A stretch of 64,000 nt of DNA, from assembly GCA_037445205.1 (NCBI GenBank), contig JBBIKX010000001.1, positions 8,767 through 72,766 on the forward strand. The letters are read 5' to 3'. Origin of the DNA: Candidatus Wildermuthbacteria bacterium (GTDB taxonomy: Bacteria > Patescibacteriota > Minisyncoccia > Minisyncoccales > PEYH01). The translations under genes and the position numbers were made by a program. The notes beneath the pieces are model-generated. The model was not told the origin of the DNA. It worked only from the letters and a program-made list of their open reading frames with translations, and did no database searches. This document shows positions 1-64,000 of the stretch, piece by piece (positions within the stretch are counted from its first letter, which is position 1; the number at the start of each line of letters is the position of its first letter).

Positions 1-1
1 G

Positions 2-121
2 GGCGGAAAGGTGAAGGATTTGCCGGGCATAAGATATAAAATAGTAAGGGGAAGGCTGGATACTGCGGGCGTTGAGGGGAGGAAACAATCGCGCAGCAGG
101 TACGGCGCAAAGAAAGGATAA
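2..121 (+). CDS. rpsL: 30S ribosomal protein S12, C-terminal fragment (5' end lies outside the window)
   Basis: Frame 2 reads [39 protein letters not shown]-stop, the conserved S12 C-terminus. It sits directly upstream of S7 and EF-G. Confidence 0.85.
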
Positions 122-131
122 TTTTTAGAAA

Positions 132-590
132 ATGTCAAAAAGCAAAAAGAAAAGAGAAGTTGATCCGGATTATCTTTATGGAAGCTCTACAGTTGCCAAG
201 CTCATTAATTACATAATGAGAAAGGGCAAAAAAACCACAGCCCAGAAAATTGTTTATGGCGCTTTTGAGGTTTTAAAAGAAAAAACCAAGAAAGATCCGC
301 TTGAGGTTTTTGAAAGCGCTTTGCAAAATGCAGCGCCGATTTTGGAGGTAAGACCAAAAAGGATTGGGGGAGCGACATATCAGGTGCCAGTGGAAGTAAC
401 GCCCAAAAGAAGATTGATTCTGGCAACTCGCTGGATTATAGCGGCTGCGAAAACAAGGAAGGGGCCTATGAAAAATAATCTGGCGACAGAGATTCTTGAA
501 GCGGCCAACAATACAGGATCGGCAATCAGAAAGAAAGAAAACACTCATAAAATGGCCGAGGCAAACCGCGCTTTCGCTCATTTTGCCTAA
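132..590 (+). CDS. rpsG: 30S ribosomal protein S7
   Basis: The ORF-track protein has S7 motifs ([18 protein letters not shown]) and the str-operon position. Confidence 0.96.
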
Positions 591-610
591 TATGGTAAAT
601 ATTTGCATTT

Positions 611-630
611 AAGGCAGAACTGCCTTTTTT
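611..630 (+). terminator. Short hairpin plus T-run between rpsG and fusA (possible attenuator)
   Basis: AAGGCA(611-616) pairs with TGCCTT(621-626), followed by TTTTTT. Confidence 0.35.
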
Positions 631-651
631 AATTGTAAAATTATAAAACTT

Positions 652-2772
652 ATGCCAAGAACCCATTCCTTAGAAAGATATAGAAATATAGGCATTATTG
701 CCCACATTGACGCAGGAAAAACAACAGTTTCCGAACGCGTTTTATTTTACACGGGAATTTCTCACAAAATCGGAGAAGTTCATGAAGGAGCAACAATTAT
801 GGATTGGATGGAGCAGGAAAGGGAAAGGGGGATTACCATCACCGCGGCCGCCACCACTTGTTTTTGGGTTCCGGTTGAAAAAGAAACCGGACAGGATAAT
901 CAGGAAAGGCAAAAAAATCAGTATAGAATAAATATTATTGATACTCCCGGGCATATTGATTTTACAGCGGAGGTGCAGAGATCTTTGAGAGTGCTGGACG
1001 GGGCAGTGGTTGTGTTTGACGGAGTGGCGGGGGTTGAAGCGCAATCAGAAACCGTCTGGCGCCAAGCCGACAAGTTTAAAGTTCCAAGAGTCTGCTTCAT
1101 AAACAAATTAGACAGAATGGGCGCTTCGTTTGAAAACAGCCTGCAGTCAATTCGGGACAAGCTCACTCCCAATGCCGTGGCTATTCAAATTCCCATCGGC
1201 ATTGAATCCACTTTTAAAGGAGTGATAAATCTTATTACAATGAAGGCCTTAAGGTTTGAGGGAGAGCATGGAGAAAAAGTGATTATAGAAGAAATCCCTC
1301 AAGATTTGAAGGAAGAAGCGAATAAACGGAGAAAGCAAATGCTTGAAAAAATAGTTGCCGAAGATCATGATTTGCTTGAAAAATATCTGGCCAACCAAGA
1401 AATTTCTCCCTCAGAAATAAGAAACACCTTAAGAAAAAGCGTCATCAACTACAAATTAGTTCCCGTACTTTGTGGTTCCGCCCTGAAGAACAAAGGAGTG
1501 CAGGGATTGCTTGATGCCGTTATTTATTATCTTCCAAATCCTCTTGATTTGCCTCCGGTTCAGGGGACTGATCCAAAAACAGGAGAAATAGTTGAGAGAA
1601 AATCAGAAGACAATGAGCCATTTTCTGCTCTGGCTTTTAAAATTGCCACAGACCCATTCGTGGGAACATTAACTTATTTTAGAGTTTATTCAGGAACGCT
1701 TAAGGCGGGTTCCACTATTTTTAACACTACCACCCAAGAAAAAGTGCGACTTGGAAGAATTGTAAGAATGCATGCCAATCACAGAGAAGACATAACAGAG
1801 CTTTATGCGGGAGATCTGGCAGCGGCTGTCGGTTTAAAAAATGTAAGCACCGGTCATACTCTGTGCGATATGGATCGTTTGATCGTTCTTGAAAAAATAA
1901 CCTTTCCCGAGCCGGTTATTTCTATCAGAATTGAGCCCAAGACCAAGGCCGATCAGGAAAAAATGGATACTGCCCTTAGAAAATTGGCTGAAGAAGATCC
2001 GACTTTCAGAATTAAAGTTGATCCCGAAACTGAAGAGACCATTATTTCCGGCATGGGAGAACTTCATTTGGAAATTATCGTTGAAAGAATGAAAAGAGAA
2101 TTTCAGGTTGAAGCCAATGTTGGAAAACCCCAAGTTGCTTATAAAGAAACAATTACCATGCAGGCCGAAGCAGAAGGAAAATATATCAGGCAGAGTGGAG
2201 GCAGGGGGCAGTATGGTCATGTCTGGATTACTGTTGAGCCAAGAGAGAGGGGAGAAGGATATGAATTCGTTGATAAAATCAAGGGAGGCATTATTCCAAG
2301 AGAATTTATTCCCGCCGCAGAAAAAGGGATAAAAGAGGCGCTGGAGAAAGGAGTAGTCGCAGGGTACCCTTTGGTTGATATTTTGGTTACTCTTTTTGAT
2401 GGTTCTTTTCACGATGTCGATTCGTCGGAAGCTGCTTTTAAAATCGCAGGTTCCATTGCCCTGCAGGATGCGGTTAAAAAAGCAAAGCCGGTGCTTTTGG
2501 AGCCCGTTATGAAGCTTGAAGCGGCTTTTCCTTCGGAATATTTTGGAAGCGTAATCGGCGATTTAAATTCCCGGAGAGGAAAAGTCTTTGAGACGCTGGA
2601 CAGAATGAATTTAAAAATCGCCAGAGCATATCTGCCCTTGGCGGAAATGTTTGGCTATGCGACCACGATCAGATCATTGACTCAGGGGCGCGGATCATTT
2701 ACTATGGAATTTGACCATTATGCGCAGGTTCCATCAAACATCGCGCAAAATTTAATGGGAGTAAAAAAATAA
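652..2772 (+). CDS. fusA: Elongation factor G
   Basis: 706 aa with the GTPase motifs [14 protein letters not shown] and DTPGHIDF; follows rpsG. Confidence 0.97.
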
Positions 2773-2776
2773 ACAT

Positions 2777-3049
2777 ATGGATTTCAGCTTGATTAAAAGA
2801 ATACTGGCCAAAGAAAAAACAAAAATTGTCATCGTGGAAAACGGCGTACCCACAATGATTATTTCAAGCATTGAAGATTATCTTTCAGGAGAAGAGAAAA
2901 CCGCCAAAGAAAAAATCGGCATGGAAAAAATCGGCATGGAGGAAAAAAAAGAAAGCTTTTTATCCGCTCCCAAGAGAGAAGAAGATGTTTTTTTGCCCAA
3001 AAGCGGGGAATTTACCGAGGAGCTGACTATTGATGATTTGCCTCTTTAG
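2777..3049 (+). CDS. Small hypothetical protein whose N-terminus resembles Phd/YefM-type antitoxin folds
   Basis: 90-aa ORF lying tightly between fusA and tuf. The N-terminus KIVIVENGVPTMIISSIEDY resembles Phd/YefM by eye only. Contains a 15-nt tandem repeat. Confidence 0.5.
   Translation: MDFSLIKRILAKEKTKIVIVENGVPTMIISSIEDYLSGEEKTAKEKIGMEKIGMEEKKESFLSAPKREEDVFLPKSGEFTEELTIDDLPL
2909..2938 (+). repeat. Perfect 15-nt tandem duplication GAAAAAATCGGCATG x2 inside the small ORF
   Basis: Units at 2909-2923 and 2924-2938 are identical and encode (E)KIGM twice. Confidence 0.9.
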
Positions 3050-3094
3050 TGCTATATTCTGTATGAGCGTCACTTGATGATTGATTTCTGTTAT

Positions 3095-3130
3095 CAATCC
3101 TTGGGCGCAAAAAGGATTGACTTTTATTTT
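3095..3130 (+). terminator. Hairpin plus T-rich tract upstream of tuf
   Basis: CAATCCTT(3095-3102) pairs with AAGGATTG(3112-3119), followed by ACTTTTATTTT. Confidence 0.45.
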
Positions 3131-3144
3131 AAAAATAATATAAT
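3117..3144 (+). promoter_or_regulatory. Candidate sigma70 promoter for tuf
   Basis: TTGACT(3117-3122), 16-nt spacer, TATAAT(3139-3144), 28 nt upstream of the tuf ATG. Confidence 0.5.
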
Positions 3145-3172
3145 TAAAAAAAATTAAACAAAATTAATACAT

Positions 3173-4372
3173 ATGGCAGAAAAAGAAAAATTTGAGCGCA
3201 CAAAACCGCACCTTAATGTAGGAACCATTGGGCATGTTGATCATGGAAAAACTACACTAACGGCTGCAATTTTAAAAGTCCTGAAACTTAAGGGTCTTAG
3301 AGCGTCTGAAAAAGACGTTGATCAAATTGACTCGGCGCCGGAAGAAAAAGCGAGAGGACTTACAATCAACATCACTCACGTTGAATATGAAAGCGACAAA
3401 AGGCATTACGCCCACATTGACTGTCCGGGGCACGCCGATTACATCAAAAATATGATTACAGGCGCAGCCCAGATGGATGGGGCTGTTCTTGTTGTTTCAG
3501 CGGTGGATGGCCCGATGCCTCAAACTCGCGAACACATACTTTTAGCAAGACAGGTGGGCGTTCCCGCAATCGTTGTATTCTTAAACAAATGCGATTCGGT
3601 GGATGATCCAGAAATGATTAATCTTGTGGAATCTGAGATAAGAGAGCTTTTGAAGAAATATAATTTCCCCGGAGATCAGACTCCCATTATCAGGGGATCT
3701 GCGCTTAAAGCCCTTGAGGCAAAATCTGCTGATGATGAATCTGCAAAGCCCATTCTTGAATTGGCAAAAGCACTTGATGAACACGTGCCTGAGCCGGTCA
3801 GAGAAAAAGACAAGCCATTTTTAATGGCCGTTGAAGATGTTTTCTCAATTGCGGGCAGAGGCACTGTTGCTACAGGAAGAGTTGAAAGGGGAATGGTAAA
3901 ATCCGGCGAGGAAATAGAAATAGTCGGGATCAAGCCCACAAGCAAAACAACGGTTGTGAGCATTGAGATGTTTAATAAAATCCTTGACGAAGGATTTGCC
4001 GGAGACAATGTTGGAATTCTTTTAAGGGGTCTTAAAAAGGAGGACATCGAGAGAGGGCAGGTTTTGGCAAAAACCGGCTCAATCACCCCTCATGCCGAAG
4101 TTGATGCAGAGGTTTATATTTTGACAAAAGAAGAGGGCGGAAGACACACGCCGTTTTTTGCCGGCTACAAGCCCCAATTTTACGCCCGAACAGCGGATAT
4201 TACCGGAGAGGTGACTCTTCCTCAGGGAACAGAAATGGTTATGCCCGGTGATACCGTCAATTTGAAAATTAAATTGATTGTGCCGGTGGCCATTGAAGAA
4301 AAACAAAGATTTGCCATCAGAGAAGGAGGAAAAACAGTGGGCGCGGGAGTAGTCACAAAAATAATCAATTAG
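3173..4372 (+). CDS. tuf: Elongation factor Tu
   Basis: 399 aa with [18 protein letters not shown] and NKCD motifs. Confidence 0.98.
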
Positions 4373-4396
4373 TTCTGGATTTTAAAAAATAAATAA

Positions 4397-4732
4397 ATGA
4401 TAGCCAAGAAAAAGCAAGAAGAAACAGTCAAGCCGCGACTTAGGATTAAGCTTAGGGCTTACGATTATAAAGTTTTAGACAAGAGCAGTCATCAAATAGT
4501 GGAAACTGCCTTGCGTCACGGCATTGAATTTTGCGGGCCTATTCCTTTGCCCACGGAAATTCACAAATACACCGTTAATCGCTCAAGCTTTATTCATAAA
4601 GACGCGAGAGAGCAGTTTGAAATGAGAATTCACAAAAGATTGATAGATGTTTCAAGCCCCAGCCAGAAGTTTATTGAAGCGCTGACAAGTCTGACTTTGC
4701 CGAGCGGAGTGGATGTACAGATCAAGATGTAG
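4397..4732 (+). CDS. rpsJ: 30S ribosomal protein S10
   Basis: Contains RIKLRAYDYKVLD; first gene of the S10 operon. Confidence 0.96.
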   Translation: MIAKKKQEETVKPRLRIKLRAYDYKVLDKSSHQIVETALRHGIEFCGPIPLPTEIHKYTVNRSSFIHKDAREQFEMRIHKRLIDVSSPSQKFIEALTSLTLPSGVDVQIKM

Positions 4733-4803
4733 AAAAAAGAGAAAAAATTAATTATGAGCAAATCATCTTAGGTTAAAAGAGGATTTTGGCAGCCACAAAG
4801 GTA

Positions 4804-4830
4804 AAATACCGGGCGCAAAACCCGGTATTT
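4804..4830 (+). promoter_or_regulatory. Stem-loop between rpsJ and rplC (attenuator-like)
   Basis: AATACCGGG(4805-4813) pairs with CCCGGTATT(4821-4829) across the loop CGCAAAA, followed by TCGTT. Confidence 0.3.
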
Positions 4831-4855
4831 CGTTAAAAAGATATCAAAATAATTT

Positions 4856-5446
4856 ATGCCGTTTATCTTGGGAAAAAAAATTGGGATGGCGCAAGTGTGG
4901 CGGGACAAAAAGGTGGTGCCGGTTACAATTATCGGGGCCGGGCCTTGCGTTGTTACCCAATTAAAAAATCAGCGAAAAGACGGATATCAATCAATACAGA
5001 TCGGCTTTGAGAAAATCACCAAGGAAAAAAAGATTAAAAAAACGCAGAAAAACAAGCCATATAGATGGTTAAGGGAGTTCAAAAAAGATCCGGGCGAATA
5101 TAAGTTGGGCGATGTTCTGGACGTTTCAAGGTTTAAGATTGGAGAGAAAGTAAAGATTTCGGGCATTTCGAAAGGGAAAGGATTCCAGGGAGGAGTAAAA
5201 AGGTGGGGATTCGCGGGAAGGAATGCCACCCATGGAGTAAAGCATGAACATAGAACAATTGGTTCCACGGGGAGTTGTTTGCCCGAAAGAGTGAGAAAAG
5301 GAAAAAAAATGCCCGGCAGAATGGGACAGGACAGGATAACGGTAAAAAATCTGGAGATTATGGAAATTGATCAAGAGAAAAACTTGATTGCCGTCAAAGG
5401 AGCGGTTCCGGGCAGCAAAGATACATTATTAGAAATCAGGAATTAA
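4856..5446 (+). CDS. rplC: 50S ribosomal protein L3
   Basis: Contains the L3 motif FQGGVKRWGF; conserved gene order. Confidence 0.95.
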   Translation: MPFILGKKIGMAQVWRDKKVVPVTIIGAGPCVVTQLKNQRKDGYQSIQIGFEKITKEKKIKKTQKNKPYRWLREFKKDPGEYKLGDVLDVSRFKIGEKVKISGISKGKGFQGGVKRWGFAGRNATHGVKHEHRTIGSTGSCLPERVRKGKKMPGRMGQDRITVKNLEIMEIDQEKNLIAVKGAVPGSKDTLLEIRN

Positions 5447-5477
5447 ATAAAAACGGGGCAGTTTGTATTAAAATTTT

Positions 5478-6119
5478 ATGTTGACAGACGTTTACAATCA
5501 AAAAGGCGAAAAAACAGGGCAAGCGCAACTGCCCAAGGAGATTTTTGGAGTAAAATTCAGAGCTGATTTGGTGCATCAGGTGTTTTCTTCCATGGTTTCA
5601 AACAAAAGAAGGCCCATCGCTCACGCAAAAGACAGGGGAGAGGTGAGGGGCGGAGGGAAAAAGCCCTGGCGCCAGAAAGGAACGGGCAGGGCAAGACATG
5701 GTTCGATCAGGTCTCCTTTATGGAGAGGCGGCGGGGTTACTTTTGGTCCAAGAAACGAAAGAAATTTTAAAAAAAGCATACCTAAAAAAATGAAAAGGTC
5801 AGCGCTCTTTTCCGTTTTGTCAGCCAAATTAAAAGATAATGAAATTATTGTTTTAGATAATCTTTTCCTGAAAGAACCCAAAACAAAATTAATGGACGAA
5901 ATCCTTGATAATCTTAAAAAAGCCGGTTTAAAGCAAAAAAACTGCTTGATTATTCTTCCAAAAAAGGATAAAAATATAGGACTGGCAGCAAGGAATATCG
6001 CGAAAATAAAAACCGCCCAAATAAATAATTTTAACATTTTAGACATACTTTCGTTTAAATACCTGCTTTTTACAAAAGAAACCATCGGCGCGATGAAAGA
6101 AACATTGATAAAAGATTAA
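5478..6119 (+). CDS. rplD: 50S ribosomal protein L4
   Basis: Contains RGGGKKPWRQKGTGRARHGS; conserved gene order. Confidence 0.95.
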   Translation: MLTDVYNQKGEKTGQAQLPKEIFGVKFRADLVHQVFSSMVSNKRRPIAHAKDRGEVRGGGKKPWRQKGTGRARHGSIRSPLWRGGGVTFGPRNERNFKKSIPKKMKRSALFSVLSAKLKDNEIIVLDNLFLKEPKTKLMDEILDNLKKAGLKQKNCLIILPKKDKNIGLAARNIAKIKTAQINNFNILDILSFKYLLFTKETIGAMKETLIKD

Positions 6120-6120
6120 T

Positions 6121-6525
6121 ATGGCTCCATTGAGAATTTTTAAACAAAAAAAAGAAAGCCCCAAAGAAAAAAAGAAAGAAGAAAAGAAAGAAACCGCAGA
6201 GAAGGTTGTCAAACAGGAAATTTCCAAACCAAGCAAAGTAAGAATGATTGCGTGGAGGGTTGTAAAAGCGCCTCATATTACAGAAAAGGCGACCATCGGG
6301 GAAGAAAGCCGCAGGTATATCTTTAAAATTTTTGAAAGGGCTAATAAGACTGAAACCAAAAAAGCCATTGAAGAAATTTTTAATGTGAAGGTTGAGAAAG
6401 TGAGGATTATTAATGTCCCAAGAAAAAAAAGACAGCGGGGAAGAGTGCGCGGATGGAAGGGGGGATATAAAAAAGCGATAGTGACGTTAAAAGAAGGATA
6501 TAAAATTGAAATTTTATCACGATGA
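6121..6525 (+). CDS. rplW: 50S ribosomal protein L23 with a K/E-rich N-terminal extension
   Basis: The C-terminal half matches L23 (YIFKIFERANKTETKKAIEEIFNVKV); conserved gene order. Confidence 0.93.
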   Translation: MAPLRIFKQKKESPKEKKKEEKKETAEKVVKQEISKPSKVRMIAWRVVKAPHITEKATIGEESRRYIFKIFERANKTETKKAIEEIFNVKVEKVRIINVPRKKRQRGRVRGWKGGYKKAIVTLKEGYKIEILSR

Positions 6526-7352
6526 TAGGGTTTGGCAAAAAAAACATAAGCAGAGGGAAAAAGCTAAAAAGGATTGATCTTTCGGGATTATCTAAAAAGA
6601 AACCCCAAAAAAGCTTGATTTTTTCTTTGAAAAAAAAGTCGGGCAGAAATTTTCAGGGAAGGATTACAGTAAGGCATCGGGGCGGAGGATCAAAAAAATT
6701 TTATCGCATGATTGATTTTTCCCAGAAGAAAATGAACATTGCGGGAAAGGTAGCGGCCATTGAATATGATCCAAACAGGACGGCTTTTATTGCCTTGATA
6801 GAGTACCAAGACAAAACCAAGGGATATATTTTGGCTCCTCAAAAGCTGAAAGAGGGCGATGAGATAATAGTGTCTGAATCAGCGCCTATAAATCCCGCCA
6901 ACAGAATGAAGCTGAAAAATATACCCGTTGGAACAGAAGTCCATAACATTGAATTGCAGCCCTTTGGCGGGGGAAAAATTGTTCGCTCCGCGGGCAGCTC
7001 TGCAACTGTTTTGGCGCAGGAAGGAGGATATGCTCACCTTTTATTGCCCTCAAAAGAAATAAGGAAAATTCATAGCGAATGTTTTGCAAGCATCGGAGCG
7101 CTTTCTCATCAGGAGCATAGATTTATCCGCATTCCCAAAGCAGGCACGATGCGTCTTAAAGGCAGAAGGCCGCAGGTCAGGGGCACTGCGATGAATCCGG
7201 TTGATCATCCCCATGGCGGCGGAGAAGGAAGAACAGGAATTGGCATGCCCCATCCAAAAACTCCTTGGGGAAAGCCGGCCTTGGGAGTAAAAACAAGAAA
7301 GAGAAAACATACCAACCAGTTTATCCTTCAGAGAAGGTCAAAGAAAAAATAA
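6522..7352 (+). CDS. rplB: 50S ribosomal protein L2
   Basis: Contains GTAMNPVDHPHGGGEGR. Confidence 0.97.
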   Translation: MIGFGKKNISRGKKLKRIDLSGLSKKKPQKSLIFSLKKKSGRNFQGRITVRHRGGGSKKFYRMIDFSQKKMNIAGKVAAIEYDPNRTAFIALIEYQDKTKGYILAPQKLKEGDEIIVSESAPINPANRMKLKNIPVGTEVHNIELQPFGGGKIVRSAGSSATVLAQEGGYAHLLLPSKEIRKIHSECFASIGALSHQEHRFIRIPKAGTMRLKGRRPQVRGTAMNPVDHPHGGGEGRTGIGMPHPKTPWGKPALGVKTRKRKHTNQFILQRRSKKK

Positions 7353-7388
7353 CAAACAACCAACAATTAATAAATTATTTTAATTATT

Positions 7389-7730
7389 ATGGCGAGATCA
7401 TTAAAGAAAGGCCCATACATTGATAAAAAACTGATAGAAAAGATTAAAAAAACTGCGCCGGATTCGAAAACCATTATCAAAACATGGGCAAGGGATTGCA
7501 CCATTGTTCCGGAGATGATCGGGCGGTCCATTAATGTCCATAACGGGAAAGATTTTATAACCGTAAAGATAAGCGAAGAAATGGTTGGACATAGATTGGG
7601 AGAGTTTTCGCCGACTACGAAATTCGTAAGGCATGGAGGGAAAATGCAGAGAGATTTAGAGGCAAAAACCGAAGCAAGGGCGTTGCCTCAAAAAGAGACA
7701 GCAGGATTGCCCAAAGATAACAAAAAATAA
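7389..7730 (+). CDS. rpsS: 30S ribosomal protein S19
   Basis: Contains SLKKGPYID, VHNGK and GHRLGEF. Confidence 0.96.
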   Translation: MARSLKKGPYIDKKLIEKIKKTAPDSKTIIKTWARDCTIVPEMIGRSINVHNGKDFITVKISEEMVGHRLGEFSPTTKFVRHGGKMQRDLEAKTEARALPQKETAGLPKDNKK

Positions 7731-7738
7731 TCGCTTGT

Positions 7739-8161
7739 ATGGAAAAAAAAGATGTAGTGGCAAAATTAAATCATTTGAGGGTCGCGCCAAGAAAAGCAAT
7801 GCTTGTGGTTGATTTGATAAGGGGAAAGTCAATTAAAGAGGCGCTTGCTGTTTTGGATTTAGCCAATAAAAAATCAGCCCTGCCCGTTAAGAAATTATTG
7901 AACTCCGCCCTTGCCAACGCTAAAAATAATTTTCATTTAAGCGAAGAAAATTTATATATTTCAAAAATAGTCGTCAATCAGGGCCCAAAATTAAAAAGGT
8001 GGATTGCAAGGTCAAGAGGGCAGGCAAATGAAATCCAGAAGAAGACCAGCCATATTATTCTCGTGCTTTCAGAAAAAAAGAAACCAAAAAGCCCAAAAGA
8101 AAGGAAAATTGACAAAGGCGATAAAAAGCAAATTAAAAATAAAAAGAAGTGGAATAAGTAG
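7739..8161 (+). CDS. rplV: 50S ribosomal protein L22 with a K-rich C-terminal tail
   Basis: Contains LRVAPRKAMLVVDLIRGK; conserved gene order. Confidence 0.95.
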   Translation: MEKKDVVAKLNHLRVAPRKAMLVVDLIRGKSIKEALAVLDLANKKSALPVKKLLNSALANAKNNFHLSEENLYISKIVVNQGPKLKRWIARSRGQANEIQKKTSHIILVLSEKKKPKSPKERKIDKGDKKQIKNKKKWNK

Positions 8162-8175
8162 CATTTATTTATCTT

Positions 8176-8874
8176 ATGGCACACAAGGCTAATCAAAAAA
8201 GTTTAAGAATTGGATATATCGAGGGTTGGGATTCGCGCTGGATAAGCAATCAAAAGTTTCCCAAATATCTGGAGGAGGATTTTTTGATCCGCCGATTTCT
8301 TGAGAAAAAGCTGAGAGATGGAGCGGTGGAGAAGATAGAGATAGAGCGTTTCCCCGGGAAATTGAATATTGCCATTAATACTGCCAGACCGGGCTTGATA
8401 ATCGGGAGGGGAGGAAGGGGAGTTGAGGATCTGAAGGTTGCCATAGAAAAACTTTTGCTCAAAAAAAATGATTCAAAAAAAGAAGCAAGAGGAGTAAGAA
8501 TAGAGATAAAGGAAATAAAGAATCCCTGGATCAGCGCTCCTGTTGTCGCCCAGTGGGCGGCCCAGAGAATAGAAAAAAGATTACCTTATAGAAGAGTGTT
8601 GAAAGAGGCATTATCCAGAGTGATTAATTATAAAGAAGTTCAGGGAGTAAAAATTGAAGTATCAGGGAGACTAAACGGAGTTACCATTGCAAGAAGGGAA
8701 TGGATGCAGAAAGGCAAATTGCCAAGGCAAACTCTGAGGGCAGATATTGATTATGGCTTTGCGCAGGCATATTGCACTTACGGAGTAATAGGAGTAAAAG
8801 TATGGATATATAAAGGAGAGAAGTTTCAACCCCAAGGATTAAAAAACCACAATGCTTTATCCAAAAAAGGTTAA
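8176..8874 (+). CDS. rpsC: 30S ribosomal protein S3
   Basis: KH-domain motif [15 protein letters not shown]; conserved gene order. Confidence 0.96.
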
Positions 8875-9259
8875 ATATAGGAAAATGCAGAGAGGAAAAA
8901 GCAAAGGCATAGAGAGCCGGGGCGTAGATTTGTCCTTTGGTCAGTTTGGATTGAAAGCGCTTGAAGCCCAGTGGATAACGGCGCGCCAGCTTGAAGCGGC
9001 AAGAAGAACAATAGTTTACTATCTTAGAAAGGGCGGAAAGCTTTGGATAAGAATTTTTCCCGATAAACCTGTTACCAGCAAAGGCGTTGAAGTTCCCATG
9101 GGCGGAGGGAAGGGAGCGGTAAGTCATTATGTTTTTTCCGTGAGGCCGGGTAGAATTATTTTTGAGTTGGCAGGCGTTGATGAAAGTATTGCGCGGGAAG
9201 CTTTCACAAAAGCGGCGGCAAAATTCCCCATTAAAACAAAGTTTATAAAAAAGGATTAA
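8852..9259 (+). CDS. rplP: 50S ribosomal protein L16
   Basis: Starts [15 protein letters not shown]; overlaps the rpsC end. Confidence 0.96.
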
Positions 9260-9325
9260 TCCCCGCGTCCGGAGGAGCATTGACAGAAACGGTAAAAATC
9301 ATTATGAAAGAGTTTTAAAATATAA

Positions 9326-9532
9326 ATGATAAAAACAAAGATAAAAGAATTAAGAAGTAAAAATAAAGAAGATTTAGGTCGGCTGCTTTTAAACTTGCGA
9401 GAAAAGCTAAGGCAATTAAAATTTGATTTGGCTTCGGGGAAAATTAAGAATGTAAGCGAAATAAGAAAAATAAGAAAAGAAATAGCCCAGATTTTGACGG
9501 TTCTTGAAGAACATACGGATCAAAAAGTTTAA
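9326..9532 (+). CDS. rpmC: 50S ribosomal protein L29
   Basis: 68 aa, contains ELRSKNKEDL; conserved gene order. Confidence 0.92.
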   Translation: MIKTKIKELRSKNKEDLGRLLLNLREKLRQLKFDLASGKIKNVSEIRKIRKEIAQILTVLEEHTDQKV

Positions 9533-9553
9533 TAATTTTTACATACAGCCAAT

Positions 9554-9787
9554 ATGGCAAAAAAGAAATTAATCGGAAAAATCGTCTCTTCTAAAATGCA
9601 GAAAACAGTCGTTGTAGAGGTTGAAAGAATGAAATTTCATTCCAAGTTTAAAGTGCGCCATAAAATGCATAAGAGGTATAAAGTTCATAATGAGGATCCA
9701 GAATATAAGGTGGGGGATAGGGTGATTATTGAAGAATCTTTGCCAATCAGCAAAGAAAAGAGATGGAGGATTATAAATAAGGTTTAA
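9554..9787 (+). CDS. rpsQ: 30S ribosomal protein S17
   Basis: Contains GKIVSSKMQKTVVVEV; conserved gene order. Confidence 0.94.
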   Translation: MAKKKLIGKIVSSKMQKTVVVEVERMKFHSKFKVRHKMHKRYKVHNEDPEYKVGDRVIIEESLPISKEKRWRIINKV

Positions 9788-9815
9788 TTTTTAATTCAAG
9801 GCGATAATCAAAGCT

Positions 9816-10187
9816 ATGATTCAATTAAGAACAATGCTGACCGTTGCGGACAATACCGGAGCAAAAATAGTGCAGTGCATCCGTGTTTTGGGCGGGAGTA
9901 CGCGCCGATACGCTCGATTGGGTGATATCATAGTTGCGGCTGTCAAAAAAGCAGAACCAAGAAAAATTGTTAAAAACCACGAGGTAGTAAGGGCGGTAGT
10001 GGTCAGGCAAAGGAAAGCGTATAGAAGGGTTGATGGTTCTTACATAAAGTTTGATGAAAATGCGGTGGTGATTTTAGATGGCAAAACAAAAAATCCAAAA
10101 GGGGGGAGAATTTTCGGACCGATCCCCCGCGAGATAAAAGAAAAAGGTTTTGAAAAAATTATAACCCTTTCTCCGGAAGTTGTATAA
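9816..10187 (+). CDS. rplN: 50S ribosomal protein L14
   Basis: Starts [17 protein letters not shown]. Confidence 0.97.
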
Positions 10188-10211
10188 ATTTAAGACGATA
10201 AACTAATTTTT

Positions 10212-10520
10212 ATGAAGTTGAAAAAAAGCGATACAGTATTAATAATATCGGGAGATGACAGGGCAAAGAAGGGAAAGATCATAAAAGTTATACCATCAAA
10301 GCAAAAAATTGTGGTGGAGGGCGTGAGCATTCAGAGGAGACATCAGAGGCCGAAAAAAGAAGGAGAAAAAGGGCAAATTGTAGAAAAGCCGGCGCCTATT
10401 TCTGCCTCTAATGCAAAATTGATTTGCCCGCGATGTCAAAAACCAACCATGATATCGCGAAAAATAATGCAGAATAAAAAAAGAAGAGTGTGTAAAAAGT
10501 GCAATCAAATGATTGACTAA
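10212..10520 (+). CDS. rplX: 50S ribosomal protein L24 (KOW domain plus a CxxC...CxxC C-terminus)
   Basis: Contains KKSDTVLIISGDDRAKKGKI; conserved gene order. Confidence 0.94.
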   Translation: MKLKKSDTVLIISGDDRAKKGKIIKVIPSKQKIVVEGVSIQRRHQRPKKEGEKGQIVEKPAPISASNAKLICPRCQKPTMISRKIMQNKKRRVCKKCNQMID

Positions 10521-11088
10521 AGATATGACCGTAAGAATAAAAGAACAATTTGGAGAAAAGATAAACCTGAAAATGAAGGAGCTTTTTGGATATCGAAGCC
10601 GTCTTTCAGCGCCCAAGATAAAAAAGGTTGTTGTAAATGTCGGATTCGGAAATTTGGTGGCTAACAAATCAAAGCAAGAGAGAGAAAAAATATACGAAGA
10701 AATAGCCAAAGATTTAGCGATCATAACCGGGCAGAAACCGATTGCCACCAGAGCAAAAAAATCCATTGCGGCTTTTAAAGTAAGAAGCGGCATGGCTTTA
10801 GGCGCCAAAGTAACTCTTAGGCGCCAGAAAATGAATGATTTTTTGGAAAGATTGATTAATATCGCCCTTCCCCGCACAAGGGATTTTAAGGGCATTGATC
10901 TTAAATGTATTGATCAGGGAGGCAATTTGAATTTTGGAATTAAAGAGCAGATTTCTTTTCCCGAGATTGCCCCGGAAAAGATTAAAAGAATTTTTGGTTT
11001 TGAAATTACCATAGTGACAAGCGCAAAAAGCCCAAAAGAGGCGATAGAATTATTTAAACTGCTTGGCTTTCCCTTAAAAAATCAATAA
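10513..11088 (+). CDS. rplE: 50S ribosomal protein L5
   Basis: Contains VVVNVGFG and FPEI motifs; conserved gene order. Confidence 0.95.
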   Translation: MTKDMTVRIKEQFGEKINLKMKELFGYRSRLSAPKIKKVVVNVGFGNLVANKSKQEREKIYEEIAKDLAIITGQKPIATRAKKSIAAFKVRSGMALGAKVTLRRQKMNDFLERLINIALPRTRDFKGIDLKCIDQGGNLNFGIKEQISFPEIAPEKIKRIFGFEITIVTSAKSPKEAIELFKLLGFPLKNQ

Positions 11089-11097
11089 GATTTAAAT

Positions 11098-11283
11098 ATG
11101 GCTACAGAAGCGCAAATATACAAATCTTTAAAAAATCCGAAATTCAGCTCAAGAATTATGAGAAGATGTTTTAGATGCGGAAGAAAAAAGGGATATCTGA
11201 GAAAATTTGGCCTTTGTAGAATTTGTTTCAGAGAATTAGCGCATAAAGGCCTTATTCCCGGAATCAGAAAATCAAGCTGGTAA
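11098..11283 (+). CDS. rpsN: 30S ribosomal protein S14, short zinc-ribbon type (type Z)
   Basis: 61 aa with [21 protein letters not shown]. Confidence 0.95.
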
Positions 11284-11305
11284 ATTACATTTATTAAAAA
11301 AAGAT

Positions 11306-11692
11306 ATGGATTCAATCGCAGAAATGCTAATTAGGATAAAAAACGCCCAATCCGCAGGGAAGCCGACGGTGGATGTTGATTATTCTTCCGTAAAATATCA
11401 AATAGCGAATATTCTTGTAAAGAAGGATTTTCTTGAGGCGGTGGAGCGGAAATTCAAAAAGCAAAAAAAGTTTTTAAGATTAATTTTAAAATATGTAGAC
11501 AAAGAGCCGAAAATGAGGGGAGTAAAAAGGATTTCCAAGCCGGGGAGAAGAGTTTATTTGCCGTCTAAAAAAATAAAATCTTCAAAAGGAGTTTTTAGCG
11601 TTGTTATTGTCTCTACCTCTCAGGGGATAATGTCTCACATAGACGCGCGAAAGAAGAATTTGGGAGGAGAAATTATTTGTGAAGTCTGGTAA
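11306..11692 (+). CDS. rpsH: 30S ribosomal protein S8
   Basis: Contains IAEMLIRIKNA and GGEIICEVW. Confidence 0.96.
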   Translation: MDSIAEMLIRIKNAQSAGKPTVDVDYSSVKYQIANILVKKDFLEAVERKFKKQKKFLRLILKYVDKEPKMRGVKRISKPGRRVYLPSKKIKSSKGVFSVVIVSTSQGIMSHIDARKKNLGGEIICEVW

Positions 11693-11694
11693 AT

Positions 11695-12246
11695 ATGTCC
11701 CGCTTATCAAAAAAACCAATTGTTATTCCCGCCGGCATAGAAGCCGAGATTTTGCAAGGCACGATTAGGATAAAAGGCCCCAAGGGCGAGCTTTCTTTTA
11801 CTTTACATCCAAAGATAGAGATTTTAAAAGAGAGCAAAAAAATAAAAATTAAGACAAAAACCCTGACAAAGAAAACGAAATCTCTTTTGGGCCTTAGTAT
11901 AAGAATGATTTGCGCAATGATTGAGGGGGTTATTAAGGGATATGAAAAACAGTTAATAATAGAAGGAGTTGGATATAAGGCGAACGTAGAAGGAGAAGAT
12001 TTGATTTTGGAGGCGGGCTTCTCTCATAAGGTGAAAATGAAAATTCCCGAGGGCCTGAAAATAACTGTTGCCAAGAATGTTATCAGCATCTTGGGCGCAG
12101 ACAAGCAGGTTGTTGGCGAATTTGCCGCCAGAATTAAAAAAATAAAACCGCCCGAGCCGTATAAAGGAAAGGGGATTAGATATGCAAACGAAAAAATCAA
12201 AAAGAAATTTAGCAAAAAAGCAACTGCGGCCGCCAGCGCCGCTTAG
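11695..12246 (+). CDS. rplF: 50S ribosomal protein L6
   Basis: Contains SRLSKKPIVIP and EPYKGKGIRY. Confidence 0.96.
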   Translation: MSRLSKKPIVIPAGIEAEILQGTIRIKGPKGELSFTLHPKIEILKESKKIKIKTKTLTKKTKSLLGLSIRMICAMIEGVIKGYEKQLIIEGVGYKANVEGEDLILEAGFSHKVKMKIPEGLKITVAKNVISILGADKQVVGEFAARIKKIKPPEPYKGKGIRYANEKIKKKFSKKATAAASAA

Positions 12247-12262
12247 CGGATTCATATAAAAA

Positions 12263-12688
12263 ATGCCCAGCAAATTATCAAAAATTAAAAAAAGAATAAG
12301 AAGGCATAAAAGATGCAGAGCAAAGATTTTTGGCACGGCGCTAAAACCGCGACTTTGCGTTTTTCGCTCAAATAAACATATTTATGCGCAGTTGATTGAT
12401 GATGAAAAAAGAAAAGTATTGCTGTCGGCAAGCGATTTTGAAGTTAAGGGCCAAAAAAACAAAGCGCCATCTTTAAAAATTAAGGATAAAAACAAAAATG
12501 ATTCAAAAAAAGAGGATATTTTGCAAAGCGTTAAAAGGTCTATTGCTTATAAGGTTGGAGCTTTAATCGCCCAAAAAGCTTTTGCCAAAAAAATCAAAAA
12601 AATAGTCTTTGACAGGGGCGGATATAAATATCATGGCCGGGTTAGAGCGCTTGCAGAGGGAGCGCGCAACGAAGGTCTGGAATTTTAA
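12263..12688 (+). CDS. rplR: 50S ribosomal protein L18 (with an internal K-rich insertion)
   Basis: Contains PRLCVFRSNKHIYAQ and FDRGGYKYHGRVRALAEGAR. Confidence 0.94.
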   Translation: MPSKLSKIKKRIRRHKRCRAKIFGTALKPRLCVFRSNKHIYAQLIDDEKRKVLLSASDFEVKGQKNKAPSLKIKDKNKNDSKKEDILQSVKRSIAYKVGALIAQKAFAKKIKKIVFDRGGYKYHGRVRALAEGARNEGLEF

Positions 12689-12693
12689 TTTTT

Positions 12694-13170
12694 ATGGAAA
12701 AAAAAGGTTTTAGAAAATTTAATCAAAAGCCGGCGGATGATTTTGTTTCCGAGTTTTTGGAAGTGAGGAGGGTGACAAAGGTTACAACCGGAGGGAAGAA
12801 ATTAAGATTTCGCGGCATTGTTGTTATAGGCGATAAGAAGGGAAAGGTTGGTTTGGGAGTGGCAAAGGGAAAAGATGTCGCCCAGGCGATTGAAAAAGCA
12901 GAAGCATCGGCAAGAAAAAATATAATTGATGTGCCCATCGTTGAGGGAACCATACCGCACGAAGTTATGGCAAAATTCGGCGCGGCAGTTATTCTTTTAA
13001 GACCCCAAAGAAAAGGAAGGGGGTTGGTTGCGGGCGGAACAGTGAGGGTTATTTGTCAGCTTGCAGGCATTAAAAACATTTCTTCAAAAACCCTTGGAAC
13101 AACAAGAAACAAGCTGAATAACGCCCGGGCAACTCTTAGAGCGATAAAGCAATTAAGGATAAAAAAGTAG
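12694..13170 (+). CDS. rpsE: 30S ribosomal protein S5
   Basis: Contains RVTKVTTGGKKLRFRGIVVIGD. Confidence 0.96.
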   Translation: MEKKGFRKFNQKPADDFVSEFLEVRRVTKVTTGGKKLRFRGIVVIGDKKGKVGLGVAKGKDVAQAIEKAEASARKNIIDVPIVEGTIPHEVMAKFGAAVILLRPQRKGRGLVAGGTVRVICQLAGIKNISSKTLGTTRNKLNNARATLRAIKQLRIKK

Positions 13171-13173
13171 TTT

Positions 13174-13617
13174 ATGCAAATTCACCAGATTAAGCCAAAA
13201 AATCCCCGCAAAAGGAAAAAACGGATCGGAAGGGGAGGCAAAAGAGGGGTTTTTTCCGGAAAGGGAACCAAAGGACAGAAATCGCGCGCAGGAAGAAGAA
13301 TGCAGCCCCTTATCAGAACCCTCATTAAAAAATATCCAAAACTCAGAGGATATAGCTTTAAGGCAAAAAATAAAAATCAAAATTCAAAAATCGCCGCTTT
13401 GAATATAGAAACCTTAGAAAAACAATTTCAAGACGGGGATAAGGTTTCTTTTAAGAGTTTGCTTGAAAAAAGAATAATTCGTAAAATAAAAGGAGCAGCG
13501 CCCAGAGTAAAAATTTTAGGAAGGGGCAATTTAAACAAAAAAATTACAATTGAAAAATGCATGGTTTCCAAAACCGCCCGGGAGAAAATTAAAAAAACGG
13601 GCGGAAAGATTTTATAA
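13174..13617 (+). CDS. rplO: 50S ribosomal protein L15 (follows S5 directly; no L30 gene)
   Basis: Contains KRIGRGGKRG and GQKSRAG. Only 3 nt separate it from rpsE. Confidence 0.94.
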   Translation: MQIHQIKPKNPRKRKKRIGRGGKRGVFSGKGTKGQKSRAGRRMQPLIRTLIKKYPKLRGYSFKAKNKNQNSKIAALNIETLEKQFQDGDKVSFKSLLEKRIIRKIKGAAPRVKILGRGNLNKKITIEKCMVSKTAREKIKKTGGKIL

Positions 13618-13620
13618 TTT

Positions 13621-14913
13621 TTGAAAATGTGGTCTGGCAAGCTTTTACAAATTTTTAAAATACGCGATTTAAGGAAAAAGATTTTCTTCGTTTTGCTGAT
13701 TTTTATTGTTTTCAGAATGATGGCAAACATTCCCGCGCCGGGAGTAAATACGGAAAATTTAAAAGAATTCTTTCAAAGATTTCAGGTCTTTGGCCTGATG
13801 AATATTTTTGCGGGCGGGGCGATGGAAAATGTTTCTATCGCCATGCTTGGATTGGGTCCCTATATTACAGCTACCATTATTTTTCAGCTCTTAACCCTTA
13901 TTTTTCCAGCTCTTGAGAGAATGTATAAGGAAGAAGGCGATGCGGGGAGAAAAAAATTCAATCAATATGCAAGAATTGTAACTGTGCCGCTGGCTCTTGT
14001 TCAGGCATATGCGATGCTTTCCTTTTTTCAAAAACAGAACGCGGTGAGTTTTGATTCTTCGTTTTCTCTTTTGGCGTCTGTGGTGGCGGTGACGGCGGGC
14101 AGTATTTTTCTGATGTGGCTTGGAGAATTAATTACAACAAGGGGTATCGGCAATGGCGTATCCCTTTTAATTTTTGCGGGAATTGTCGCGCGCCTGCCCC
14201 TAAATATCTGGGAAATAATGGTGAAATGGGAACGTTCCCAAATTCCATTCTATGCTTTGTTTTTGGCATCAATATTCGCGATTATATTCGGAGTTGTTTT
14301 TGTGACAGAGGCCAGAAGGAATATTCCCGTCTCCTACGCCAAAAGGGTGAGAGGGTCAAAAATTTATGGAGGGGTTTCTACGTATCTTCCTATGAGTGTT
14401 AATCCTGCGGGGGTTATTCCGATTATTTTCGCCCTTTCCATTATGATTTTTCCGGGGATGATCGCTAATTTTTTAACGGGCGCAGGGGGCAAAGTTGGTC
14501 TTGTTGCTCAGGCAATAGCGAATTTTTTTGATCCCCAAAAACATCCCTTTGGGCATGGCGCTATGTATTTCGCCCTTGTTTTCATCTTCACATATTTTTA
14601 TACGATGGTTACTTTTGATCCCAAAACTATTTCTTCTAACTTGCAAAAAATGGGCGGATTTGTTCCCGGTATTAGGCCCGGAACATCAACGGTGCAACAT
14701 CTTTCATTCATACTGCACAGGGTTTTATTTATCGGAGCCCTTTTTCTAGCCGCGATCGCTGTCATGCCTTCTATTATTCAGGGAATAACAAGAATAACTG
14801 CTCTGCAGTTTCTAATCGGGGGTACTTCTGTTTTGATTATGGTGAGCGTTATTTTGGAAATGGTGAAGCAGATTAATTCTCAGCTCCAGATGCGGGAGTA
14901 CGAAACAATTTAA
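13621..14913 (+). CDS. secY: Preprotein translocase subunit SecY
   Basis: 430-aa polytopic protein with GLGPYITATII; spc-operon position. The start could be the ATG at 13627. Confidence 0.95.
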   Translation: MKMWSGKLLQIFKIRDLRKKIFFVLLIFIVFRMMANIPAPGVNTENLKEFFQRFQVFGLMNIFAGGAMENVSIAMLGLGPYITATIIFQLLTLIFPALERMYKEEGDAGRKKFNQYARIVTVPLALVQAYAMLSFFQKQNAVSFDSSFSLLASVVAVTAGSIFLMWLGELITTRGIGNGVSLLIFAGIVARLPLNIWEIMVKWERSQIPFYALFLASIFAIIFGVVFVTEARRNIPVSYAKRVRGSKIYGGVSTYLPMSVNPAGVIPIIFALSIMIFPGMIANFLTGAGGKVGLVAQAIANFFDPQKHPFGHGAMYFALVFIFTYFYTMVTFDPKTISSNLQKMGGFVPGIRPGTSTVQHLSFILHRVLFIGALFLAAIAVMPSIIQGITRITALQFLIGGTSVLIMVSVILEMVKQINSQLQMREYETI

Positions 14914-14936
14914 TTGCGCCTCTTTTGACCTAAAAC

Positions 14937-15656
14937 ATGTCGGAGTTAAAAAAAATAGACAGCCAGAGGATTATTATTGTTATTGGACCTCCGGGATCGG
15001 GCAAGGGAACTCAGGCAATTCTTCTTGCCGATAAATTGGGGTTATATTATTTTGAAACAAGCAAAATAATAGAGCTTAACGTGATGAATGCAAAGAAAGG
15101 AGAGTGGCAGATGGTTGAGGGTAAAAAATATTTTCTTGAAAACGAAAAAATAATATGGGAGAAAGGGGGATTGTGCAGTCCGCCGATAGTAACTTTTTGG
15201 GTCAAGGAAAAAATTAAAAATTTGGCAAACGAAAATCAAGGTATTATTTTTGCGGGTAGTCCTAGAACTATTTACGAAGCAGAAAACCTAATGCCTCTGC
15301 TGGAAAAACTTTATAAAAAAGAAAATATCAAGATTGTTTTGTTAGATTTGCCCCCGGAGCAGACATTGTGGCGCAATTCAAGAAGAAAAATCTGCACATT
15401 AATGCGCCATCCGATTATTTATCATCAGGAAACAAAAAAACTGAAAATTTGCCCGCTCGACGGCTCTAAGCTGGTGACAAGAGTGGGGCTTGACAGTAAA
15501 AAATCAATCAAATTAAGAGTTGAACAGTATCAAATCAGAACCTTTCCGGTTATAGACTATCTCAAGAAAAACCAATACGAAGTTGTAAAGATAAACGCGA
15601 TGCCCGCTCCATCAATAGTTTTTTCCGATATTTGCGACGCACTTGATATAAAATGA
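14937..15656 (+). CDS. adk: Adenylate kinase
   Basis: P-loop GPPGSGKGTQA; follows secY. Confidence 0.9.
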   Translation: MSELKKIDSQRIIIVIGPPGSGKGTQAILLADKLGLYYFETSKIIELNVMNAKKGEWQMVEGKKYFLENEKIIWEKGGLCSPPIVTFWVKEKIKNLANENQGIIFAGSPRTIYEAENLMPLLEKLYKKENIKIVLLDLPPEQTLWRNSRRKICTLMRHPIIYHQETKKLKICPLDGSKLVTRVGLDSKKSIKLRVEQYQIRTFPVIDYLKKNQYEVVKINAMPAPSIVFSDICDALDIK

Positions 15657-16405
15657 GAGAAATTCCCGTTAAAACCAAAGAAGAAATAGAAATTATGGCC
15701 AGGGCCGGAAAAATCCTGGCTTTAATTTTAGATTCTTTAAAAAAAGAGATTCGAGCCGGCATAAAAACAAAAGATTTAGACTTAAAGGCCCGTCAATTAA
15801 TTAATTTTTACAAAGCGAAGCCAGCTTTTCTGGGATACGATAATTTTCCGGCTGTTTTATGCGTTTCCGTGAACGACATAATCGTCCACGGAGTGCCCTC
15901 TGATCATCAATTAAAAACAGGGGATATTATAAGCCTGGATCTTGGAATAAAATATGGCGGTTTTTATGTTGATATGGCGGTTACGATGCCGGTTGGAAAA
16001 GTTGATTCCGAGGCCTTAAGATTGATAAAAACCACAAAAAAAGCGCTCAAAAGAGCAATCAAAAAAGTCAGGCCCGGGAACACTTTTGGCGATGTCAGCA
16101 ACACTATTCAAAGATATATTGAGAAGCGGGGATTTTTTGTGATAAAAGATCTGTGCGGGCATGGCATCGGGAAAAAGCTTCACGAACCGCCGGAAATTTT
16201 AAATTATGGCAAAAGAAAAACAGGTCCTTTGTTGCGCGAAGGAATGGTTTTTTGTATAGAGCCAATGGCTTCAATCAGCGCTGAAAAAACAAAAAAATCC
16301 GATGATATCTGCGGATACAAAACGATTGATGGATCTCTGTCCGCCCATTTTGAACATACAGTGGCAGTGACAAAAAATGGGGCAAGGATTCTCACTAAAA
16401 TTTGA
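15653..16405 (+). CDS. map: Methionine aminopeptidase type I
   Basis: 250 aa with HGVP, GHGIG and FCIEP motifs; follows adk. Confidence 0.94.
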   Translation: MREIPVKTKEEIEIMARAGKILALILDSLKKEIRAGIKTKDLDLKARQLINFYKAKPAFLGYDNFPAVLCVSVNDIIVHGVPSDHQLKTGDIISLDLGIKYGGFYVDMAVTMPVGKVDSEALRLIKTTKKALKRAIKKVRPGNTFGDVSNTIQRYIEKRGFFVIKDLCGHGIGKKLHEPPEILNYGKRKTGPLLREGMVFCIEPMASISAEKTKKSDDICGYKTIDGSLSAHFEHTVAVTKNGARILTKI

Positions 16406-16430
16406 CGATTGGATCATATTATATTACTAT
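16402..16430 (+). promoter_or_regulatory. Candidate promoter of cassette A
   Basis: TTGACG(16402-16407, overlapping the map stop), 17-nt spacer, TACTAT(16425-16430). The predicted +1 falls at TCCC (16437). Confidence 0.4.
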
Positions 16431-16461
16431 AAAGAATCCCAAAAAAGATAAGGAGGTAGTG

Positions 16462-16839
16462 ATGAGAAGGATAACGCTTTTAGTAGGACTAGTTCCGCTT
16501 TCGCTCTGCACGGTTTTGGCGAGTCATTTCCTTGAGCTGCGCGGTTTCCATTACGAGCAAGCCGCTGTCTTATTTCTTCCTTTCTTAATATGGCTGACCT
16601 TATTGCGGCTTGTGGAAGGGTCAAGGGCTTGGATAGCTTGGATCGGATTTGGAACCGCCAGCGCATTGGGCGGTTTCGTTGTTTTTTCGGTGGTTCTGCA
16701 TCATCTTGCAGAGTGGAAAATAGGCCTTTGTCTCATCATGTTAGTTGCCTACTGTTTTGCCTGTGGGTTCGTTGGCCTGCTTGGTTACGATATCTGGAAG
16801 CTACAGCGCCACAATCGCGACAAGAAGAAAAAATCGTAA
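16462..16839 (+). CDS. Small integral membrane protein, about 4 TM helices, 125 aa, no recognised family
   Basis: AAGGAGGT at 16450-16457 lies 4 nt before the ATG at 16462. The ORF-track start at 16402 is an upstream in-frame extension. Sequence is hydrophobic (LLVGLVPLSLCTVLA..., GGFVVFSVVLHHL...) with GC-rich codons. Confidence 0.7.
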   Translation: MRRITLLVGLVPLSLCTVLASHFLELRGFHYEQAAVLFLPFLIWLTLLRLVEGSRAWIAWIGFGTASALGGFVVFSVVLHHLAEWKIGLCLIMLVAYCFACGFVGLLGYDIWKLQRHNRDKKKKS

Positions 16840-16882
16840 CAAAGCAGAGCCGGGCAGATGGGGAAATTGAGGTTGGGATGTC

Positions 16883-16917
16883 GGGGGCATAGCTAGGCCC
16901 CCTTTTTCTTTTTTTGA
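16883..16917 (+). terminator. Rho-independent terminator of cassette A
   Basis: GGGGGC(16883-16888) pairs with GCCCCC(16897-16902), followed by TTTTTCTTTTTTT. Confidence 0.7.
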
Positions 16918-16961
16918 AAAAGATGATAGAATAAAAAAGATAAAGAATTAATTTAAAAAAA

Positions 16962-17696
16962 ATGAAACTATCAATAATTATTCCCGCGTACAACGAAGAA
17001 AAAAGACTGCCCAAAACGCTTTTATCGATAGATAAGCATTTGAAAGGACAATCTTATGAATATGAGATTATTGTTGTAAGCGATGGTTCAAAAGACGACA
17101 CCGCAAAGATGGCTAATGATTTAAAGCCCAATGTTTCAGGCCTGAAAGTGATTGACAACAAGGAAAATCACGGCAAGGGATATGTCGTGAGGCAGGGAAT
17201 GCTTGAGGCAAGAGGAGATTATCGCATTTTCAGCGATGCTGATAATTCTACCACCATTGATCAGGTTGAAAGAATGTGGCCTTGGTTTGAAAAAGGATAC
17301 GACATCGTCATAGGATCAAGAGATGTTGAGGGTTCTGTTTTAAATCCTCCCCAGCCCTGGCTCAGAAAAGTTATCTTTGGAGGAGGGTTCAAGCTGGTCA
17401 GAAAATTTATAATCGGCCTTTGGAATATAAATGATACCCAGTGCGGCTTTAAATGCTTTACAAAAAAAGCCGCGGAAGACATTTTCTCTTCTTCAAAAAT
17501 TGACGGCTTTGCGTTTGATGTGGAAATACTGGTTTTGGCGAAGAGAATGAAGCATAAAATCAAAGAAATACCAATTACCTGGATAAATGACGTTGAGTCA
17601 AAAGTGAAATTAAAACATGTTTTCAAAATGTTTTTGGAAATGCTTAAATTGAGAAAGGATTTAGTTTTTGGAAAATATGGAAAAAGAAGAATCTAA
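16962..17696 (+). CDS. Family 2 glycosyltransferase (polyprenol-phosphate sugar transferase-like)
   Basis: Contains SIIIPAYNEE, VVSDGSKDDT and DADNS motifs. Confidence 0.85.
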   Translation: MKLSIIIPAYNEEKRLPKTLLSIDKHLKGQSYEYEIIVVSDGSKDDTAKMANDLKPNVSGLKVIDNKENHGKGYVVRQGMLEARGDYRIFSDADNSTTIDQVERMWPWFEKGYDIVIGSRDVEGSVLNPPQPWLRKVIFGGGFKLVRKFIIGLWNINDTQCGFKCFTKKAAEDIFSSSKIDGFAFDVEILVLAKRMKHKIKEIPITWINDVESKVKLKHVFKMFLEMLKLRKDLVFGKYGKRRI

Positions 17697-18726
17697 TCCA
17701 TTTCCGTCACAGCTGCGCTATGATTTGGTTTCAAAAGACTGGGTAATTATCGCCACGGGCCGGGCAAAAAAACCCCAGCTTTTTAAGCAGGCAAGAAAAC
17801 CCCAACAAGCAGTCAGGAGAAAAGATTGCCCATTTTGCAAAACAGAAACGCAATTGTTGCCCACCCTTGTTTTTTCCAATGGAAAAAGACAAGACCTGAA
17901 AAAAAACAATGGCAAAATTCCAAAAAATTGGACAACCGTCGTTATTCCCAACAAATACCCGGCCCTTTTACCCCACCCCGATCTTGGTAAAAAAATGGAA
18001 GGCGGGCTTTATCAAACAATGAACGCGGTCGGTTTTCACGAGGTTGTGGTTACCAGAAATCATCAAAAAACAATGGCAAAGTTTTCTTTAAAGGAAGCAA
18101 AAGAACTTATGGATGTTTATCAGGCAAGATATCTTGATTTAATGAAGAAAAAATTCGTAAATTATATTTCCATATTTCATAACCATGGCCAGGCGGCCGG
18201 CGCCTCCATAGAACATCCTCACTCTCAAATTATTACAACGCCCCTGATCGATTCGGATTTAAACAAAGCGCTTATCAACGGCCATAGATATTTTAAGAAA
18301 TTCAAAGAATGCATCTATTGCAGGATGAATAGATGGGAAATAAGAGCGAAAAAAAGAATTATTTTTGAAAATAAAAATTTTATTGCCGTTTGCCCTTTTG
18401 CCTCTAAAGCCGCTTTTCAGGTCATTATATCGCCCAAAAAACACCTTTCTTATTTTGAGCGAATAACAGAAAAAGAAAAAATTGATTTGGCAGATGCTTT
18501 TAGAACGGCTTGCGCAAAGCTTGAAAAAGGCCTAAATAGCCCCGCTTATAATTTTTATCTTCACACCGCCCCTTGCGACAGAAAAAAATATCCCTTTTAT
18601 CATTGGCACTGGACTATTATTCCCAAGACATCGACTTGGGCCGGTTTTGAAATCGGCACAAGAATTGAAATTTCCACCATTGAGCCCGAAAAAGCAGCGC
18701 AGTATTTAAGAGAACAAAGGACTTAA
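17668..18726 (+). CDS. galT: Galactose-1-phosphate uridylyltransferase (HIT superfamily)
   Basis: CPFC zinc motif and HPHSQ active-site motif. Confidence 0.85.
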   Translation: MENMEKEESNPFPSQLRYDLVSKDWVIIATGRAKKPQLFKQARKPQQAVRRKDCPFCKTETQLLPTLVFSNGKRQDLKKNNGKIPKNWTTVVIPNKYPALLPHPDLGKKMEGGLYQTMNAVGFHEVVVTRNHQKTMAKFSLKEAKELMDVYQARYLDLMKKKFVNYISIFHNHGQAAGASIEHPHSQIITTPLIDSDLNKALINGHRYFKKFKECIYCRMNRWEIRAKKRIIFENKNFIAVCPFASKAAFQVIISPKKHLSYFERITEKEKIDLADAFRTACAKLEKGLNSPAYNFYLHTAPCDRKKYPFYHWHWTIIPKTSTWAGFEIGTRIEISTIEPEKAAQYLREQRT

Positions 18727-18840
18727 GTTTTTTGTAATGGGGAAAAATATATCTGGAAAGCATAGAGGGGGTTGGCACGAGATTTACGCTTGTTTTTCCG
18801 TTTGCAAGACAGAGCTACTTAAAATCAGCTCAAAAGTCTT

Positions 18841-19587
18841 ATGAATAAAACAATAATTATAGCAAACTGGAAATGCAATCCGAATTCTCTAAAAGAGGCA
18901 AAAAATATTTTTGGAAAAATCAAAAAATCCCTTAGCCGTTTTAAAAAGATAGAAATAGTGGTTTGCGCGCCATTTGTCTATCTTTTTTCTTTAAAAAATA
19001 TCGCGGGAGGGAATATTCTTCTGGGCGCCCAAGATGTTTTTTGGGAAGAGGGGGGAGCGTTTACAAGCCAAATTTCTTCTTTAATGCTTAAAGACGCCGG
19101 ATGCAAATACGTGATAATTGGCCATAGCGAAAGAAGGAGATTCGGAGAGAGCGATGTAACGATAAATAAAAAGATTAAGAAGGCGATTTCTTTTGGGTTA
19201 AATGTTATTTTTTGTGTTGGGGAAACAAAGGAGGAAAGAGAAAAAGGAAGGACGTTTGAAGCGGTGTCAGGGCAGTTAAAAATTGGGTTGGGCGGTGTAT
19301 CAAAAAACTTGACGAAAAATATCATTATCGCCTATGAGCCGGTTTGGGCGATAAATCCGGGAAAACCCTGTTTATATGACGACGCCATGACAATGAATAT
19401 TTTTATTAAAAAAAATCTTGTTAAAATTTTTGGAAAGAATTTTTCCCAGAAAATAAGAATAATTTACGGAGGGAGCGTTGATTCCCAAAACGCAAAAGAT
19501 TATATAGAAAAAACGCTTATGAAAGGATTATTGGTTGGATCCGCTTCTTTAACAGAAGATTTTATAAAGATAGCAAAAAAAATATAA
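18841..19587 (+). CDS. tpiA: Triosephosphate isomerase
   Basis: Contains ANWKCN, IIGHSERR, AYEPVWAI and YGGSV. Confidence 0.94.
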   Translation: MNKTIIIANWKCNPNSLKEAKNIFGKIKKSLSRFKKIEIVVCAPFVYLFSLKNIAGGNILLGAQDVFWEEGGAFTSQISSLMLKDAGCKYVIIGHSERRRFGESDVTINKKIKKAISFGLNVIFCVGETKEEREKGRTFEAVSGQLKIGLGGVSKNLTKNIIIAYEPVWAINPGKPCLYDDAMTMNIFIKKNLVKIFGKNFSQKIRIIYGGSVDSQNAKDYIEKTLMKGLLVGSASLTEDFIKIAKKI

Positions 19588-19635
19588 TTTCTTGTTTTCG
19601 CCTGACCTTTTTGATAGTATATACAAAGAAATTTT

Positions 19636-20145
19636 ATGAAAGACATAACTTTCGGAAGGTTTTTTAATCCCACAAAGGGCTATATTGATTTTTCAGAAGT
19701 TTTAAATGAAATCTTTTTTTATTTTCAGGAGAGGCCGGAAAAATTTTATGAAGTTGTTTTGGGCTGCGATTCGTCTTCCCAAAAAGAGCCATTTTTTCCT
19801 GTGGCCATTGTTGTTTTAAGAAGAGGGGAGGGCGGAAGGTTTTTTTTGAAAAAAATCAAATATCGCCATAGAAAATTTTATAATCATCAACAAAGGATTT
19901 TAGAAGAAGTTTTTTTGTCCTGTCAGATGGCGCTTATCATAAAAGATAGGATTAACAATGAAATCAGGGGGAAAATACCAAATTTAAAATTGGAATTTAA
20001 ATATATCCATGCCGATGTGGGAACAAATGGATTGACCCGCGATATGATAAAGGAAGTGGTTGGATTGATCAAGGGGAACGGATTCGAGGCAAAAATCAAG
20101 CCCGAATCTTTTGCGGCTACGATTGTAGCCGATCGCTACTCCTAA
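19636..20145 (+). CDS. RNase H-like YkuK/DUF458-type protein (tentative)
   Basis: 169 aa. The GCDSS and HADVGTNG pattern resembles the YkuK family by eye only. Confidence 0.5.
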   Translation: MKDITFGRFFNPTKGYIDFSEVLNEIFFYFQERPEKFYEVVLGCDSSSQKEPFFPVAIVVLRRGEGGRFFLKKIKYRHRKFYNHQQRILEEVFLSCQMALIIKDRINNEIRGKIPNLKLEFKYIHADVGTNGLTRDMIKEVVGLIKGNGFEAKIKPESFAATIVADRYS

Positions 20146-20164
20146 AAAATCAATAAAAAAGCCA

Positions 20165-21970
20165 ATGAACAGCGCAGGCAAGATTCGTCAAAAATTTCTT
20201 AAGTTTTTTGAAAAAAGGGGACACAAAATCGTGCCATCATCTTCTCTTTTGCCCGCTGACCCTTCCGTTCTTTTTACCACCGCCGGCATGCAGCAATTTA
20301 AGCCCTACTTTTTGGGGGAAGAATCGCCCCACGGGGACAAGACGACAAGCTGCCAGAAATGCTTGCGCACTTCAGATATAGAGAGCGTGGGCGATGAAAG
20401 CCATCTGACATTTTTTGAAATGCTTGGAAATTTCAGCTTCGGAACTTATTTTAAAAAAGAGACTATAAAGATGGCGATTGATTTTTTAGTTGAAGAATGT
20501 AAATTGCCGATTAAAAATATTTGGGTAACAGTTTTTGGAGGAGAGGCTGGTATGCCGCCGGATGAAGAATCTCCGAAAATCTGGCAGGAGATTGGGATTC
20601 CTCCAGAAAGAATTTATTCTTTTGGAAAAAAAGATAATTTTTGGGGGCCTACGGGAAAAGAAGGTCCCTGCGGCCCGACTACTGAAATCCACTATGATTT
20701 GAGAGGCGGTTTTTGTTCCAAAAAAGAAAAATGCATGCCCGGCTGTAAATGCCAGAGATTTGTAGAGGTTTGGAATTTGGTGTTTAACCAGCACTATCAA
20801 AATGAGGACGGAAGCCTTGAGGCGTTAAGAAAAATTGGAGTTGATACGGGTATGGGACTGGAAAGATTAACGATGATCCTCCAAAACAAAAAATCAGTTT
20901 TTGAATCAGATCTTTTTTGGCCGATAATGAAAGTGATTGAGTCCAATTGCAAAAAAAAATATGAAACAGCGCCAAGACATTTCAGAATTATTGGCGATCA
21001 CCTGAAGTCATCTTGTTTTCTGATATCAGAGGGGATAACGCCCTCTAAAATTGAAAGAGGATATGTTTTAAGGCGTCTTTTGAGAAGATCTATGCGTTAT
21101 GGTAAAATGATAGAGTTAAAAGAAGAAGGATGGAGGCAAATTCTTGGCCAGATAATTGATCTTTATAAAAAAGATTATCCCGATATTTTTTACAATCAAA
21201 AGAAAATTTTTTCCATAATATCCGAGGAAAAAAGCAGATTTGACAAAACAATTCAGGAGGGAATCAGGGATTTTGAGAGATTAATCGCCGATTCTAATGG
21301 AAAAATAACGGGCAAAGAGCTCTTTGATCTTTCTGCAACGCATGGCCTTCCCTTGGATTTGATTCAGGATATTGCTTTTGAGCGGGGCATTCAATTTGAT
21401 AAAGACGGCTTTAACAGGGCGTTAAAAAAACATCAGGAGGTTTCGCGCGCCGGAGCAAAGAAAAAATTTGGAGGTCTCGGGGTGGACAGTTTGGAAAATG
21501 AACAGGAAATCAAAGAAGCAAAAAAACTTCACACGGCAACCCATATTCTTCACGCCGCGCTAAGAGAAATTTTGGGCAAAGAGGTAAAACAGATGGGTTC
21601 TGACATTACTCCTCAGAGGTTAAGATTTGATTTCTCTTTTAAAAGAAAGCTTGAAAAAGACGAGCTTGAGAAGATAGAAAGCTTTGTAAATAAGAAAATT
21701 AAGGCAAATCTTTCGGTCTCTAAAAAAGCAATGCCCTTAAAAAAAGCCCTTAGCGTCGGAGCGCTCGCTTTTTTTAAAGAAAGGTATCCGCAAACCGTAA
21801 ATGTTTATTTGATAAGAGATCCAGAAGGCAAAGCGGGATTTCTTTCAAGGGAAATTTGCGCAGGTCCTCATGTAAACGGAACTTTAGAGATAGGAGGGTT
21901 TAAAATCCTCAAAGAAGAAGCAGTGGGTTTAGGAATCAGAAGAATCAGGGCAGTAGTCGGAAAAAAATAA
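20165..21970 (+). CDS. alaS: Alanine--tRNA ligase (short form, 601 aa)
   Basis: Contains FLKFFEKRGH, FTTAGM and the editing motif HTATHILHAALR. Confidence 0.93.
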   Translation: MNSAGKIRQKFLKFFEKRGHKIVPSSSLLPADPSVLFTTAGMQQFKPYFLGEESPHGDKTTSCQKCLRTSDIESVGDESHLTFFEMLGNFSFGTYFKKETIKMAIDFLVEECKLPIKNIWVTVFGGEAGMPPDEESPKIWQEIGIPPERIYSFGKKDNFWGPTGKEGPCGPTTEIHYDLRGGFCSKKEKCMPGCKCQRFVEVWNLVFNQHYQNEDGSLEALRKIGVDTGMGLERLTMILQNKKSVFESDLFWPIMKVIESNCKKKYETAPRHFRIIGDHLKSSCFLISEGITPSKIERGYVLRRLLRRSMRYGKMIELKEEGWRQILGQIIDLYKKDYPDIFYNQKKIFSIISEEKSRFDKTIQEGIRDFERLIADSNGKITGKELFDLSATHGLPLDLIQDIAFERGIQFDKDGFNRALKKHQEVSRAGAKKKFGGLGVDSLENEQEIKEAKKLHTATHILHAALREILGKEVKQMGSDITPQRLRFDFSFKRKLEKDELEKIESFVNKKIKANLSVSKKAMPLKKALSVGALAFFKERYPQTVNVYLIRDPEGKAGFLSREICAGPHVNGTLEIGGFKILKEEAVGLGIRRIRAVVGKK

Positions 21971-21979
21971 TTTTAAATT

Positions 21980-23215
21980 ATGGCCAATATAAAAATTTAT
22001 GATATACGTCCGCCAAGGAAAGTAAAAAAAATAAGCCCGGATAAGGAAGTTTTAAAACAGCCAAAAAAATCCGACGCGAAAGCAAATATCAAAAAAATAT
22101 CAATAATATTTATTTTTTTTATCATTCTTTCCTTGGTTGTCATACAATTTTTTAACGCCTCAAAAGCGACTATATCAATATGGCCAAAAACTCAGGAAAA
22201 TGAATATCAGGTTTTTATAACAGCCGTTCCTCAGCAAAAAGAATTTGATGTTCTTGCCCAAACAATTCCCGCAACTGTTTTAGAAAAAGAAGAAGTGTTA
22301 ATAAAGGAATTTCAGTCGCCCAAGATTAATATTGGAGAAAAAGCGAAGGGCACGATCCGCGTCCACAGCAAACATCATTTGCCGACAACCCTTATCGCCA
22401 ATACAAGATTTTTGTCTTCCACCGAACCGACCCGTCAATTCGTCGCTTTAAAGCGATTTACGGTTCCGGCGGGAGGTTACGTGGATGTGGATGTTGTCGC
22501 CAGCGAGGCGGGAAGCGATTATAACATAGGACCCTCCACTTTTTCCATTCCGGGATTAAGAAATTTTTCTCCTCCGGAACTGTATTATAATCTTTACGGA
22601 AAATCCTCGGAAGAAATGACAGGAGGCGGCAATAAGGAAATTTTTAAAATTGACAAAAAGGCTGTTGAAAAAGCAAAAGAGGTTGCAGAAAAAGAAGCCC
22701 GGGAAATGATACAAAAAGAATTAGAAAAGCTTGCCGGTCAAGACAAATTATTGCAAAAAAGCATTTATAAAGAAATATTAGAATCATCTGCGCCATCCGC
22801 CCAAGAGCAGGAACAAAAAGAATTTTTCACATACAAAGTAAAGATTAGGGGCAAGGCTTTGATTGTTAAAAATTCCCAACTTTCGGATTTCATTATAAAA
22901 TATCTTTCGCTTAAAATGCCTCGTGATAAAGATGTCAACAAAGAAAAAATTGCCATAAAAAATTTTTCTGAAAATATTGATAAGGAAAATAACATCACCA
23001 TTGATTTGACCATTGCGTCTTATATCTTTTCTAAAATAGAAGATATGGCTATAAAAGAGATGAGTCGCAACCAGAGAGTGTCTAACATCAAGCGATACTT
23101 AACAGAAATTTATCCCCAGATGCAAAAAGAGCCCAAAATCAAAACCTCTCCATTTTTTCTAAAAAAACTTCCCGAGAGCTCCGAAAGCGTGGAAATTCAA
23201 ATTAAATTCGAATGA
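21980..23215 (+). CDS. Hypothetical membrane-anchored protein (one N-terminal TM helix)
   Basis: 411-aa ORF with backbone composition. TM segment is ISIIFIFFIILSLVVIQFF. Confidence 0.6.
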   Translation: MANIKIYDIRPPRKVKKISPDKEVLKQPKKSDAKANIKKISIIFIFFIILSLVVIQFFNASKATISIWPKTQENEYQVFITAVPQQKEFDVLAQTIPATVLEKEEVLIKEFQSPKINIGEKAKGTIRVHSKHHLPTTLIANTRFLSSTEPTRQFVALKRFTVPAGGYVDVDVVASEAGSDYNIGPSTFSIPGLRNFSPPELYYNLYGKSSEEMTGGGNKEIFKIDKKAVEKAKEVAEKEAREMIQKELEKLAGQDKLLQKSIYKEILESSAPSAQEQEQKEFFTYKVKIRGKALIVKNSQLSDFIIKYLSLKMPRDKDVNKEKIAIKNFSENIDKENNITIDLTIASYIFSKIEDMAIKEMSRNQRVSNIKRYLTEIYPQMQKEPKIKTSPFFLKKLPESSESVEIQIKFE

Positions 23216-23218
23216 TGC

Positions 23219-23247
23219 TTGACCTTTTTGTGCAATATTGCTATACT
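23219..23247 (+). promoter_or_regulatory. Candidate sigma70 promoter for infA-rpmJ-rpsM
   Basis: TTGACC(23219-23224), 17-nt spacer, TATACT(23242-23247). Confidence 0.5.
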
Positions 23248-23292
23248 TTTTTACATTGTCCGGATTTAAAAAGACAATTTAGGAAGTAGCAA

Positions 23293-23511
23293 ATGTCTAA
23301 AAACAAAGCCCACAAGGTAGACGGAATGGTAATTGAATCTCTGCCCAATGCAACTTTTAGGGTCAAGCTTGATGATGGAAGGGAAATTTTGGCGCATCTT
23401 GCGGGCAAATTAAGAATATATAGAATAAGGGTTCTGCCCGGAGACAGGGTTGTGGTAGAACTACCATCTTTACAAGACCTAAGAGGCAGAATCACATACA
23501 GAAAAAAATAA
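23293..23511 (+). CDS. infA: Translation initiation factor IF-1
   Basis: 72 aa, contains GMVIESLPNATFRVKLDDGREILAHLAGKLR. Confidence 0.96.
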   Translation: MSKNKAHKVDGMVIESLPNATFRVKLDDGREILAHLAGKLRIYRIRVLPGDRVVVELPSLQDLRGRITYRKK

Positions 23512-23525
23512 AGTTTTTTTGAAAT

Positions 23526-23639
23526 ATGAAGGTGAGACCATCAGTAAAAAAAATTTGTCAAAAATGCAAAATCGTCAGAAGAAAAGGACGAATTTATGTT
23601 ATTTGCGAAAATAAAAAACATAAGCAAAGACAGGGATAA
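23526..23639 (+). CDS. rpmJ: 50S ribosomal protein L36
   Basis: Below the ORF-track size cutoff; translated by hand as [37 protein letters not shown]-stop. Confidence 0.93.
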
Positions 23640-23641
23640 TT

Positions 23642-24031
23642 ATGGCCAGAATTTCAGGGATAAATCTCCCCGACAATAAAAAAATAGAAGTTGGATTGTC
23701 CTATATATACGGAATAGGCCCTTCTTTGAGCAAAAAAATTATAAAAGAGACCAAGATCAGCGCCGCTAAAAAAGTTTCTGAACTTAGCGCCGAAGAAGTC
23801 AGCAGAATTCAGGATTACATCATTAAAAACTTTAAAGTTGAGGGGGATTTGAAAAGAGAAACGATGATGAATATCAAAAGATTAAAGGAAATCAGTTGCT
23901 GGCGCGGGATAAGACATATAAAGAAATTGCCGACAAGAGGCCAGACTACCAGAGTGAATTCAAGAACCGTCAGGGGAAACGTGAGAAAGACGGTTGGTTC
24001 GGGGAGAAAACCGCCTCCCGCTCCTACCTAA
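23642..24031 (+). CDS. rpsM: 30S ribosomal protein S13
   Basis: Starts MARISGINLP, contains YIYGIG. Confidence 0.96.
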   Translation: MARISGINLPDNKKIEVGLSYIYGIGPSLSKKIIKETKISAAKKVSELSAEEVSRIQDYIIKNFKVEGDLKRETMMNIKRLKEISCWRGIRHIKKLPTRGQTTRVNSRTVRGNVRKTVGSGRKPPPAPT

Positions 24032-24045
24032 TAAACTAAATTAAT

Positions 24046-24498
24046 ATGGGAAAGAAAAAAGTCATTAAACAAACAGAAGAAGAAGTTTTAAAAGAGAGAG
24101 AAGAGCTTGAAACAAAGATTCAAAAAATTTCTCCGACAAAATCAATAAAGAAGATTAATTCAGGCATAATTTTTATTACTTCTACTTACAATAATACAAT
24201 CCTTACGCTGACCGACCGCAAGGGCAATGTTTTGTCTTGGGTTAGCGCGGGCAAAATAGGATTTAGGGGGACAAAAAAAGGAACTCCTTACGCGGCGGTA
24301 AAAGCCGCAGAGGTTCTGGTTGGCGCAATAGAGAAAATAAAACTGGACGAGGTTGAGGTAAAGATAAAAGGCATTGGAACAGGCAGAGAATCAGCCCTGA
24401 GAACTTTAGCGGGAAGGGGAGTGAATATTGTTTCCATAGAAGACATCACACCTATTCCTCATAATGGTTGCAAAAGGCCCAAGCCCCGCAGAGTTTAA
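24046..24498 (+). CDS. rpsK: 30S ribosomal protein S11
   Basis: Contains NNTILTLTD and TPIPHNGCKRPK. Confidence 0.96.
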   Translation: MGKKKVIKQTEEEVLKEREELETKIQKISPTKSIKKINSGIIFITSTYNNTILTLTDRKGNVLSWVSAGKIGFRGTKKGTPYAAVKAAEVLVGAIEKIKLDEVEVKIKGIGTGRESALRTLAGRGVNIVSIEDITPIPHNGCKRPKPRRV

Positions 24499-24524
24499 AC
24501 AACAAGGATTAATCATGGATAAAA

Positions 24525-25169
24525 ATGGAAAAAAAACCACAATGCAGAATTTGTAGAAGAAGGCAGAAAAAGCTTTTCTTAAAGGGAGATAAGTGCAATT
24601 CTCCCAAATGTCCCATTATAAAAAAACCATATCCCCCCGGCACGAAAAAGAAAAGAAGGATGGGCGGTTTTTCCGAATATGCCAAAGAGTTGCAGGAAAA
24701 GCAAAAATTAAAGAATTATTATAATTTAAGCGAGAAACAGCTTAATAAATACATCAAAGATATTTTGGAGAAAAGCCGCAAGGGATCTTGGAAGGCCCAA
24801 GACGCCACAGAATCTTTAATAAAAAGATTAGAATTGCGCTTGGACAACGTTGTTTATCAAATGGGATTGGCAGAATCAAGAAAGGCGGCCAAGCAAGTCG
24901 TTTCACATGGCCATCTTTGGGTTAATGGAAAATCAATAGACATACCCAGCATTGAACTTAAAAAGGGAGACAAGATAAGCGTTAGGCCCCATTCCCTTAA
25001 AAAGAATATATTCAAAGACAAGGAAGCTTTGATAAAAAAACATCAACCTCCAGTTTGGATTAAATTTGATGCGGAAAAGTGGAGCGGGGAAATTATTGGT
25101 TTCCCCTCGGTAGAGGTTGCGGCCCCGCCGGCGGATATTACTGTCGTTTTCGAATTCTATTCGAAATAA
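24525..25169 (+). CDS. rpsD: 30S ribosomal protein S4
   Basis: N-terminal zinc-type motif CRICRR, and an S4 domain (LRLDNVVYQMGLA). Confidence 0.95.
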   Translation: MEKKPQCRICRRRQKKLFLKGDKCNSPKCPIIKKPYPPGTKKKRRMGGFSEYAKELQEKQKLKNYYNLSEKQLNKYIKDILEKSRKGSWKAQDATESLIKRLELRLDNVVYQMGLAESRKAAKQVVSHGHLWVNGKSIDIPSIELKKGDKISVRPHSLKKNIFKDKEALIKKHQPPVWIKFDAEKWSGEIIGFPSVEVAAPPADITVVFEFYSK

Positions 25170-25198
25170 AAATTTAAAATTAATTCATAAACAAAAAT

Positions 25199-26152
25199 AT
25201 GATTCCCTTGCCCACTATTATGAAAATAACGCAGAAAAATGAAAATTATGCTGAATTTATGATCGAGCCGCTTTATCCGGGATATGGCATTACTCTTGGC
25301 AATACTCTCCGCAGAGCGCTTTTTTCCTCGCTGGAGGGAGCGGCGCCGACAGAGGTTAAAATTAAGGGAGTGCAGCACGAATTCTCTACTATTCCGGGAG
25401 TCATAGAAGATGTGATTCACATTTGCTTAAACTTAAAAAAACTTAGATTCAAAATTTTTGGCGATGAACCAATAAGGGCAACGCTGAAAATAAAAGGGCA
25501 GAAAGAAGTAAAGGGGGGCGATTTTGAATTGCCTTCTCAACTGGAATTAGTGAATAAAAACCAGCATATCGCCAGTTTGACCAAAAAAGACGCAGAATTG
25601 GAAATGGAAATTATAGTGAAAAATGGCATTGGCTATGAAACCAGGGAAATGAGATCAAAGGAAAAACTGCCCGTAGGTCAAATATCACTGGATGCAATTT
25701 ATACACCCATAAGAAGGGTTAATTTCAGGATAGAAAATATGCGCTTTGGCGAAAGAACAGATTTTGATCGGTTATTTGTTGAAATTGAAACCGACGGCAC
25801 TATACAGCCCCAAGAAGCGCTTTTGAAAGCAAACGATGTTTTAATAAAGCATTTTCAATTTGTAGCCAATGAAGGGGTGGGATTTTTAACAGACAAGGCC
25901 TCGGAAGAGAAAAAAGAAAAAAAGAAAACTGCAAAAAAAGAAGAATTTCAAGATATTTCTAAAATGCCGATATCCCAGCTTAAGCTGTCCAACAGAACCA
26001 TTAATGCTTTGTCGGGCGCGCACATTAAGACAGTTGGAGGGCTTTTAAAGAAAAAAGAAAAAGATCTTCTTGGGCTTGAGGGCTTGGGGCAAAAGGGGAT
26101 TGAGGAAATCAAAAAAATACTAAAAACATTAGATATAGAGATAAAGAAATAG
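25199..26152 (+). CDS. rpoA: DNA-directed RNA polymerase subunit alpha
   Basis: Contains PLYPGYGITLGNTLRRALFSS and a C-terminal HhH domain. Confidence 0.95.
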   Translation: MIPLPTIMKITQKNENYAEFMIEPLYPGYGITLGNTLRRALFSSLEGAAPTEVKIKGVQHEFSTIPGVIEDVIHICLNLKKLRFKIFGDEPIRATLKIKGQKEVKGGDFELPSQLELVNKNQHIASLTKKDAELEMEIIVKNGIGYETREMRSKEKLPVGQISLDAIYTPIRRVNFRIENMRFGERTDFDRLFVEIETDGTIQPQEALLKANDVLIKHFQFVANEGVGFLTDKASEEKKEKKKTAKKEEFQDISKMPISQLKLSNRTINALSGAHIKTVGGLLKKKEKDLLGLEGLGQKGIEEIKKILKTLDIEIKK

Positions 26153-26158
26153 AGGTTT

Positions 26159-26509
26159 ATGTGGAAAAGAAAAAAAGGAAGAAAATTTCATAGAGAGAAA
26201 GATCAGAGGAAGGCCTTTATAAAGTCTTTGCTTGGGGCGTTGATTATGAAAGAAAGAATTGAAACAACGCAAGCCAGAGCCAAAGAAATTTCCGGATTGG
26301 CGGAGAAATTAATCACCAAAGCCAAAGCGGGAGGCTTAAGTTCAAGGAGATTAACATCCAAAATTTTATCATACAAAGCGTCCAAGAAATTATTTGAGAA
26401 ATTAGCGCCTCAATATAAAGACAGGAAAGGAGGATATACCAGAGTTTTAAAAACAGGTCATAGGAAAGGAGATGGCGCCAAAAAAGCAATTATTGAATTC
26501 GTAAAATAG
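26159..26509 (+). CDS. rplQ: 50S ribosomal protein L17
   Basis: Contains KDRKGGYTRVLK; follows rpoA. Confidence 0.94.
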   Translation: MWKRKKGRKFHREKDQRKAFIKSLLGALIMKERIETTQARAKEISGLAEKLITKAKAGGLSSRRLTSKILSYKASKKLFEKLAPQYKDRKGGYTRVLKTGHRKGDGAKKAIIEFVK

Positions 26510-26513
26510 TTAT

Positions 26514-26888
26514 ATGAAAAGCATTATCAAGAGAAAAACACACATCATTGACGCCAAAGATCGATCGCTTGGGAGATTGGCCAGCGAAATTGCGCTTTTG
26601 CTTCAGGGAAAGCACAAACCCGATTACGCTCCTCACAAAGATATAGGCGATAGGGTAGTTATCAGAAATTTGGATAAAATTAAATTTAGCGGACGAAAAA
26701 TTGACAAGAAAAATTTTTACTATCACACAACTTTTCCCAAGGGCTTGAAAACAACCCCTCTTAGAAAGTTTTTGGAGAAAAACCCATTTAAAGTTTTAGA
26801 GCTGGCTGTTTTGGGAATGCTCCCCAAGAATAAACTTAGAAAAAGAATGATCAGCAGGTTAAAGATTGAAGATTTTTCTAAAAATTAA
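26514..26888 (+). CDS. rplM: 50S ribosomal protein L13
   Basis: Contains IIDAKDRSLGRLASEIA. Confidence 0.94.
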   Translation: MKSIIKRKTHIIDAKDRSLGRLASEIALLLQGKHKPDYAPHKDIGDRVVIRNLDKIKFSGRKIDKKNFYYHTTFPKGLKTTPLRKFLEKNPFKVLELAVLGMLPKNKLRKRMISRLKIEDFSKN

Positions 26889-26893
26889 ATCAT

Positions 26894-27367
26894 ATGCCAA
26901 GAAAAAAAACTAAAAAAACAAAAGATCCGGTAAAAGTCAAGGCGAAAGAGGAATTGAAGCAGAAGAAAAGCAAAGAAGATCGCTATATAGAAGCTGTTGG
27001 TCGCCGAAAAAGAGCAATTGCAAGATTAAGATTTAAAAAACACGAAGGGAAGGAAATTTTTATAAACGATAAAAAATTATTTGAATATTTTCCCCCAAAA
27101 GAATTGCAAGAAATTGTTTTTTCTCCTCTTTACAAAATAAATCTTTCTGAAAACTTTAAAATTACAATCAAGGTCAAGGGCGGGGGAGTCCGCGCGCAGG
27201 CAGAGGCAATAAGGCATGCATTGGCGCGGGCGCTTGTTAAGAGCAATGAAGATTTCAAAAAAAGATTAAAAAAGGCAGGATTCCTTACGCGAGATCCCCG
27301 CGAAAGAGAAAGAAAAAAGTTTGGACTTAAGCGGGCAAGGAGAGCTCCGCAGTGGTCTAAACGATAA
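26894..27367 (+). CDS. rpsI: 30S ribosomal protein S9 (K-rich N-terminal extension)
   Basis: Contains GRRKRAIARLRF, GGGVRAQAEAIRHALARAL and APQWSKR. Confidence 0.95.
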   Translation: MPRKKTKKTKDPVKVKAKEELKQKKSKEDRYIEAVGRRKRAIARLRFKKHEGKEIFINDKKLFEYFPPKELQEIVFSPLYKINLSENFKITIKVKGGGVRAQAEAIRHALARALVKSNEDFKKRLKKAGFLTRDPRERERKKFGLKRARRAPQWSKR

Positions 27368-27390
27368 AGACTTAATTTTTAAACGCAACA

Positions 27391-27414
27391 AACCCCGCTC
27401 CTAAGCGGGGTTTT
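27391..27414 (+). terminator. Rho-independent terminator after rpsI
   Basis: AACCCCGC(27391-27398) pairs with GCGGGGTT(27405-27412), followed by TT. Confidence 0.6.
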
Positions 27415-27419
27415 GGCAC

Positions 27420-27447
27420 TTGATCGCGGCTGAGAATAGGCTATAAT
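27420..27447 (+). promoter_or_regulatory. Candidate promoter of the HTH gene
   Basis: TTGATC(27420-27425), 16-nt spacer, TATAAT(27442-27447). Confidence 0.45.
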
Positions 27448-27467
27448 TAATGTAATTCGTAAAAATA

Positions 27468-27710
27468 ATGGAAAACAATCAAAAAGAGCCAAAAAAAATT
27501 CCGTTATTTAATACTTCAAGGCATGCAAGGAAAATAAAAGCGACAACTCTTTTAACGCCACAAGAAGTGGCAGAAAGATTAAGGTTAAAGCGCTCTACCA
27601 TTTGGGAATATATTCGCAAGGGAAAAATAAAAGCAATAAGATTCAATAAAAGAACTTGGCGCATTCTGGAAAAAGATCTTAATAGGTTTCTGAAGCAATG
27701 CAGGCGATAG
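27468..27710 (+). CDS. Excisionase/MerR-superfamily helix-turn-helix DNA-binding protein
   Basis: 80 aa. LTPQEVAERLRLKRSTIWEYIRKGKIKAIRF fits the excisionase-type HTH pattern. Confidence 0.7.
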   Translation: MENNQKEPKKIPLFNTSRHARKIKATTLLTPQEVAERLRLKRSTIWEYIRKGKIKAIRFNKRTWRILEKDLNRFLKQCRR

Positions 27711-27807
27711 ATATATTTTGCTATATTGACTCAGGTCAAATCAATCGTATCTGAACTTTTTGATTTCATATGGTTTTTTGGGCTTTTGTCCGGGCGCAGC
27801 AGTGAAT

Positions 27808-27840
27808 GCCCTCCGAGCAATCGGAGGGCTCTTCTTCTTT
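27808..27840 (+). terminator. Hairpin terminator after the HTH gene
   Basis: GCCCTCCGA(27808-27816) pairs with TCGGAGGGC(27821-27829) across the loop GCAA, followed by TCTTCTTCTTT. Confidence 0.55.
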
Positions 27841-27860
27841 CAAGAATTAAAATTTAAAAG

Positions 27861-29303
27861 CTATCTTAAAATCTCATTATTTGAATAAAACTTGTCTTTT
27901 TCCAAAACAAAAAGAGTTTTTTTCTCGCCAATCCATAAAATCTTTGCGTTGTTAAACTCTGATATTTGCCAGATATTGACCGGTTTTCTATCATCAATTT
28001 CTATTATAAAAATTCCGCTGCGCCCGGAAAAAATTAAATGATTCAAGCCCAGCCAAAAAATTTCATTCACTGGTTCCTTAAATTCAGCCAATTTGACGAT
28101 TTCCATTTCTTGGCGATGGGGTTGCTCATATTCTTTTTCTAAATAAAAAATTTCTATTTGATTGCCTTTCAAGATAGATATTTTTCTGTTTTCTTTATCC
28201 GCCAAAACCTTGTTTACATTTTCAGAGACTTTGTAAAAAATATGCGTTTTTGGATTTATATAGTAAAGATTCTCATCGCCCAGGACAAAAAACCGGGAAT
28301 TTGGGTAAGCAAAAATTTTATAACTTTTTTCATTCATTTCCAGGGGTTTCAAATTCAATATTTCCGAAACAATAATGATATGGTCTCTTATAAATGTTTT
28401 GTACAAAAAACCGCTGCTGCCCAGTAAAATCAAATCGCCGTTTAAAAAAGAAAAATCCATTATTTGGTCATCAAAAAAGGCTTCATTCATTAGCGATATT
28501 TGGTTAAGCTGTTCGTCAAGCGTCCAAAGGCGATCTTTTTTATTGTTTTTTACATCATCGCCGATAAAAACAATTTCGTTTTGATTTTGAGGATTAAATT
28601 TGGCTGATTTTAGGGAAAACTCAATTTCAATGGGAATTAATTTGTTTTGAGAGATATCTACTAAAAATATCCTTTTCTGTTTATCAAGGGCTGCCTCAAA
28701 AATAATTTTTTTTTCGTCCCCTGACCAGATGACTTCGTTTATGGTCAAAGATGTTTTTGGCTTTTTTATCTTGAAATGCGGGATTAGCTGGTCTTCTGAA
28801 AAAAGCTGGCTGATTTTCGAGTCAAAATGGCTCAATAGCAATATTCTCCTTTCTTCCTTTTCTGCTCCTTGGTCTGCGACAGAAAAACGCCCCGAGGGAG
28901 AGAAAAATATTTCTTTAATGTTTTCATAAGAAAAGGAAAAATTTATATTTTGAGGGATAAGAAGGATATTTTTCGCTTCAGTCACCATTGATTCTTCTAT
29001 GGTAAGAATTTTTTCCCATTTTTGATAATTATCCCTTTCTATCCTTATATGATAATCTCCGGGCAAAAGGTTATTCAAAAAAACCGAACTAAAAATTGGG
29101 TTTGTTTTTTTAATAAGGCGGTCGTTTATATAAATTTTGGCTGTTGATGGTTCGCTTTTAAGATAAAGTCCTCCCAAATGAACGATTTTATATGAAGCGA
29201 AATCAAAACGATATCCGTTTATATAAAAAAGAGTCAAGGGGGCGCAAGTTAAAAAAGCCAACGAAAGCGCTAAAAGCAGAATTTTTTTATGAAGCTTTTT
29301 CAT
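27861..29303 (-). CDS. Membrane-anchored surface protein with a PEGA-like domain and a repeat-rich C-terminal region
   Basis: 480 aa with an N-terminal signal/anchor (LLLALSLAFLTCAP). PEGA-like segment: KIYINDRLIKKT...LPGDYHIRIERDNYQKW. Confidence 0.6.
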   Translation of the reverse strand: MKKLHKKILLLALSLAFLTCAPLTLFYINGYRFDFASYKIVHLGGLYLKSEPSTAKIYINDRLIKKTNPIFSSVFLNNLLPGDYHIRIERDNYQKWEKILTIEESMVTEAKNILLIPQNINFSFSYENIKEIFFSPSGRFSVADQGAEKEERRILLLSHFDSKISQLFSEDQLIPHFKIKKPKTSLTINEVIWSGDEKKIIFEAALDKQKRIFLVDISQNKLIPIEIEFSLKSAKFNPQNQNEIVFIGDDVKNNKKDRLWTLDEQLNQISLMNEAFFDDQIMDFSFLNGDLILLGSSGFLYKTFIRDHIIIVSEILNLKPLEMNEKSYKIFAYPNSRFFVLGDENLYYINPKTHIFYKVSENVNKVLADKENRKISILKGNQIEIFYLEKEYEQPHRQEMEIVKLAEFKEPVNEIFWLGLNHLIFSGRSGIFIIEIDDRKPVNIWQISEFNNAKILWIGEKKTLFVLEKDKFYSNNEILR

Positions 29304-29384
29304 AATTTAACTTATTCTATCATAAAATATCCTTTTTTGAAGCAATTGCCAAAAATGCTTTTTTAGTTTAAGATTAAAAAATCT

Positions 29385-30653
29385 ATGGACGAAAAATTTA
29401 TCATTGCCGGCAATAAACCGCTGAAAGGAGAAATTGAGGTCGGCGGCGCGAAAAACGCCACCTTTCCAATCTTGGCCGCCTCTCTTTTAACCGAAAAGCC
29501 ATGCGTTATAGACAATATACCTCTTATAGAAGACATTCTTAAAATGATAGAAATCATTAAAGAGTTGGGAGCAGAGGTTTTTTGGCTTGGAGATCGGAAG
29601 ATAAAGATCGTTGCGCGAAACATAGATCTTAAAAAACTAAACGAAGGTTTAGTGAAGAAATTAAGAGGATCGGTGCTTATTGCGGGATCTCTTTTGGCCC
29701 GATTTGGGGAAATAAAAATTCCCCAGCCGGGCGGATGTTTAATCGGCGCAAGGTCTATTTCCACCCACCTTGATTTATTTTCCCAATTGGGCGTAAAAAT
29801 AGATTTTCAGGATGATGGGTTTTTATTCCAAGCTCCTTTAAATATTTCTGCAAAAGAAGTTATTTTAAACGAATGCAGCGTTACTACCACCGAAAATGCC
29901 TTGCTTTTTCTCGCAAACAGACCGCAAGAAATTATTATTAAAAACGCTGATGGAGATTATCCCGTGCAAGAGCTGGCAAGGGTTTTGCAAAAAATGGGCG
30001 TCAAGATAGGGGGTTGGGGGACTCATACTATTTTGATTAAGGGAGCTAAAAAATTAGAGGGATTTGAACATAAAATAATGTATGATCCTTTAGAAGCAGG
30101 GACGTTTATTCTGCTTGCCGCAGCCACCAAGAGCAATATAATTATAAAAAATGTTGAGTTCAGATTTTTGGAAATGGTCTTGAAAAAATTAAAAGATTTC
30201 GGATTGCCGTTCGAAATTATTGATGAGAAAACAATTAAAGTTAGTCCGTGGCATCATTTAATTTTGGACAAATTGCAGGCTCTTCCGTACCCGGGCCTGC
30301 CCACAGACCTTCTGCCATTATTTGGCGTTTTGGCTACTCAGGCCGAGGGGCTGACGCTTTTACACGATCCTCTTTATGAAAATAGATTGAAATATTTAGA
30401 AGAATTAAATAAAATGGGAGCGCAGATTATTTTTGCCGATCCTCATCGGGCGATTGTAAAAGGTCCTACTGCGCTTTTTGGGATAGAAATTAACAGTCCG
30501 GATATAAGAGGCGGGGCTTCCCTGATTGTCGGCGCCTTGCTCGCCAAGGGGAAGACAATCATAAGTAATATTCATCAGATAGACAGGGGATACGAAAAAA
30601 TTGAAGAAAAGCTTCAAAAAATCGGCGCTGATATAAAAAGAGTAAAAGAATAA
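29385..30653 (+). CDS. murA: UDP-N-acetylglucosamine 1-carboxyvinyltransferase
   Basis: 422 aa. Contains GAKNATFPILAASLL and the active-site loop PGGCLIGARS. Confidence 0.94.
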   Translation: MDEKFIIAGNKPLKGEIEVGGAKNATFPILAASLLTEKPCVIDNIPLIEDILKMIEIIKELGAEVFWLGDRKIKIVARNIDLKKLNEGLVKKLRGSVLIAGSLLARFGEIKIPQPGGCLIGARSISTHLDLFSQLGVKIDFQDDGFLFQAPLNISAKEVILNECSVTTTENALLFLANRPQEIIIKNADGDYPVQELARVLQKMGVKIGGWGTHTILIKGAKKLEGFEHKIMYDPLEAGTFILLAAATKSNIIIKNVEFRFLEMVLKKLKDFGLPFEIIDEKTIKVSPWHHLILDKLQALPYPGLPTDLLPLFGVLATQAEGLTLLHDPLYENRLKYLEELNKMGAQIIFADPHRAIVKGPTALFGIEINSPDIRGGASLIVGALLAKGKTIISNIHQIDRGYEKIEEKLQKIGADIKRVKE

Positions 30654-30671
30654 TCCAAAACAATAAAAATT

Positions 30672-31679
30672 ATGATTGTAAGAAAAATAGGAATAGATCT
30701 GGGGACCTGCAATTCATTGGTTTATATTCCCAAAAAAGGAGTGATGCTTAATGAGCCGACAGTTGTTGCCGTATCTATGGATGATAATAAAATTTTGGCG
30801 GTAGGCAGGGCGGCCAAAGAAATGACGGGCCGCACGCCAGATACTATAAGAGTTTATCGCCCTCTAAAAGATGGCGTAATCGCCGATTATACGGTCACTT
30901 TGGTGATGCTTAAATATTTTATTAACAGCACAAAACCATGGTATCAGGTTTTTAAGCCAGAACTTGTTATTTCTGTGCCTGCGGGTATTACCTCCACCGA
31001 AAAGAGAGCAGTGATAGAGGCTGCTATGGAAGCGGGCGCAAAGGCGGCTTATGTCGCAAAAGAACCCATTTTGGCAGCCATAGGGGCCGGTATCCCCATT
31101 AACAGCTGTTCGGGCCATCTGATCATTGATATTGGCGGAGGAACCACAGAGGTGGCTGTTATATCTCTTGGCGGGATAGTAACCGCGCATTCGGTGCGTA
31201 TGGCGGGAGATAAAATGAATGCGGCCATATCCGACTATATAAAAAAGAAATACAACTTGGCGATAGGCGAACAAACCGCAGAAGATATAAAAATAAAAAT
31301 CGGCACTGCTCTTTCTGAAAGAAAAGAAATGTTTATAGAGGCAAAAGGAAGAGATTTGATTTCCGGACTTCCAAGGGTGATAAAATTTTCATCAAATGAG
31401 GTATGCGAGGCCATTTCAAACGTTTTAAGCGATATAGTTCAGGCAGTAAAAATGGTTTTAAAAGAAACGCCCCCTGAGCTTGCCGCAGATATTATGGATA
31501 AGGGGATGGTGCTTTCCGGAGGCGGTGCGCTGCTCAGGAACATAGATCAATTAATTGCGAAAATGACAGGAGTGCCTTGTTTTGTGGCGGATGAACCGCT
31601 ATTTTGCGTTGTAAAAGGAACGGGAGTGGTTTTGGAAAATTTGGAGACATATAAAAAGAGCATTATGACAAAACATTAA
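30672..31679 (+). CDS. mreB: Rod-shape protein MreB (actin-like ATPase), copy 1
   Basis: Contains GIDLGTCNSLVY, DIGGGTTEVAVISLGG and VLSGGGALLRN. Confidence 0.93.
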   Translation: MIVRKIGIDLGTCNSLVYIPKKGVMLNEPTVVAVSMDDNKILAVGRAAKEMTGRTPDTIRVYRPLKDGVIADYTVTLVMLKYFINSTKPWYQVFKPELVISVPAGITSTEKRAVIEAAMEAGAKAAYVAKEPILAAIGAGIPINSCSGHLIIDIGGGTTEVAVISLGGIVTAHSVRMAGDKMNAAISDYIKKKYNLAIGEQTAEDIKIKIGTALSERKEMFIEAKGRDLISGLPRVIKFSSNEVCEAISNVLSDIVQAVKMVLKETPPELAADIMDKGMVLSGGGALLRNIDQLIAKMTGVPCFVADEPLFCVVKGTGVVLENLETYKKSIMTKH

Positions 31680-31686
31680 TAATTTT

Positions 31687-32598
31687 ATGATTATAGGACA
31701 CCAAAAAGAATGGGAGTTCTTAAAAAAAAGCGCAGAGAAAAGAAGCTTATCCCATGCCTATCTTTTTTATGGGCCCCAAAGCGTGGGCAAGAGGAAAGTG
31801 GCAATGGAATTTGCAAAATATCTTAATTGTAAAGATCATATTAAAAATAACCCATGCCAGAAGTGCATAGTCTGTTATCAGATAGAAGGAAAATTTTATC
31901 CGGACCTGTCTTTGGTGGAAAAAAAATTGGACGAACAAGCAATAGGCATAGAGCAGATAAAAGATTTAAAAGCGAAACTTTCTTTATCCTGCGCTCTTGA
32001 AGGTCATAAGACAGCGATAATTGATCAAGCCCATCTTATGACCCACGATGCGCAAAACGCCCTTTTAAAACAGCTAGAAGAACCCAAAGGCAAAACGATT
32101 ATTATCTTGATTGCAGAGCATCCTCATCGTCTTCTGGGAACAGTTCTTTCAAGATGCCAAAAAATAAGATTTTCCCCCGTGCCTTCATATTTAATAAAAG
32201 AATATTTTCCGAAAAACGAAGCGTTAAAAGAAAATCATTTATATGCATTGGGGAGGCCCGGAATTGTTTTTGGTGCCTTAGCCAATCCCCAAACAGACGC
32301 CAAAAGAAAAAAACTGGAACAAGATATGATACAATTAAAACAGGCAAGTTTTCATGAAAGATTCTCTTATGCAAAAAAAATAATTAAAAACGGCGGGGAA
32401 ATCTCTGAAATATTTGGAATTTGGATTCTTTATCTAAGAAACCTTATGCAAAATTATTTAGAGAAGAAAAAAAACAATATTTGGAATTTAAAAGAATTAA
32501 GAAAAATTATATCTTTGGCTCAGGAAATGCAACATCTTATAGATACCTCTAATGTGAACAAACAATTAGCGCTAGAATTATTTTTAATGGAAATATGA
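31687..32598 (+). CDS. holB: DNA polymerase III delta-prime subunit
   Basis: Contains HAYLFYGPQSVGKR, a zinc-module cysteine cluster, and SRCQKIRF. Confidence 0.85.
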   Translation: MIIGHQKEWEFLKKSAEKRSLSHAYLFYGPQSVGKRKVAMEFAKYLNCKDHIKNNPCQKCIVCYQIEGKFYPDLSLVEKKLDEQAIGIEQIKDLKAKLSLSCALEGHKTAIIDQAHLMTHDAQNALLKQLEEPKGKTIIILIAEHPHRLLGTVLSRCQKIRFSPVPSYLIKEYFPKNEALKENHLYALGRPGIVFGALANPQTDAKRKKLEQDMIQLKQASFHERFSYAKKIIKNGGEISEIFGIWILYLRNLMQNYLEKKKNNIWNLKELRKIISLAQEMQHLIDTSNVNKQLALELFLMEI

Positions 32599-33149
32599 AC
32601 AATTTAGTGAACAATTTTAAAAACGAGATGGAAAAAATATCAACTTTTTTTAGAAACGAATTGCAAAGATTAAGAACGGGCAGAGCGAGCCCCCTCATCG
32701 TGGAAGATATTTTAGTGGATTGTTACAACACAAAAATGAAGTTAAAACAGGTGGCGGCTATTTCTTGTCCGGAGCATCGCCAGATTCTTATCCAACCATG
32801 GGACAGGACAATCACAGAGCATATTGTTAAAGCCCTTAGCGCAAGCGATCTTGGCACAAGTCCGATTGTAGACAAGCAGTTTATCAGGATTAACTTGCCC
32901 TCGCTCACAGAAGAGTTTCGCAAGAATTTAATAACCCAGATTTCCAGAAAAGAAGAAGAATCCAGGGAGGCAATTAGAAAATGGAGAGATTATTTCTTAA
33001 AAGAATTACAAAAGCAGTTTCAAGAAAAGCAGATTTCCGAAGACGATAAATTCAGGACAAAAGATGAAATACAAAAAATAGTGGATGAATACAACAAAAA
33101 ATTAGCGGATATTGCCAAATTAAAAGAAAAAGAAATTTTAGAATCCTAA
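32595..33149 (+). CDS. frr: Ribosome recycling factor
   Basis: Contains LRTGRASPLIVEDI and INLPSLTEE. Confidence 0.93.
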   Translation: MNNLVNNFKNEMEKISTFFRNELQRLRTGRASPLIVEDILVDCYNTKMKLKQVAAISCPEHRQILIQPWDRTITEHIVKALSASDLGTSPIVDKQFIRINLPSLTEEFRKNLITQISRKEEESREAIRKWRDYFLKELQKQFQEKQISEDDKFRTKDEIQKIVDEYNKKLADIAKLKEKEILES

Positions 33150-33152
33150 TTT

Positions 33153-34274
33153 ATGATTGCTTTTATCGTTGCTATTTTTATTTTAAGCTTCCTTATTTTT
33201 ATCCACGAACTTGGGCATTTTCTTGCCGCAAAAAAAGCCAATATTTTGGTTGAAGAGTTTGGATTTGGATACCCGCCAAGAATATTTGGAAAGAAAATCG
33301 GCGAAACGATATATTCGCTAAACATTATTCCCTTCGGGGGTTTTGTAAAAATCAGGGGAGAGAGCGGGCCCTTAGAAGACAAAAATGCGGACAAAAGGAG
33401 TTTTTTCTTGCAAAAGCCAAAAATGAAGGCAAAAATTCTTTTAGCGGGCGTTTTGGCGAACGCTTTTTTGGCGGTAGTTATTTTTTATTTTATTCTGATA
33501 AGCCAAAATTTCTCCTTTCATCTTCCGTCTTTTTATAATCATCGCTTTATTTTCGGGGAGCAGAAAAGTTTTCCCGCAGTGGCGCTGGTGCTTGATGATT
33601 CCCCCGCCCAAGAATCAGGGCTTAGGATATACGATTTGATTATTTCAGCCAATGATCAGTATATTTCAGGTGCCCGTCAATTTATTGATTTTATCAACCA
33701 AAGAAAGGGCGAGACAGTCGCGCTTCATGTTAGGAATTTAAATGATAATCTGGAAAAGACGATTATGGTGTCTTTGCCTATCAATGCGCCAGATAAAAAA
33801 GTCTTGGGGGCGGGAATTCAGGATATGATAAATATAAGATACAATTCTGGCTTAGAAAAAATCTTTTCGGGATTTTTTCATTCAATTAATATCATTGATT
33901 ATTCCTTCGCCATCTCGGGAAATTTGATTAAACAATCATTTGCTACAAAAGAGATAGCTCCTCTCGCGAATTTGGCAGTAGGTCCGGTGGGCATAATCGC
34001 TTTGACAAAAAATATTCTTAGCGGAGGGGTTTTGGCGCTTTTGAATTTCTTGGCAATTTTTTCGCTGGGCTTGGCGCTGGTAAACGTCCTGCCCATTCCG
34101 GCGGCAGACGGGGGAAGATTGGTTTTTGTAGCATATGAGGCCATATTCAAAAAAACCGCTCCGCCTAAATTTGAAAGGAATTTCAACCTTGTGGGATATA
34201 TTTTCCTTATTGTATTGTCAATTATCATCGCCGCAAAAGATATTATCCAATTTAGGGATATTTTATTTAAATAA
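33153..34274 (+). CDS. rseP: Site-2 (RseP-type) intramembrane zinc metalloprotease
   Basis: HELGHF motif, a PDZ-like middle region, and the C-terminal NVLPIPAADGG. Confidence 0.9.
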   Translation: MIAFIVAIFILSFLIFIHELGHFLAAKKANILVEEFGFGYPPRIFGKKIGETIYSLNIIPFGGFVKIRGESGPLEDKNADKRSFFLQKPKMKAKILLAGVLANAFLAVVIFYFILISQNFSFHLPSFYNHRFIFGEQKSFPAVALVLDDSPAQESGLRIYDLIISANDQYISGARQFIDFINQRKGETVALHVRNLNDNLEKTIMVSLPINAPDKKVLGAGIQDMINIRYNSGLEKIFSGFFHSINIIDYSFAISGNLIKQSFATKEIAPLANLAVGPVGIIALTKNILSGGVLALLNFLAIFSLGLALVNVLPIPAADGGRLVFVAYEAIFKKTAPPKFERNFNLVGYIFLIVLSIIIAAKDIIQFRDILFK

Positions 34275-34286
34275 CCTTGTTTTTAT

Positions 34287-35540
34287 ATGAGGCAATCGCA
34301 ATTATTTTATAAAACAGAAAAAGTTTTGCCGGACAAAAAAGAGGCGATATCCCATGAGCTTTTAAAAAAAGCCGGCTTTATAAACCAATTGGCTTCAGGG
34401 CTTTATAGTTTATTGCCGCTGGGGTTTTTAGTCCATAAAAAAATTGAAAATATCATTCGCGAAGAAATGAAGAATATCGGCGCCCAAGAAGTATTTTTGC
34501 CCGCCCTGCAGCCAAAAGAAATTTGGGAAAAGACAAAAAGATGGAATACTATTGATCCTCCGCTCTTTAAGCTAAAAGACAGGCACCAAAAAGAATTTGC
34601 CCTTGGGTCTACGCATGAGGAAGTAATCAGCGATCTTGCGCGCCTTAAAATTAAATCTTACCGAGATTTGCCGGCGGCGCTTTTTCAGATTCAAACAAAA
34701 TTCAGAAACGAATTAAGATTTTCCGGGGGTCTTTTAAGGGCCAGAGAGTTTGTTATGAAAGATCTTTACAGCTTCCATCGAGATAAAGAAGATTTTGAGA
34801 AATATTATAAAAAGGCTATGGGCGCCTATCTTAAAATTTTTAAGCGATGCGGACTTAGGGCGGTTGTAACAGAAGCTTCGGGACAGGGATTTACAAAATC
34901 CGCTACTCACGAATTTCAGATTTTAACGCCGGCCGGCGAAGATAAAATAATTTTTTGCAAAAATTGTGCTTTTTCTCAAAATCAAGAAATCGCCCGGCAA
35001 AATGAAGGAGAAAAATGTTTAAATTGCAATAAGGGCGTTTTAGAGCTTAAGAGGGGAATAGAGGTGGGAAACATTTTTCCTTTGGAAGATAAGTATTCCA
35101 ATGATTTTGACCTTTATTTTGTTGATAAAGACAATAAAAAAAAGCCCGTTATTATGGGATGTTATGGAATCGGACTGGGAAGGTTGATGGCCGCCGCTGT
35201 TGAGATAAACTGCGATAAAAAAGGAATTGTCTGGCCAAAAGAGATAGCGCCCTACAGCGTGCATTTGCTTGCCATAGATTTAAAAGATAAAAAAGTTTTT
35301 CATCAGGCGGAAAGTTTTTATCAAAGTTTACAAGGCGCGGGTATGGGGGTATTATATGACGACAGACCGCAGACAAGCGCAGGAGAGAAATTTTTTGAAT
35401 CAGATTTGATAGGGATACCCAAAAGAATTGTTATCAGCAAAAAAACGCTGGGCGGGAATAAAATAGAATTAAAAGAGCGAAAGAGCGACAATTTGAAACT
35501 GATCAGCCGGAAACAGGCGTTAGGAGAATTAAAATTATGA
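34287..35540 (+). CDS. proS: Proline--tRNA ligase (short form)
   Basis: Class II motifs (FRNELRFSGGLLRAREFVMKD, GCYGIGLGR). Confidence 0.92.
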   Translation: MRQSQLFYKTEKVLPDKKEAISHELLKKAGFINQLASGLYSLLPLGFLVHKKIENIIREEMKNIGAQEVFLPALQPKEIWEKTKRWNTIDPPLFKLKDRHQKEFALGSTHEEVISDLARLKIKSYRDLPAALFQIQTKFRNELRFSGGLLRAREFVMKDLYSFHRDKEDFEKYYKKAMGAYLKIFKRCGLRAVVTEASGQGFTKSATHEFQILTPAGEDKIIFCKNCAFSQNQEIARQNEGEKCLNCNKGVLELKRGIEVGNIFPLEDKYSNDFDLYFVDKDNKKKPVIMGCYGIGLGRLMAAAVEINCDKKGIVWPKEIAPYSVHLLAIDLKDKKVFHQAESFYQSLQGAGMGVLYDDRPQTSAGEKFFESDLIGIPKRIVISKKTLGGNKIELKERKSDNLKLISRKQALGELKL

Positions 35541-36604
35541 TAAAAAATTTATTTTCAAACTTTGGAAAAGATATTGCCATAGATCTGGGTACGGCCAATA
35601 CGCTGGTTTATGTGAAAGGAGAGGGGATAGTAATTCGGGAACCCTCGGTTGTGGCGCTCAACCAAAAAACTGGAAAAATTTTGGCAATTGGACAAGAGGC
35701 AAAGAAAATGATCGGCCGCACGCCTTCCCATATTTTGGCAATCAAACCGCTAAGGAATGGCGTCATATCCGATTTTGAAGTGGCAGAGCAGATGTTAAGG
35801 TATTTTATTCAGAAATCATATAAAAGGAATATTGTTTTTCCAAGGCCCCGAATTATTATTGGCATTCCATGCGGGCTGACAGACGTAGAAAGAAGGGCAG
35901 TCAGAGATGCCGCAAAAAATACCGGAGCAAAAAGCGTATTCTTGGTGGAACAGCCGATGGCCAGCGCAATCGGCGCAAGGCTGCCCGTTAACGACCCCGG
36001 AGGAAATTTTGTTGTTGACATTGGGGGAGGCACTACTGAAATAGCCGTTATATCTCTTGGCGGGATAGTTCTTTCCAAGAGCTTGAAAATCGCGGGAGAT
36101 AAATTAAACGACGATATCATCAATTATGTCCAAGAAGAATATCGTCTTTTGATAGGGGAAAGAACCGCAGAGCAGATAAAAATGCATCTTGGAAGCGCTT
36201 GCCATGTAAAAGAAAAAGAAGGCGCTCCCGTAAAAAAGGAATTGCCAATGAGGGGGCGAAATCTTATTACCGGCCTTCCCGAAGAAGTAATTATTACGCA
36301 AGATGACGTGCGCAGGTCTCTTGAGAAATCAATAAAAGAGGTTGTTATGGCAGTAAAGGATACAATCGAGGCAACCCCTCCCGAGCTTGTTTCCGATATT
36401 ATGACTAAAAATATTTATCTCTCAGGAGGAGGAGCGCTTTTGAAGGGAATAGATGTTTTGATATCAAAGGAAACGAGGATTCCGACAAAAATTGTGGAAG
36501 ATCCCTTAACTGCGGTTGTGAGAGGTGCGGGCATGGTTTTGGAAAATCTTGAGATATTCAAAGATGTTTTAACCCAGCCCCAAGAAGTTCAGATTCCGCA
36601 ATAA
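35537..36604 (+). CDS. MreB-like actin ATPase, copy 2
   Basis: Contains AIDLGTANTLVY, DIGGGTTEIAVISLGG and YLSGGGALLKG. Confidence 0.92.
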   Translation: MIKNLFSNFGKDIAIDLGTANTLVYVKGEGIVIREPSVVALNQKTGKILAIGQEAKKMIGRTPSHILAIKPLRNGVISDFEVAEQMLRYFIQKSYKRNIVFPRPRIIIGIPCGLTDVERRAVRDAAKNTGAKSVFLVEQPMASAIGARLPVNDPGGNFVVDIGGGTTEIAVISLGGIVLSKSLKIAGDKLNDDIINYVQEEYRLLIGERTAEQIKMHLGSACHVKEKEGAPVKKELPMRGRNLITGLPEEVIITQDDVRRSLEKSIKEVVMAVKDTIEATPPELVSDIMTKNIYLSGGGALLKGIDVLISKETRIPTKIVEDPLTAVVRGAGMVLENLEIFKDVLTQPQEVQIPQ

Positions 36605-36611
36605 TAAAAAA

Positions 36612-36899
36612 ATGATCACAGAAAAAGAAGTAATACATATTGCAGGGCTCGCGCGCATTAATCTTTCAGAAAAAGAAATTGAAAAGATGAAAAATGAACT
36701 TTCTTTGATTTTGGAATACATCAAGAAATTAAAAGAGCTTGATTTAGAAAATGTTTTGCCGACCACGCACTGCGCGGAATTAAAAAATATTACAAGAGAG
36801 GACATTTCGTCCAAAAGAGACGAGAGGGTGGCTGACTCTTTAAAAAATCTGGCTCCTCAAAAAGAGCAGAAATATATTAAAACAAAATCAGTTTTTTGA
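36612..36899 (+). CDS. gatC: Glu/Asp-tRNA amidotransferase subunit C
   Basis: 95 aa, contains IAGLARINLSEKE; precedes gatA. Confidence 0.9.
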   Translation: MITEKEVIHIAGLARINLSEKEIEKMKNELSLILEYIKKLKELDLENVLPTTHCAELKNITREDISSKRDERVADSLKNLAPQKEQKYIKTKSVF

Positions 36900-36900
36900 A

Positions 36901-38340
36901 ATGAATTTTTCTGACCTATCTATAAAGGAGATTCATAATGGGTTAAAAAGCAAAAAATTTTCCTGCCGGGAGTTAACCGATTTTTATTTGAGCAAAATTG
37001 AAGAGTGGAATCCGAAAATCAATGCCTATCTTTGGATTTTTTTTGATCAGGCGCGCTATCTTGCTCAAGAAATTGATGAATTAATAGCGCAGGAGAAAGA
37101 GATCCATCTTCTTTCGGGAATTCCCTGCGCGATCAAAGACAATATTGCAATAAGGGGCCAAAAAGCGAGCGCCGGCTCCAAAATACTCAAAAATTATATT
37201 GCACCCTATGATGCGTTCGTTATAGAAAAGTTGAAGTCAAAAAATAGCGTTATACTCGGGAAAACTAATTTAGATGAGTTTGCGGTGGGCTCTTCGGGAG
37301 AACATTCCGCATACGGGCCCACAAAAAATCCCTTAGACCATAAACTTGTTCCGGGCGGATCATCTTCGGGATCAGCGGCGGCAGTCAGCCAAAAAATGTG
37401 CGTTTTTTCATTGGGTTCGGACACGGGCGGATCCGTGAGGCAGCCCGCCTCATTTTGCGGAGTTGTGGGATTAAAACCAACCTATGGGGCGGTTTCTCGG
37501 CATGGATTGATAGCTATGGCTTCATCGCTGGATCAAATAGGCCCCATCGCAAAAACAGTTGAAGATGCAGAAATCGTTTTTGAGGCGATTAGAGGACAAG
37601 ACAAAATGGATTCAACCAGCTTTGAAAAAAAAGAAGAAGATTTTGAAAAGAAGCTTCAGGCAGAGAAATTTAAAATCGGAATCGTGAAAGAAGGGATGGG
37701 CGAGGGGATAGACAATGAAGTTCTTGCGTCTTTTAAAAAAACGATAGAAAATATAAGAAAAGAAGGAGTCAGCCTGGAAGAAATTAGCCTGCCCCACCTG
37801 CATTACGGACTCGCCTGTTATTATATTTTGATGACTGCGGAAGTTTCAAGCAATCTTGCAAGGTATGATGGAATAAAATATGGCCAATCAAAGAAAGACG
37901 CAAAAAATCTTTTAGATATTTATTTTGAAACAAGGAAAGAGTTTTTTGGACCGGAGGTGAAGCGAAGAATAATGCTTGGGACTTACTGTCTGTCATCGGG
38001 CTATTACGAGTCTTATTATTTAAAAGCCCAAAGAACAAGGACAAAAATAGTAGAGGATTTCAAAAGCGCATTCAAAAAAGTGGATTTGCTGTTAATGCCC
38101 ACCTCCTCCACTCTTCCATTCAGATTGGGCGAGAGGATAGACAATCCTTTGTCAATGTATCTTGCAGATTTGTTAACCGTTCCTGTTAATCTTTCAGGGC
38201 TTCCCGCCATTTCCATCCCTTTCAAGGACAAAAAGAAATTTCCGATAGGCATTCAGCTTATTGCTCCGGCCTTTGGAGAAAAAAAGATATTTGAATTTGG
38301 AAAATTTTTTGAGAAAATATGTCAATCCAAAACAACATAA
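36901..38340 (+). CDS. gatA: Glu/Asp-tRNA amidotransferase subunit A
   Basis: Amidase signature GGSSSGSAAAV...GSDTGGSVRQPA. Confidence 0.95.
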   Translation: MNFSDLSIKEIHNGLKSKKFSCRELTDFYLSKIEEWNPKINAYLWIFFDQARYLAQEIDELIAQEKEIHLLSGIPCAIKDNIAIRGQKASAGSKILKNYIAPYDAFVIEKLKSKNSVILGKTNLDEFAVGSSGEHSAYGPTKNPLDHKLVPGGSSSGSAAAVSQKMCVFSLGSDTGGSVRQPASFCGVVGLKPTYGAVSRHGLIAMASSLDQIGPIAKTVEDAEIVFEAIRGQDKMDSTSFEKKEEDFEKKLQAEKFKIGIVKEGMGEGIDNEVLASFKKTIENIRKEGVSLEEISLPHLHYGLACYYILMTAEVSSNLARYDGIKYGQSKKDAKNLLDIYFETRKEFFGPEVKRRIMLGTYCLSSGYYESYYLKAQRTRTKIVEDFKSAFKKVDLLLMPTSSTLPFRLGERIDNPLSMYLADLLTVPVNLSGLPAISIPFKDKKKFPIGIQLIAPAFGEKKIFEFGKFFEKICQSKTT

Positions 38341-38945
38341 TCAATATTCCCAATTACGATTTTGAGGGGTTATTTTCTTATCTTTTAAGGATTGTTCAGG
38401 GATTTAAAATTCCCTTCATTGTTGTTTCTTTAATATTGCTTGCCGGAATTGTATATTTTATGGTTTTTACGGATTATCTTTATTACAAATACTTTGAGCA
38501 ATGGGAGGAATATACCAAATGGAAAGCGATGCATAAAATTCCCCGCAGAAAAAAAAGGAAAATCATCCAAAAGGAAAATCCGCTCTCCATGGCGCCGTCC
38601 CTGCCCGCAGAAGAGTCAATCATAAAAGAATCAAAACCGCCGGGGGAGTGGGAAAGGATTTTTGAAAAGCTTAAAAGCCAAAAAGGCATTGATTATAAAT
38701 TGGCGCTTGTTGACGCAGACAGATTGCTTGCCAAAAAATTAGAAGAAGCGGGAATCGCGGGAAGGAATTTAGATCAGCAAATAGAAAATGTTCCTCCGGA
38801 TTTTAAAATGGATTTGTCCCAGATTAAAAAGGCGCGAAATCTTTTAAAAGAGGTATTTTTGGAAGAAAAAAAGAAGACTGCGAAAAGCTCTGTTAAAGAG
38901 GCAATTGAGGTGTATAAAAATGCGTTTGACGCAGTAAAAATTTGA
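38319..38945 (+). CDS. Hypothetical membrane protein
   Basis: 208-aa ORF with one TM segment (IPFIVVSLILLAGIVYFMVF) and backbone composition. Confidence 0.55.
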   Translation: MSIQNNIINIPNYDFEGLFSYLLRIVQGFKIPFIVVSLILLAGIVYFMVFTDYLYYKYFEQWEEYTKWKAMHKIPRRKKRKIIQKENPLSMAPSLPAEESIIKESKPPGEWERIFEKLKSQKGIDYKLALVDADRLLAKKLEEAGIAGRNLDQQIENVPPDFKMDLSQIKKARNLLKEVFLEEKKKTAKSSVKEAIEVYKNAFDAVKI

Positions 38946-38970
38946 TTTTTTCTAAAAATCAATATATAAA
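38942..38970 (+). promoter_or_regulatory. Candidate promoter of the tRNA cluster
   Basis: TTGATT(38942-38947), 17-nt spacer, TATAAA(38965-38970), 6 nt before the first tRNA. Confidence 0.5.
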
Positions 38971-38976
38971 TACGAT

Positions 38977-39050
38977 AGCGGGGTGGACCAGTAGTAGGTC
39001 GCGGGTCTCATAAGCCCGAAGCGTTGGTGCAATTCCAGCCCCCGCTACCA
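38977..39050 (+). tRNA. tRNA-Met(CAT), initiator-like, CCA encoded
   Basis: Folded by hand. Acceptor AGCGGGG/CCCCGCT, anticodon stem CGGGT/GCCCG with three G-C pairs, loop CTCATAA. Close to the E. coli initiator tRNA pattern. Confidence 0.8.
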
Positions 39051-39084
39051 GTTTAAAAATAAAAAATTTTAATTTTTCTCTGTG

Positions 39085-39156
39085 GCCGGTGTAGCTCAGT
39101 GGCAGAGCAAACGTTTCATAAGCGTTGGGTCGTTGGTTCAATTCCAACCACCGGCA
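39085..39156 (+). tRNA. tRNA with CAT anticodon (elongator Met or Ile-lysidine); no encoded CCA
   Basis: Acceptor GCCGGTG/CACCGGC, D-stem GCTC/GAGC, loop TTCATAA, T-arm GTTGG-TTCAATT-CCAAC. Confidence 0.85.
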
Positions 39157-39175
39157 AAAATTGAGAATATATTAT

Positions 39176-39250
39176 GGACCCATGGTGTAGCCCGGTTAAC
39201 ACATCTCCCTGTCACGGAGAAGATCAGGGGTTCAAATCCCCTTGGGTCCG
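39176..39250 (+). tRNA. tRNA-Asp(GTC)
   Basis: Acceptor GGACCCA/TGGGTCC, anticodon loop CTGTCAC, T-arm AGGGG-TTCAAAT-CCCCT. Confidence 0.88.
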
Positions 39251-39253
39251 CAA
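39235..39253 (+). repeat. Direct repeat copy 1 (the 3' end of tRNA-Asp), att-like
   Basis: AATCCCCTTGGGTCCGCAA is identical to 40465-40483. Confidence 0.9.
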
Positions 39254-39305
39254 TACGAGATTTGTCAAAGATTCTGTTTCGCAATCAACGCGGAAGTGAC
39301 AATTT

Positions 39306-40373
39306 ATGAAAATTTCTGATTTAAATTTTAGTAATTTCAATAGACAAATTAAATTTTCAATGAAAGCAATACTAAGCGATTTTAAATATTTCTATTTATC
39401 GATTTTTTTCTTTGGAATTCTTTTGTTTTTCATTCCTGAAATTTGTAGCGCTAATTTCCTTATAGGAGGATTTTTTATGTATAGTTTCTCTTTGTTGGCG
39501 CCCGTTATTTTCACGGGCGTTTGGGCCATAGAAGCCTTAACTATCAAGAATAAATTAGGGGGGACGCCACAAAAAGCACTATTTACTGCTTTAGTGGTAA
39601 ATTTGGCCACCAGCCTATCGGGCTTTGTTTTGGTTAAAAAAAACTTCTTGGCGGAATACACCCTATATAACGAATCTCTTACATTAATGATTTTTTTCCT
39701 TCTATCTGTTTTTGTTGAAATGTTAATGTTGCATTTTTGCTATAGAGAAGAATCTTGGCATAAAGTAATTATTGCTAGCTTTTTAATGAATCTGAAATCT
39801 TACTTTTTTTTAGCGTTTTTCTTGATAGGAGATTTTACAATCATAGGCGGGGCTATTATTTTAGTTATTGTCGTCCCCTATTTTTTCACAAAAGCTTTTA
39901 GGATGTTAGCCCCGGACAGAGAGTTTTTAAAATTTTTTAAAATAAGATCAGGCATCTTAATTCATTTCCTTTCCATTGTTCTAATCGGTTTGGTGTTTAT
40001 AGGAACCATAAAGGCGATAGATAAAGCGTTTCTTAAGCAAAGAAGAGAGGTGATAAAAGAGCATGAGGTAATGTCTAACATGCTTCAGATAAGCTCCAAG
40101 GCAGAATTGATCTATGCATACAAAGGAAGTTATGAATCATTAAATTGCGACTATGACGAAGAAATAAAAAGTGCTTGCAAGAATATTGAAAAGAAGACAG
40201 GCGCCAGGCTCACTATTCATACATCTGAAAACAGATATTGCGCCTATATTAAATTAATTTATTCTGAAAAATGGTATTGCGCAGATAATATTTCTGGACT
40301 TATCCCTGGGAAAATTAATATTAATCCCTCTATTTTGGGGTATTGTGATGGTAAGACTTTTATTTGTCCATAA
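39306..40373 (+). CDS. Polytopic membrane protein with a C-terminal type IV pilin-like globular domain
   Basis: 355 aa with about 6 TM helices. The C-terminus then runs hydrophobic helix, MSNMLQISSKAELIYAYKGSYESL, RYCAYIKL, WYCADNISG, with cysteine pairs reminiscent of pilins. Confidence 0.6.
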   Translation: MKISDLNFSNFNRQIKFSMKAILSDFKYFYLSIFFFGILLFFIPEICSANFLIGGFFMYSFSLLAPVIFTGVWAIEALTIKNKLGGTPQKALFTALVVNLATSLSGFVLVKKNFLAEYTLYNESLTLMIFFLLSVFVEMLMLHFCYREESWHKVIIASFLMNLKSYFFLAFFLIGDFTIIGGAIILVIVVPYFFTKAFRMLAPDREFLKFFKIRSGILIHFLSIVLIGLVFIGTIKAIDKAFLKQRREVIKEHEVMSNMLQISSKAELIYAYKGSYESLNCDYDEEIKSACKNIEKKTGARLTIHTSENRYCAYIKLIYSEKWYCADNISGLIPGKININPSILGYCDGKTFICP

Positions 40374-40464
40374 ATATTAGCTTATTTGTAAGAATTAGAT
40401 GTGTTGTCCACAATTTTTTAGAGTAAAAATAATTGATTAATTTTTCCATCGGTATCAGATTATT

Positions 40465-40483
40465 AATCCCCTTGGGTCCGCAA
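40465..40483 (+). repeat. Direct repeat copy 2
   Basis: AATCCCCTTGGGTCCGCAA is identical to 39235-39253. Confidence 0.9.
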
Positions 40484-40505
40484 CGATACAAATTTCTTAC
40501 CTTAA

Positions 40506-40531
40506 AGCCGCGCTCCAGCGTGGCTTTTTTT
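40506..40531 (+). terminator. Rho-independent terminator (probably the original tRNA-cluster terminator)
   Basis: AGCCGCGC(40506-40513) pairs with GCGTGGCT(40518-40525) with one G-U pair, followed by TTTTTTT. Confidence 0.65.
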
Positions 40532-40533
40532 GG

Positions 40534-40561
40534 TTGAAATTTTTTTTGATTCTGATAGATT
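40534..40561 (+). promoter_or_regulatory. Weak candidate promoter of cassette B1
   Basis: TTGAAA(40534-40539), 16-nt spacer, TAGATT(40556-40561). Confidence 0.3.
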
Positions 40562-40589
40562 GAAAAAATAACCAAAAGGAGGTGAGACA

Positions 40590-41588
40590 GTGTCTTGCGA
40601 TACAGCCGTTATCGTGAATGTGCAGGCGGGCGCGGGAATGACTCGCTGGAAGTTGGCGCATCTTATGCGCCAGTTAAACCGCATTCTTTCTGTGCCCAAG
40701 AGTTGTGTCTGGCTGACTCGGGAAACCGGCGAGAGCAGCGCCACATCCCTGGCATCTTTTGCCCAAAGCAGAGGGGCCAAAGCAGTGATTGTCTTTGGCG
40801 GAGACGGCACGGTTCATCAGGCAGTAAACGGCCTGAAACTGCCCGATCCTTCAATCTCTGTTGGCATTGTGCCCTGCGGTACGGCCAACGTGGTTGCTTC
40901 CTGCCTTGGAATGCCAAGAAATGTCAAAGCGGCGCTGGAAGTCATAAGGGCCGGAATGACAAGAAAGATCGATCTGGGAATCCTGGAGGGAGATGGCCTT
41001 CCAAGATACGCGGTTTCCACGCTAAGCGTGGGACTTGACGCGATGATAAACGAACTGGCGCATCGTGTTAAGCCCCTGTTTCGGAAATACCATCTGCCAT
41101 CCATCTTGGGCTACATTCCGCCTCTTCTTAGATACACTCTTAATGAAGTTCCGCTCTACGATGTAGCTGTCAAAAAGGATGGATTGGTTTTTTGCGAAAG
41201 GATATCCTTTCTGGCAGTAACAAACACTCCATGGTATGGAGGCGGATTGGTGGACAGAACTGCCAAGCTTGACGACGGGCTGTTTAACATGATATGCGCC
41301 AGAAAGATCAGGTCCCGCGATCTTCCCTGGTGGATGTTTCAGATGTGGCAGGGAAATCACATCTATTATCCCAAGGTTTTTCTGCCCTGCTCTTCGTTTT
41401 CAGGATTAAGCATAAGTTCTGACTTTCCCTTGCCCGCGCAGATTGACGGACAGATTCTGCCCGCCCGGAAGAACATCGCAATCTCTGTCGTTCCCCGCCT
41501 CCTGCAGGTTTTCGCACCTTTGCCCCAACCAGAAAGAACAAAGCATTCTGGTTGGGGTTGTTTTTTTGATATGTCCAGGTTCAGATAG
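40590..41588 (+). CDS. Diacylglycerol-kinase catalytic-domain (YegS/BmrU-type) lipid kinase
   Basis: GTG start 5 nt after GGAGGTG(40578-40584). Contains VIVFGGDGTVHQAVNGL and VGIVPCGTANVVASCLG, hallmarks of the DAGK_cat family. Confidence 0.8.
   Translation: MSCDTAVIVNVQAGAGMTRWKLAHLMRQLNRILSVPKSCVWLTRETGESSATSLASFAQSRGAKAVIVFGGDGTVHQAVNGLKLPDPSISVGIVPCGTANVVASCLGMPRNVKAALEVIRAGMTRKIDLGILEGDGLPRYAVSTLSVGLDAMINELAHRVKPLFRKYHLPSILGYIPPLLRYTLNEVPLYDVAVKKDGLVFCERISFLAVTNTPWYGGGLVDRTAKLDDGLFNMICARKIRSRDLPWWMFQMWQGNHIYYPKVFLPCSSFSGLSISSDFPLPAQIDGQILPARKNIAISVVPRLLQVFAPLPQPERTKHSGWGCFFDMSRFR
41523..41567 (+). terminator. Strong rho-independent terminator lying inside the last codons of the kinase ORF
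   Basis: Perfect 12-bp stem: CCCCAACCAGAA(41523-41534) pairs with TTCTGGTTGGGG(41546-41557), followed by TTGTTTTTTT. Confidence 0.7.
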
Positions 41589-41591
41589 ATA

Positions 41592-41620
41592 TTGACCAAA
41601 ATATTCTTTTATGATATAAT
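41592..41620 (+). promoter_or_regulatory. Near-consensus sigma70 promoter of cassette B2
   Basis: TTGACC(41592-41597), 17-nt spacer, TATAAT(41615-41620). Confidence 0.6.
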
Positions 41621-41647
41621 TTGGATATCCTAAGGAGGTGATGCGTG

Positions 41648-41815
41648 ATGAAGGCGGGTATAGTGATTTTCCGGCATACACAAGTAGAAACGCTGCAGGC
41701 GACGGTTAACGCGTTTCTCAAGGTTCACGCTCCACATATGGAGAACCTTGAGCATCAGCTGGTAGTGACTCCAGACGGCACTATCGTCTTGACCCTGCTT
41801 TATCGGGCTAAGTAG
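41648..41815 (+). CDS. 55-aa soluble protein, unknown family
   Basis: Not in the ORF track (below 60 aa). AAGGAGGTG(41632-41640) lies 7 nt before the ATG. Translates to MKAGIVIFRHTQVETLQATVNAFLKVHAPHMENLEHQLVVTPDGTIVLTLLYRAK-stop. Confidence 0.6.
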   Translation: MKAGIVIFRHTQVETLQATVNAFLKVHAPHMENLEHQLVVTPDGTIVLTLLYRAK

Positions 41816-41837
41816 GGTTCGTAAGGAGGGAGGAACG

Positions 41838-42101
41838 ATGCGTAAGCTCTTTGCGGCGATTGTCGGACTCTACCGTCGGCTCTGGATGATTGAGCCCCGC
41901 CGTTTCAAACGGGGACAAATCATCCAGTTCGAAGACTGGCGCGATGGCATTAGAGTTGCCAAAGCCAGATACCTGGTTCTCGGCAATACACCCTCCGAGA
42001 AGAGGTACGTCCTGGAGGGTGTTGGGCCCGGCAACAAGGGGAGGCGCGAGCGCCTTCGCTTCCGCTGGGTTGACAAACACGCACATTTGGTGCGCGGCTG
42101 A
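41838..42101 (+). CDS. 87-aa basic protein, unknown family
   Basis: AAGGAGG(41823-41829) lies 8 nt before the ATG. The ORF is in the track and is followed by a terminator. Confidence 0.6.
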   Translation: MRKLFAAIVGLYRRLWMIEPRRFKRGQIIQFEDWRDGIRVAKARYLVLGNTPSEKRYVLEGVGPGNKGRRERLRFRWVDKHAHLVRG

Positions 42102-42111
42102 AATGCCTGTT

Positions 42112-42155
42112 CCGCCCGGGACTAAGGAGGAGTTCCGGGCGGTTGTTGTTTTTTG
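42112..42155 (+). terminator. Terminator of cassette B2
   Basis: CCGCCCGG(42112-42119) pairs with CCGGGCGG(42135-42142), followed by TTGTTGTTTTTT. Confidence 0.65.
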
Positions 42156-42204
42156 ATGAAGTTTCTGGTATCGTATCAAGTATCGCACATTGGGAGGTGG
42201 AACG

Positions 42205-42348
42205 GTGCACAAATGGGTAATCTTTGCGGTAGTGGTGATCCCAAGCATTCTCATCGGTTCCCTTATCTGCCTTTTCCAAGGAAAGGGCAGAAGAGTGTGG
42301 TCCTTCGCTAAGGGGAGAGTCTTTGCTTGGGCGGAAACGGATTGGTGA
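42205..42348 (+). CDS. 47-aa single-pass membrane peptide
   Basis: GGAGGT(42194-42199) lies about 5 nt before the GTG at 42205. Translates to (M)HKWVIFAVVVIPSILIGSLICLFQGKGRRVWSFAKGRVFAWAETDW-stop. Not in the ORF track (below 60 aa). Confidence 0.5.
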   Translation: MHKWVIFAVVVIPSILIGSLICLFQGKGRRVWSFAKGRVFAWAETDW

Positions 42349-42371
42349 ACACAATCCTCTTGGCACTTGTT

Positions 42372-42405
42372 AACCGGCGCATCTTCTGATGGGCCGGTTC
42401 ATCTT
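42372..42405 (+). terminator. Hairpin at the right edge of island B
   Basis: AACCGGC(42372-42378) pairs with GCCGGTT(42393-42399), followed by CATCTTTT. The T tract is weak. Confidence 0.4.
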
Positions 42406-42472
42406 TTAACAAAAAATGCTCCATTTTTTGATTTGATTTTTGTTTGTTTTTGAATTAGAATTAATATATAAA

Positions 42473-43519
42473 ATGGATTTAAAAAGCATTAAAAAGAAAG
42501 CAAAAAAGGAGATTGAATCGGCAAAAGATTCTGTTGCGCTAAAGCATATTTTTCAAGATTTTTTCGGCAAAAAGGGCGAGATTGCCGTCATTTTAAGCTC
42601 TCTTAAAAATCTTCCCCAAAAAGAAAGAAAGGACAAGGGAAAAATTATAAATGAAGTAAAAAAAGAGGTTCTGGAAATGATTGCAAAAAAAGAAAATAAT
42701 TTGAAAAAAATTGAGGCGGCTTTGGACGCAAAAGAGGAGTGGATTGATATAAGCTTTCCCTCAAAAAAAATTCCTCTGGGACATCTTCACCCCCTTACCC
42801 AAGCCAGAAGAAAAACAGAGGAAATTTTTGAAAAACTTGGATTTTCTGTGATTGAAGGACCCCAGATAGAAACAGAGTGGTATAATTTTGACGCCCTAAA
42901 CATTCCCAAAGATCATCCCGCGCGGGACAGGTGGGACACTTTTTGGCTCAGGGAGTCAGAAAGTCAAAAGTCAAAGGTCAAAAGTCAAAGGTTATTGTTA
43001 AGAACCCACACAAGTCCGGTTCAAATCCGCTATATGGAAAAAAACAATCCTCCCTTGCGGATTATTGTTCCAGGCAGAATATTCAGATACGAGGCGACAG
43101 ACGCTTCTCATGAAATAAACTTTTACCAGCTGGAAGGATTAATGGTTGATTCAAAAGTAACCCTTGCCGACTTTAAAGGAGTGATGGAAAAATTTTTCCA
43201 GATGTTTTTTGGCGATGAGGCCAAGATCCGGCTAAGGCCCAGCTATTTTCCCTTTACCGAACCGAGCGTTGAAATTGATATTAGCTGCCGGATATGCAAA
43301 CAAGAGGGATGCAGCGCTTGCGGCCGGAAGGGCTGGGTTGAAATAGCGGGCGCAGGCATGGTTCACCCAAATGTTTTTAAAGCAGCCAACCTTAACCCTA
43401 AAAATTGGCAGGGATTTGCGTTTGGAATAGGTCTTGATAGGTTGGCTATGATGAAATACAGGATTAATGATATAAGATTGTTCTATGGGGGAGATCTGCG
43501 GTTTCTTGAGCAATTTTAA
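42473..43519 (+). CDS. pheS: Phenylalanine--tRNA ligase alpha subunit
   Basis: Contains LLRTHTSPVQIRYM, FRYEATDASH and the class II motif 3. The start is taken as the ATG at 42473 (MDLKSIKK...) rather than the ORF-track TTG at 42440. Confidence 0.93.
   Translation: MDLKSIKKKAKKEIESAKDSVALKHIFQDFFGKKGEIAVILSSLKNLPQKERKDKGKIINEVKKEVLEMIAKKENNLKKIEAALDAKEEWIDISFPSKKIPLGHLHPLTQARRKTEEIFEKLGFSVIEGPQIETEWYNFDALNIPKDHPARDRWDTFWLRESESQKSKVKSQRLLLRTHTSPVQIRYMEKNNPPLRIIVPGRIFRYEATDASHEINFYQLEGLMVDSKVTLADFKGVMEKFFQMFFGDEAKIRLRPSYFPFTEPSVEIDISCRICKQEGCSACGRKGWVEIAGAGMVHPNVFKAANLNPKNWQGFAFGIGLDRLAMMKYRINDIRLFYGGDLRFLEQF
42954..42991 (+). repeat. Imperfect short tandem repeat (AGTCAAA[A/G]G-like) inside pheS
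   Basis: AGTCAGAAAGTCAAAAGTCAAAGGTCAAAAGTCAAAGG encodes the low-complexity insert SQKSKVKSQR. Confidence 0.8.
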
Positions 43520-43528
43520 TTTAACATA

Positions 43529-45595
43529 ATGATATTTTCGTATAACTGGATACAGTCATTTTTTACTGAAAAACTGCCCAAGCCTCAAGCATTGGCAGAG
43601 CTTTTGGAGCTTCACAGCTTTGAAGTAAAAGAGACAAAAAAAATCGGGAGAGATTTTTCGCTTGATATAGATATAATGCCGAACAGGCCCGACTGTTTTT
43701 CTCATTTGGGCATTGCAAGAGAATGTTCTGCCATTCTTGGATTAAAAACCAAGAATAATCAGCCAAAAATAGTTTCAGAATTTTCGTTTAAAAATCTCAA
43801 AAAGAAATCTAATCTGATTTCCGTGGAAATTAAAGATCAAAACGATTGTTTTAGATATACGGGGGCGTTTGTCGGGGGCATTAGTGTTGGTTTTTCTCCG
43901 AAATGGATGCAGCAAAGACTTTCCGTTTGCAATATTCAGCCGATTAACGGCATAGTTGATGTGGCGAACTACACAATGCTTGAAACGGGCCAGCCCATAC
44001 ATATTTTTGATTATGATAAAATCGCGGGCAAAAAAATTGTCGTAAGACGCGCCCGAAAAAACGAGAAAATTTCCGCTCTTGATGGGAAAGAATATAGCCT
44101 CGATCAGGATATTTTGGTAATTTCCGATGAAAAACAACCTTTGGCGATAGCGGGAATTAAAGGCGGAAATATCGCAGCAATTGACGAAAAAACAAAAAAC
44201 ATCTTTATTGAATCCGCGACTTTTGACCCTTTGGTTATAAGAAAGGCGTCTTATAAGCTGAAATTGAAAACAGATGCTTCTTTGAGATTTGAGCACGGGC
44301 TTGATTACAATATGACGGAATCGGCGATCAATAAAGCGATATCTTTTGTAAAAAAAACTTCGTCCAAGGATGCTAAAATTTTCAAAATAGATATTTTTGA
44401 GAAGTGTCCGCCCAAAAAAATTATAAAACTTGATTTTAACTTTGCAGAAAAACTCTTGGGCGTAAAAATTTCTCCAAAAAATACAGAGAACATATTAAAA
44501 ACGCTTGGAATAAAAGTTTTTAAAAAAACGAACAGCACTTTTGATTTAGAGATTCCCTTTGAAAGGGGCGATCTCTGCCTGCCCTCCGACATCGCGGAAG
44601 AAATTATAAGAATTTACGGATTAGAAAGAATAAAACCCACTTTGCCCCTTGGAGTTTTAGTCCCTCCCCAAAAAAACGACGAACTTTTTTGGGAAAACCA
44701 GGTTAAAAATTCTTTGAAAGAAATGAATTTCTTTGAAATTTACAATTATTCTTTCATCAAAAAAAACGATGGAAAAAATTATTTTTCTCTTGTTGAGCTT
44801 GAAAATCCGGCAAGCGAACAATTCCAATATCTCAGGCCAACGCTTTTAACGGGGCTTATAGAAAATTTAAAAATCAACACTCCAAATTACAAGGAAATAA
44901 AAATTTTTGAGCTGGAAAAAGTTTTCCAAAAATCAATCAGCGGAGAAATTTTTGAAAAGAAAATGTTGTCTGGCCTGATTTGGGAAAAAGGGGCAAAAAA
45001 GGGGAGATTGGAAAACGAATTCGCCCATATCAAGGGAATTTTAGACACGCTTTTGAATAATTTGGGGATAAGCGATTATTATTTTAACGAATACAAACCA
45101 AATCCTTCGGAGATGAAATTATCATTTTGGGATAAAAACCGCGTAGCAGAAATTTCTCTTATGAGCGGGAAAAAAATTGGATTTCTGGGAGCGATTTCTT
45201 TGGATATTCTTGGGGGCTATAAAATTGAGGAACCGGTTATGGCTTTTGACATAGATTTTGAAAAGCTTTGGACGGAGTGCAGCGAAGAGTGCGAATATCG
45301 TCCTGCCTCAAATTATCCCTGCGCTATACGCGATATTGCGGTTTTAGTTCCAAGAGAAACAAAAATAGGCGAGGTTTTAAATGCAATACAGAAAGCCGGC
45401 GGAGAAAAGATAAGAGATGTGGATTTGTTTGATTTCTACGAGGGGTCTCAAATTCCCCAAGGAAAGAAGAATCTTGCATTCCATATCATATTTCAATCAG
45501 ACGATAAAACATTAAGCGGCAAGGAAGTTGATTCATTGCATAAAAAAATAATCGGTTTTCTTGAGAAAAAAGAAGGATGGGCGGTGAGAAAATAA
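43529..45595 (+). CDS. pheT: Phenylalanine--tRNA ligase beta subunit (short form)
   Basis: 688 aa. Has B3/4 and B5 region motifs (IMPNRPDCFSHLGIARE) and follows pheS. Confidence 0.92.
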   Translation: MIFSYNWIQSFFTEKLPKPQALAELLELHSFEVKETKKIGRDFSLDIDIMPNRPDCFSHLGIARECSAILGLKTKNNQPKIVSEFSFKNLKKKSNLISVEIKDQNDCFRYTGAFVGGISVGFSPKWMQQRLSVCNIQPINGIVDVANYTMLETGQPIHIFDYDKIAGKKIVVRRARKNEKISALDGKEYSLDQDILVISDEKQPLAIAGIKGGNIAAIDEKTKNIFIESATFDPLVIRKASYKLKLKTDASLRFEHGLDYNMTESAINKAISFVKKTSSKDAKIFKIDIFEKCPPKKIIKLDFNFAEKLLGVKISPKNTENILKTLGIKVFKKTNSTFDLEIPFERGDLCLPSDIAEEIIRIYGLERIKPTLPLGVLVPPQKNDELFWENQVKNSLKEMNFFEIYNYSFIKKNDGKNYFSLVELENPASEQFQYLRPTLLTGLIENLKINTPNYKEIKIFELEKVFQKSISGEIFEKKMLSGLIWEKGAKKGRLENEFAHIKGILDTLLNNLGISDYYFNEYKPNPSEMKLSFWDKNRVAEISLMSGKKIGFLGAISLDILGGYKIEEPVMAFDIDFEKLWTECSEECEYRPASNYPCAIRDIAVLVPRETKIGEVLNAIQKAGGEKIRDVDLFDFYEGSQIPQGKKNLAFHIIFQSDDKTLSGKEVDSLHKKIIGFLEKKEGWAVRK

Positions 45596-45631
45596 CTTCA
45601 AAATTAAGTTTTGATAATAAAAATATAATAT

Positions 45632-47557
45632 ATGACAAAAAAAGATAAGGCCTCGGAGGGTTATAGTGCAAAAGATATTTTTGTATTGAAAGGATTGGAG
45701 CCGGTGCGCAAAAGACCGGCGATGTATATTGGCTCAACGGGGCCAGACGGGCTTCATCATCTAATTTGGGAATGTTTGGACAATGCCATTGATGAGGCGA
45801 TGGGAGGATACGCTACAGAAATTGAAGTGGTTTTATTGCCCAAAAACCGGGTAAAGGTTACTGACAACGGCCGCGGGATTCCTGTTGATATTCATCCCCA
45901 GACCAAAAAATCTGCCCTTGAAACGGTGATGACGACCCTTCATGCAGGCGCAAAATTTGACAGGAAAGTATACCAAATTTCAGGGGGACTGCATGGAGTC
46001 GGAGTTTCTGTCGTATGCGCTCTTTCTTCCTGGATGAGGGTTGAAGTATGCCGTCAGGGACATCGCCATTCCCAAGAATACGAGAAAGGCAAGCCCCAGA
46101 CGAAAGTGAAAAAAGAAGGAACTTGCAGACAATCCGGCACCGCTGTAATTTTTGATGCCGACCCGGAAATTTTTTCTCAAATCAAATATGACAGAAAAAG
46201 GGTCATTTCTCATTTGAGGAGACAGGCATATCTTACAAAAGGCGTGAGAATAAAATTCAAGGATTTGCGCGAAGGAGAATTTGAATACACTTTTTATTTT
46301 GAAGGCGGGCTCCGTTCCTACATAAAGTTTTTAATCGGCAACAATACTCCTCTTCATCAGGGCGTTTTTTACGTCCAAAAGGAAAAGGACGGAATTATTT
46401 CAGAGGCCGTATTCCAGTATACGCAGGAAAGAGAGGGCTGGGAGGAGGGTTTCGCGAATAACATTTATACAGTTGAGGGAGGTAGCCATTTAACCGGCTT
46501 TCGCTCCGCCTTAACGCGCAGCCTGAATGATTACGCCAAAAAGAATAACTACATAAAACCAGAAGAAGATGGTTTTTCCGGCCAAGACGTGAGAGAGGGT
46601 TTGAACGCGGCTGTTTCCGTGAAAATTAAAGAACCGCAGTTTGAGGGCCAGACAAAAACAAAACTTGGAAATCCCGAGGCAAAATCGGCGGTAGAGTCAG
46701 TTGTGGGAGAGGTGCTCAGCGATTTTTTGGAGAGAAATCCCCAAGATGCCCGGTTAATTGTGGAAAATTGTCTTTTAGCCGCAAAAGCGCGTCAGGCGGC
46801 AAGGGCGGCGCGCCAGACAATCCTTCGCAAGGGTATTTTAGATGGATTGAGCCTTCCCGGAAAACTGGCCGATTGCATTATGCGCAATCCGAGCCAAGCA
46901 GAGCTTTTTATCGTAGAGGGAGAGAGCGCGGGCGGCTCTGCAAAAATGGGAAGAGATAGGAAATTTCAGGCGATCCTCCCCCTTAGGGGAAAAATTTTAA
47001 ATGTTGAAAGGGCGAGGCTTGATAAAATTTTGTCATCTGAAGAAATCAAAGCGCTTGTAATTGCATTAGGCACTGCCATTTCTCAGGATTTTGAAATAGA
47101 CAAGATAAGGTATCATAGGATTATCATTATGACCGATGCGGATGTAGATGGCGCTCATATAAGAACTCTTCTTTTAACGCTTTTTTACAGATATTTTAAG
47201 CCGGTGATAGATATGGGATATCTTTATATCGCCCAGCCTCCGCTTTATAAAATCCAATCGGGAAAGATTGTAAAATATGCCTACACAGAGGGTCAGAAAG
47301 AAAAATTCATAAAAGAGATCCAGAAAGGAGAAGTGAAAAATATTAATATACAAAGGTATAAAGGTTTGGGAGAAATGAACCCCGATCAGCTCTGGGAAAC
47401 GACAATGAATCCTTCCCAGAGAATGTTAATGCGGGTAGCAATTGAAGAGGCCAAAGAAGCCGATAAGATATTTGATATTCTGATGGGCAAGGAGGTTTTT
47501 CCAAGAAAAAAATTCATTCAGGCGCACGCCAAAAGCGTCAAAAACTTAGATATTTAA
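45632..47557 (+). CDS. gyrB: DNA gyrase subunit B
   Basis: Contains LEPVRKRPAMYIGS, EGESAGGSAKMGRDR and IMTDADVDGAHI. Confidence 0.97.
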   Translation: MTKKDKASEGYSAKDIFVLKGLEPVRKRPAMYIGSTGPDGLHHLIWECLDNAIDEAMGGYATEIEVVLLPKNRVKVTDNGRGIPVDIHPQTKKSALETVMTTLHAGAKFDRKVYQISGGLHGVGVSVVCALSSWMRVEVCRQGHRHSQEYEKGKPQTKVKKEGTCRQSGTAVIFDADPEIFSQIKYDRKRVISHLRRQAYLTKGVRIKFKDLREGEFEYTFYFEGGLRSYIKFLIGNNTPLHQGVFYVQKEKDGIISEAVFQYTQEREGWEEGFANNIYTVEGGSHLTGFRSALTRSLNDYAKKNNYIKPEEDGFSGQDVREGLNAAVSVKIKEPQFEGQTKTKLGNPEAKSAVESVVGEVLSDFLERNPQDARLIVENCLLAAKARQAARAARQTILRKGILDGLSLPGKLADCIMRNPSQAELFIVEGESAGGSAKMGRDRKFQAILPLRGKILNVERARLDKILSSEEIKALVIALGTAISQDFEIDKIRYHRIIIMTDADVDGAHIRTLLLTLFYRYFKPVIDMGYLYIAQPPLYKIQSGKIVKYAYTEGQKEKFIKEIQKGEVKNINIQRYKGLGEMNPDQLWETTMNPSQRMLMRVAIEEAKEADKIFDILMGKEVFPRKKFIQAHAKSVKNLDI

Positions 47558-47561
47558 GGTT

Positions 47562-49058
47562 ATGAGCTATATTGTTAAAATAATATTTTTTTGGAAAAGA
47601 ATTTATTTGCTGATAATGATTATCTGTTTTTCTTTATTCGCAGAGTTTGCGTTGGCAGAAGAAATTAAACAAGAAATATATGTCCCCAAAATAGAAATAG
47701 GCGATGGAATTACTCATTTAGCCAGAAAAACAATAATTGAATTTATAAAAAGAGAGGGTATTGACCCCAGAATTACGGTTCCGCACTTGGTTTATATTGA
47801 GGATCGTCTTGCGATAGAAAAAGGAAAGAAAACTATTTATTTAAAAGATTTTTCGCCAATAAATTTTTCCAGTGAAGAAATATCTAGGGCGATAAATAAA
47901 GCGTTGCTGCTTAACGAAAAGCAGATTTTAAGCTTAGAGCACTACGCTCTGTCCGTAAGCGCATATTTTGACTTAATAGTTAATAATAAGTTGCGGTTTA
48001 ATATAAAAAAAATTTCCGATTATAATTTGCCCCAGATAACCGGATTAGGATATCGCTTTATTGTTTACAAAGACAATATTTTTTTATTAGACATAGAGAA
48101 AAAAATAATGATTTTAGATATAGCGAATTCTAAAACCCCGAAGTTAATTGCCGAATTTTCTCCACCCCCTGGGGCTCGATGTAATAATCTTGCCTCTCTA
48201 CAAGACAATTTGATCGCTCTTTTTTGCTGGAATTCTTTTTCCGAGAGAATAATCTATTTTCTCGAGGTAGACAATCCTTTTGATTTGAAAATTATTTCAG
48301 AGTATAAGTTCGGCAAGGGAAATCTTATGGGAAATGCCGCTATAAAAGATTCTTTGCTTTTTTTGAGCGATTATAATCTATTTGAGGCAATAGACGTAGG
48401 CGATATTAAAACACCAAAATTAATTTTTAAACATGAATTTGATGATAGCTTTGAGCCGGTGAATATAACAAAAAAAGATAATCTTTTAATAGTCGGCTAT
48501 GATAAAAACTCTCCCCAGATCTTATGGTTGTTTGATGCCAAAAATTTTGAAATAAAAGAATTAGAAATACAAAACGAGAAAGCGATAAAACATCGCTATT
48601 TTTGGAGAAGCAGGGAAGGAAAAAACTGGCTCTTGGGTTCGCCCAGTATTTATTATTATTTTCCTTCATTGCTATTTATCAACTCCAAGGATATTTCTTT
48701 GGGAAAAAATAGCGGAATCTTGAACGTTAAGCCCTTTGAATTTCAATGTCCTTTATTAGAAAATCCAATTTTTGACTATGATAGCAAAGATGATGTCGTA
48801 TATCTTTATGTTCGCAGCCGCTATTTGAGAGACCCGACAAACAATATAACAGAATGTTGTGATGAGAATCTTTATATTTTGGATTTTAATGCTATTGGAG
48901 AAGAGCCACTAAAAGAGATTATAAATATCGGAAAATCCCCAGTTCTATTTAAAAATATGAACCTACAAAAGAGTAGATTATTTACTGTAACCGACTCCTT
49001 AACGACTTCTTGGCAAAAACTGGAAATTTATCAATTAATAAAAACTATCCATCCTTGA
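47562..49058 (+). CDS. Hypothetical secreted or anchored repeat protein (LVIVD/beta-propeller-like repeats, tentative)
   Basis: 498 aa with an N-terminal TM/signal segment. Recurrent D[IV].....PKLI motifs. Confidence 0.55.
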   Translation: MSYIVKIIFFWKRIYLLIMIICFSLFAEFALAEEIKQEIYVPKIEIGDGITHLARKTIIEFIKREGIDPRITVPHLVYIEDRLAIEKGKKTIYLKDFSPINFSSEEISRAINKALLLNEKQILSLEHYALSVSAYFDLIVNNKLRFNIKKISDYNLPQITGLGYRFIVYKDNIFLLDIEKKIMILDIANSKTPKLIAEFSPPPGARCNNLASLQDNLIALFCWNSFSERIIYFLEVDNPFDLKIISEYKFGKGNLMGNAAIKDSLLFLSDYNLFEAIDVGDIKTPKLIFKHEFDDSFEPVNITKKDNLLIVGYDKNSPQILWLFDAKNFEIKELEIQNEKAIKHRYFWRSREGKNWLLGSPSIYYYFPSLLFINSKDISLGKNSGILNVKPFEFQCPLLENPIFDYDSKDDVVYLYVRSRYLRDPTNNITECCDENLYILDFNAIGEEPLKEIINIGKSPVLFKNMNLQKSRLFTVTDSLTTSWQKLEIYQLIKTIHP

Positions 49059-49163
49059 CAGGGAATAAAAGAGGGATTATTCTAAAGCAATAAGCCCCAA
49101 AAAAGGGCTTTTAAAAAATGCGTTTATCGTCCTAAATTCCCCCTAGATTCTTTTAATAAAAAT

Positions 49164-49364
49164 ATGAATTTCTCATCTTTTCCCAAAAAGATCCTTAATT
49201 ATTTCAAAGAGGTCAAAACAGAAACAAAAAAAGTCAATTGGCCTACAAAAAAAGAAGCGACTAAATACACCTTAATTGTTATTGCTGTTATTGTTGTTGT
49301 TTCTGTCTTTCTGGGCTTTTTGGACATTATTTTTACCCTTATTTTAGATAAATTCATTTTTTAA
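49164..49364 (+). CDS. secE: Preprotein translocase subunit SecE
   Basis: 66 aa. Contains VKTETKKVNWPTKKE plus a C-terminal TM helix; precedes nusG. Confidence 0.88.
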   Translation: MNFSSFPKKILNYFKEVKTETKKVNWPTKKEATKYTLIVIAVIVVVSVFLGFLDIIFTLILDKFIF

Positions 49365-49367
49365 ACT

Positions 49368-49913
49368 ATGCCCAAGCAACAATTGCCCGAACAGCGAAAA
49401 TGGTACGCAATCCACACATATTCGGGATATGAAGATGCGGTTTCAAGAAATCTCAAGCAGAGGATTGAGTCTTTGGGAATGGAAGATAAAATTTTCAGCG
49501 TTCTGGTTCCCAAAGAAAAAAAAATTAAAATTAAGAACGGAAAACGATATTCCATTGAAGAAAAAATTTATCCGGGATATGTTTTGGTAGAAATGATTGT
49601 CACAGACGATTCTTGGTATGTGGTCAGAAACACTCCCAATGTTACGGGATTCGTCGGCGCTGGCACTACGCCCGTGCCTCTTTCCGAAGAGGAAATATCG
49701 GTTCTGAAAAATAGGATGGAGGGAGAGACGCCCAAATACCAGATAAGTTTTAAAATAAGCGACCATGTAAAAATTATTGATGGCCCTTTCAAAGATTACG
49801 AAGGAAAGGTTTCAGAAATAAATCAAGACGAGGGAAAAATTAAGGTAATGATAAATCTATTTGGAAGAGATACGCCAGTTGAATTAGATTCCCTGCAAGC
49901 CAAAAAAATATGA
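49368..49913 (+). CDS. nusG: Transcription antitermination factor NusG
   Basis: Contains WYAIHTYSGYE, and a KOW domain (GPFKDYEGKVSEIN). Confidence 0.95.
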   Translation: MPKQQLPEQRKWYAIHTYSGYEDAVSRNLKQRIESLGMEDKIFSVLVPKEKKIKIKNGKRYSIEEKIYPGYVLVEMIVTDDSWYVVRNTPNVTGFVGAGTTPVPLSEEEISVLKNRMEGETPKYQISFKISDHVKIIDGPFKDYEGKVSEINQDEGKIKVMINLFGRDTPVELDSLQAKKI

Positions 49914-49990
49914 TTCCCGCCTTCGGCAGGACCCCGTCTTTCTCTAACGAGAAATTATGATTCCCGCCTTCGGCAGGACCCCGTCTTTCT
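49909..49990 (+). repeat. Perfect 35-bp direct repeat, two copies with a 47-bp period
   Basis: TATGATTCCCGCCTTCGGCAGGACCCCGTCTTTCT occurs at 49909-49943 and 49956-49990. Copy 1 overlaps the nusG stop codon. Confidence 0.9.
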
Positions 49991-50006
49991 AAAAACTTTA
50001 AAAATT

Positions 50007-50429
50007 ATGAAAAAAATACAAACAAAAGTTAAACTCCATATCGCCGCCGCTCAGGCTAATCCCGCCCCTCCTATCGGTCCCGCCCTTGCGCAACACGGAA
50101 TAAACATCGCTGACTTTTGCCAGAAGTTTAATGCCGCAACTAAAAATCTGGCAGGTTATCAGATTCCTGTTGAAATATCAATATACGAGGACAGGACTTT
50201 TAATTTTAAAATAAAACAGCCCCTTGTCAGCGATCTTTTAAAAAAGGCAGCGGGCATTGAGAAAGGGTCGGGCGAGCCGAATAAAATTAAGGCTGGAATA
50301 ATCACCAAAGAGCAGTTAAAAGAGATTGCCCAGAAGAAATTAGACGATTTAAACACAAAAAACATTGATGCCGCAATGAAAATTATTGAAGGACAGGCAA
50401 GATCAATGGGAATTGAAATTAAAAATTAG
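50007..50429 (+). CDS. rplK: 50S ribosomal protein L11
   Basis: Contains [21 protein letters not shown]. Confidence 0.96.
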
Positions 50430-50434
50430 TTTTT

Positions 50435-51265
50435 ATGACCCAGTTTGACGAGCAGTATAAACAAGCAATCTGGGAAGTAATGAACGGAGGTACGGAAATT
50501 TACAGCGCAAGACAGAAATGTCATACCAAAGCTTTTCCGGGCATAACCTTTAATTTAGACAAAGGATTTCCTCTGCTTACTTTGAGAAAAATTCCTGTTA
50601 AAATTTTTGTCGCTGAACAATTCTGGTTTTTGATGGGCGAAAAAGACCCCAAGGTTTTTTTAAAAAAATTTACTGCCATATGGGATGATTTTGCCGATCA
50701 AAATGGATTAGTTTTGGGCGCTTATGGCTATCGCTGGAGGAAGCATTTTGGGAAAGATCAAATAGCCAATTTGTTGAGCCTTCTTTCCCAGGATCCAAGT
50801 TCGCGTCACGGAGTTGTGGTGGCGTGGGATCCCTCAGACGACATCAGGACCCTTGATTCAAAAAAGAAAAACGTTCCCTGCCCCTATACTTTCACTGTTA
50901 ATATTATCGGCAATAAGCTTCATATTCATATTATTATAAGGTCAAACGATATGATTCTTGGCTGTCCTCACGATATTGCGGGATTTGCGCTTTTGCAAAG
51001 GATTTTGGCCGGAAAGCTGGGGGTAAAGACAGGAAAGCTTACTTGTTCCATCAGCAATGCCCACATTTACGATATTCATTACAATGCGGCATGGGAGATG
51101 CTTGAAAGAAAAAACAATCATCCCGAAATTATTTTGGACGCAGAAGAAAATTGGTTTGACAGGGCGGAGAAGGGAGATGAATCGCTTGCTCAAGAAATTA
51201 TAGATACCATTGCAAGACAATATAGCCCGATGAATCCCATTAAGGGCTTAAAAATTATTTTATAA
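50435..51265 (+). CDS. ThyA-family pyrimidine-nucleotide C5 methylase/hydroxymethylase homologue, with Asp at the Asn177-equivalent position
   Basis: Aligns without gaps to E. coli ThyA over [27 protein letters not shown] against KLHIHIIIRSNDMILGCPHDIAGFALL. The catalytic Cys (VPCP, codon 149) and the AHIY motif are present. Confidence 0.8.
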   Translation: MTQFDEQYKQAIWEVMNGGTEIYSARQKCHTKAFPGITFNLDKGFPLLTLRKIPVKIFVAEQFWFLMGEKDPKVFLKKFTAIWDDFADQNGLVLGAYGYRWRKHFGKDQIANLLSLLSQDPSSRHGVVVAWDPSDDIRTLDSKKKNVPCPYTFTVNIIGNKLHIHIIIRSNDMILGCPHDIAGFALLQRILAGKLGVKTGKLTCSISNAHIYDIHYNAAWEMLERKNNHPEIILDAEENWFDRAEKGDESLAQEIIDTIARQYSPMNPIKGLKIIL

Positions 51266-51270
51266 ATTAT

Positions 51271-51777
51271 ATGAAAATAATTTTAGTAATGGCAATCACG
51301 CTTGATGGGAAAATTGCCAAGACAAAAGACCATTTTCCAAACTGGACGTCAAAGGAGGATAAAAACTTCTTTGCCAAAATTTCAAAAAAGCACAAGGTCG
51401 TCTTAATGGGAAAGAACACTTTTGATACCTTCAAAAAACCGCTCAAAGACAGATTAAATGTGGTTTTTACAAATAAAAAAAATCTGGCGAAGATAAAAAA
51501 TGTAATGTGGGTTTCGGGCAAAATAAGTCCGATTTTAAAAAAGCTGGAAAAGAGGGGATATAAATCGGCGGTTCTTGGCGGAGGAGCAATGTTGAACGCA
51601 GAGTTCTTAAAGGAAAAATTGATAGATGAGGTTATAGTCACAATCAATCCCAAAATCTTTGGGCGAGGGATATCTTTGTTTGAAGGAGATTTTGATATTG
51701 ATTTAAAACTTTTAAAAGTGGAAAATATTAATAAAGATACGATAGCTCTTCGTTATAGGCCGGTGTTTTGTAATTAA
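51271..51777 (+). CDS. Dihydrofolate-reductase-like protein (RibD C-terminal domain family)
   Basis: Contains MKIILVMAITLDGKIA, VVLMGKNTF and VLGGGAMLNAEFL. Confidence 0.75.
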   Translation: MKIILVMAITLDGKIAKTKDHFPNWTSKEDKNFFAKISKKHKVVLMGKNTFDTFKKPLKDRLNVVFTNKKNLAKIKNVMWVSGKISPILKKLEKRGYKSAVLGGGAMLNAEFLKEKLIDEVIVTINPKIFGRGISLFEGDFDIDLKLLKVENINKDTIALRYRPVFCN

Positions 51778-51786
51778 ATTAAAAAT

Positions 51787-52443
51787 ATGCCCCTATCAAA
51801 ACCTGAAATCATAAAATCCATCCAAGAAGAGAAAATTAAATTTGAACCGTCTCTTGATAAATTTCAGCTTCAGCCCCATTCCATTGATTTGCGGCTTGGT
51901 TGGAATTTTTATATACCAAAAAACTGGGCAATCACGGAAAAGGGAAGGGTTGGCGTAAGTATTGATTATTTGGACACGCAATCCCAAAAAGACAACTTTG
52001 ATTTAATCAAATTAAAACCCGGTCAGTATTTTGAAATTTTGCCAAAAGAATTCATTATTGCTTCGACAATGGAAAAGGTGGTTATAGAAGCCGATAAGCT
52101 AATGGCATTGTTGTATCCCAGAAGCTCTTTTACAAGAAAAGGGTTGTTCATTGCCAGCGGAATCGTTGATGTAAAATACAGCGGATATCTGGCTCTTTCA
52201 GTGATAAACAATACAGAAACCCAGATTATAAGGCTATATCCGGGCGAAAGAGTGTGCCAGCTGGTCTTTCATTTTTTAAGCTCTGCTTTGTCGCCAGAAG
52301 AGGCAATTAAGCACGGGATAAGCGATTCCAAATATTTAAAAGCGGCTCCTTATTCTCTTGAGGCAAAAAGCGACAATCAGGAAGAAATAGATCTAATCAG
52401 ATTTGGAAAGATTGGCGAATTGAAAGAAAAATTCAAATTATAA
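51787..52443 (+). CDS. dcd: dCTP deaminase family protein
   Basis: Contains SIDLRLG, GIVDVKYSGYLALSVIN and VCQLVF. Confidence 0.8.
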   Translation: MPLSKPEIIKSIQEEKIKFEPSLDKFQLQPHSIDLRLGWNFYIPKNWAITEKGRVGVSIDYLDTQSQKDNFDLIKLKPGQYFEILPKEFIIASTMEKVVIEADKLMALLYPRSSFTRKGLFIASGIVDVKYSGYLALSVINNTETQIIRLYPGERVCQLVFHFLSSALSPEEAIKHGISDSKYLKAAPYSLEAKSDNQEEIDLIRFGKIGELKEKFKL

Positions 52444-52449
52444 AAGCCG

Positions 52450-52908
52450 ATGGGAAAAGAAGGAATAAAATATCCCTATTTGCCGGAAGCAAGAGAAATA
52501 AAATTTGTTTCAGAAAAAAATATTTTTATCAGGGAGGCGAAGAAAATTTGCAAAAAGAAAGGATGCATTGCGCATCCAACAGGGGCGGTTTTGGTCAAAA
52601 AGAATAAAATCATAGGGAAGGGGACTAACGCCGCAAAAAAAATAAAAGATTGTCCAAGGGCTTTGAAAAAAAGCAAGACCGGCCAAGATTATCATTTATG
52701 CAAAAAAATTTGCCTGCAGGAAGGACACGCAGAAGCGATGGCGATTAAAAGCGCAAAAGAAAAAAAGGAGAAAATCAGAGGAGCAGATTTATATCTTTAT
52801 GGCCATTGGTGGTGCTGTAAAGATTGTTGGGATAAAATCATCAAAGAAGGGATAGGAGAGGTTTATTTAATTGAAAACGCTTTTGATAAATTTCATAAGC
52901 GAATATGA
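52450..52908 (+). CDS. Deoxycytidylate (dCMP)/cytidine deaminase zinc-binding family
   Basis: Contains the HAEAMAI and CCKDC zinc ligands. Confidence 0.8.
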   Translation: MGKEGIKYPYLPEAREIKFVSEKNIFIREAKKICKKKGCIAHPTGAVLVKKNKIIGKGTNAAKKIKDCPRALKKSKTGQDYHLCKKICLQEGHAEAMAIKSAKEKKEKIRGADLYLYGHWWCCKDCWDKIIKEGIGEVYLIENAFDKFHKRI

Positions 52909-53540
52909 AAAAAAATCCTTATCTTGGAAAATTCATAGTTTTTGAAGGGCTGGACGGGTCCGGACAAAGCACCCAAGCATCAAAACTGGTGGATTATTTC
53001 AATGAAAAAAACCAGATATTTAAATTTGGGCATACCGGAGCGCATCTTACCAAAGAGCCGACATCCGGAATTATTGGAGGATTAATCAGGGGCCAGCTAT
53101 CTTTTGACTGGAAATCTTCTCAAGAATGCCTCCAGCTTTTATTTGCGGCAGATCGGGCGTACCATCTAGAAAAGGAGATTTTGCCTCTTTTGGAAATGGG
53201 CGTAACGGTGGTTTGCGATCGTTATTTTTTTTCTTCTTGCGCCTTCGGGGCGCTGGAGGCCGATCAGGAATGGCTTTTAAAAATCAATGAAAAGTTTCTT
53301 TTGCCTGATTTGATATTCCTGCTTGCTGTTTCTCCCAAAATCTGCATTGAAAGAATAAAAAGAAATCGTTTTGAAATAAATCTTTTTGAAAACGAAGAAA
53401 TATTAAAAAATGTGTGGGAGAAATACTTGATATTGGCACATCAAAATAAAAACACGCATATTATAGACGGGGAACGGCCGATCAATGAGATTTTTGAGGA
53501 GATTAAAGAAATAACTGATAGGAAATTTAACCAACGATGA
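52905..53540 (+). CDS. tmk: Thymidylate (dTMP) kinase
   Basis: P-loop FIVFEGLDGSGQSTQ, and the DRY motif (CDRYFFSS). Confidence 0.9.
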   Translation: MKKNPYLGKFIVFEGLDGSGQSTQASKLVDYFNEKNQIFKFGHTGAHLTKEPTSGIIGGLIRGQLSFDWKSSQECLQLLFAADRAYHLEKEILPLLEMGVTVVCDRYFFSSCAFGALEADQEWLLKINEKFLLPDLIFLLAVSPKICIERIKRNRFEINLFENEEILKNVWEKYLILAHQNKNTHIIDGERPINEIFEEIKEITDRKFNQR

Positions 53541-55024
53541 TAAATTCATCAAAAAAATATATTCCCGTCATCGGGCTTGAAATACATACGGAATTAAAAA
53601 CTAATTCCAAAATGTTTTGCGGGTGCAAAAACGATTCGCAGGAAAAAGAAGCGAATTTGAATATTTGTCCTGTTTGCATGGGTCATCCCGGCACTCTCCC
53701 CGTTATAAACAAAACAGCGATTCGTTTTGTCATAAAAACAGGGATTGCTCTGAATTGTAAAATTACAAAAGAGTCGCGATTTGAAAGAAAAAATTATTTT
53801 TATCCCGATCTTCCAAAAGGATATCAGATTTCTCAATACAAAGAGCCGTTTTGTTTTAATGGCTTTTTAAAAATAAATAATAAAAAAATAAGAATTAGAA
53901 GGGTTCATTTGGAAGAAGATACTGCCCGCCTGATACACTCCAAAAATGGATATTCGCTGATTGATTTCAACCGCGCCGGCATTCCTTTAATGGAGCTTGT
54001 AACGGAGCCGGACATAGAATCTTCTAAAGAGGCATCAGACTTCGCAAAAAAACTTCAGTTGATCCTGAGATATTTAAATGTTTCCAGCGCTGACATGGAA
54101 AAAGGGCAATTGAGAGTGGAGGCAAATATTTCATTAATAAACGCAAATTTTAAAGCAAAAAACGCAAAACTAGGAACAAAGGTGGAGATCAAAAATTTAA
54201 ATTCGTTTAGGGCAGTTGAGAGGGCGATAGAATATGAAATAGAAAGGCAAAAGGAGTTACTATTAAATGATGAGAGGGTGGCGCAGGAAACAAGAGGATG
54301 GGATCCTCAATCAGAAAGAACCTTTCCCCAGAGAGAAAAAGAAGAGGCGCATGATTACCGCTACTTTCCAGAGCCGGATTTGCCCCAGATTTATATAAAA
54401 AAAGACTATCTGGAGGCGATAAAAAAAGGAATTCCCGAACTTCCCGATCAAAAAATAAAAAGATTAAAAGAAGAATTTTTTGTTAACGAACAATCAGCCC
54501 AGATTCTTGTCTCTAACAGAGATTTAAGCGAGTATTTTGAAAAATCGGCAAGCGAGCTTTTAAGATGGTCAAAAGACAAAAGATTAGATCAAAAGAGCCA
54601 AAAAGAATTGATACAGAGCGCCGCCAACTATCTTTTGACAGATTTACTCGGCTGTCTTTCAGGGAAAGAATTTTCAGAAAAAGATTTTCCCATAACGCCT
54701 GAAAATTTCGGAGAGTTTATCGCTCTTGTCCGCGATAAAAAATTCACAAGCAAAATGGCAAAAATTCTTTTAGGAGAGATGTTTGATTCCGGCCAAGATC
54801 CCTCAACCATAATAAAAAAAAGAGGATTAATCCAGACGGACAACGAAGATGAGATTAAAAAAATAGTGCAAAAAATAATTTCATCAAATCCTCGGGCATT
54901 TGAAGATTATAAAAAAGGAAAAGAAAATGCTCTTCAATTCATGATTGGACAAATGATGAAAGAAACTAAAGGCACTATAAATCCCCAGATGGCAAAGAAA
55001 GCGTTGATTGATTTTTTAAAATAA
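53537..55024 (+). CDS. gatB: Glu/Asp-tRNA amidotransferase subunit B
   Basis: Contains IGLEIHTELKT, VCMGHPGTLPVINK and RVEANISL. Confidence 0.95.
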   Translation: MINSSKKYIPVIGLEIHTELKTNSKMFCGCKNDSQEKEANLNICPVCMGHPGTLPVINKTAIRFVIKTGIALNCKITKESRFERKNYFYPDLPKGYQISQYKEPFCFNGFLKINNKKIRIRRVHLEEDTARLIHSKNGYSLIDFNRAGIPLMELVTEPDIESSKEASDFAKKLQLILRYLNVSSADMEKGQLRVEANISLINANFKAKNAKLGTKVEIKNLNSFRAVERAIEYEIERQKELLLNDERVAQETRGWDPQSERTFPQREKEEAHDYRYFPEPDLPQIYIKKDYLEAIKKGIPELPDQKIKRLKEEFFVNEQSAQILVSNRDLSEYFEKSASELLRWSKDKRLDQKSQKELIQSAANYLLTDLLGCLSGKEFSEKDFPITPENFGEFIALVRDKKFTSKMAKILLGEMFDSGQDPSTIIKKRGLIQTDNEDEIKKIVQKIISSNPRAFEDYKKGKENALQFMIGQMMKETKGTINPQMAKKALIDFLK

Positions 55025-55032
55025 TATATAAT
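55004..55032 (+). promoter_or_regulatory. Near-consensus promoter of cassette C
   Basis: TTGATT(55004-55009, inside the last gatB codons), 17-nt spacer, TATAAT(55027-55032). Confidence 0.55.
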
Positions 55033-55135
55033 ACTTAAAATCCAGAATAAGGAGGTGGTCGCCGGGATACAGTCCAAAGAGGGCGAGGGGCGTTTTCGGA
55101 AGCAAAACCGGATCTTTCTTGCGAAAGGAGCATCG

Positions 55136-55333
55136 ATGCCAGCAGTAAATCTTGTTAACGTGGCGAGGTCATTGCCGGACGAAGAGGCGGAGAGGCTTTT
55201 GCTCATCGAGCAAAGCAATCCTGATTGCCTCAGGGCGCTTTTTGCGGTCGTTCTGAGCGCCGGAACGCTGGAAAAAGCTGTTCCTCTGATCCAACGAGTT
55301 CTTGCTGGCGCACCCTTGTTTCCGGGCGGATGA
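55136..55333 (+). CDS. 65-aa helical protein, unknown family (a 92-aa form from the GTG at 55055 is possible)
   Basis: AAAGGAG(55124-55130) lies 5 nt before the ATG at 55136. The same frame is open from 55055, but that GTG sits inside an SD (AAGGAGGTG 55049-55057). Confidence 0.5.
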   Translation: MPAVNLVNVARSLPDEEAERLLLIEQSNPDCLRALFAVVLSAGTLEKAVPLIQRVLAGAPLFPGG

Positions 55334-56341
55334 AACTGGATGGGGCTCCCTTCGGGAGCCCCCTTGTTTTGTTAAAAAAGTATTTATTATTTTTCTGGCT
55401 TTTTTTTTATCCCCAACCCAATTTACTCTTTTGTCTTTTTTAAACCAGGTTATTTGTCTTTTGGCGTAACTTTCAATTGCTTTTTGGAGCATTCCGACCA
55501 TTTCATCATAGCCAATTTTTTTTTGAAGATAGCAAGCAATATATCTGTATTCCAATCCAAATTCTTCAAGCCGTTTCCAGGAAACGCCGTCTTTTCTTAG
55601 CGCTCTGACCTCTTTTATCATCCCCTGATTTAATCTTTTGTATAGCCGTTTTCTGATTAAATTTTTTAGCTCTTTTTTTTCTTTCTTGATGCCGATAATG
55701 AGCAAATCAAACAATTGGCTTTTTTTTATGACGGGTACCGGTTTTTTTGATTTCAAAACTATTTCAATTGCCCGGATTAATCTGCGGGGATTTTTTTTAT
55801 CAATAATTTTTGCCCGCCGCGGGTCCAGTTTTTTTAACATTTGATAAAGCTGGTTTGGCAATTTTTTTTCCAGTTTTTTCCTTAATTTCCAGTCCGGCGG
55901 AATTTTTGGGATGACGATTCCGTCAACGACTGATTGAATATAGAATCCGGTGCCGCCGCAAAGAATGGGCAGCTTATTTCTCTTATGGATTTCCCTTATT
56001 TTTTTTAATGCCATTTTTTGATACTGGGCGACCGTAAATTTCCTTTTTGGAGAAGCAACATCCAAAAGATGATGTTGGATGCCTCTATAAAGATATGACT
56101 GTTTTGAAATTTGAGATTTAGGACTTGGAGTTTGTTTAGAAATTAGAAATTTGGAATTAGAAATTTTATCTCGTGGAACCTTCCCGGTTCCGATATCCAT
56201 TTTGCGATAAACCTGACGGGAATCGGCCGAAATCACCTCTCCGTTAAAATTTTTTGCCAGTGCTACCGCCAAATCGCTTTTTCCCGAAGCAGTGGGTCCA
56301 AGAATAACTAACAATATTTTTCGGTCCGTTTTTTTTGACAT
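55169..56341 (-). CDS. miaA: tRNA dimethylallyltransferase MiaA. The conserved core is 55364-56341; the ORF then runs 64 further codons antisense into cassette C.
   Basis: P-loop LGPTASGKS, plus DSRQVY, GGTGFY and AKRQITWF. The homologous end (KIINTFLTKQ) coincides with the composition boundary at about 55364. Confidence 0.88.
   Translation of the reverse strand: MSKKTDRKILLVILGPTASGKSDLAVALAKNFNGEVISADSRQVYRKMDIGTGKVPRDKISNSKFLISKQTPSPKSQISKQSYLYRGIQHHLLDVASPKRKFTVAQYQKMALKKIREIHKRNKLPILCGGTGFYIQSVVDGIVIPKIPPDWKLRKKLEKKLPNQLYQMLKKLDPRRAKIIDKKNPRRLIRAIEIVLKSKKPVPVIKKSQLFDLLIIGIKKEKKELKNLIRKRLYKRLNQGMIKEVRALRKDGVSWKRLEEFGLEYRYIACYLQKKIGYDEMVGMLQKAIESYAKRQITWFKKDKRVNWVGDKKKARKIINTFLTKQGGSRREPHPVSSARKQGCASKNSLDQRNSFFQRSGAQNDRKKRPEAIRIALLDEQKPLRLFVRQ
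55342..55372 (+). terminator. Terminator of cassette C
   Basis: GGGGCTCCC(55342-55350) pairs with GGGAGCCCC(55354-55362), followed by CTTGTTTTGTT. Confidence 0.7.
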
Positions 56342-56363
56342 AATCCCAAGAATATTATATCAT
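56335..56363 (+). promoter_or_regulatory. Candidate promoter of cassette D
   Basis: TTGACA(56335-56340, overlapping the miaA start codon on the other strand), 17-nt spacer, TATCAT(56358-56363). The predicted +1 falls at TCCC (56370). Confidence 0.4.
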
Positions 56364-56389
56364 TATAAATCCCAAAAAGGAGGTGGTTA

Positions 56390-56683
56390 ATGTCGTATTA
56401 TTTAGCAATAATGTTTATGTTGCTAAGCGCAGGCTTTGCAAGTGCGGGGTTTAGGGTGATCCGTTATGCCCTTCGAGGAAAGCTGACAGGCACTATGCTT
56501 GATAGAGGCATGATACTCGGTACTGTCATCGTGCTTGTTGGAGTGGGGCTCGCCACGATTCCCATCATCTTCCAGAGCGGGATAAGATGGTGGTGTCTTG
56601 CGCTGGCGCTTGTGGAGGCAGTGGTCTGTATTGGGCTCTGGATGCTGCATGTCTTCTCGTCTGCGTCAATGGATTCACCCTAA
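56390..56683 (+). CDS. 97-aa integral membrane protein, about 3 TM helices, unknown family
   Basis: GGAGGTG(56379-56385) lies 4 nt before the ATG. Hydrophobic segments: YYLAIMFMLLSAGFASAGF, ILGTVIVLVGVGLATIPIIF, WWCLALALVEAVVCIGLWML. Confidence 0.7.
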   Translation: MSYYLAIMFMLLSAGFASAGFRVIRYALRGKLTGTMLDRGMILGTVIVLVGVGLATIPIIFQSGIRWWCLALALVEAVVCIGLWMLHVFSSASMDSP

Positions 56684-56695
56684 GGCGTGGATTGC

Positions 56696-56728
56696 GAGGG
56701 CTCTCTTGTGCGGGGGCCCTCCTTTTTT
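56696..56728 (+). terminator. Terminator of cassette D, abutting the miaB stop codon
   Basis: GAGGGCTCTC(56696-56705) pairs with GGGGGCCCTC(56712-56721) using G-U pairs, followed by CTTTTTT. Confidence 0.6.
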
Positions 56729-58061
56729 ATTCCATCAATTTTCCTCTCAGTCCGTATGGACCAATGTTTATTATTTTGGCTTTAACAAAATTTCCTAAAA
56801 TATTTTTATCTGATTTCAATCTAATGGTTTGATAATGCCTTGTTTTTCCGACATAAAAATCATTTTTTTTGGTGAGTATCAAAACTTCCGCGGTTTTTTT
56901 AAAAAACTTCTTGTTAAAATTTAAAATGGTTTTTTTTAATACTTTGAATAATTCTTTTTCTCTTGTTTTTTTCTTAAAGTTGGGGACATCGTCGTTTAAA
57001 TGAAGGGCGGCTGTTTGAGGCCTTTTAGAATAAGCCGCAATATATCCAAACGCAAATCCGATTTTTTCAAAATTATTTTTTGTATTTTCAAATTGTTTTT
57101 TGGTCTCGCCGGGAAATCCTACAATTACATCAGAAGATACAGCCACTTCTTTTTCGATGCCGCATCTGTATTTTTTAAAATTATTTCTTATTTTTTTAAT
57201 AAGCGCTTTATATTGAGATACAGTGTAGGGCCTATTCATTTTTTTAAGGATTTCATTGTCTCCTGATTGAATTGGAAGATTAATATAGGGCGTTACTTTA
57301 TGGCATTTTGCCATTGTTTTAATTAGTTCGTCGCTTAAATCTTTTGGATGAGAAGAGGTAAATCTTATCCAAAAATTCCCCTCAATATCATTTATCATTT
57401 TAAGAAGCGTTGGAAAATTTATTTCTTTTTCTTTTTTCACTTTAAGGTTTGTGTTTTGGATTTTACCATTATAGGAATTGACATTCTGTCCCAACAGCCA
57501 TACTTCTTTTGCTCCGCTTAAAACGGCCTTTTTTATTTCACAAATAATATCTTGGGCCGGCCTTGAGATTTCTTTTCCTCTTACATAAGGTACGACGCAA
57601 TAACTGCAGAAATTATTGCACCCGGTCATTATCGGAATATAGGCAACAACAGGGGATTGATATTTAGGCATTAATTCAAAATAGTGTTTTTTTTTGAATT
57701 CAACCGACCTAATTTTAAAACCAAGCTTTTTTAATATCTCGGGCAATTTGGGAAGCTCATTTATGTCAAAGATTTCATCGCAGAATTTATTAAGTTCTTT
57801 TTTGTCTTTTTCTAAGATACATCCCGTTAAAATAATTTTATATTTTATATTTTTATTTTCATATTTGAGCCTTATCTTTTTAATTCGAGCGCTTGCTCGA
57901 TCTATCGCCGACTGTCTGACTGAACAGATATTAAACACTATCAAATCCACCCCATCGCATTTATTGGCATGATTAAATCCTGATTTTTCCAAAACGCCTG
58001 CGATTCTTTCGGAGTCAGATTTATTCATTTGGCACCCAAAAGTGATAATATGATATTTCAT
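56727..58061 (-). CDS. miaB: MiaB/RimO-family radical-SAM methylthiotransferase
   Basis: Contains ITFGCQMNKSDSE, GCNNFCSYCVVP and a C-terminal TRAM-like domain. Confidence 0.88.
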   Translation of the reverse strand: MKYHIITFGCQMNKSDSERIAGVLEKSGFNHANKCDGVDLIVFNICSVRQSAIDRASARIKKIRLKYENKNIKYKIILTGCILEKDKKELNKFCDEIFDINELPKLPEILKKLGFKIRSVEFKKKHYFELMPKYQSPVVAYIPIMTGCNNFCSYCVVPYVRGKEISRPAQDIICEIKKAVLSGAKEVWLLGQNVNSYNGKIQNTNLKVKKEKEINFPTLLKMINDIEGNFWIRFTSSHPKDLSDELIKTMAKCHKVTPYINLPIQSGDNEILKKMNRPYTVSQYKALIKKIRNNFKKYRCGIEKEVAVSSDVIVGFPGETKKQFENTKNNFEKIGFAFGYIAAYSKRPQTAALHLNDDVPNFKKKTREKELFKVLKKTILNFNKKFFKKTAEVLILTKKNDFYVGKTRHYQTIRLKSDKNILGNFVKAKIINIGPYGLRGKLME

Positions 58062-58092
58062 ATCTTTTCTTTAAGATAAACGCTAAAGAATA

Positions 58093-58536
58093 TTATTCTC
58101 CGATTATTTGAATCTGGATATTTCTTTTTTTAGGATAAGCGAGTTCTATGAAAAGAATGCTCTGCCATAAGCCGAGCTGCAGCTTTCCTTCAATTATATT
58201 TAGGCAGACGCTTGTTGGTATATGCAATGCTCTGCAATGAGAGTGGGCGTTCGGTTTCTCATCCGGACACATATTTACGGTTCTTATTTCAAAATTATTG
58301 TGATTATACGCTTTATTTTTCGGAGAACAATGCTCTAAGTGTTCTTTAATGTCCTGTAAAAGCAACGGTTCGTTTTCATTTACAAAAACAGAGGCGGTTG
58401 TGTGAAGAGACTGAATATTAATAATTCCGTTTTTTACCGCAGTTTTTTTGGTTATTTCTTTAATCCTTTCCGTGATATCGATAATTTGAAGTTCTTCGAC
58501 GGTATCAATAGAGATAATCGAATTTTTGATAATCAT
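58093..58536 (-). CDS. YjbQ/UPF0047 family protein (secondary thiamine-phosphate synthase-like)
   Basis: Contains QSLHTTASVFVNENE, NAHSHCRA and GLWQSILFIE. Confidence 0.75.
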   Translation of the reverse strand: MIIKNSIISIDTVEELQIIDITERIKEITKKTAVKNGIINIQSLHTTASVFVNENEPLLLQDIKEHLEHCSPKNKAYNHNNFEIRTVNMCPDEKPNAHSHCRALHIPTSVCLNIIEGKLQLGLWQSILFIELAYPKKRNIQIQIIGE

Positions 58537-60287
58537 TTTTTTTCTTTGATTTCTTTTTTTATTTTTTCAATGAAATCACGCAATGAAATAACACCTAAAT
58601 TTCCTTTTTCTCTGCTTCTCATGCTTATTTTTTGTTCTTTTTCTTCTTTATCCCCGGCAACAACAACGTAAGGAATTTTTTGAATTTCAGCTTCCCTTAT
58701 TTTTTTAGAAAGCGTTTCATTATCGTCTTTAATTTCCACTCTGATACTTTCTTTTTCTAATGCGTTTTTTATTCCTTGGGAATAAATCAAATGCCTTTGA
58801 GCAATCGGCATTATTGAAACCTGGACCGGAGAAAGCCAAAGGGGCAAAGCGCCTTTATAATGCTCTAATAAAAACGCAATGGTTCTTTCAATCGCGCCGA
58901 TTGAAGAACGATGAATCACAATCGGTTCTTTTTTTGAGCCGTCTTGGTCGATATAAGAAAGATTGAATCTTTTTGAGGCTAAAAAATCGTATTGCACGGT
59001 AAAAGCGGTTTCTTCTTTGCCGGCGAAATTTTTTATTTGAATATCTATTTTGGGCCCATAGAAAGCGGCTTCACCCTTTGCCTCAAAAAAAGGAGATTTT
59101 CTTTCGATTAAAACATCTCGCAAAATATTTTCCGCGAGAAGCCAGGATTTTTTATCCTGATAATATTTTTTAGCATTTTTTAGGTCGCCCAAAGACAATC
59201 TGTATCTGTAATTTTTATTTTTTTCCAAGCCCAGGGCGAAAGATACGCATTCTATCAAATCCAGAACTTTTTTAATTTCTTCTTTTGCCATTTCTTTTTG
59301 GCAGATGATATGGGAATCCGCCAAACAAAAAGATCGCACCCTCATCAGACCGGTTAATTCCCCGGATTTTTCGTATCTATACTGCTTTGCCAATTCGGCC
59401 AAGCGGAAAGGAAGATCTCTGTAAGATCTTGGAGCGTCAAGGTAAAGTTGATAATGATGCGGGCAGGTCATTGGTCTTAGAATCAGCTTTTCTTCGTCAA
59501 CCTGCATCACTGGATACATCGCATCTTTATAATAAGGGTAATGTCCGGAAACTTCATATAGAGCAACGCGAGCCAGATCGGGTGTGTAAATATGCATATA
59601 GCCCCTTTTAATTTCTTCTTCAACTATAAACCTTTCCAGTTCTCTTCTGATTATTGATCCCTTGGGCGTGAAAAGGGGTAATCCTTTGCCTACCAATTCG
59701 GAGAATGTGAACAAATTAAGCTTTTTTCCAATTATCCTATGGTCTCTTTTTTCCGCTTCTTTAATCAGTTCAAAGTGATTATCCAGTTCTTTTTTATTTT
59801 TAAAAGCAACCCCATAAATTCTTGTCATCATTTTATTCTTTTCGCTGCCCCTCCAATAAGCGCCCGCAATCTTAGTTAATTTAAAACAATCTTCTGGAAT
59901 TTCTTTTGTTGATTTTATATGCGGACCTCCGCACAAATCAATAAAATTTCCTGATTCATATATCGTAACCATTTTTTCTTTAAGCTCTTTGATCAGTTCA
60001 ATTTTATACGGTTGATTTTTAAAGATCTTTTTTGCTTCAATTTTAGAAACAAATCTTTTTTTAAATTTGATATTTTGTCGAATTAATTCTTTCATTTTTG
60101 TCTCAATTCTTGATAAATCATCAACGCTAAATCCGCTCCCATCTGAAGTCGTAGCGGGCAAGTCAAAATCATAATAAAATCCATTTTCAATAACCGGACC
60201 TATGCCAAACTTTGCTTTAGGATAAAGTTCTTTAACCGCATGCGCCATTATATGCGCCAGCGAATGTCTGATGGTGTCTAATTTCAT
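58533..60287 (-). CDS. thrS: Threonine--tRNA ligase (lacks the N-terminal TGS domain)
   Basis: Contains RHSLAHIMAHAV, class II motifs and HRSSIGAIER. Confidence 0.94.
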   Translation of the reverse strand: MKLDTIRHSLAHIMAHAVKELYPKAKFGIGPVIENGFYYDFDLPATTSDGSGFSVDDLSRIETKMKELIRQNIKFKKRFVSKIEAKKIFKNQPYKIELIKELKEKMVTIYESGNFIDLCGGPHIKSTKEIPEDCFKLTKIAGAYWRGSEKNKMMTRIYGVAFKNKKELDNHFELIKEAEKRDHRIIGKKLNLFTFSELVGKGLPLFTPKGSIIRRELERFIVEEEIKRGYMHIYTPDLARVALYEVSGHYPYYKDAMYPVMQVDEEKLILRPMTCPHHYQLYLDAPRSYRDLPFRLAELAKQYRYEKSGELTGLMRVRSFCLADSHIICQKEMAKEEIKKVLDLIECVSFALGLEKNKNYRYRLSLGDLKNAKKYYQDKKSWLLAENILRDVLIERKSPFFEAKGEAAFYGPKIDIQIKNFAGKEETAFTVQYDFLASKRFNLSYIDQDGSKKEPIVIHRSSIGAIERTIAFLLEHYKGALPLWLSPVQVSIMPIAQRHLIYSQGIKNALEKESIRVEIKDDNETLSKKIREAEIQKIPYVVVAGDKEEKEQKISMRSREKGNLGVISLRDFIEKIKKEIKEKK

Positions 60288-60329
60288 AACGATTAATTAT
60301 ATTATTAATTTTTCAGGATTTTTTCAAAT

Positions 60330-61916
60330 TTAGGAAAGAGGGATATTGATGTAAAACAAAGAACCCTTCTCTGTTTTTTTGGGGGTTGCCCAGACAATTC
60401 CCCTATGAAGTTCGGTAAACTTTCTTGCGATATAAAGACCCAGCCCCGCCCCTCCTGTCCAGCTTTCTTCGCCCGCTTTTCCCCGCATAAAGCTTTGGAA
60501 GAGATTTGCAGCTTCTTCTTCGCTCATTCCAAGCCCCGTGTCAGAAATTTTTATAAGCGCCCTGTTTTCTTTAACAGTGCTGATAATTTCTATCCCGCCC
60601 TTCTCTGTGTATTTGATTGCGTTATCAATAATATTTATAAAAACCTGCCTTATTTTTTCTTTGTCTAACGACATTAAAGGAAGAGGAATATTCTTTTTAT
60701 ATCTTAAATACAGATCTTTCTGATGGGCGGCAATTTTTAATTGTTCCACCACTTCTCCAATTAAATCCTCAAGCGAGGTTTTTTCAATGTTCATTTCCAT
60801 TTTTCCCGCTTCAATCCGGGAGATGTCTAAAAGATCCTGCACAAGCTTATTAAGCTGGGAAACCACCTGAAAAGAATTTTTTATTGGTTTTTTGATTCCC
60901 CGCGAAACTTCTCCGTAGTTTTCTTCAAGAACCATTGAAAGGTAGCCGCGAACGATGGTTAAAGGGGTTCTCAATTGGTGCGAGGCAATAGAAATAAATT
61001 CTGTTTTCGCCTTGTCCAGCTCCGATAATTTTTCATAAGCAATTTTCAGTTTTTTCGCCATTTCCTCCATTTCTTTCCTCTGCTTTATTTCCCTGAGAAC
61101 GCTTCTTATAAGCAAAACTCCAAAAATCAAAAAAACAAAAAACACAAATCCCTTCCACATATACTGCCAGAGGTGAACCGCGTCAAAAATGTTAAAAAAC
61201 AAAACGATGCTTATAATGCCTACAATCAGGGCGGCAATTACAACCTTTATGTCAAAAAGTCGGTGCTTGACGATGGCATAGGAGAGTATTAGCGGGTAAA
61301 ACGCAACAAAAAAATTTCCATAGGGCGGAAAAGAAATTCCATACCACAATGGAAAATTTGTTGCGCCCCCTCCAAACCCAATTATTATTGCCAGAAAAAT
61401 ATATTTTATCTGGTTGCGGATATCGTTAGATGATTTTTTATAGACTTTTAAAAGTTCGTAGCAGGTGTAAGCAATTATCGCGCCGTATGCCCCAAAAAGA
61501 TAAATGGTGTAGACAGGTCCGGCTATCGGCCACCAGGGAAAATTAAGCTGGGGTTTTACATTTTTTACAAAAAGAGGGCTGAAGCTGAATAGAAATAAAA
61601 TTGCTGTAAGCAGGTATCCAGAAATAATGACCGCCCTTCTTTTTTTATGTAAATCATAAATTGTAAAAATCCAATGAAGGAATGTTATCGGTATGAAAGT
61701 TGATCCAATACTTAAGCATTTCGCCCAAAATAACGCAGTTTCTTTATTAAGACTTAGCTGCCAGAAACCGTAACTGACTCCCCAAAAAACAAGCGCGACA
61801 TTCATTAGCAAAAAAGTTTTATGGGAAAGCTTTTTTGGATTTTTATAGAATACAAAAAAACCGAAAATTATAGCCGATAGTCCGTTGATAAAACCAGATA
61901 AAGCGAATATATTCAT
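60330..61916 (-). CDS. Sensor histidine kinase with a multi-TM N-terminal domain (no adjacent response regulator)
   Basis: HisKA motif SIASHQLRTPLT and HATPase motifs (DNAIKYT, DTGLGM, GGAGLGL). The start is taken as the ATG at 61916 rather than the TTG at 61928. Confidence 0.88.
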   Translation of the reverse strand: MNIFALSGFINGLSAIIFGFFVFYKNPKKLSHKTFLLMNVALVFWGVSYGFWQLSLNKETALFWAKCLSIGSTFIPITFLHWIFTIYDLHKKRRAVIISGYLLTAILFLFSFSPLFVKNVKPQLNFPWWPIAGPVYTIYLFGAYGAIIAYTCYELLKVYKKSSNDIRNQIKYIFLAIIIGFGGGATNFPLWYGISFPPYGNFFVAFYPLILSYAIVKHRLFDIKVVIAALIVGIISIVLFFNIFDAVHLWQYMWKGFVFFVFLIFGVLLIRSVLREIKQRKEMEEMAKKLKIAYEKLSELDKAKTEFISIASHQLRTPLTIVRGYLSMVLEENYGEVSRGIKKPIKNSFQVVSQLNKLVQDLLDISRIEAGKMEMNIEKTSLEDLIGEVVEQLKIAAHQKDLYLRYKKNIPLPLMSLDKEKIRQVFINIIDNAIKYTEKGGIEIISTVKENRALIKISDTGLGMSEEEAANLFQSFMRGKAGEESWTGGAGLGLYIARKFTELHRGIVWATPKKTEKGSLFYINIPLS

Positions 61917-61930
61917 ATACAAAAACAAAT

Positions 61931-61971
61931 CCCCCGGAGGTGCGTTAGTTCATTTTAACACCTTTTGGGGG
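61931..61971 (-). terminator. Imperfect hairpin plus T-run after the methyltransferase, ending about 12 nt before the kinase ATG
   Basis: The minus strand reads CCCCCAAAAGGTG...CACCTCCGGGGG followed by ATTTGTTTTTGT. The stem has an internal loop. Confidence 0.4.
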
Positions 61972-61983
61972 ATAGAGACAACG

Positions 61984-62859
61984 TTATGCTGGTTTATAGA
62001 CACGGTTTACCAGCACTTGGCGGGCAAACGTCACCCTCCATGTCGGGCCTACGAATCCGACTTCCCGGAGCAGTTGTTCCCATTGCGGAATTGCGAGGAA
62101 GGTGTATGTTCCTTCTTTTCCCTTTCTTTGTATTTCAAGGGCGTGACGAAGTATGCTTGTGCCCTGAAGAATTCGGCTAAAATCCCGATTTCTTATGTAG
62201 GGCAGAGGATTGAGCATGTCAGGAAGAGAAGCGACAAACACCCATTGGAAGTGAACGTTTTGTCTGGGAGTAGACCAGACGATATGTCCTCCGGGCTTGA
62301 GCACCCTATGCATCTCTCTGAAAACTTCCCTCATGGCCCTTATGCCTTTTTCGCTTCGAAAGTCAGTTGCATAGGGGATAACTAAATTTGCGATAATTCC
62401 ATCAAAGTGGTTATCGTCGAAGGGAAGTTCTTCGCCAAGATGAGCGAAAACAAGATGCATGGGCAACGTGGGGTGAAGAGATTGCGTTTTCCGCGCCGGA
62501 TCAAGAACTATATCCAGACCAACTACCAATTTGATAGTTCTGCCGGATTTGTTCCATGCCAAGAGAGCCATCTTGGCGGGTCCGCAGCCTACATCCAGCC
62601 AAACTTCGTTAGCTTTGGGCTGGATTAATCCGGCGACTGTCGTTGTAAGGTTGTGGTAGGGTCTTGCCTTTTCCAGGTTTTTGTAAATCCTTGCGTAATC
62701 CCTCCAAAACGCCAACTCTTGTCCCCAAGAGCGGATCCTTCCTCTTGTGAAGGGCGAAAGCCCGTTCTCATTTGCTTCCAGCCACTCTTCTATGCTCTCC
62801 GTGCTTAATCCTTCTCCAAAGCACGGCCCAAGGATCTCTGATATGCTTTTGGTTTTCAT
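61984..62859 (-). CDS. Class I SAM-dependent methyltransferase
   Basis: Motif I LDVGCGPAK, and post-I/II elements (VGLDI, VLKPGGHIVW). AAGGAGGT lies 5 nt upstream of the ATG. Confidence 0.8.
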   Translation of the reverse strand: MKTKSISEILGPCFGEGLSTESIEEWLEANENGLSPFTRGRIRSWGQELAFWRDYARIYKNLEKARPYHNLTTTVAGLIQPKANEVWLDVGCGPAKMALLAWNKSGRTIKLVVGLDIVLDPARKTQSLHPTLPMHLVFAHLGEELPFDDNHFDGIIANLVIPYATDFRSEKGIRAMREVFREMHRVLKPGGHIVWSTPRQNVHFQWVFVASLPDMLNPLPYIRNRDFSRILQGTSILRHALEIQRKGKEGTYTFLAIPQWEQLLREVGFVGPTWRVTFARQVLVNRVYKPA

Positions 62860-62906
62860 TCCTTACCTCCTTGCTTGCCCGATAAATCAAAGGGCTGTGT
62901 TTATTT

Positions 62907-62935
62907 TTTATAGCCGTATAGCAGGAATTTGTCAA
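62907..62935 (-). promoter_or_regulatory. Near-consensus promoter of cassette E
   Basis: Minus strand: TTGACA(62935-62930), 17-nt spacer, TATAAA(62912-62907), starting 5 nt after the dnaE stop. Confidence 0.55.
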
Positions 62936-62939
62936 TTTT

Positions 62940-64000
62940 CTATTCTTCAATGATTTCTTCTATTTCCTCGGCAATAATTTTTGGGATTTCGTTTTCAAAA
63001 TTAACGCGGCCCGAAATGAAAACAACTTTATTTTCCTGCAGGGCGGCCGGATTTTTTTCAATGATGCTTGGAAAAATAACCGTTTCTATTTTCTCTGAAA
63101 GGTCCTCAATTTCAACAAAAAGCATTGGTTTGCCGTTCTTGGTGATAATTCTTTTTATTTTGTTGATGAGTCCGCCAATCTTTATTCTGGTCCCCGGCAT
63201 AATTTTTTTGACAAACGAGATGGGAAAATTATTTTCTTTATTTACGCCATTTTGGTAAATCTTTACTATGGGAGTTGTTTTTTCAGCGATTATTTTCTCC
63301 ATAGACCTTAGAGGATGTCCGGAAATATAAAGGCCCAGCAGTTCTTTTTCCCACAAAAGCTTTTCTTTTTCATGGGCATCTTGGCAATCTTCCATTTTCA
63401 GGCCGGGATTAATTTTGGGCAATCCGTCAAAAAGCCCTTTTTGCCCGTTAGATTTTGACTTTTTAAGCTCTCTATTATATTCAAGCAATCTCTCCAAATT
63501 TTTCAAAAGCTTGTTTCTTTTTTCGAGGTTGTCAAAAGCTCCCGCCTTGATAAGCGCCTCCATTGATTTTTTATTGAGATCTTTGCAATCTATGCGATGG
63601 ATAAAATCGCTGATTGATTGGTACTTGCCATTTGATTTTCGTTCTTTGACGATTGTTTCTACGATATTGTGCCCCACGTTCTTAATCGCCAAAAGCCCAA
63701 AGCGGATCTGATTTTTTCCTACCACGCTGAAGTTTTCAAAGCTTTCATTGATGTCGGGACCAAAAACTTCAATTTTCATTCTTTTGCATTCTTCCAAAAG
63801 AAAAGCGATTCTTTCCACGTCCTGTTTTTCGCAAGCCAAAACAGACGCCATAAACTCCACCGGAAAATGCGCTTTTAAATACGCGGTTTGATGCGCAATT
63901 GTCGCGTATCCGACGCTGTGGCTTTTGTTGAATCCATAACTTGCGAACGGCAAAAACCATTGCCATATTTTCTGGGCGATTTCTTTTTTAATGTCTTGAG
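62940..64000 (-). CDS. dnaE: DNA polymerase III alpha subunit, C-terminal part (5' end beyond the window)
   Basis: Contains FASYGFNKSHSVGYA and an OB-fold tail. The frame stays open through 64000. Confidence 0.92.
   Translation of the reverse strand, partial: QDIKKEIAQKIWQWFLPFASYGFNKSHSVGYATIAHQTAYLKAHFPVEFMASVLACEKQDVERIAFLLEECKRMKIEVFGPDINESFENFSVVGKNQIRFGLLAIKNVGHNIVETIVKERKSNGKYQSISDFIHRIDCKDLNKKSMEALIKAGAFDNLEKRNKLLKNLERLLEYNRELKKSKSNGQKGLFDGLPKINPGLKMEDCQDAHEKEKLLWEKELLGLYISGHPLRSMEKIIAEKTTPIVKIYQNGVNKENNFPISFVKKIMPGTRIKIGGLINKIKRIITKNGKPMLFVEIEDLSEKIETVIFPSIIEKNPAALQENKVVFISGRVNFENEIPKIIAEEIEEIIEE

Follow-up and report, generated by a model that had tools for sequence, protein, structure and literature searches.

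A miaA gene without its ancestral stop codon reads antisense through a convergent small gene in a Wildermuthbacteria genome

The miaA gene in the stretch of DNA analysed here (64,000 nucleotides, hereafter the window) continues far beyond the usual end of the enzyme, which raises the question of how the stop codon was lost and what the additional codons represent. The encoded protein is a tRNA dimethylallyltransferase of the MiaA family. The Pfam profile IPPT (PF01715) matched residues 43-303 with E=1e-63 and 215.6 bits, well above the Pfam cut-off of 23.6 bits, and was covered over its full length (positions 1-243 of 243). The P-loop at residues 15-22 conforms to the GxxxxGK[ST] pattern and was invariant in the homologue alignment, and the gene order miaB-miaA-gatB is a conserved context common to dozens of loci.

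The homology among MiaA orthologues stops at ...INTFLTKQ, the final predicted helix of the core stops at residue 325, and AlphaFold assigns a pLDDT of 80-97 as far as about residue 327. The homologue set comprised 8000 sequences, including more than 70 related loci used for comparing the C-terminal ends. At these orthologous loci the proteins ended from four codons before to four codons after residue 326 of the window protein, rarely 8 to 13 codons after it, and a long tail was found only in the window (+64) and in locus L001 (+62). The orthologues thus share an end point that lies upstream of the miaA stop in the window, and the ancestral stop is missing, as an earlier sequence-only reading of this DNA had claimed. 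The codons themselves bear out its further claim that MiaA homology ends at the Gln codon 55364-55366 with no stop in frame: the minus strand reads ACT TTT TTA ACA AAA CAA GGG GGC TCC (T F L T K Q G G S), and the TAA at 55372-55374 belongs to the +1 frame.

The tail codons (55172-55363) are terminated by TGA at 55169-55171. They cross a hairpin, which reads GSRREPH in the miaA frame, and then run antisense through 55 codon triplets of the 65-codon open reading frame (ORF) on the plus strand. The convergent ORFs share 165 nt and use the same triplets on both strands (55169-55136 = 33). Three other statements of the earlier reading stand with these data, namely the 64 extra codons antisense to the neighbouring ORF, the overlap of about 165 nt, and a composition boundary at the junction, where the GC content is about 50% (55031-55410) compared with 38.7% for the window. 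The features are collected in Table 1.

Table 1 Features of the miaA/gatB spacer and its flanks (positions in the window)
Feature	Position	Strand	Remarks
miaA ORF	55169-56341	minus	390 aa
miaA conserved core, 326 codons	55364-56341	minus	tRNA dimethylallyltransferase with P-loop GPTASGKS
Junction without the ancestral stop	55364-55381	minus	ACT TTT TTA ACA AAA CAA, from codon reading
MiaA tail, 64 extra codons and TGA	55169-55363	minus	shadow ORF in the register of the plus-strand small gene
Predicted intrinsic terminator hairpin, small gene	55342-55362	plus	GGGGCTCCC-TTC-GGGAGCCCC, then CTTGTTTTGTT
Small gene, 65 aa, predicted four-helix protein	55136-55333	plus	ORF; RBS AAGGAG at 55125-55130
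Conserved 5' leader of the small gene	55040-55135	plus	starts with extended Shine-Dalgarno-like AGGAGGTGGT (55050-55059)
Promoter-like TTGATT-17-TATAAT	55004-55032	plus	straddles the gatB stop 55022-55024; consensus scan 10/12
Allelic replacement patch relative to L002	54870-55450		window-L002 identity 36-77% inside, 94-100% outside

The small gene on the plus strand is accompanied by a set of predicted expression signals. The hairpin forms a perfect 9-bp stem with 8 G-C pairs followed by the T-rich CTTGTTTTGT, and the terminator scan predicted an intrinsic terminator on the plus strand; in the minus direction the hairpin precedes ATCCAGTTTCATCC, a poor U-tract. An equivalent hairpin with a T-run is present in L001 and in L002, and the bases of the miaA junction double as the U-tract of this convergent terminator. 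The leader motifs GGAGGTGGT, CAGT and GGCGAGG are invariant across the window, L001 and L002. The putative promoter is a consensus match only, with its -10 region conserved in the same three loci.

The relatives date the arrangement. L001 encodes a MiaA about 70% identical to that of the window (72% over the core) and has the same junction, the same frame and the same small gene, which is of identical length with the same start and stop, no indels and 55-56% amino acid identity. The nucleotide identity between window and L001 is 0.63-0.78 for the cassette, that is, the GC-rich DNA with the small gene, and 0.58-0.86 for gatB and miaA. The cassette is as diverged as the flanking housekeeping genes, and the arrangement is therefore old. 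L002, a 93-96% identical strain, carries a divergent 61-aa allele of the small gene at the corresponding site, and its miaA ends with a normal stop; both lie within a recombination patch of about 580 bp relative to the window, which spans the last ~50 gatB codons, the small gene and the last ~25 miaA codons. L001 and L086 form the nearest outgroup to the window/L002 pair in both gene cores, and L086, which among the sampled loci stands nearest to L001 (78% MiaA identity), lacks the cassette and ends its miaA with a normal stop. The miaA/gatB spacer is variable throughout the clade, and most relatives lack the cassette. Since L086 is among them, vertical inheritance requires a loss in that lineage, and the whole module may instead have been exchanged horizontally.

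These comparisons point to an old stop loss in which the MiaA tail is the passive complement of a selected small gene, and we consider this explanation probable. In an ancestor common to the window genome and the L001 lineage, miaA would have lost its stop, whose usual place is directly behind the last helix with its ...FL(K)K end, and a change of a single base within the T/A run of the junction is the probable cause. At this place in the variable spacer miaA would have adjoined the terminator of the convergent GC-rich small gene, and with its stop lost there, the miaA frame runs on through the hairpin and the small gene. It passes the latter in exact antisense codon register, in which stops can arise only opposite the sense codons TTA, CTA and TCA. 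The absence of these three codons from codon 13 of the small gene to its end leaves 64 codons open, and the frame closes at the complement of the Ser12 codon TCA. The small gene would thus be the coding sequence under selection, and the tail a basic, disordered appendage tolerated on an otherwise intact enzyme. The tail is presumably translated and roughly neutral, and the stop was probably lost once.

The asymmetry of selection between the two strands agrees with a passive tail. By the Nei-Gojobori method, window versus L001, omega was 0.43 for the plus ORF and 1.29 for the tail frame, so that purifying selection was detectable in the former frame and not in the latter. Randomisation of the same pair placed pN/pS of the plus ORF below the random expectation, although marginally (P=0.04), and that of the tail frame above it (P=0.006), an excess of nonsynonymous change; these tests rest on window and L001 as the single informative sequence pair. 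The single-sequence AlphaFold model of the small protein reached a pLDDT of 81, and the tail scored 26-44. Searches of Pfam, NCBIfam and PHROGs with the tail gave no family match, and its only homologue is the 62-codon tail of P0003/L001.

The length of the open frame can be traced to the composition of the small gene. The tail frame is open because this GC-rich gene has no TTA, CTA or TCA codons in that stretch, and these are missing because the frequency of A at third positions (A3) is generally low in the small ORF, where 4/22 and 1/19 four-fold codons end in A. Given the sequence of the small protein, the simulated chance of an antisense frame open for at least 53 codons was 0.02 under the codon usage of the whole genome and 0.11 under that of comparable GC-rich small genes. 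The open antisense frame is thus unusual, not extraordinary.

Among the alternatives, a functional overlap is unlikely. Under it, the basic tail would be selected, for example for RNA binding, or the expression of miaA and the small gene would be coupled, which may proceed through a sense/antisense duplex of about 200 bp, through miaA transcripts that end at the hairpin without a stop codon, or through two MiaA isoforms produced when the U-run upstream of it slips. The persistence of the open frame in two lineages speaks for such a function: several single-base changes at the junction (AAA or CAA to TAA) would restore a stop and leave the small gene unharmed, yet none has been fixed in the window or L001 lineage despite about 25% divergence, so that the tail could be not merely neutral. 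The miaA mRNA must also complement nearly the whole small-gene mRNA to reach a stop. Against this stand the lack of purifying selection in the tail frame, the predicted disorder of the tail, and the fact that L002 and L086 manage without it. The avoidance of A-ending Leu and Ser codons in the small ORF was likewise not significant given its low A3.

The junction also holds a slippery-looking U UUU UUA in the miaA register, which the stable hairpin follows after 10 nt in the window and after 7 nt in L001. Signals for -1 programmed frameshifting, such as those of dnaX and HIV-1 gag-pol, combine a slippery X XXY YYZ heptamer, a spacer and a stem-loop, and the assessment here called for an in-register heptamer, a 5-9-nt spacer, a downstream structure and a meaningful -1 product. 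The in-frame heptamer, the 7-10-nt spacer and the G+C hairpin resemble such signals in both loci. In contrast to them, a shift into the -1 frame would meet no stop close by and give no conserved product, the TAA belongs to the +1 frame, and the hairpin is accounted for by termination of the convergent gene. Programmed -1 frameshifting at this junction was rejected for this lack of a stop and of conservation. It is distinctly unlikely that the stop-less junction is nevertheless maintained as a regulatory device, made up of the in-register U-run, the hairpin and the antisense overlap, or that the tail is an incipient RNA-binding appendage born by overprinting on a tRNA-modifying enzyme of an ultra-small bacterium. 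Such a device could give rise to two forms of MiaA or to miaA transcripts that lack a stop, or it could tie the output of miaA to how much the small gene is transcribed.

A recent origin of the junction was the central claim of the sequence-only reading, according to which a foreign cassette had entered the 3' end of miaA, removing the stop and leaving a chimeric tail still unrepaired. The sharp GC boundary, the difference from the closest strain L002 precisely at the cassette, and the absence of the cassette from L086 and most relatives would all suit this account. It is nonetheless very unlikely. That reading had itself named orthologues with a homologous extension of about 60 residues as evidence to the contrary, and P0003/L001 has exactly such an extension, at a locus where the genes have diverged by 25-30% and the cassette equally so; an event too recent for repair is not supported. 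The deletion of the stop by the insertion fares no better, as the homologous cassette of L002 lies beside an intact TAA, which demonstrates that the presence of the cassette alone does not remove the stop. Independent and recent receipt from a common donor would require near-identical cassettes, and the identity between window and L001 is only about 70-75% here. As for foreign DNA and an insertion junction, no second copy of the cassette was found in the window or in 85 loci beyond the orthologous site, blastn against phages and plasmids gave no cassette match, and neither the ORF pattern in viral contigs nor the leader DNA pattern in JGI metagenomes was matched. The search for target-site duplications and terminal inverted repeats returned only an AT-rich imperfect inverted repeat (17/22) flanking the element. 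The cassette thus lacks the convincing repeats, extra copies and mobile contexts of MITE, IS or integron-type elements, and the allelic patch takes the place of the supposed insertion junction. The notion of a chimeric tail survives in part: the extra codons indeed come from the antisense strand of a neighbouring GC-rich small gene and not from MiaA, and it is the fresh insertion scar that has to be given up.

An assembly artefact would account for the missing stop in a simple manner, with a homopolymer one base too long and the true MiaA ending in ...IINTF at the +1-frame TAA. Removal of one T from the T6 run (55373-55378, plus strand AAAAAA) gives ACT TTT TAA, the T7 run of L001 (ATT TTT TTA AAA AAA GGG, with a TAA likewise in the +1 frame) minus one T also gives a stop, and the orthologues L021 and L030 finish with ...KKF and ...NVF directly before their stops; in L002 the junction reads CAA AAA AAG TAA with the stop in frame and adjoining the hairpin. 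This explanation is highly improbable. The Logan assembly L085 (SRR11582151) is identical to the window at 7172 of 7173 nt over the locus, a single mismatch, although it and the metagenome-assembled genome (MAG) may share their reads, which leaves its independence incomplete for the window strain. The stop-less frame was also assembled in L001 from an unrelated study (SRR8371833) in a sequence about 25% diverged. Homopolymer runs of 6-7 bases are rarely miscalled in short-read assemblies, which would count here if both data sets consist of short reads.

A structured non-coding RNA gene in place of a protein gene, with two fortuitous ORFs across it, might be suggested by the GC-rich character of structured RNAs in AT-rich genomes, by the size of the element (~330 nt) with its conserved 5' segment and by its MFE z-score of -2.2. 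This reading is highly improbable, since the z-score of the whole element includes the terminator hairpin, Rfam 15 gave no match over 54900-56850 at the gathering threshold and only noise at E<=10 (best permissive E about 1-8), the leader has no Rfam match and its consensus fold no convincing structure or covariation, and the plus ORF keeps its length, start, stop and RBS over 30% divergence together with its low omega and confident predicted fold.

The loss of the miaA stop is a known kind of event. Prokaryotic C-terminal extension through the shift or loss of stop codons was described by Vakhrusheva, Kazanov, Mironov and Bazykin (2011, J Mol Evol 72:138; cited in PMC4494051, which counts 13 bacterial cases). 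Similar to those extensions, a conserved enzyme loses its stop and gains a C-terminus from downstream sequence, its former end can be read from the orthologues, and homologues of the added part are confined to the immediate lineage. In contrast to them, miaA recruits a terminator and the antisense of a functional neighbouring gene instead of a 3' UTR, and its tail is long and has been kept over about 25-30% divergence.

Shadow ORFs, long frames that stay open on the opposite strand of GC-rich genes and keep their triplet register, are normally untranslated annotation artefacts. The MiaA tail resembles them in its complementary triplets, in the restriction of stops to positions opposite TTA, CTA and TCA, and in the selection that acts on the sense gene only. 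Unlike them, it is fused in frame to a real and presumably translated gene, and the tail is therefore probably expressed as protein. As in antiparallel overprinted genes, two opposite-strand ORFs share sequence; functional overlapping genes are constrained in both frames, whereas the MiaA tail frame shows no constraint.

The locus offers mainly a caution for annotation and a small case study, and current understanding is unchanged; its interest would grow only if the tail or the overlap proved functional. A housekeeping enzyme can apparently carry a 64-residue nonsense appendage over deep divergence, and the convergent miaA/gatB spacer of this clade is a slot for the recombinational swapping of lineage-specific small genes.

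Relatives of the small protein were sought in several searches. Pfam gave nothing at E<=1 for the ORF and nothing for its alleles, NCBIfam and PHROGs were also blank for the ORF and its alleles, and Foldseek with the model found no significant fold match in the PDB. By phmmer, 36 long TPR_10/12 proteins were retrieved through summed repeat matches (best E=7.5e-16). The identity to single TPR repeats was 35-37%, a weak likeness to one TPR_10-type repeat, and the L001 homologue had no TPR similarity. The one contig-scan match, to a Flammeovirgaceae MAG, fell within a gene for a TonB-dependent receptor and was rejected as chance. The protein-word search of a 5.8-billion-protein collection with the small-ORF alignment returned no homologue, and the ORF itself is absent there. 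The same search with the tail produced no candidates and is uninformative, since it missed even P0001, which contains the tail; an exact-sequence look-up for P0001 returned no record.

Public annotation accepts the long miaA, as both the 381-aa NCBI product and the 390-aa Logan product include the tail. The small gene is called in L002, where miaA has its normal stop; elsewhere the long miaA ORF hides it, and it is therefore missing from the protein collection. The small protein includes the peptides LLLIEQSNPDCLR, ALFAVVLSAGTLEK and AVPLIQR, and the tail includes EPHPVSSAR, NSLDQR, NSFFQR and IALLDEQKPLR.

The ORF of miaA reads on well past the conserved part of its product. The Pfam IPPT match covers MiaA residues 43-303, and in an AlphaFold model built with 29 homologues the last confident helix spans residues 312-325 and the pLDDT stays below 50 throughout residues 328 to 390. 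The junction codons, ACT TTT TTA ACA AAA CAA GGG GGC TCC CGA AGG GAG CCC (T F L T K Q G G S R R E P), hold no in-frame stop. Beyond the Gln codon (55364-55366) the frame traverses a terminator hairpin and then the antisense strand of a small plus-strand ORF, ending at a TGA (55169-55171) after 64 extra codons, here called the tail. The two ORFs overlap by 165 nt and, because 55169 minus 55136 is 33, use the same triplets on both strands.

Coordinates of the features at the gatB/miaA cassette (the GC-rich element with leader, small ORF and terminator) and the second cassette
Feature	Position	Strand	Remark
miaA ORF	55169..56341	minus	390 residues
Tail of miaA	55172-55363	minus	
Small ORF of the gatB/miaA cassette	55136-55333	plus	
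Terminator hairpin, 9-bp	55342-55362	plus	followed by CTTGTTTTGT; scored as intrinsic terminator
Second cassette	56365-56730	plus	between miaA and miaB; GC-rich (~52%)
Extended Shine-Dalgarno AGGAGGTGGT, second cassette	56378-56387	plus	same as in the gatB/miaA cassette
ORF of the second cassette, 97-aa	56390-56683	plus	resembles a three-helix membrane protein
Terminator hairpin of the second cassette	56696-56721	plus	

Querying metagenomes with the core of MiaA yielded 80 related loci. In all those with a complete 3' end, MiaA stopped at -4 to +4 codons from window residue 326 or, in a few loci, at +8 to +13, and a long extension occurred among the scanned loci only in the window (+64) and in L001 (+62), a Logan contig (SRR8371833). 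The ancestral stop therefore lay directly after ...FL(K)(K), at the very point given as the end of MiaA homology in the sequence-only reading. That reading also took the event to be recent, which the homologues contradict: an extension of the kind (60 aa, C-terminal and homologous) that it had itself named as counter-evidence occurs in an orthologous MiaA. In the protein search, P0001 is the window MiaA as annotated at NCBI, tail included, and P0002 (317 aa, 93% identical) ends normally. P0003 (369 aa; 65% identical overall, 72% over the core), encoded on L001, bears a tail, GGSKRNPFHPVSEVGKQRRARNNLLNQ..., clearly homologous to the window tail, GGSRREPHPVSSARKQGCASKNSLDQ... The gene order of L001 is that of the window, with gatB, a small plus-strand ORF (65 codons, start and stop positions as in the window) and convergent miaA; window-L001 nucleotide identity is 0.63-0.78 in the cassette versus 0.58-0.86 in gatB and miaA. 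L001 and L086, its closest sampled relative (78% MiaA identity), are the nearest outgroups of the pair formed by the window and its close relative L002 in both gene cores. The shared junction, the flank-like divergence of the cassette and the outgroup position of L001 together make the stop-less junction older than about 25-30% nucleotide divergence.

The homology of the two tails is a consequence of a conserved gene on the opposite strand. Of the codon differences between the window and L001, 14 are synonymous and 29 nonsynonymous in the plus ORF, against 3 and 40 in the tail frame. The Nei-Gojobori omega was 0.43 for the plus ORF, 1.29 for the tail frame, about 0.9-1.1 for most other frames and 0.49 for the antisense frame whose third positions are shared with the sense gene. 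When the observed substitutions were re-placed at random, pN/pS of the plus ORF fell below expectation (0.54 vs 0.84 expected, P=0.04) and that of the tail frame rose above it (1.21 vs 0.66 expected, P=0.006), which is what opposite-strand selection produces. An AAGGAG ribosome-binding site lies 5 nt before the plus ORF, which also has a terminator and is free of indels over 198 nt whereas the leader has indels; a single-sequence AlphaFold run gave its product a confident four-helix model (pLDDT 81). We conclude, from moderately strong statistics on one sequence pair, that the plus ORF is a genuine small gene, of which the MiaA tail is the passive complement. That the cassette is instead an RNA gene is very improbable, as it does not look like structured RNA.

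The small protein matched no Pfam, NCBIfam or PHROG family and no fold in PDB. Exhaustive phmmer matched it to 36 long TPR_10/TPR_12 repeat proteins by summed repeat matches, with 35-37% identity to single repeats, and the L001 homologue did not reproduce this match; the likeness counts as a resemblance to a TPR-like helical hairpin, not as membership. The gene is absent from a collection of 5.8 billion proteins and has thus escaped every pipeline, evidently hidden by the extended miaA ORF; in L002, where miaA terminates normally, the allele is called. This has practical relevance, since acceptance of the long MiaA in public annotation causes the small gene to be overlooked.

In gene finding, GC-rich genes are well known for open antisense 'shadow' frames. 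In bacteria, C-terminal extension by a stop-codon shift has been documented (Vakhrusheva et al. 2011, as cited in PMC4494051). The miaA locus combines the two. In the best-supported account, which we consider probable, miaA would have lost its stop codon long ago and thereby become joined to the shadow frame of the convergent, GC-rich small gene, and MiaA would tolerate the resulting disordered basic tail.

A functional tail or regulatory overlap is unlikely, although single-base changes could easily restore a stop and none has been fixed, and a miaA mRNA that reaches its stop is necessarily complementary to almost all of the small-gene mRNA. In the miaA register, a U UUU UUA heptamer also stands 7-10 nt before the hairpin (window 55364-55381, minus, with a 10-nt spacer to the stable hairpin; L001 5940-5965, 7-nt), which is how a -1 frameshift signal is built. 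The -1 frame, however, lacks a nearby stop and yields nothing meaningful, the sole close TAA being in the +1 frame, and the tail frame is unconstrained.

Because of the shared register, a stop in the tail is possible only opposite a sense TTA, CTA or TCA; of the 11 overlapped codons (all Leu) that a synonymous mutation could turn into one of these, none has a final A. The window tail stops opposite the small-gene Ser12 codon TCA, and in L001 the complement of Leu13 TTA is the miaA stop, with the neighbouring Ser14 TCA complementing to a stop too. In simulations holding the protein sequence constant, the probability of at least 53 open codons was 0.02 with genome codon usage and 0.11 with that of comparable GC-rich small genes. 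A-ending codons are rare overall (4/22 four-fold sites of the small ORF in the window, 1/19 in L001), and the missing A-ending Leu and Ser codons are therefore not significant evidence for selection holding the tail open.

Recent cassette insertion, the event to which the loss of the stop had been ascribed, is less likely still. In the flanks, the window shares 94-100% identity with L002 (GCA_964383555.1) and with L003, a Logan contig; this falls to 36-77% at about 54870-55450, a patch of ~580 bp with the last ~50 gatB codons, the entire cassette and the last ~25 miaA codons. The L002 patch has the conserved leader motifs GGAGGTGGT, CAGT and GGCGAGG in common with the window and a 61-aa ORF homologous to the small protein (27% identical), and its hairpin directly abuts the miaA stop (CAA AAA AAG TAA GGGGG). 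A cassette at this site is therefore compatible with a normal stop, and the difference between the window and L002 is allelic replacement by recombination, not de novo insertion. Two miaB patches (56845-56994 and 57395-58094) also show low identity to L002 (52-88% per 50 columns, most bins 62-84%), the rest being 96-100% identical, which suggests that mosaic recombination is frequent among co-occurring strains. L003 (SRR11582140) and L085 (SRR11582151), a separate Logan assembly of the window locus, have run accessions near each other, hinting at a possible common study.

A homopolymer artefact leaves a small residual doubt: a T run one base shorter would bring TAA (55372-55374) in frame and end MiaA at ...IINTF, typical of orthologues, and the same holds in L001. 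Against it, L085 agrees with the window at 7172/7173 bases, and the stop-less frame recurs in L001, a 25% diverged sequence from a different study.

Throughout the clade, miaB, miaA and convergent gatB keep their order. Relatives (L005-L084) differ, however, in the miaA/gatB spacer, a variable small-gene slot that measures between -55 and 1937 nt and contains unrelated small ORFs in different lineages; L005 holds a Cys-rich 53-aa ORF, and L023 and L058 homologous small membrane proteins. In L086 the spacer measures 17 nt and holds no cassette, and MiaA ends normally (...INTFLKNL, then the stop). Within L086 960-1010, the spacer retains TATATTAT after the gatB stop, and GGAAGTGCC follows it, faintly like the L001 terminator region at its start (GGAAGGGGTTCC); by this very short match it could be the deletion scar of a former cassette. 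Among the loci searched, the window-type cassette was located only in the window, L085 and L001. The sequence-only reading had called it foreign DNA, which stays unproven: its leader pattern had no match in JGI metagenomes, its ORF pattern none in viral contigs and the cassette none among phages and plasmids, and no convincing terminal repeats or target duplication surround it. An AT-rich imperfect inverted repeat (17/22; 55018-55039 and 55372-55393) lies exactly on both composition boundaries, probably by chance because gatB and miaA both finish in ...FLK-type codons (TTTTTAAAA). The data show a lineage-specific and recombining cassette.

MiaA also carries a low-complexity insertion, ISNSKFLISKQTPSPKSQISKQS, in its N-terminal part (residues ~58-84; window ~56090-56170, minus), predicted to be disordered and variable or missing among orthologues. 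The MiaA-MiaB fusions P0065 and P0066 (654 and 667 aa; IPPT and radical SAM domains) among the close homologues fit the close adjacency of miaB and miaA in this clade. The second cassette, whose ORF has no family match, is 89.6% identical in L002/L003 versus 96-98% in the flanks; L001 lacks it and has a miaB-miaA gap of 5 nt. Two other GC-rich islands, 16402-16839 and 40590-42420 (49-54% GC vs 38.7% in the window), each have a near-perfect extended Shine-Dalgarno motif upstream (16451, 41633); a 145-aa membrane-like ORF lies in one, a 332-aa ORF and more open frames in the other, and they are probably the other cassettes of the sequence-only reading.

Follow-up and report, generated by a model that had tools for sequence, protein, structure and literature searches.

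The miaB-miaA junction and the anatomy of unit D

In the 64-kb window (the whole stretch of DNA that was analysed), miaB and miaA follow each other on the minus strand and are separated by a gap of 385 bp (56342–56726, read directly from the sequence). The gap is occupied by a unit in the opposite orientation, here called unit D, with the open reading frame D97. The following features were assigned to the junction:

55169–56341, minus strand: miaA, tRNA dimethylallyltransferase (Pfam IPPT, E = 1e-63, residues 43–303)
56335–56363, plus strand: candidate sigma-70 promoter (-35 TTGACA at 56335–56340, 17-nt spacer, -10 TATCAT at 56358–56363)
56342–56726, plus strand: unit D, inserted, 385 bp, AT-rich promoter/leader followed by GC-rich ORF and terminator; absent from the outgroup L165, present in L001 and L002
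56342–56352 and 56368–56378, plus strand: direct repeat AATCCCAAGAA / AATCCCAAAAA flanking the -10 box, which may be due to chance
56362–56390, minus strand: candidate miaA promoter TTAACC-N17-TATAAT (10/12 matches; consensus match only)
56374–56383 and 56718–56727, plus strand: 10-nt perfect inverted repeat AAAAAGGAGG / CCTCCTTTTT, of marginal significance
56377–56386, plus strand: perfect Shine-Dalgarno (SD) sequence AAGGAGGTGG, 3 nt before the ATG of D97
56390–56683, plus strand: D97 ORF, ATG start, 97 codons, predicted three-helix membrane protein
56696–56728, plus strand: candidate intrinsic terminator (hairpin 56696–56721, T6 56723–56728)
56727–56729, minus strand: native stop codon TAA of miaB; the C-terminal ...E-TAA is common to L165
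56727–58061, minus strand: miaB, tRNA methylthiotransferase (Pfam UPF0004 and Radical_SAM)

The neighbours of unit D are gatB, miaA, miaB, yjbQ, and thrS, with no phage genes among them. By their Pfam domains, miaA and miaB are co-oriented adjacent genes for a predicted IPPT enzyme and a predicted radical-SAM methylthiotransferase. The homologous part of miaA stops near 55394 (its relatives have 303–317 aa), and the remaining ORF runs antisense across another unit, unit C, to 55169. With respect to a replication terminus and integration at dif (Xer), the cumulative GC skew of the window has its maximum at 56716, and genes change orientation around 55.0–55.4 kb. The best dif-like match, at 55014–55041, agrees with a degenerate consensus at 22 of 28 positions and does not stand out from AT-rich background matches, which score 21.

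The candidate promoter of unit D matches the consensus at 11 of 12 positions and is the best site within 54800–57000. Its -35 box overlaps the miaA ATG as it reads on the plus strand (56339–56341), as stated in the preliminary description, and corresponds to miaA codons 1–2 read in reverse (ATG TCA A). L165 and L003 already have ATGTCAA, the source of this box. It was also confirmed that the T-run of the terminator reaches the miaB stop codon, to which its last two T belong, and that a plus-strand unit fills the gap, with candidate promoter, SD sequence, ORF, and candidate terminator arranged across 56335–56728. The -35 box and the two terminal T are host nucleotides outside the cassette DNA, which corrects the earlier assignment. 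By consensus and predicted fold, unit D has strong candidates for a promoter and a terminator of its own. As a class, promoter-like sites were not significantly enriched over shuffled sequences in this AT-rich DNA (6 versus 4.6 ± 2.4 expected), nor were terminator-like sites (7 versus 3.0 ± 1.9 expected). What speaks for the promoter is therefore how good this single site is and where it lies, and not the number of such sites.

The D97 ORF ends 12 nt before the candidate terminator, whose hairpin has 10 pairs and a predicted energy of -18.9 kcal/mol on the plus strand. On the minus strand, the stem is interrupted (-12.4 kcal/mol) and lacks a U-tract. By these folds, the hairpin is a terminator on one strand, the plus strand only, and the earlier suggestion that it could uncouple miaB from miaA is unlikely as far as termination is concerned. 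The claim that miaA was left with no native upstream region was weakened as well: the minus-strand candidate promoter lies 21 nt upstream of the miaA ATG and is the sole minus-strand promoter-like site of unit D. In L001, its -35 box reads TTGCCC. The -10 boxes of the two promoters overlap (plus strand 56358–56363, minus strand 56362–56367), and the minus-strand -35 box overlaps the start codon of D97.

Modelling of D97 agreed with the earlier prediction of a 97-aa protein with three transmembrane segments. The AF2 model (pLDDT 68.6) contained helices at residues 2–31, 37–62, and 67–93, and the GRAVY value was 1.19 compared to 0.39 ± 0.31 in composition-matched simulations (p = 0.003). Simulations gave a probability of 0.017 for a frame of this kind to be open, and the joint chance of an open and hydrophobic frame was about 5e-5. 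By these measures, the D97 ORF resembles a genuine coding sequence for a membrane protein. We infer that unit D is transcribed and that D97 is translated and located in the membrane.

The junction in related genomes and the evolution of D97

The adjacency of miaB and miaA is conserved across Patescibacteria. At about 30 loci of related Patescibacteria the gap was at most 50 nt or the genes overlapped, and at two loci, L097 and L115, both genes were fused. In the closest outgroup, L165, in which miaA is 69% identical and the order thrS-yjbQ-miaB-miaA-gatB-tmk is the same, a spacer of 4 nt (ATAA) separates miaB from miaA (junction GAATAA ATAA ATGTCAAAAAAA), and unit D is absent. These comparisons supported the earlier view that miaB and miaA form an ancestral, tightly coupled pair.

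L001 and L002 carry unit D at the same site, with about 93% nucleotide identity of the unit. Three carriers are thus known (about 94% nucleotide identity), and since their assemblies are independent and agree on the site of the unit, an assembly chimera was ruled out. The preliminary description had held that the same ORF at the same place with backbone-like composition in relatives would speak against an insertion. In L001 and L002 the ORF was indeed present, but was GC-rich. Together with its absence from L165, this bore out the insertion in inverse orientation, and from the sequence comparison the anatomy of unit D and the polarity of its insertion can be considered established.

Other DNA is also found at this junction. 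In L167 it contains a gene for an IS200-like Y1 transposase with repeated hairpins on either side, and L005 and L089 carry different inserts. These occupants and the 10-nt inverted repeat near both ends of unit D would fit a remnant of a transposable element or of an integron-type cassette that targets the junction, with the hairpin as recombination site. However, a transposase or integrase gene is present neither in unit D nor adjacent to it. The unit is a single copy, with no paralogue among the proteins of its own genome and no repeat in the window, and a search of its ends for terminal repeats or a target-site duplication returned only chance-level 9–11-mers. The inverted repeat is formed by the SD sequence and the terminator tail, hairpin and T6 together have the textbook form of a terminator, and no attC-like core sites were seen by sequence inspection. 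This explanation has very little chance of being right.

The only matches to D97 among 5.8 billion proteins and among 1.84 billion representatives were D97 itself and the L001 allele. A phmmer alignment of residues 15–43 to five repeats of the beta-propeller repeat protein P0003 (1.84 billion representatives) was discarded as short and repeat-inflated. D97 had no match in Pfam, PHROG, NCBIfam, or PADLOC, the other reading frames of unit D had none in Pfam, and a Foldseek comparison of the AF2 model with viral structures gave no match at E<1. Within these databases, the searches establish D97 as an orphan.

Between its two distinct alleles, a sample that leaves a wide error and does not distinguish diversifying selection from neutrality, D97 showed a dN/dS of 0.98. 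The substitutions were spread over the codon positions as 9/6/6, a pattern that differed from that of the neighbour genes (p = 0.002). An omega of ≤0.25 was rejected (p = 0.003), while an omega of 0.5 was not. We concluded that the constraint on D97 is relaxed and that, by this allele comparison, it evolves without detectable purifying selection.

These data raise the question of whether unit D is decaying junk, that is, a captured foreign fragment, e.g., patched into a break in the spacer, with a gene that never functioned or no longer functions in the host and that persists only through having a terminator and being harmless to miaB and miaA. The dN/dS near 1, the even spread of substitutions, and the lack of a D97 homologue in the collections searched are in line with this view, and so is the overall divergence of 0.072 per site, which is close to the synonymous rate of miaA (0.107). 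Nonconservative changes lie within the predicted helices (L43P, V46G, S18E). In L001 and L002, a 14-nt deletion takes away the stop codon of D97, and the SD sequence is weaker (GGAGGTGG changed to GGAGATGG). On the other hand, the reading frame is uninterrupted in each of the three assemblies, the stem of the terminator in L001 is kept through paired indels, one per arm, and the promoter hexamers are unchanged in both alleles. A divergence of about 7% is moreover too recent for decay to be visible, and at this age a young functional orphan and junk look alike. We consider decay somewhat unlikely.

The absence of protein-level constraint would also suit a unit in which plus-strand transcription or the RNA matters rather than the protein. 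On this view, the unit D transcript would be antisense to any RNA that reads through from miaB into miaA. Whenever the unit D promoter fires, miaA would be expressed less, whether through promoter occlusion, collision of RNA polymerases, or antisense pairing, and i6A synthesis would be uncoupled from ms2i6A synthesis. The overlap of the -35 box with the miaA ATG and the interleaved minus-strand promoter are compatible with such an action. Furthermore, the plus-strand RNA folds somewhat better than shuffled sequences (z = -2.45), and its MFE structure pairs the SD region AAAAAGGAGG with the transcript 3' end CCTCCTTTTT, so that pairing of the SD sequence with the 3' end could occur. But the perfect SD sequence at ideal spacing, the ORF end shortly before the terminator, and the open hydrophobic frame point to a coding unit. 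With 4 changes in 48 nt, conservation of the leader/promoter segment did not exceed that of the ORF, and the sequences are too few for covariation. No Rfam family was found at gathering thresholds in the whole window or at E≤10 in 54900–56900. Because of the strong coding signal, a structured RNA was ruled out as the main reading, and we regard a regulatory role of the transcript as improbable.

GC-rich units in the window

The D97 ORF has a GC content of 0.51, compared to 0.31–0.37 in the neighbouring genes, and unit D as a whole reaches 51%–55%. Over 200 nt, GC peaks at 0.585 in unit D (mean of the window 0.387, sd 0.06), and unit D is one of only 8 islands of ≥0.55 GC in the window. The codon log-likelihood of D97 was +0.21 per codon toward the cassette class, while backbone genes ranged from -0.15 to -0.49. 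In the 64 kb, there are four copies of the 9-mer AAGGAGGTG, all of them on the plus strand and each in the 5'-terminal part of a GC-rich unit. The backbone is otherwise poor in SD sequences: a match of ≥6 nt was present in only 4 of the 65 long ORFs of the window. The other units of this kind are:

40590–41588: sister unit A, DAGK/YegS
42205–42348: sister unit with a 47-aa ORF
55136–55333: sister unit C, 65-aa ORF

These sister units resemble unit D in GC content (about 51%–58%), codon usage, and the AAGGAGGTG-type SD sequence, and each has its own promoter-like site and a hairpin terminator. The leader of unit C also resembles that of unit D (AAATCC..AA..AGGAGGTGGT). Unlike unit D, they are old, with proteins conserved in relatives whose backbone proteins are 54%–69% identical, and they are co-oriented with a neighbour, while unit D is inverted relative to both of its neighbours. 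Unit D is young, orphan, and unconstrained. Units A and C and the 47-aa ORF are still GC-rich in those relatives and have remained so through deep divergence, so that the equation of GC-rich with foreign is weaker than had been assumed. Since some sister units are old and conserved, GC-richness alone is no proof of recent transfer. Strains with 94% identity differ in unit C, in which the allele has been exchanged for a 26%-identical one at precisely this site.

BLAST detected no homology between the small ORFs of the window and small ORFs of relatives, and a likeness of B56 to a 'MVKTKVIKIRT...' family, noticed by eye, was not supported by BLAST. Searches for a donor in IMG/VR with D97, C65, B87, and A332, in GenBank phages, and in PLSDB plasmids returned nothing. 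Since no donor was found, a horizontal origin of unit D is inferred from composition only.

The shared traits could mean that GC-rich small genes (about 50%–58%) in intergenic spacers, with their own promoter, a perfect AAGGAGGTG SD sequence, and a hairpin terminator, form a distinct lineage-wide class, of which unit D would be the youngest member. We consider this unlikely. If true, it would imply a dedicated cassette pool and a route of transfer or recombination in Patescibacteria with no recognisable integrase or, alternatively, a specially translated 'SD regulon' with a composition maintained by selection. Whatever its basis, the pattern of GC-rich, perfect-SD small genes in an SD-poor, AT-rich genome, some of them ancient and one with a swapped allele, deserves more attention than unit D itself.

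Origin of unit D and comparison with known systems

Our favoured reading, which we hold to be probable with considerable room for doubt, is that unit D is a lineage-specific, moron-like, self-contained insertion placed in reversed orientation into the 4-nt miaB-miaA spacer. It would have arisen after the split from L165 and before the split of the three carriers. The promoter would be a hybrid, with the -35 box from resident DNA (the first codons of miaA, present before the insertion) and the -10 box from the inserted DNA. A leader of about 20 nt with the perfect SD sequence would lead to translation of a 97-residue three-helix inner-membrane protein, and the plus-only intrinsic terminator would place the 3' end of the transcript right on the miaB stop codon, sparing miaB antisense transcription. 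Unit D shares GC content, codon usage, and the perfect SD sequence with the small-gene units of this SD-poor, AT-rich genome. For D97, the most likely status is that of an accessory gene or proto-gene that the cell can do without, rather than of a gene with a conserved function. As the hairpin is not predicted to terminate on the minus strand, transcription from miaB probably still crosses unit D, antisense to it, and reads through into miaA. Alternatively, miaA may be transcribed from the new promoter-like site in the AT-rich 5' end of unit D.

Unit D is thus, in our judgement, a real but fairly ordinary lineage-specific insertion of a moron-like orphan gene. It provides a clean and datable case of how a conserved operon with a spacer of 4 nt can take up a foreign-looking orphan gene. 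Both miaB and miaA stay intact, host nucleotides are borrowed for the -35 box and the terminator tail, and miaA would have to rely on read-through or on a promoter that arose with the insertion. In this it illustrates how operons erode and how genes are born or acquired in the reduced genomes of Patescibacteria, which is not surprising.

Several known systems were considered and rejected. Integron cassettes carry a 3' attC site, are usually promoterless, and have an integrase gene and attI nearby. At its 3' end, unit D has a 26-nt GC hairpin with T6 and, by inspection, no attC-like site; a promoter-like site is present, and no integrase-like gene was found among the neighbours in syntenic relatives. 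Elements of the IS, MITE, or IS200-605 type have a transposase or terminal repeats/subterminal hairpins, a target-site duplication or a fixed target, and multiple copies; the single-copy unit D has no transposase and no terminal inverted repeats or target-site duplication beyond the 10-nt complement of SD sequence and terminator. Type I toxins are hydrophobic peptides usually of <60 aa with one transmembrane helix and an overlapping antisense sRNA. D97 has 97 aa and three helices, no separate antisense RNA gene was recognisable, and the single promoter-like site on the minus strand is directed toward miaA. Class I holins (about 95–110 aa, three transmembrane domains, a charged basic C-terminal tail, an adjacent endolysin gene) fit D97 in size and number of helices, but its tail, SSASMDSP, is not basic but acidic or neutral, it has no lysis gene next to it, and PHROG and Foldseek against viral structures (E≥1) gave no support.

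Insertion sequences can form hybrid promoters at their junctions, with one hexamer from each side, and in unit D a functional-looking promoter is likewise composed of one hexamer from each side of the boundary. Unlike in those cases, the -35 box is contributed by the resident DNA and the -10 box by the insert, and the promoter would drive the insert's own gene, not a host neighbour.

A phage moron is extra DNA with its own promoter and terminator and deviant GC content, and the small membrane protein gp15 is an example of its products (PMC3594210). Like HK97 gene 15, unit D is extra DNA between otherwise adjacent genes (4 nt apart in L165, at most 50 nt apart or overlapping at about 30 loci), its GC content differs from the surroundings (0.51–0.585 versus 0.31–0.37), its predicted product is a small inner-membrane protein, and its terminator would insulate the host operon. 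Unlike a moron, it lies in a chromosomal tRNA-modification operon among housekeeping genes, has no PHROG, IMG/VR, or phage match, and takes its -35 box and part of its U-tract from host nucleotides. As no phage genes are nearby, unit D is no moron in the strict sense. ORFans and genomic islets share with unit D the single short gene confined to one species-level clade, the lack of homologues, the atypical composition, and the relaxed selection. Unit D differs from them in its unusually complete canonical expression signals, in its exact fit in a 4-nt spacer, and in its place within a recognisable class of GC-rich, perfect-SD units of the same genome.

Unit D at the junction of miaB and miaA

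The gap between miaB and miaA is filled by a plus-strand insert (unit D) that carries a 97-codon ORF (product: D97). The sliding-window GC content peaked at 0.585 at unit D, compared to a mean of 0.387 (sd 0.06) for the window, which is AT-rich as a whole (GC 38.7%), and to 0.31-0.37 for the flanking genes. Every detail of the anatomy in the preliminary description was confirmed from the sequence.

Features of the miaB-miaA junction
56727-58061, minus strand: miaB (Pfam UPF0004 and Radical_SAM)
start at 56341, minus strand: miaA (Pfam IPPT, E=1e-63)
56342-56726, plus strand: unit D, 385 bp
56335-56340, plus strand: candidate -35 of unit D, TTGACA, overlapping the miaA ATG on the opposite strand
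56358-56363, plus strand: candidate -10 of unit D, TATCAT, 17 nt after the -35
56377-56386, plus strand: perfect Shine-Dalgarno (SD) sequence AAGGAGGTGG, 3 nt from the D97 ATG
56390-56683, plus strand: D97 ORF, ATG start, 97 codons
56696-56721, plus strand: terminator hairpin, 10 pairs
56723-56728, plus strand: T6 after the hairpin, the last two T being part of the miaB stop codon
56390 to 56362, minus strand: candidate promoter TTAACC-N17-TATAAT, 10/12 matches, 21 nt upstream of the miaA ATG

Read on the opposite strand, the -35 hexamer corresponds to the first codons of miaA (ATG TCA A), and the U-tract of the terminator finishes with bases complementary to the miaB TAA. Since ATG TCA A was already present in L165, the closest outgroup locus without unit D, and in L003, the unit D promoter would combine a -35 that was already resident with a -10 brought in by the insert.

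Unit D had been proposed to interrupt an ancestral miaB-miaA operon, and synteny bore this out. We gathered miaA neighbourhoods from 185,579 species genomes and JGI metagenomes. In about 40 Patescibacteria loci (miaA 41-67% identical), miaB lies directly upstream of miaA in the same orientation; about 30 of these have a gap of ≤50 nt or overlapping genes, and in L097 and L115 both form a single fused ORF. The closest outgroup found (L165, Logan SRR8371833, miaA 69% identical) shares the gene order thrS-yjbQ-miaB-miaA-gatB-tmk with the window. Its junction reads GAATAA-ATAA-ATGTCAAAAAAA, with a spacer of 4 nt; in the window, GAATAA and ATGTCAAAAAAA recur unchanged but are 385 bp apart. Unit D was present at the identical site in the near relatives L001 (GCA_964383555.1) and L002 (Logan SRR11582140) with about 93% identity, the backbone being about 94% identical. 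This ruled out an assembly artefact and dated the insertion between these two splits. The ORF is also GC-rich in L001 and L002, so that no counterpart with backbone-like composition, which would speak against an insertion, was seen at this place.

The junction was invaded independently in other Patescibacteria. L005 (2399-2736) harbors a different opposite-strand 89-aa ORF with the perfect SD AAGGAGGTGG and a terminator, L167 (2017-3001) an IS200-like Y1 transposase gene with three CAACGAGGACGGGTCTCGTTGG hairpin copies flanking it, and L089 (196-994) a PaaX/Cas2-like gene. The miaB-miaA junction is a recurrent insertion target. Searches of IMG/VR, GenBank phages and PLSDB plasmids yielded no donor for unit D. 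Neither a transposase or integrase nor an attC-like site was seen in unit D, and it has no terminal inverted repeat and no target duplication. That it is the remnant of a mobile element is highly improbable, despite its place at such a target.

Coding signals and relaxed constraint of D97

Only 1.7% of first-order Markov simulations with the same composition stayed open for 96 codons, and just 0.3% of the open simulated sequences were as hydrophobic as D97 (GRAVY 1.19 vs. 0.39 ± 0.31). GC per codon position (0.51/0.45/0.56) resembled the values for the DAGK gene of unit A, which is bona fide, and codon usage was shifted by +0.21 log2 per codon toward the other GC-rich units (backbone genes: -0.15 to -0.49). 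The stop codon lies 12 nt ahead of the terminator. AlphaFold2 predicted three helices from the single sequence (2-31, 37-62, 67-93; mean pLDDT 68.6), in agreement with the three TM segments proposed in the preliminary description. The basic loop RVIRYALRGKLTGTMLDRG between helices 1 and 2 suggests, by the positive-inside rule, an N-out, C-in topology of the modeled protein.

Beyond the L001/L002 allele, relatives of D97 were found neither among 5.8 billion clustered proteins nor by HMMER in 1.84 billion representatives, where one extra match (P0003) was discounted and rejected as a homologue, its 25-residue resemblance being inflated by repeats. There was no match in Pfam, PHROGs, NCBIfam or PADLOC.

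The dN/dS between the two alleles of D97 was 0.98 (15.8 non-synonymous and 5.2 synonymous changes), with 9/6/6 substitutions by codon position. For comparison, tmk, gatB, miaA, thrS and miaB showed omega values of 0.06-0.28 and a strong third-position excess. For D97, omega ≤0.25 was rejected (p = 0.003), and the codon-position pattern was unlike that of the neighbour genes (p = 0.002). D97 evolves near the neutral rate in this host, under relaxed constraint. In L001/L002 the stop codon is lost via a 14-nt deletion, resulting in 102 aa running into the terminator, and the SD is weaker (GGAGATGG). Such relaxation would also be seen if unit D were decaying junk, a possibility of lesser weight. 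The coding signals, together with the lack of constraint, argue that the D97 ORF is a gene for a membrane protein, or was one until recently.

GC-rich units with strong SD sequences

Four copies of AAGGAGGTG lie in the 64 kb, all on the plus strand and each heading a GC-rich unit (40576, 41632, 55049, 56377); a fifth GC-rich unit (42193) has GGAGGTG instead. An SD match of ≥6 nt was found in only 4 of the 65 long ORFs of the window, with any of 40 in-frame candidate starts allowed.

Further units of this class
55034-55390: unit C, downstream of gatB, 65-aa ORF at 55136-55333
61984-62859, minus strand: methyltransferase gene, sixth GC-rich strong-SD unit, GC 0.49, SD AAGGAGGT

The methyltransferase gene is co-oriented with its neighbours and is found in L001 too. 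The DAGK gene and a 47-aa 'MHKW' membrane ORF lie at the same place beside pheS in L163/L164, with GC 45-56% and strong SDs, the DAGK being just 54-56% identical to that of the window. Unit C (65-aa ORF and 85-nt conserved leader) occurs in L165. The presence of these three units in distant relatives points to GC-richness as a long-lived class property, and GC-richness alone does not prove recent horizontal transfer. Unlike its sister units, unit D is young, an orphan and free of constraint, and it runs opposite to the genes on either side. The class-level pattern is a more interesting lead than unit D itself.

The units between the tRNA genes and pheS (40548-42400) are A, encoding a DAGK/YegS lipid kinase, B, with 56-aa and 87-aa ORFs, and the 47-aa ORF. 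In the syntenic counterparts (L163 5900-7850, L164 1-1700), synteny and GC-richness are kept for unit A and the 47-aa ORF, and unit B has been replaced or has degenerated. In 3/3 genomes (window, L163, L164), the loop of the unit B terminator has a conserved TAAGGAGGA.

The leader of unit C is conserved at the nucleotide level and starts with AAGGAGGTGGT. L165 (4920-5234, minus strand) encodes a clear ungapped homologue of the 65-aa protein, L001/L002 have an allele of 26% identity within conserved flanks (L001 8640-8970), and L166 has no unit C. This pattern looks like an allele replacement at a fixed site. miaA lacks its own stop codon and continues across the terminator and ORF of unit C in antisense (55169-55394, minus strand); the product has 390 aa in the window and 369 aa in L165, as opposed to 317 aa in L001 and 303-317 aa in other loci. 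At 56090-56165, miaA contains a low-complexity insertion of about 22 residues (…DKISNSKFLISKQTPSPKSQISKQ…) from a repetitive AT-rich stretch, which is absent in L005 and other relatives. In L006, L091, L092, L099, L100, L102, L103 and L111, between one and four small ORFs lie in the gatB-miaA gap, each with GC above backbone and with AGGAGGTG shortly ahead of the start codon (a few nt). Among them are a CxxC...CxxC zinc-ribbon-like family and MraZ/AbrB-like proteins. Across the clade, this gap looks like a hotspot for small genes with strong SDs.

Long genes to the left of about 55 kb all lie on the plus strand and those to the right all on the minus strand, and cumulative GC skew is maximal at 56716. 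A replication terminus may therefore be located where units C and D lie. The best dif-like match (55014-55041) was no better than background. Nucleotide identity to L001 is uneven (97% gyrB, 94-96% gatB/miaA, 82% thrS, 72% yjbQ; 58093-60287), which suggests a recombination mosaic. A 1.46-kb segment between gyrB and nusG (47566-49027), with a 498-aa ORF of 32% GC matching no PHROG or NCBIfam entry, is missing from L001, the flanks being 94-97% identical (indel polymorphism).

Predicted effects on expression and classification of unit D

The proposal that the hairpin uncouples miaB from miaA was not supported. The plus-strand hairpin folds with -18.9 kcal/mol and has U6 directly behind it; in its minus-strand counterpart, C·A mismatches replace two G·U pairs, which leaves a weaker stem (-12.4 kcal/mol), and there is no U-tract. 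The L001 hairpin shows the same asymmetry, its stem being kept through one indel per arm. By this asymmetry, the predicted terminator should guard miaB from antisense transcription and leave miaB transcripts free to reach miaA. The candidate minus-strand promoter overlaps the unit D -10 with its -10 and the D97 ATG with its -35, so that the start regions of D97 and miaA are interdigitated within 56 bp. Mutual interference of both promoters is plausible; promoter-like matches are frequent in window DNA (6 found vs. 4.6 ± 2.4 expected). While such interference would suit a regulatory transcription unit, the coding signals of D97 make this reading of unit D unlikely.

Unit D did not pass the membership tests for an integron cassette, an IS/MITE, a type I toxin or a holin. 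We consider it probably an inserted orphan gene of moron-like type within a chromosomal operon, an accessory gene or proto-gene. Morons are extra DNA amid adjacent phage genes, with their own promoter and terminator and deviant GC content, and often encode a small membrane protein (PMC3594210). Unit D differs from them in its location outside any phage, but it resembles a phage moron as extra DNA between adjacent genes, with deviant GC content and a predicted small membrane protein; its candidate promoter and terminator would fit this type too.
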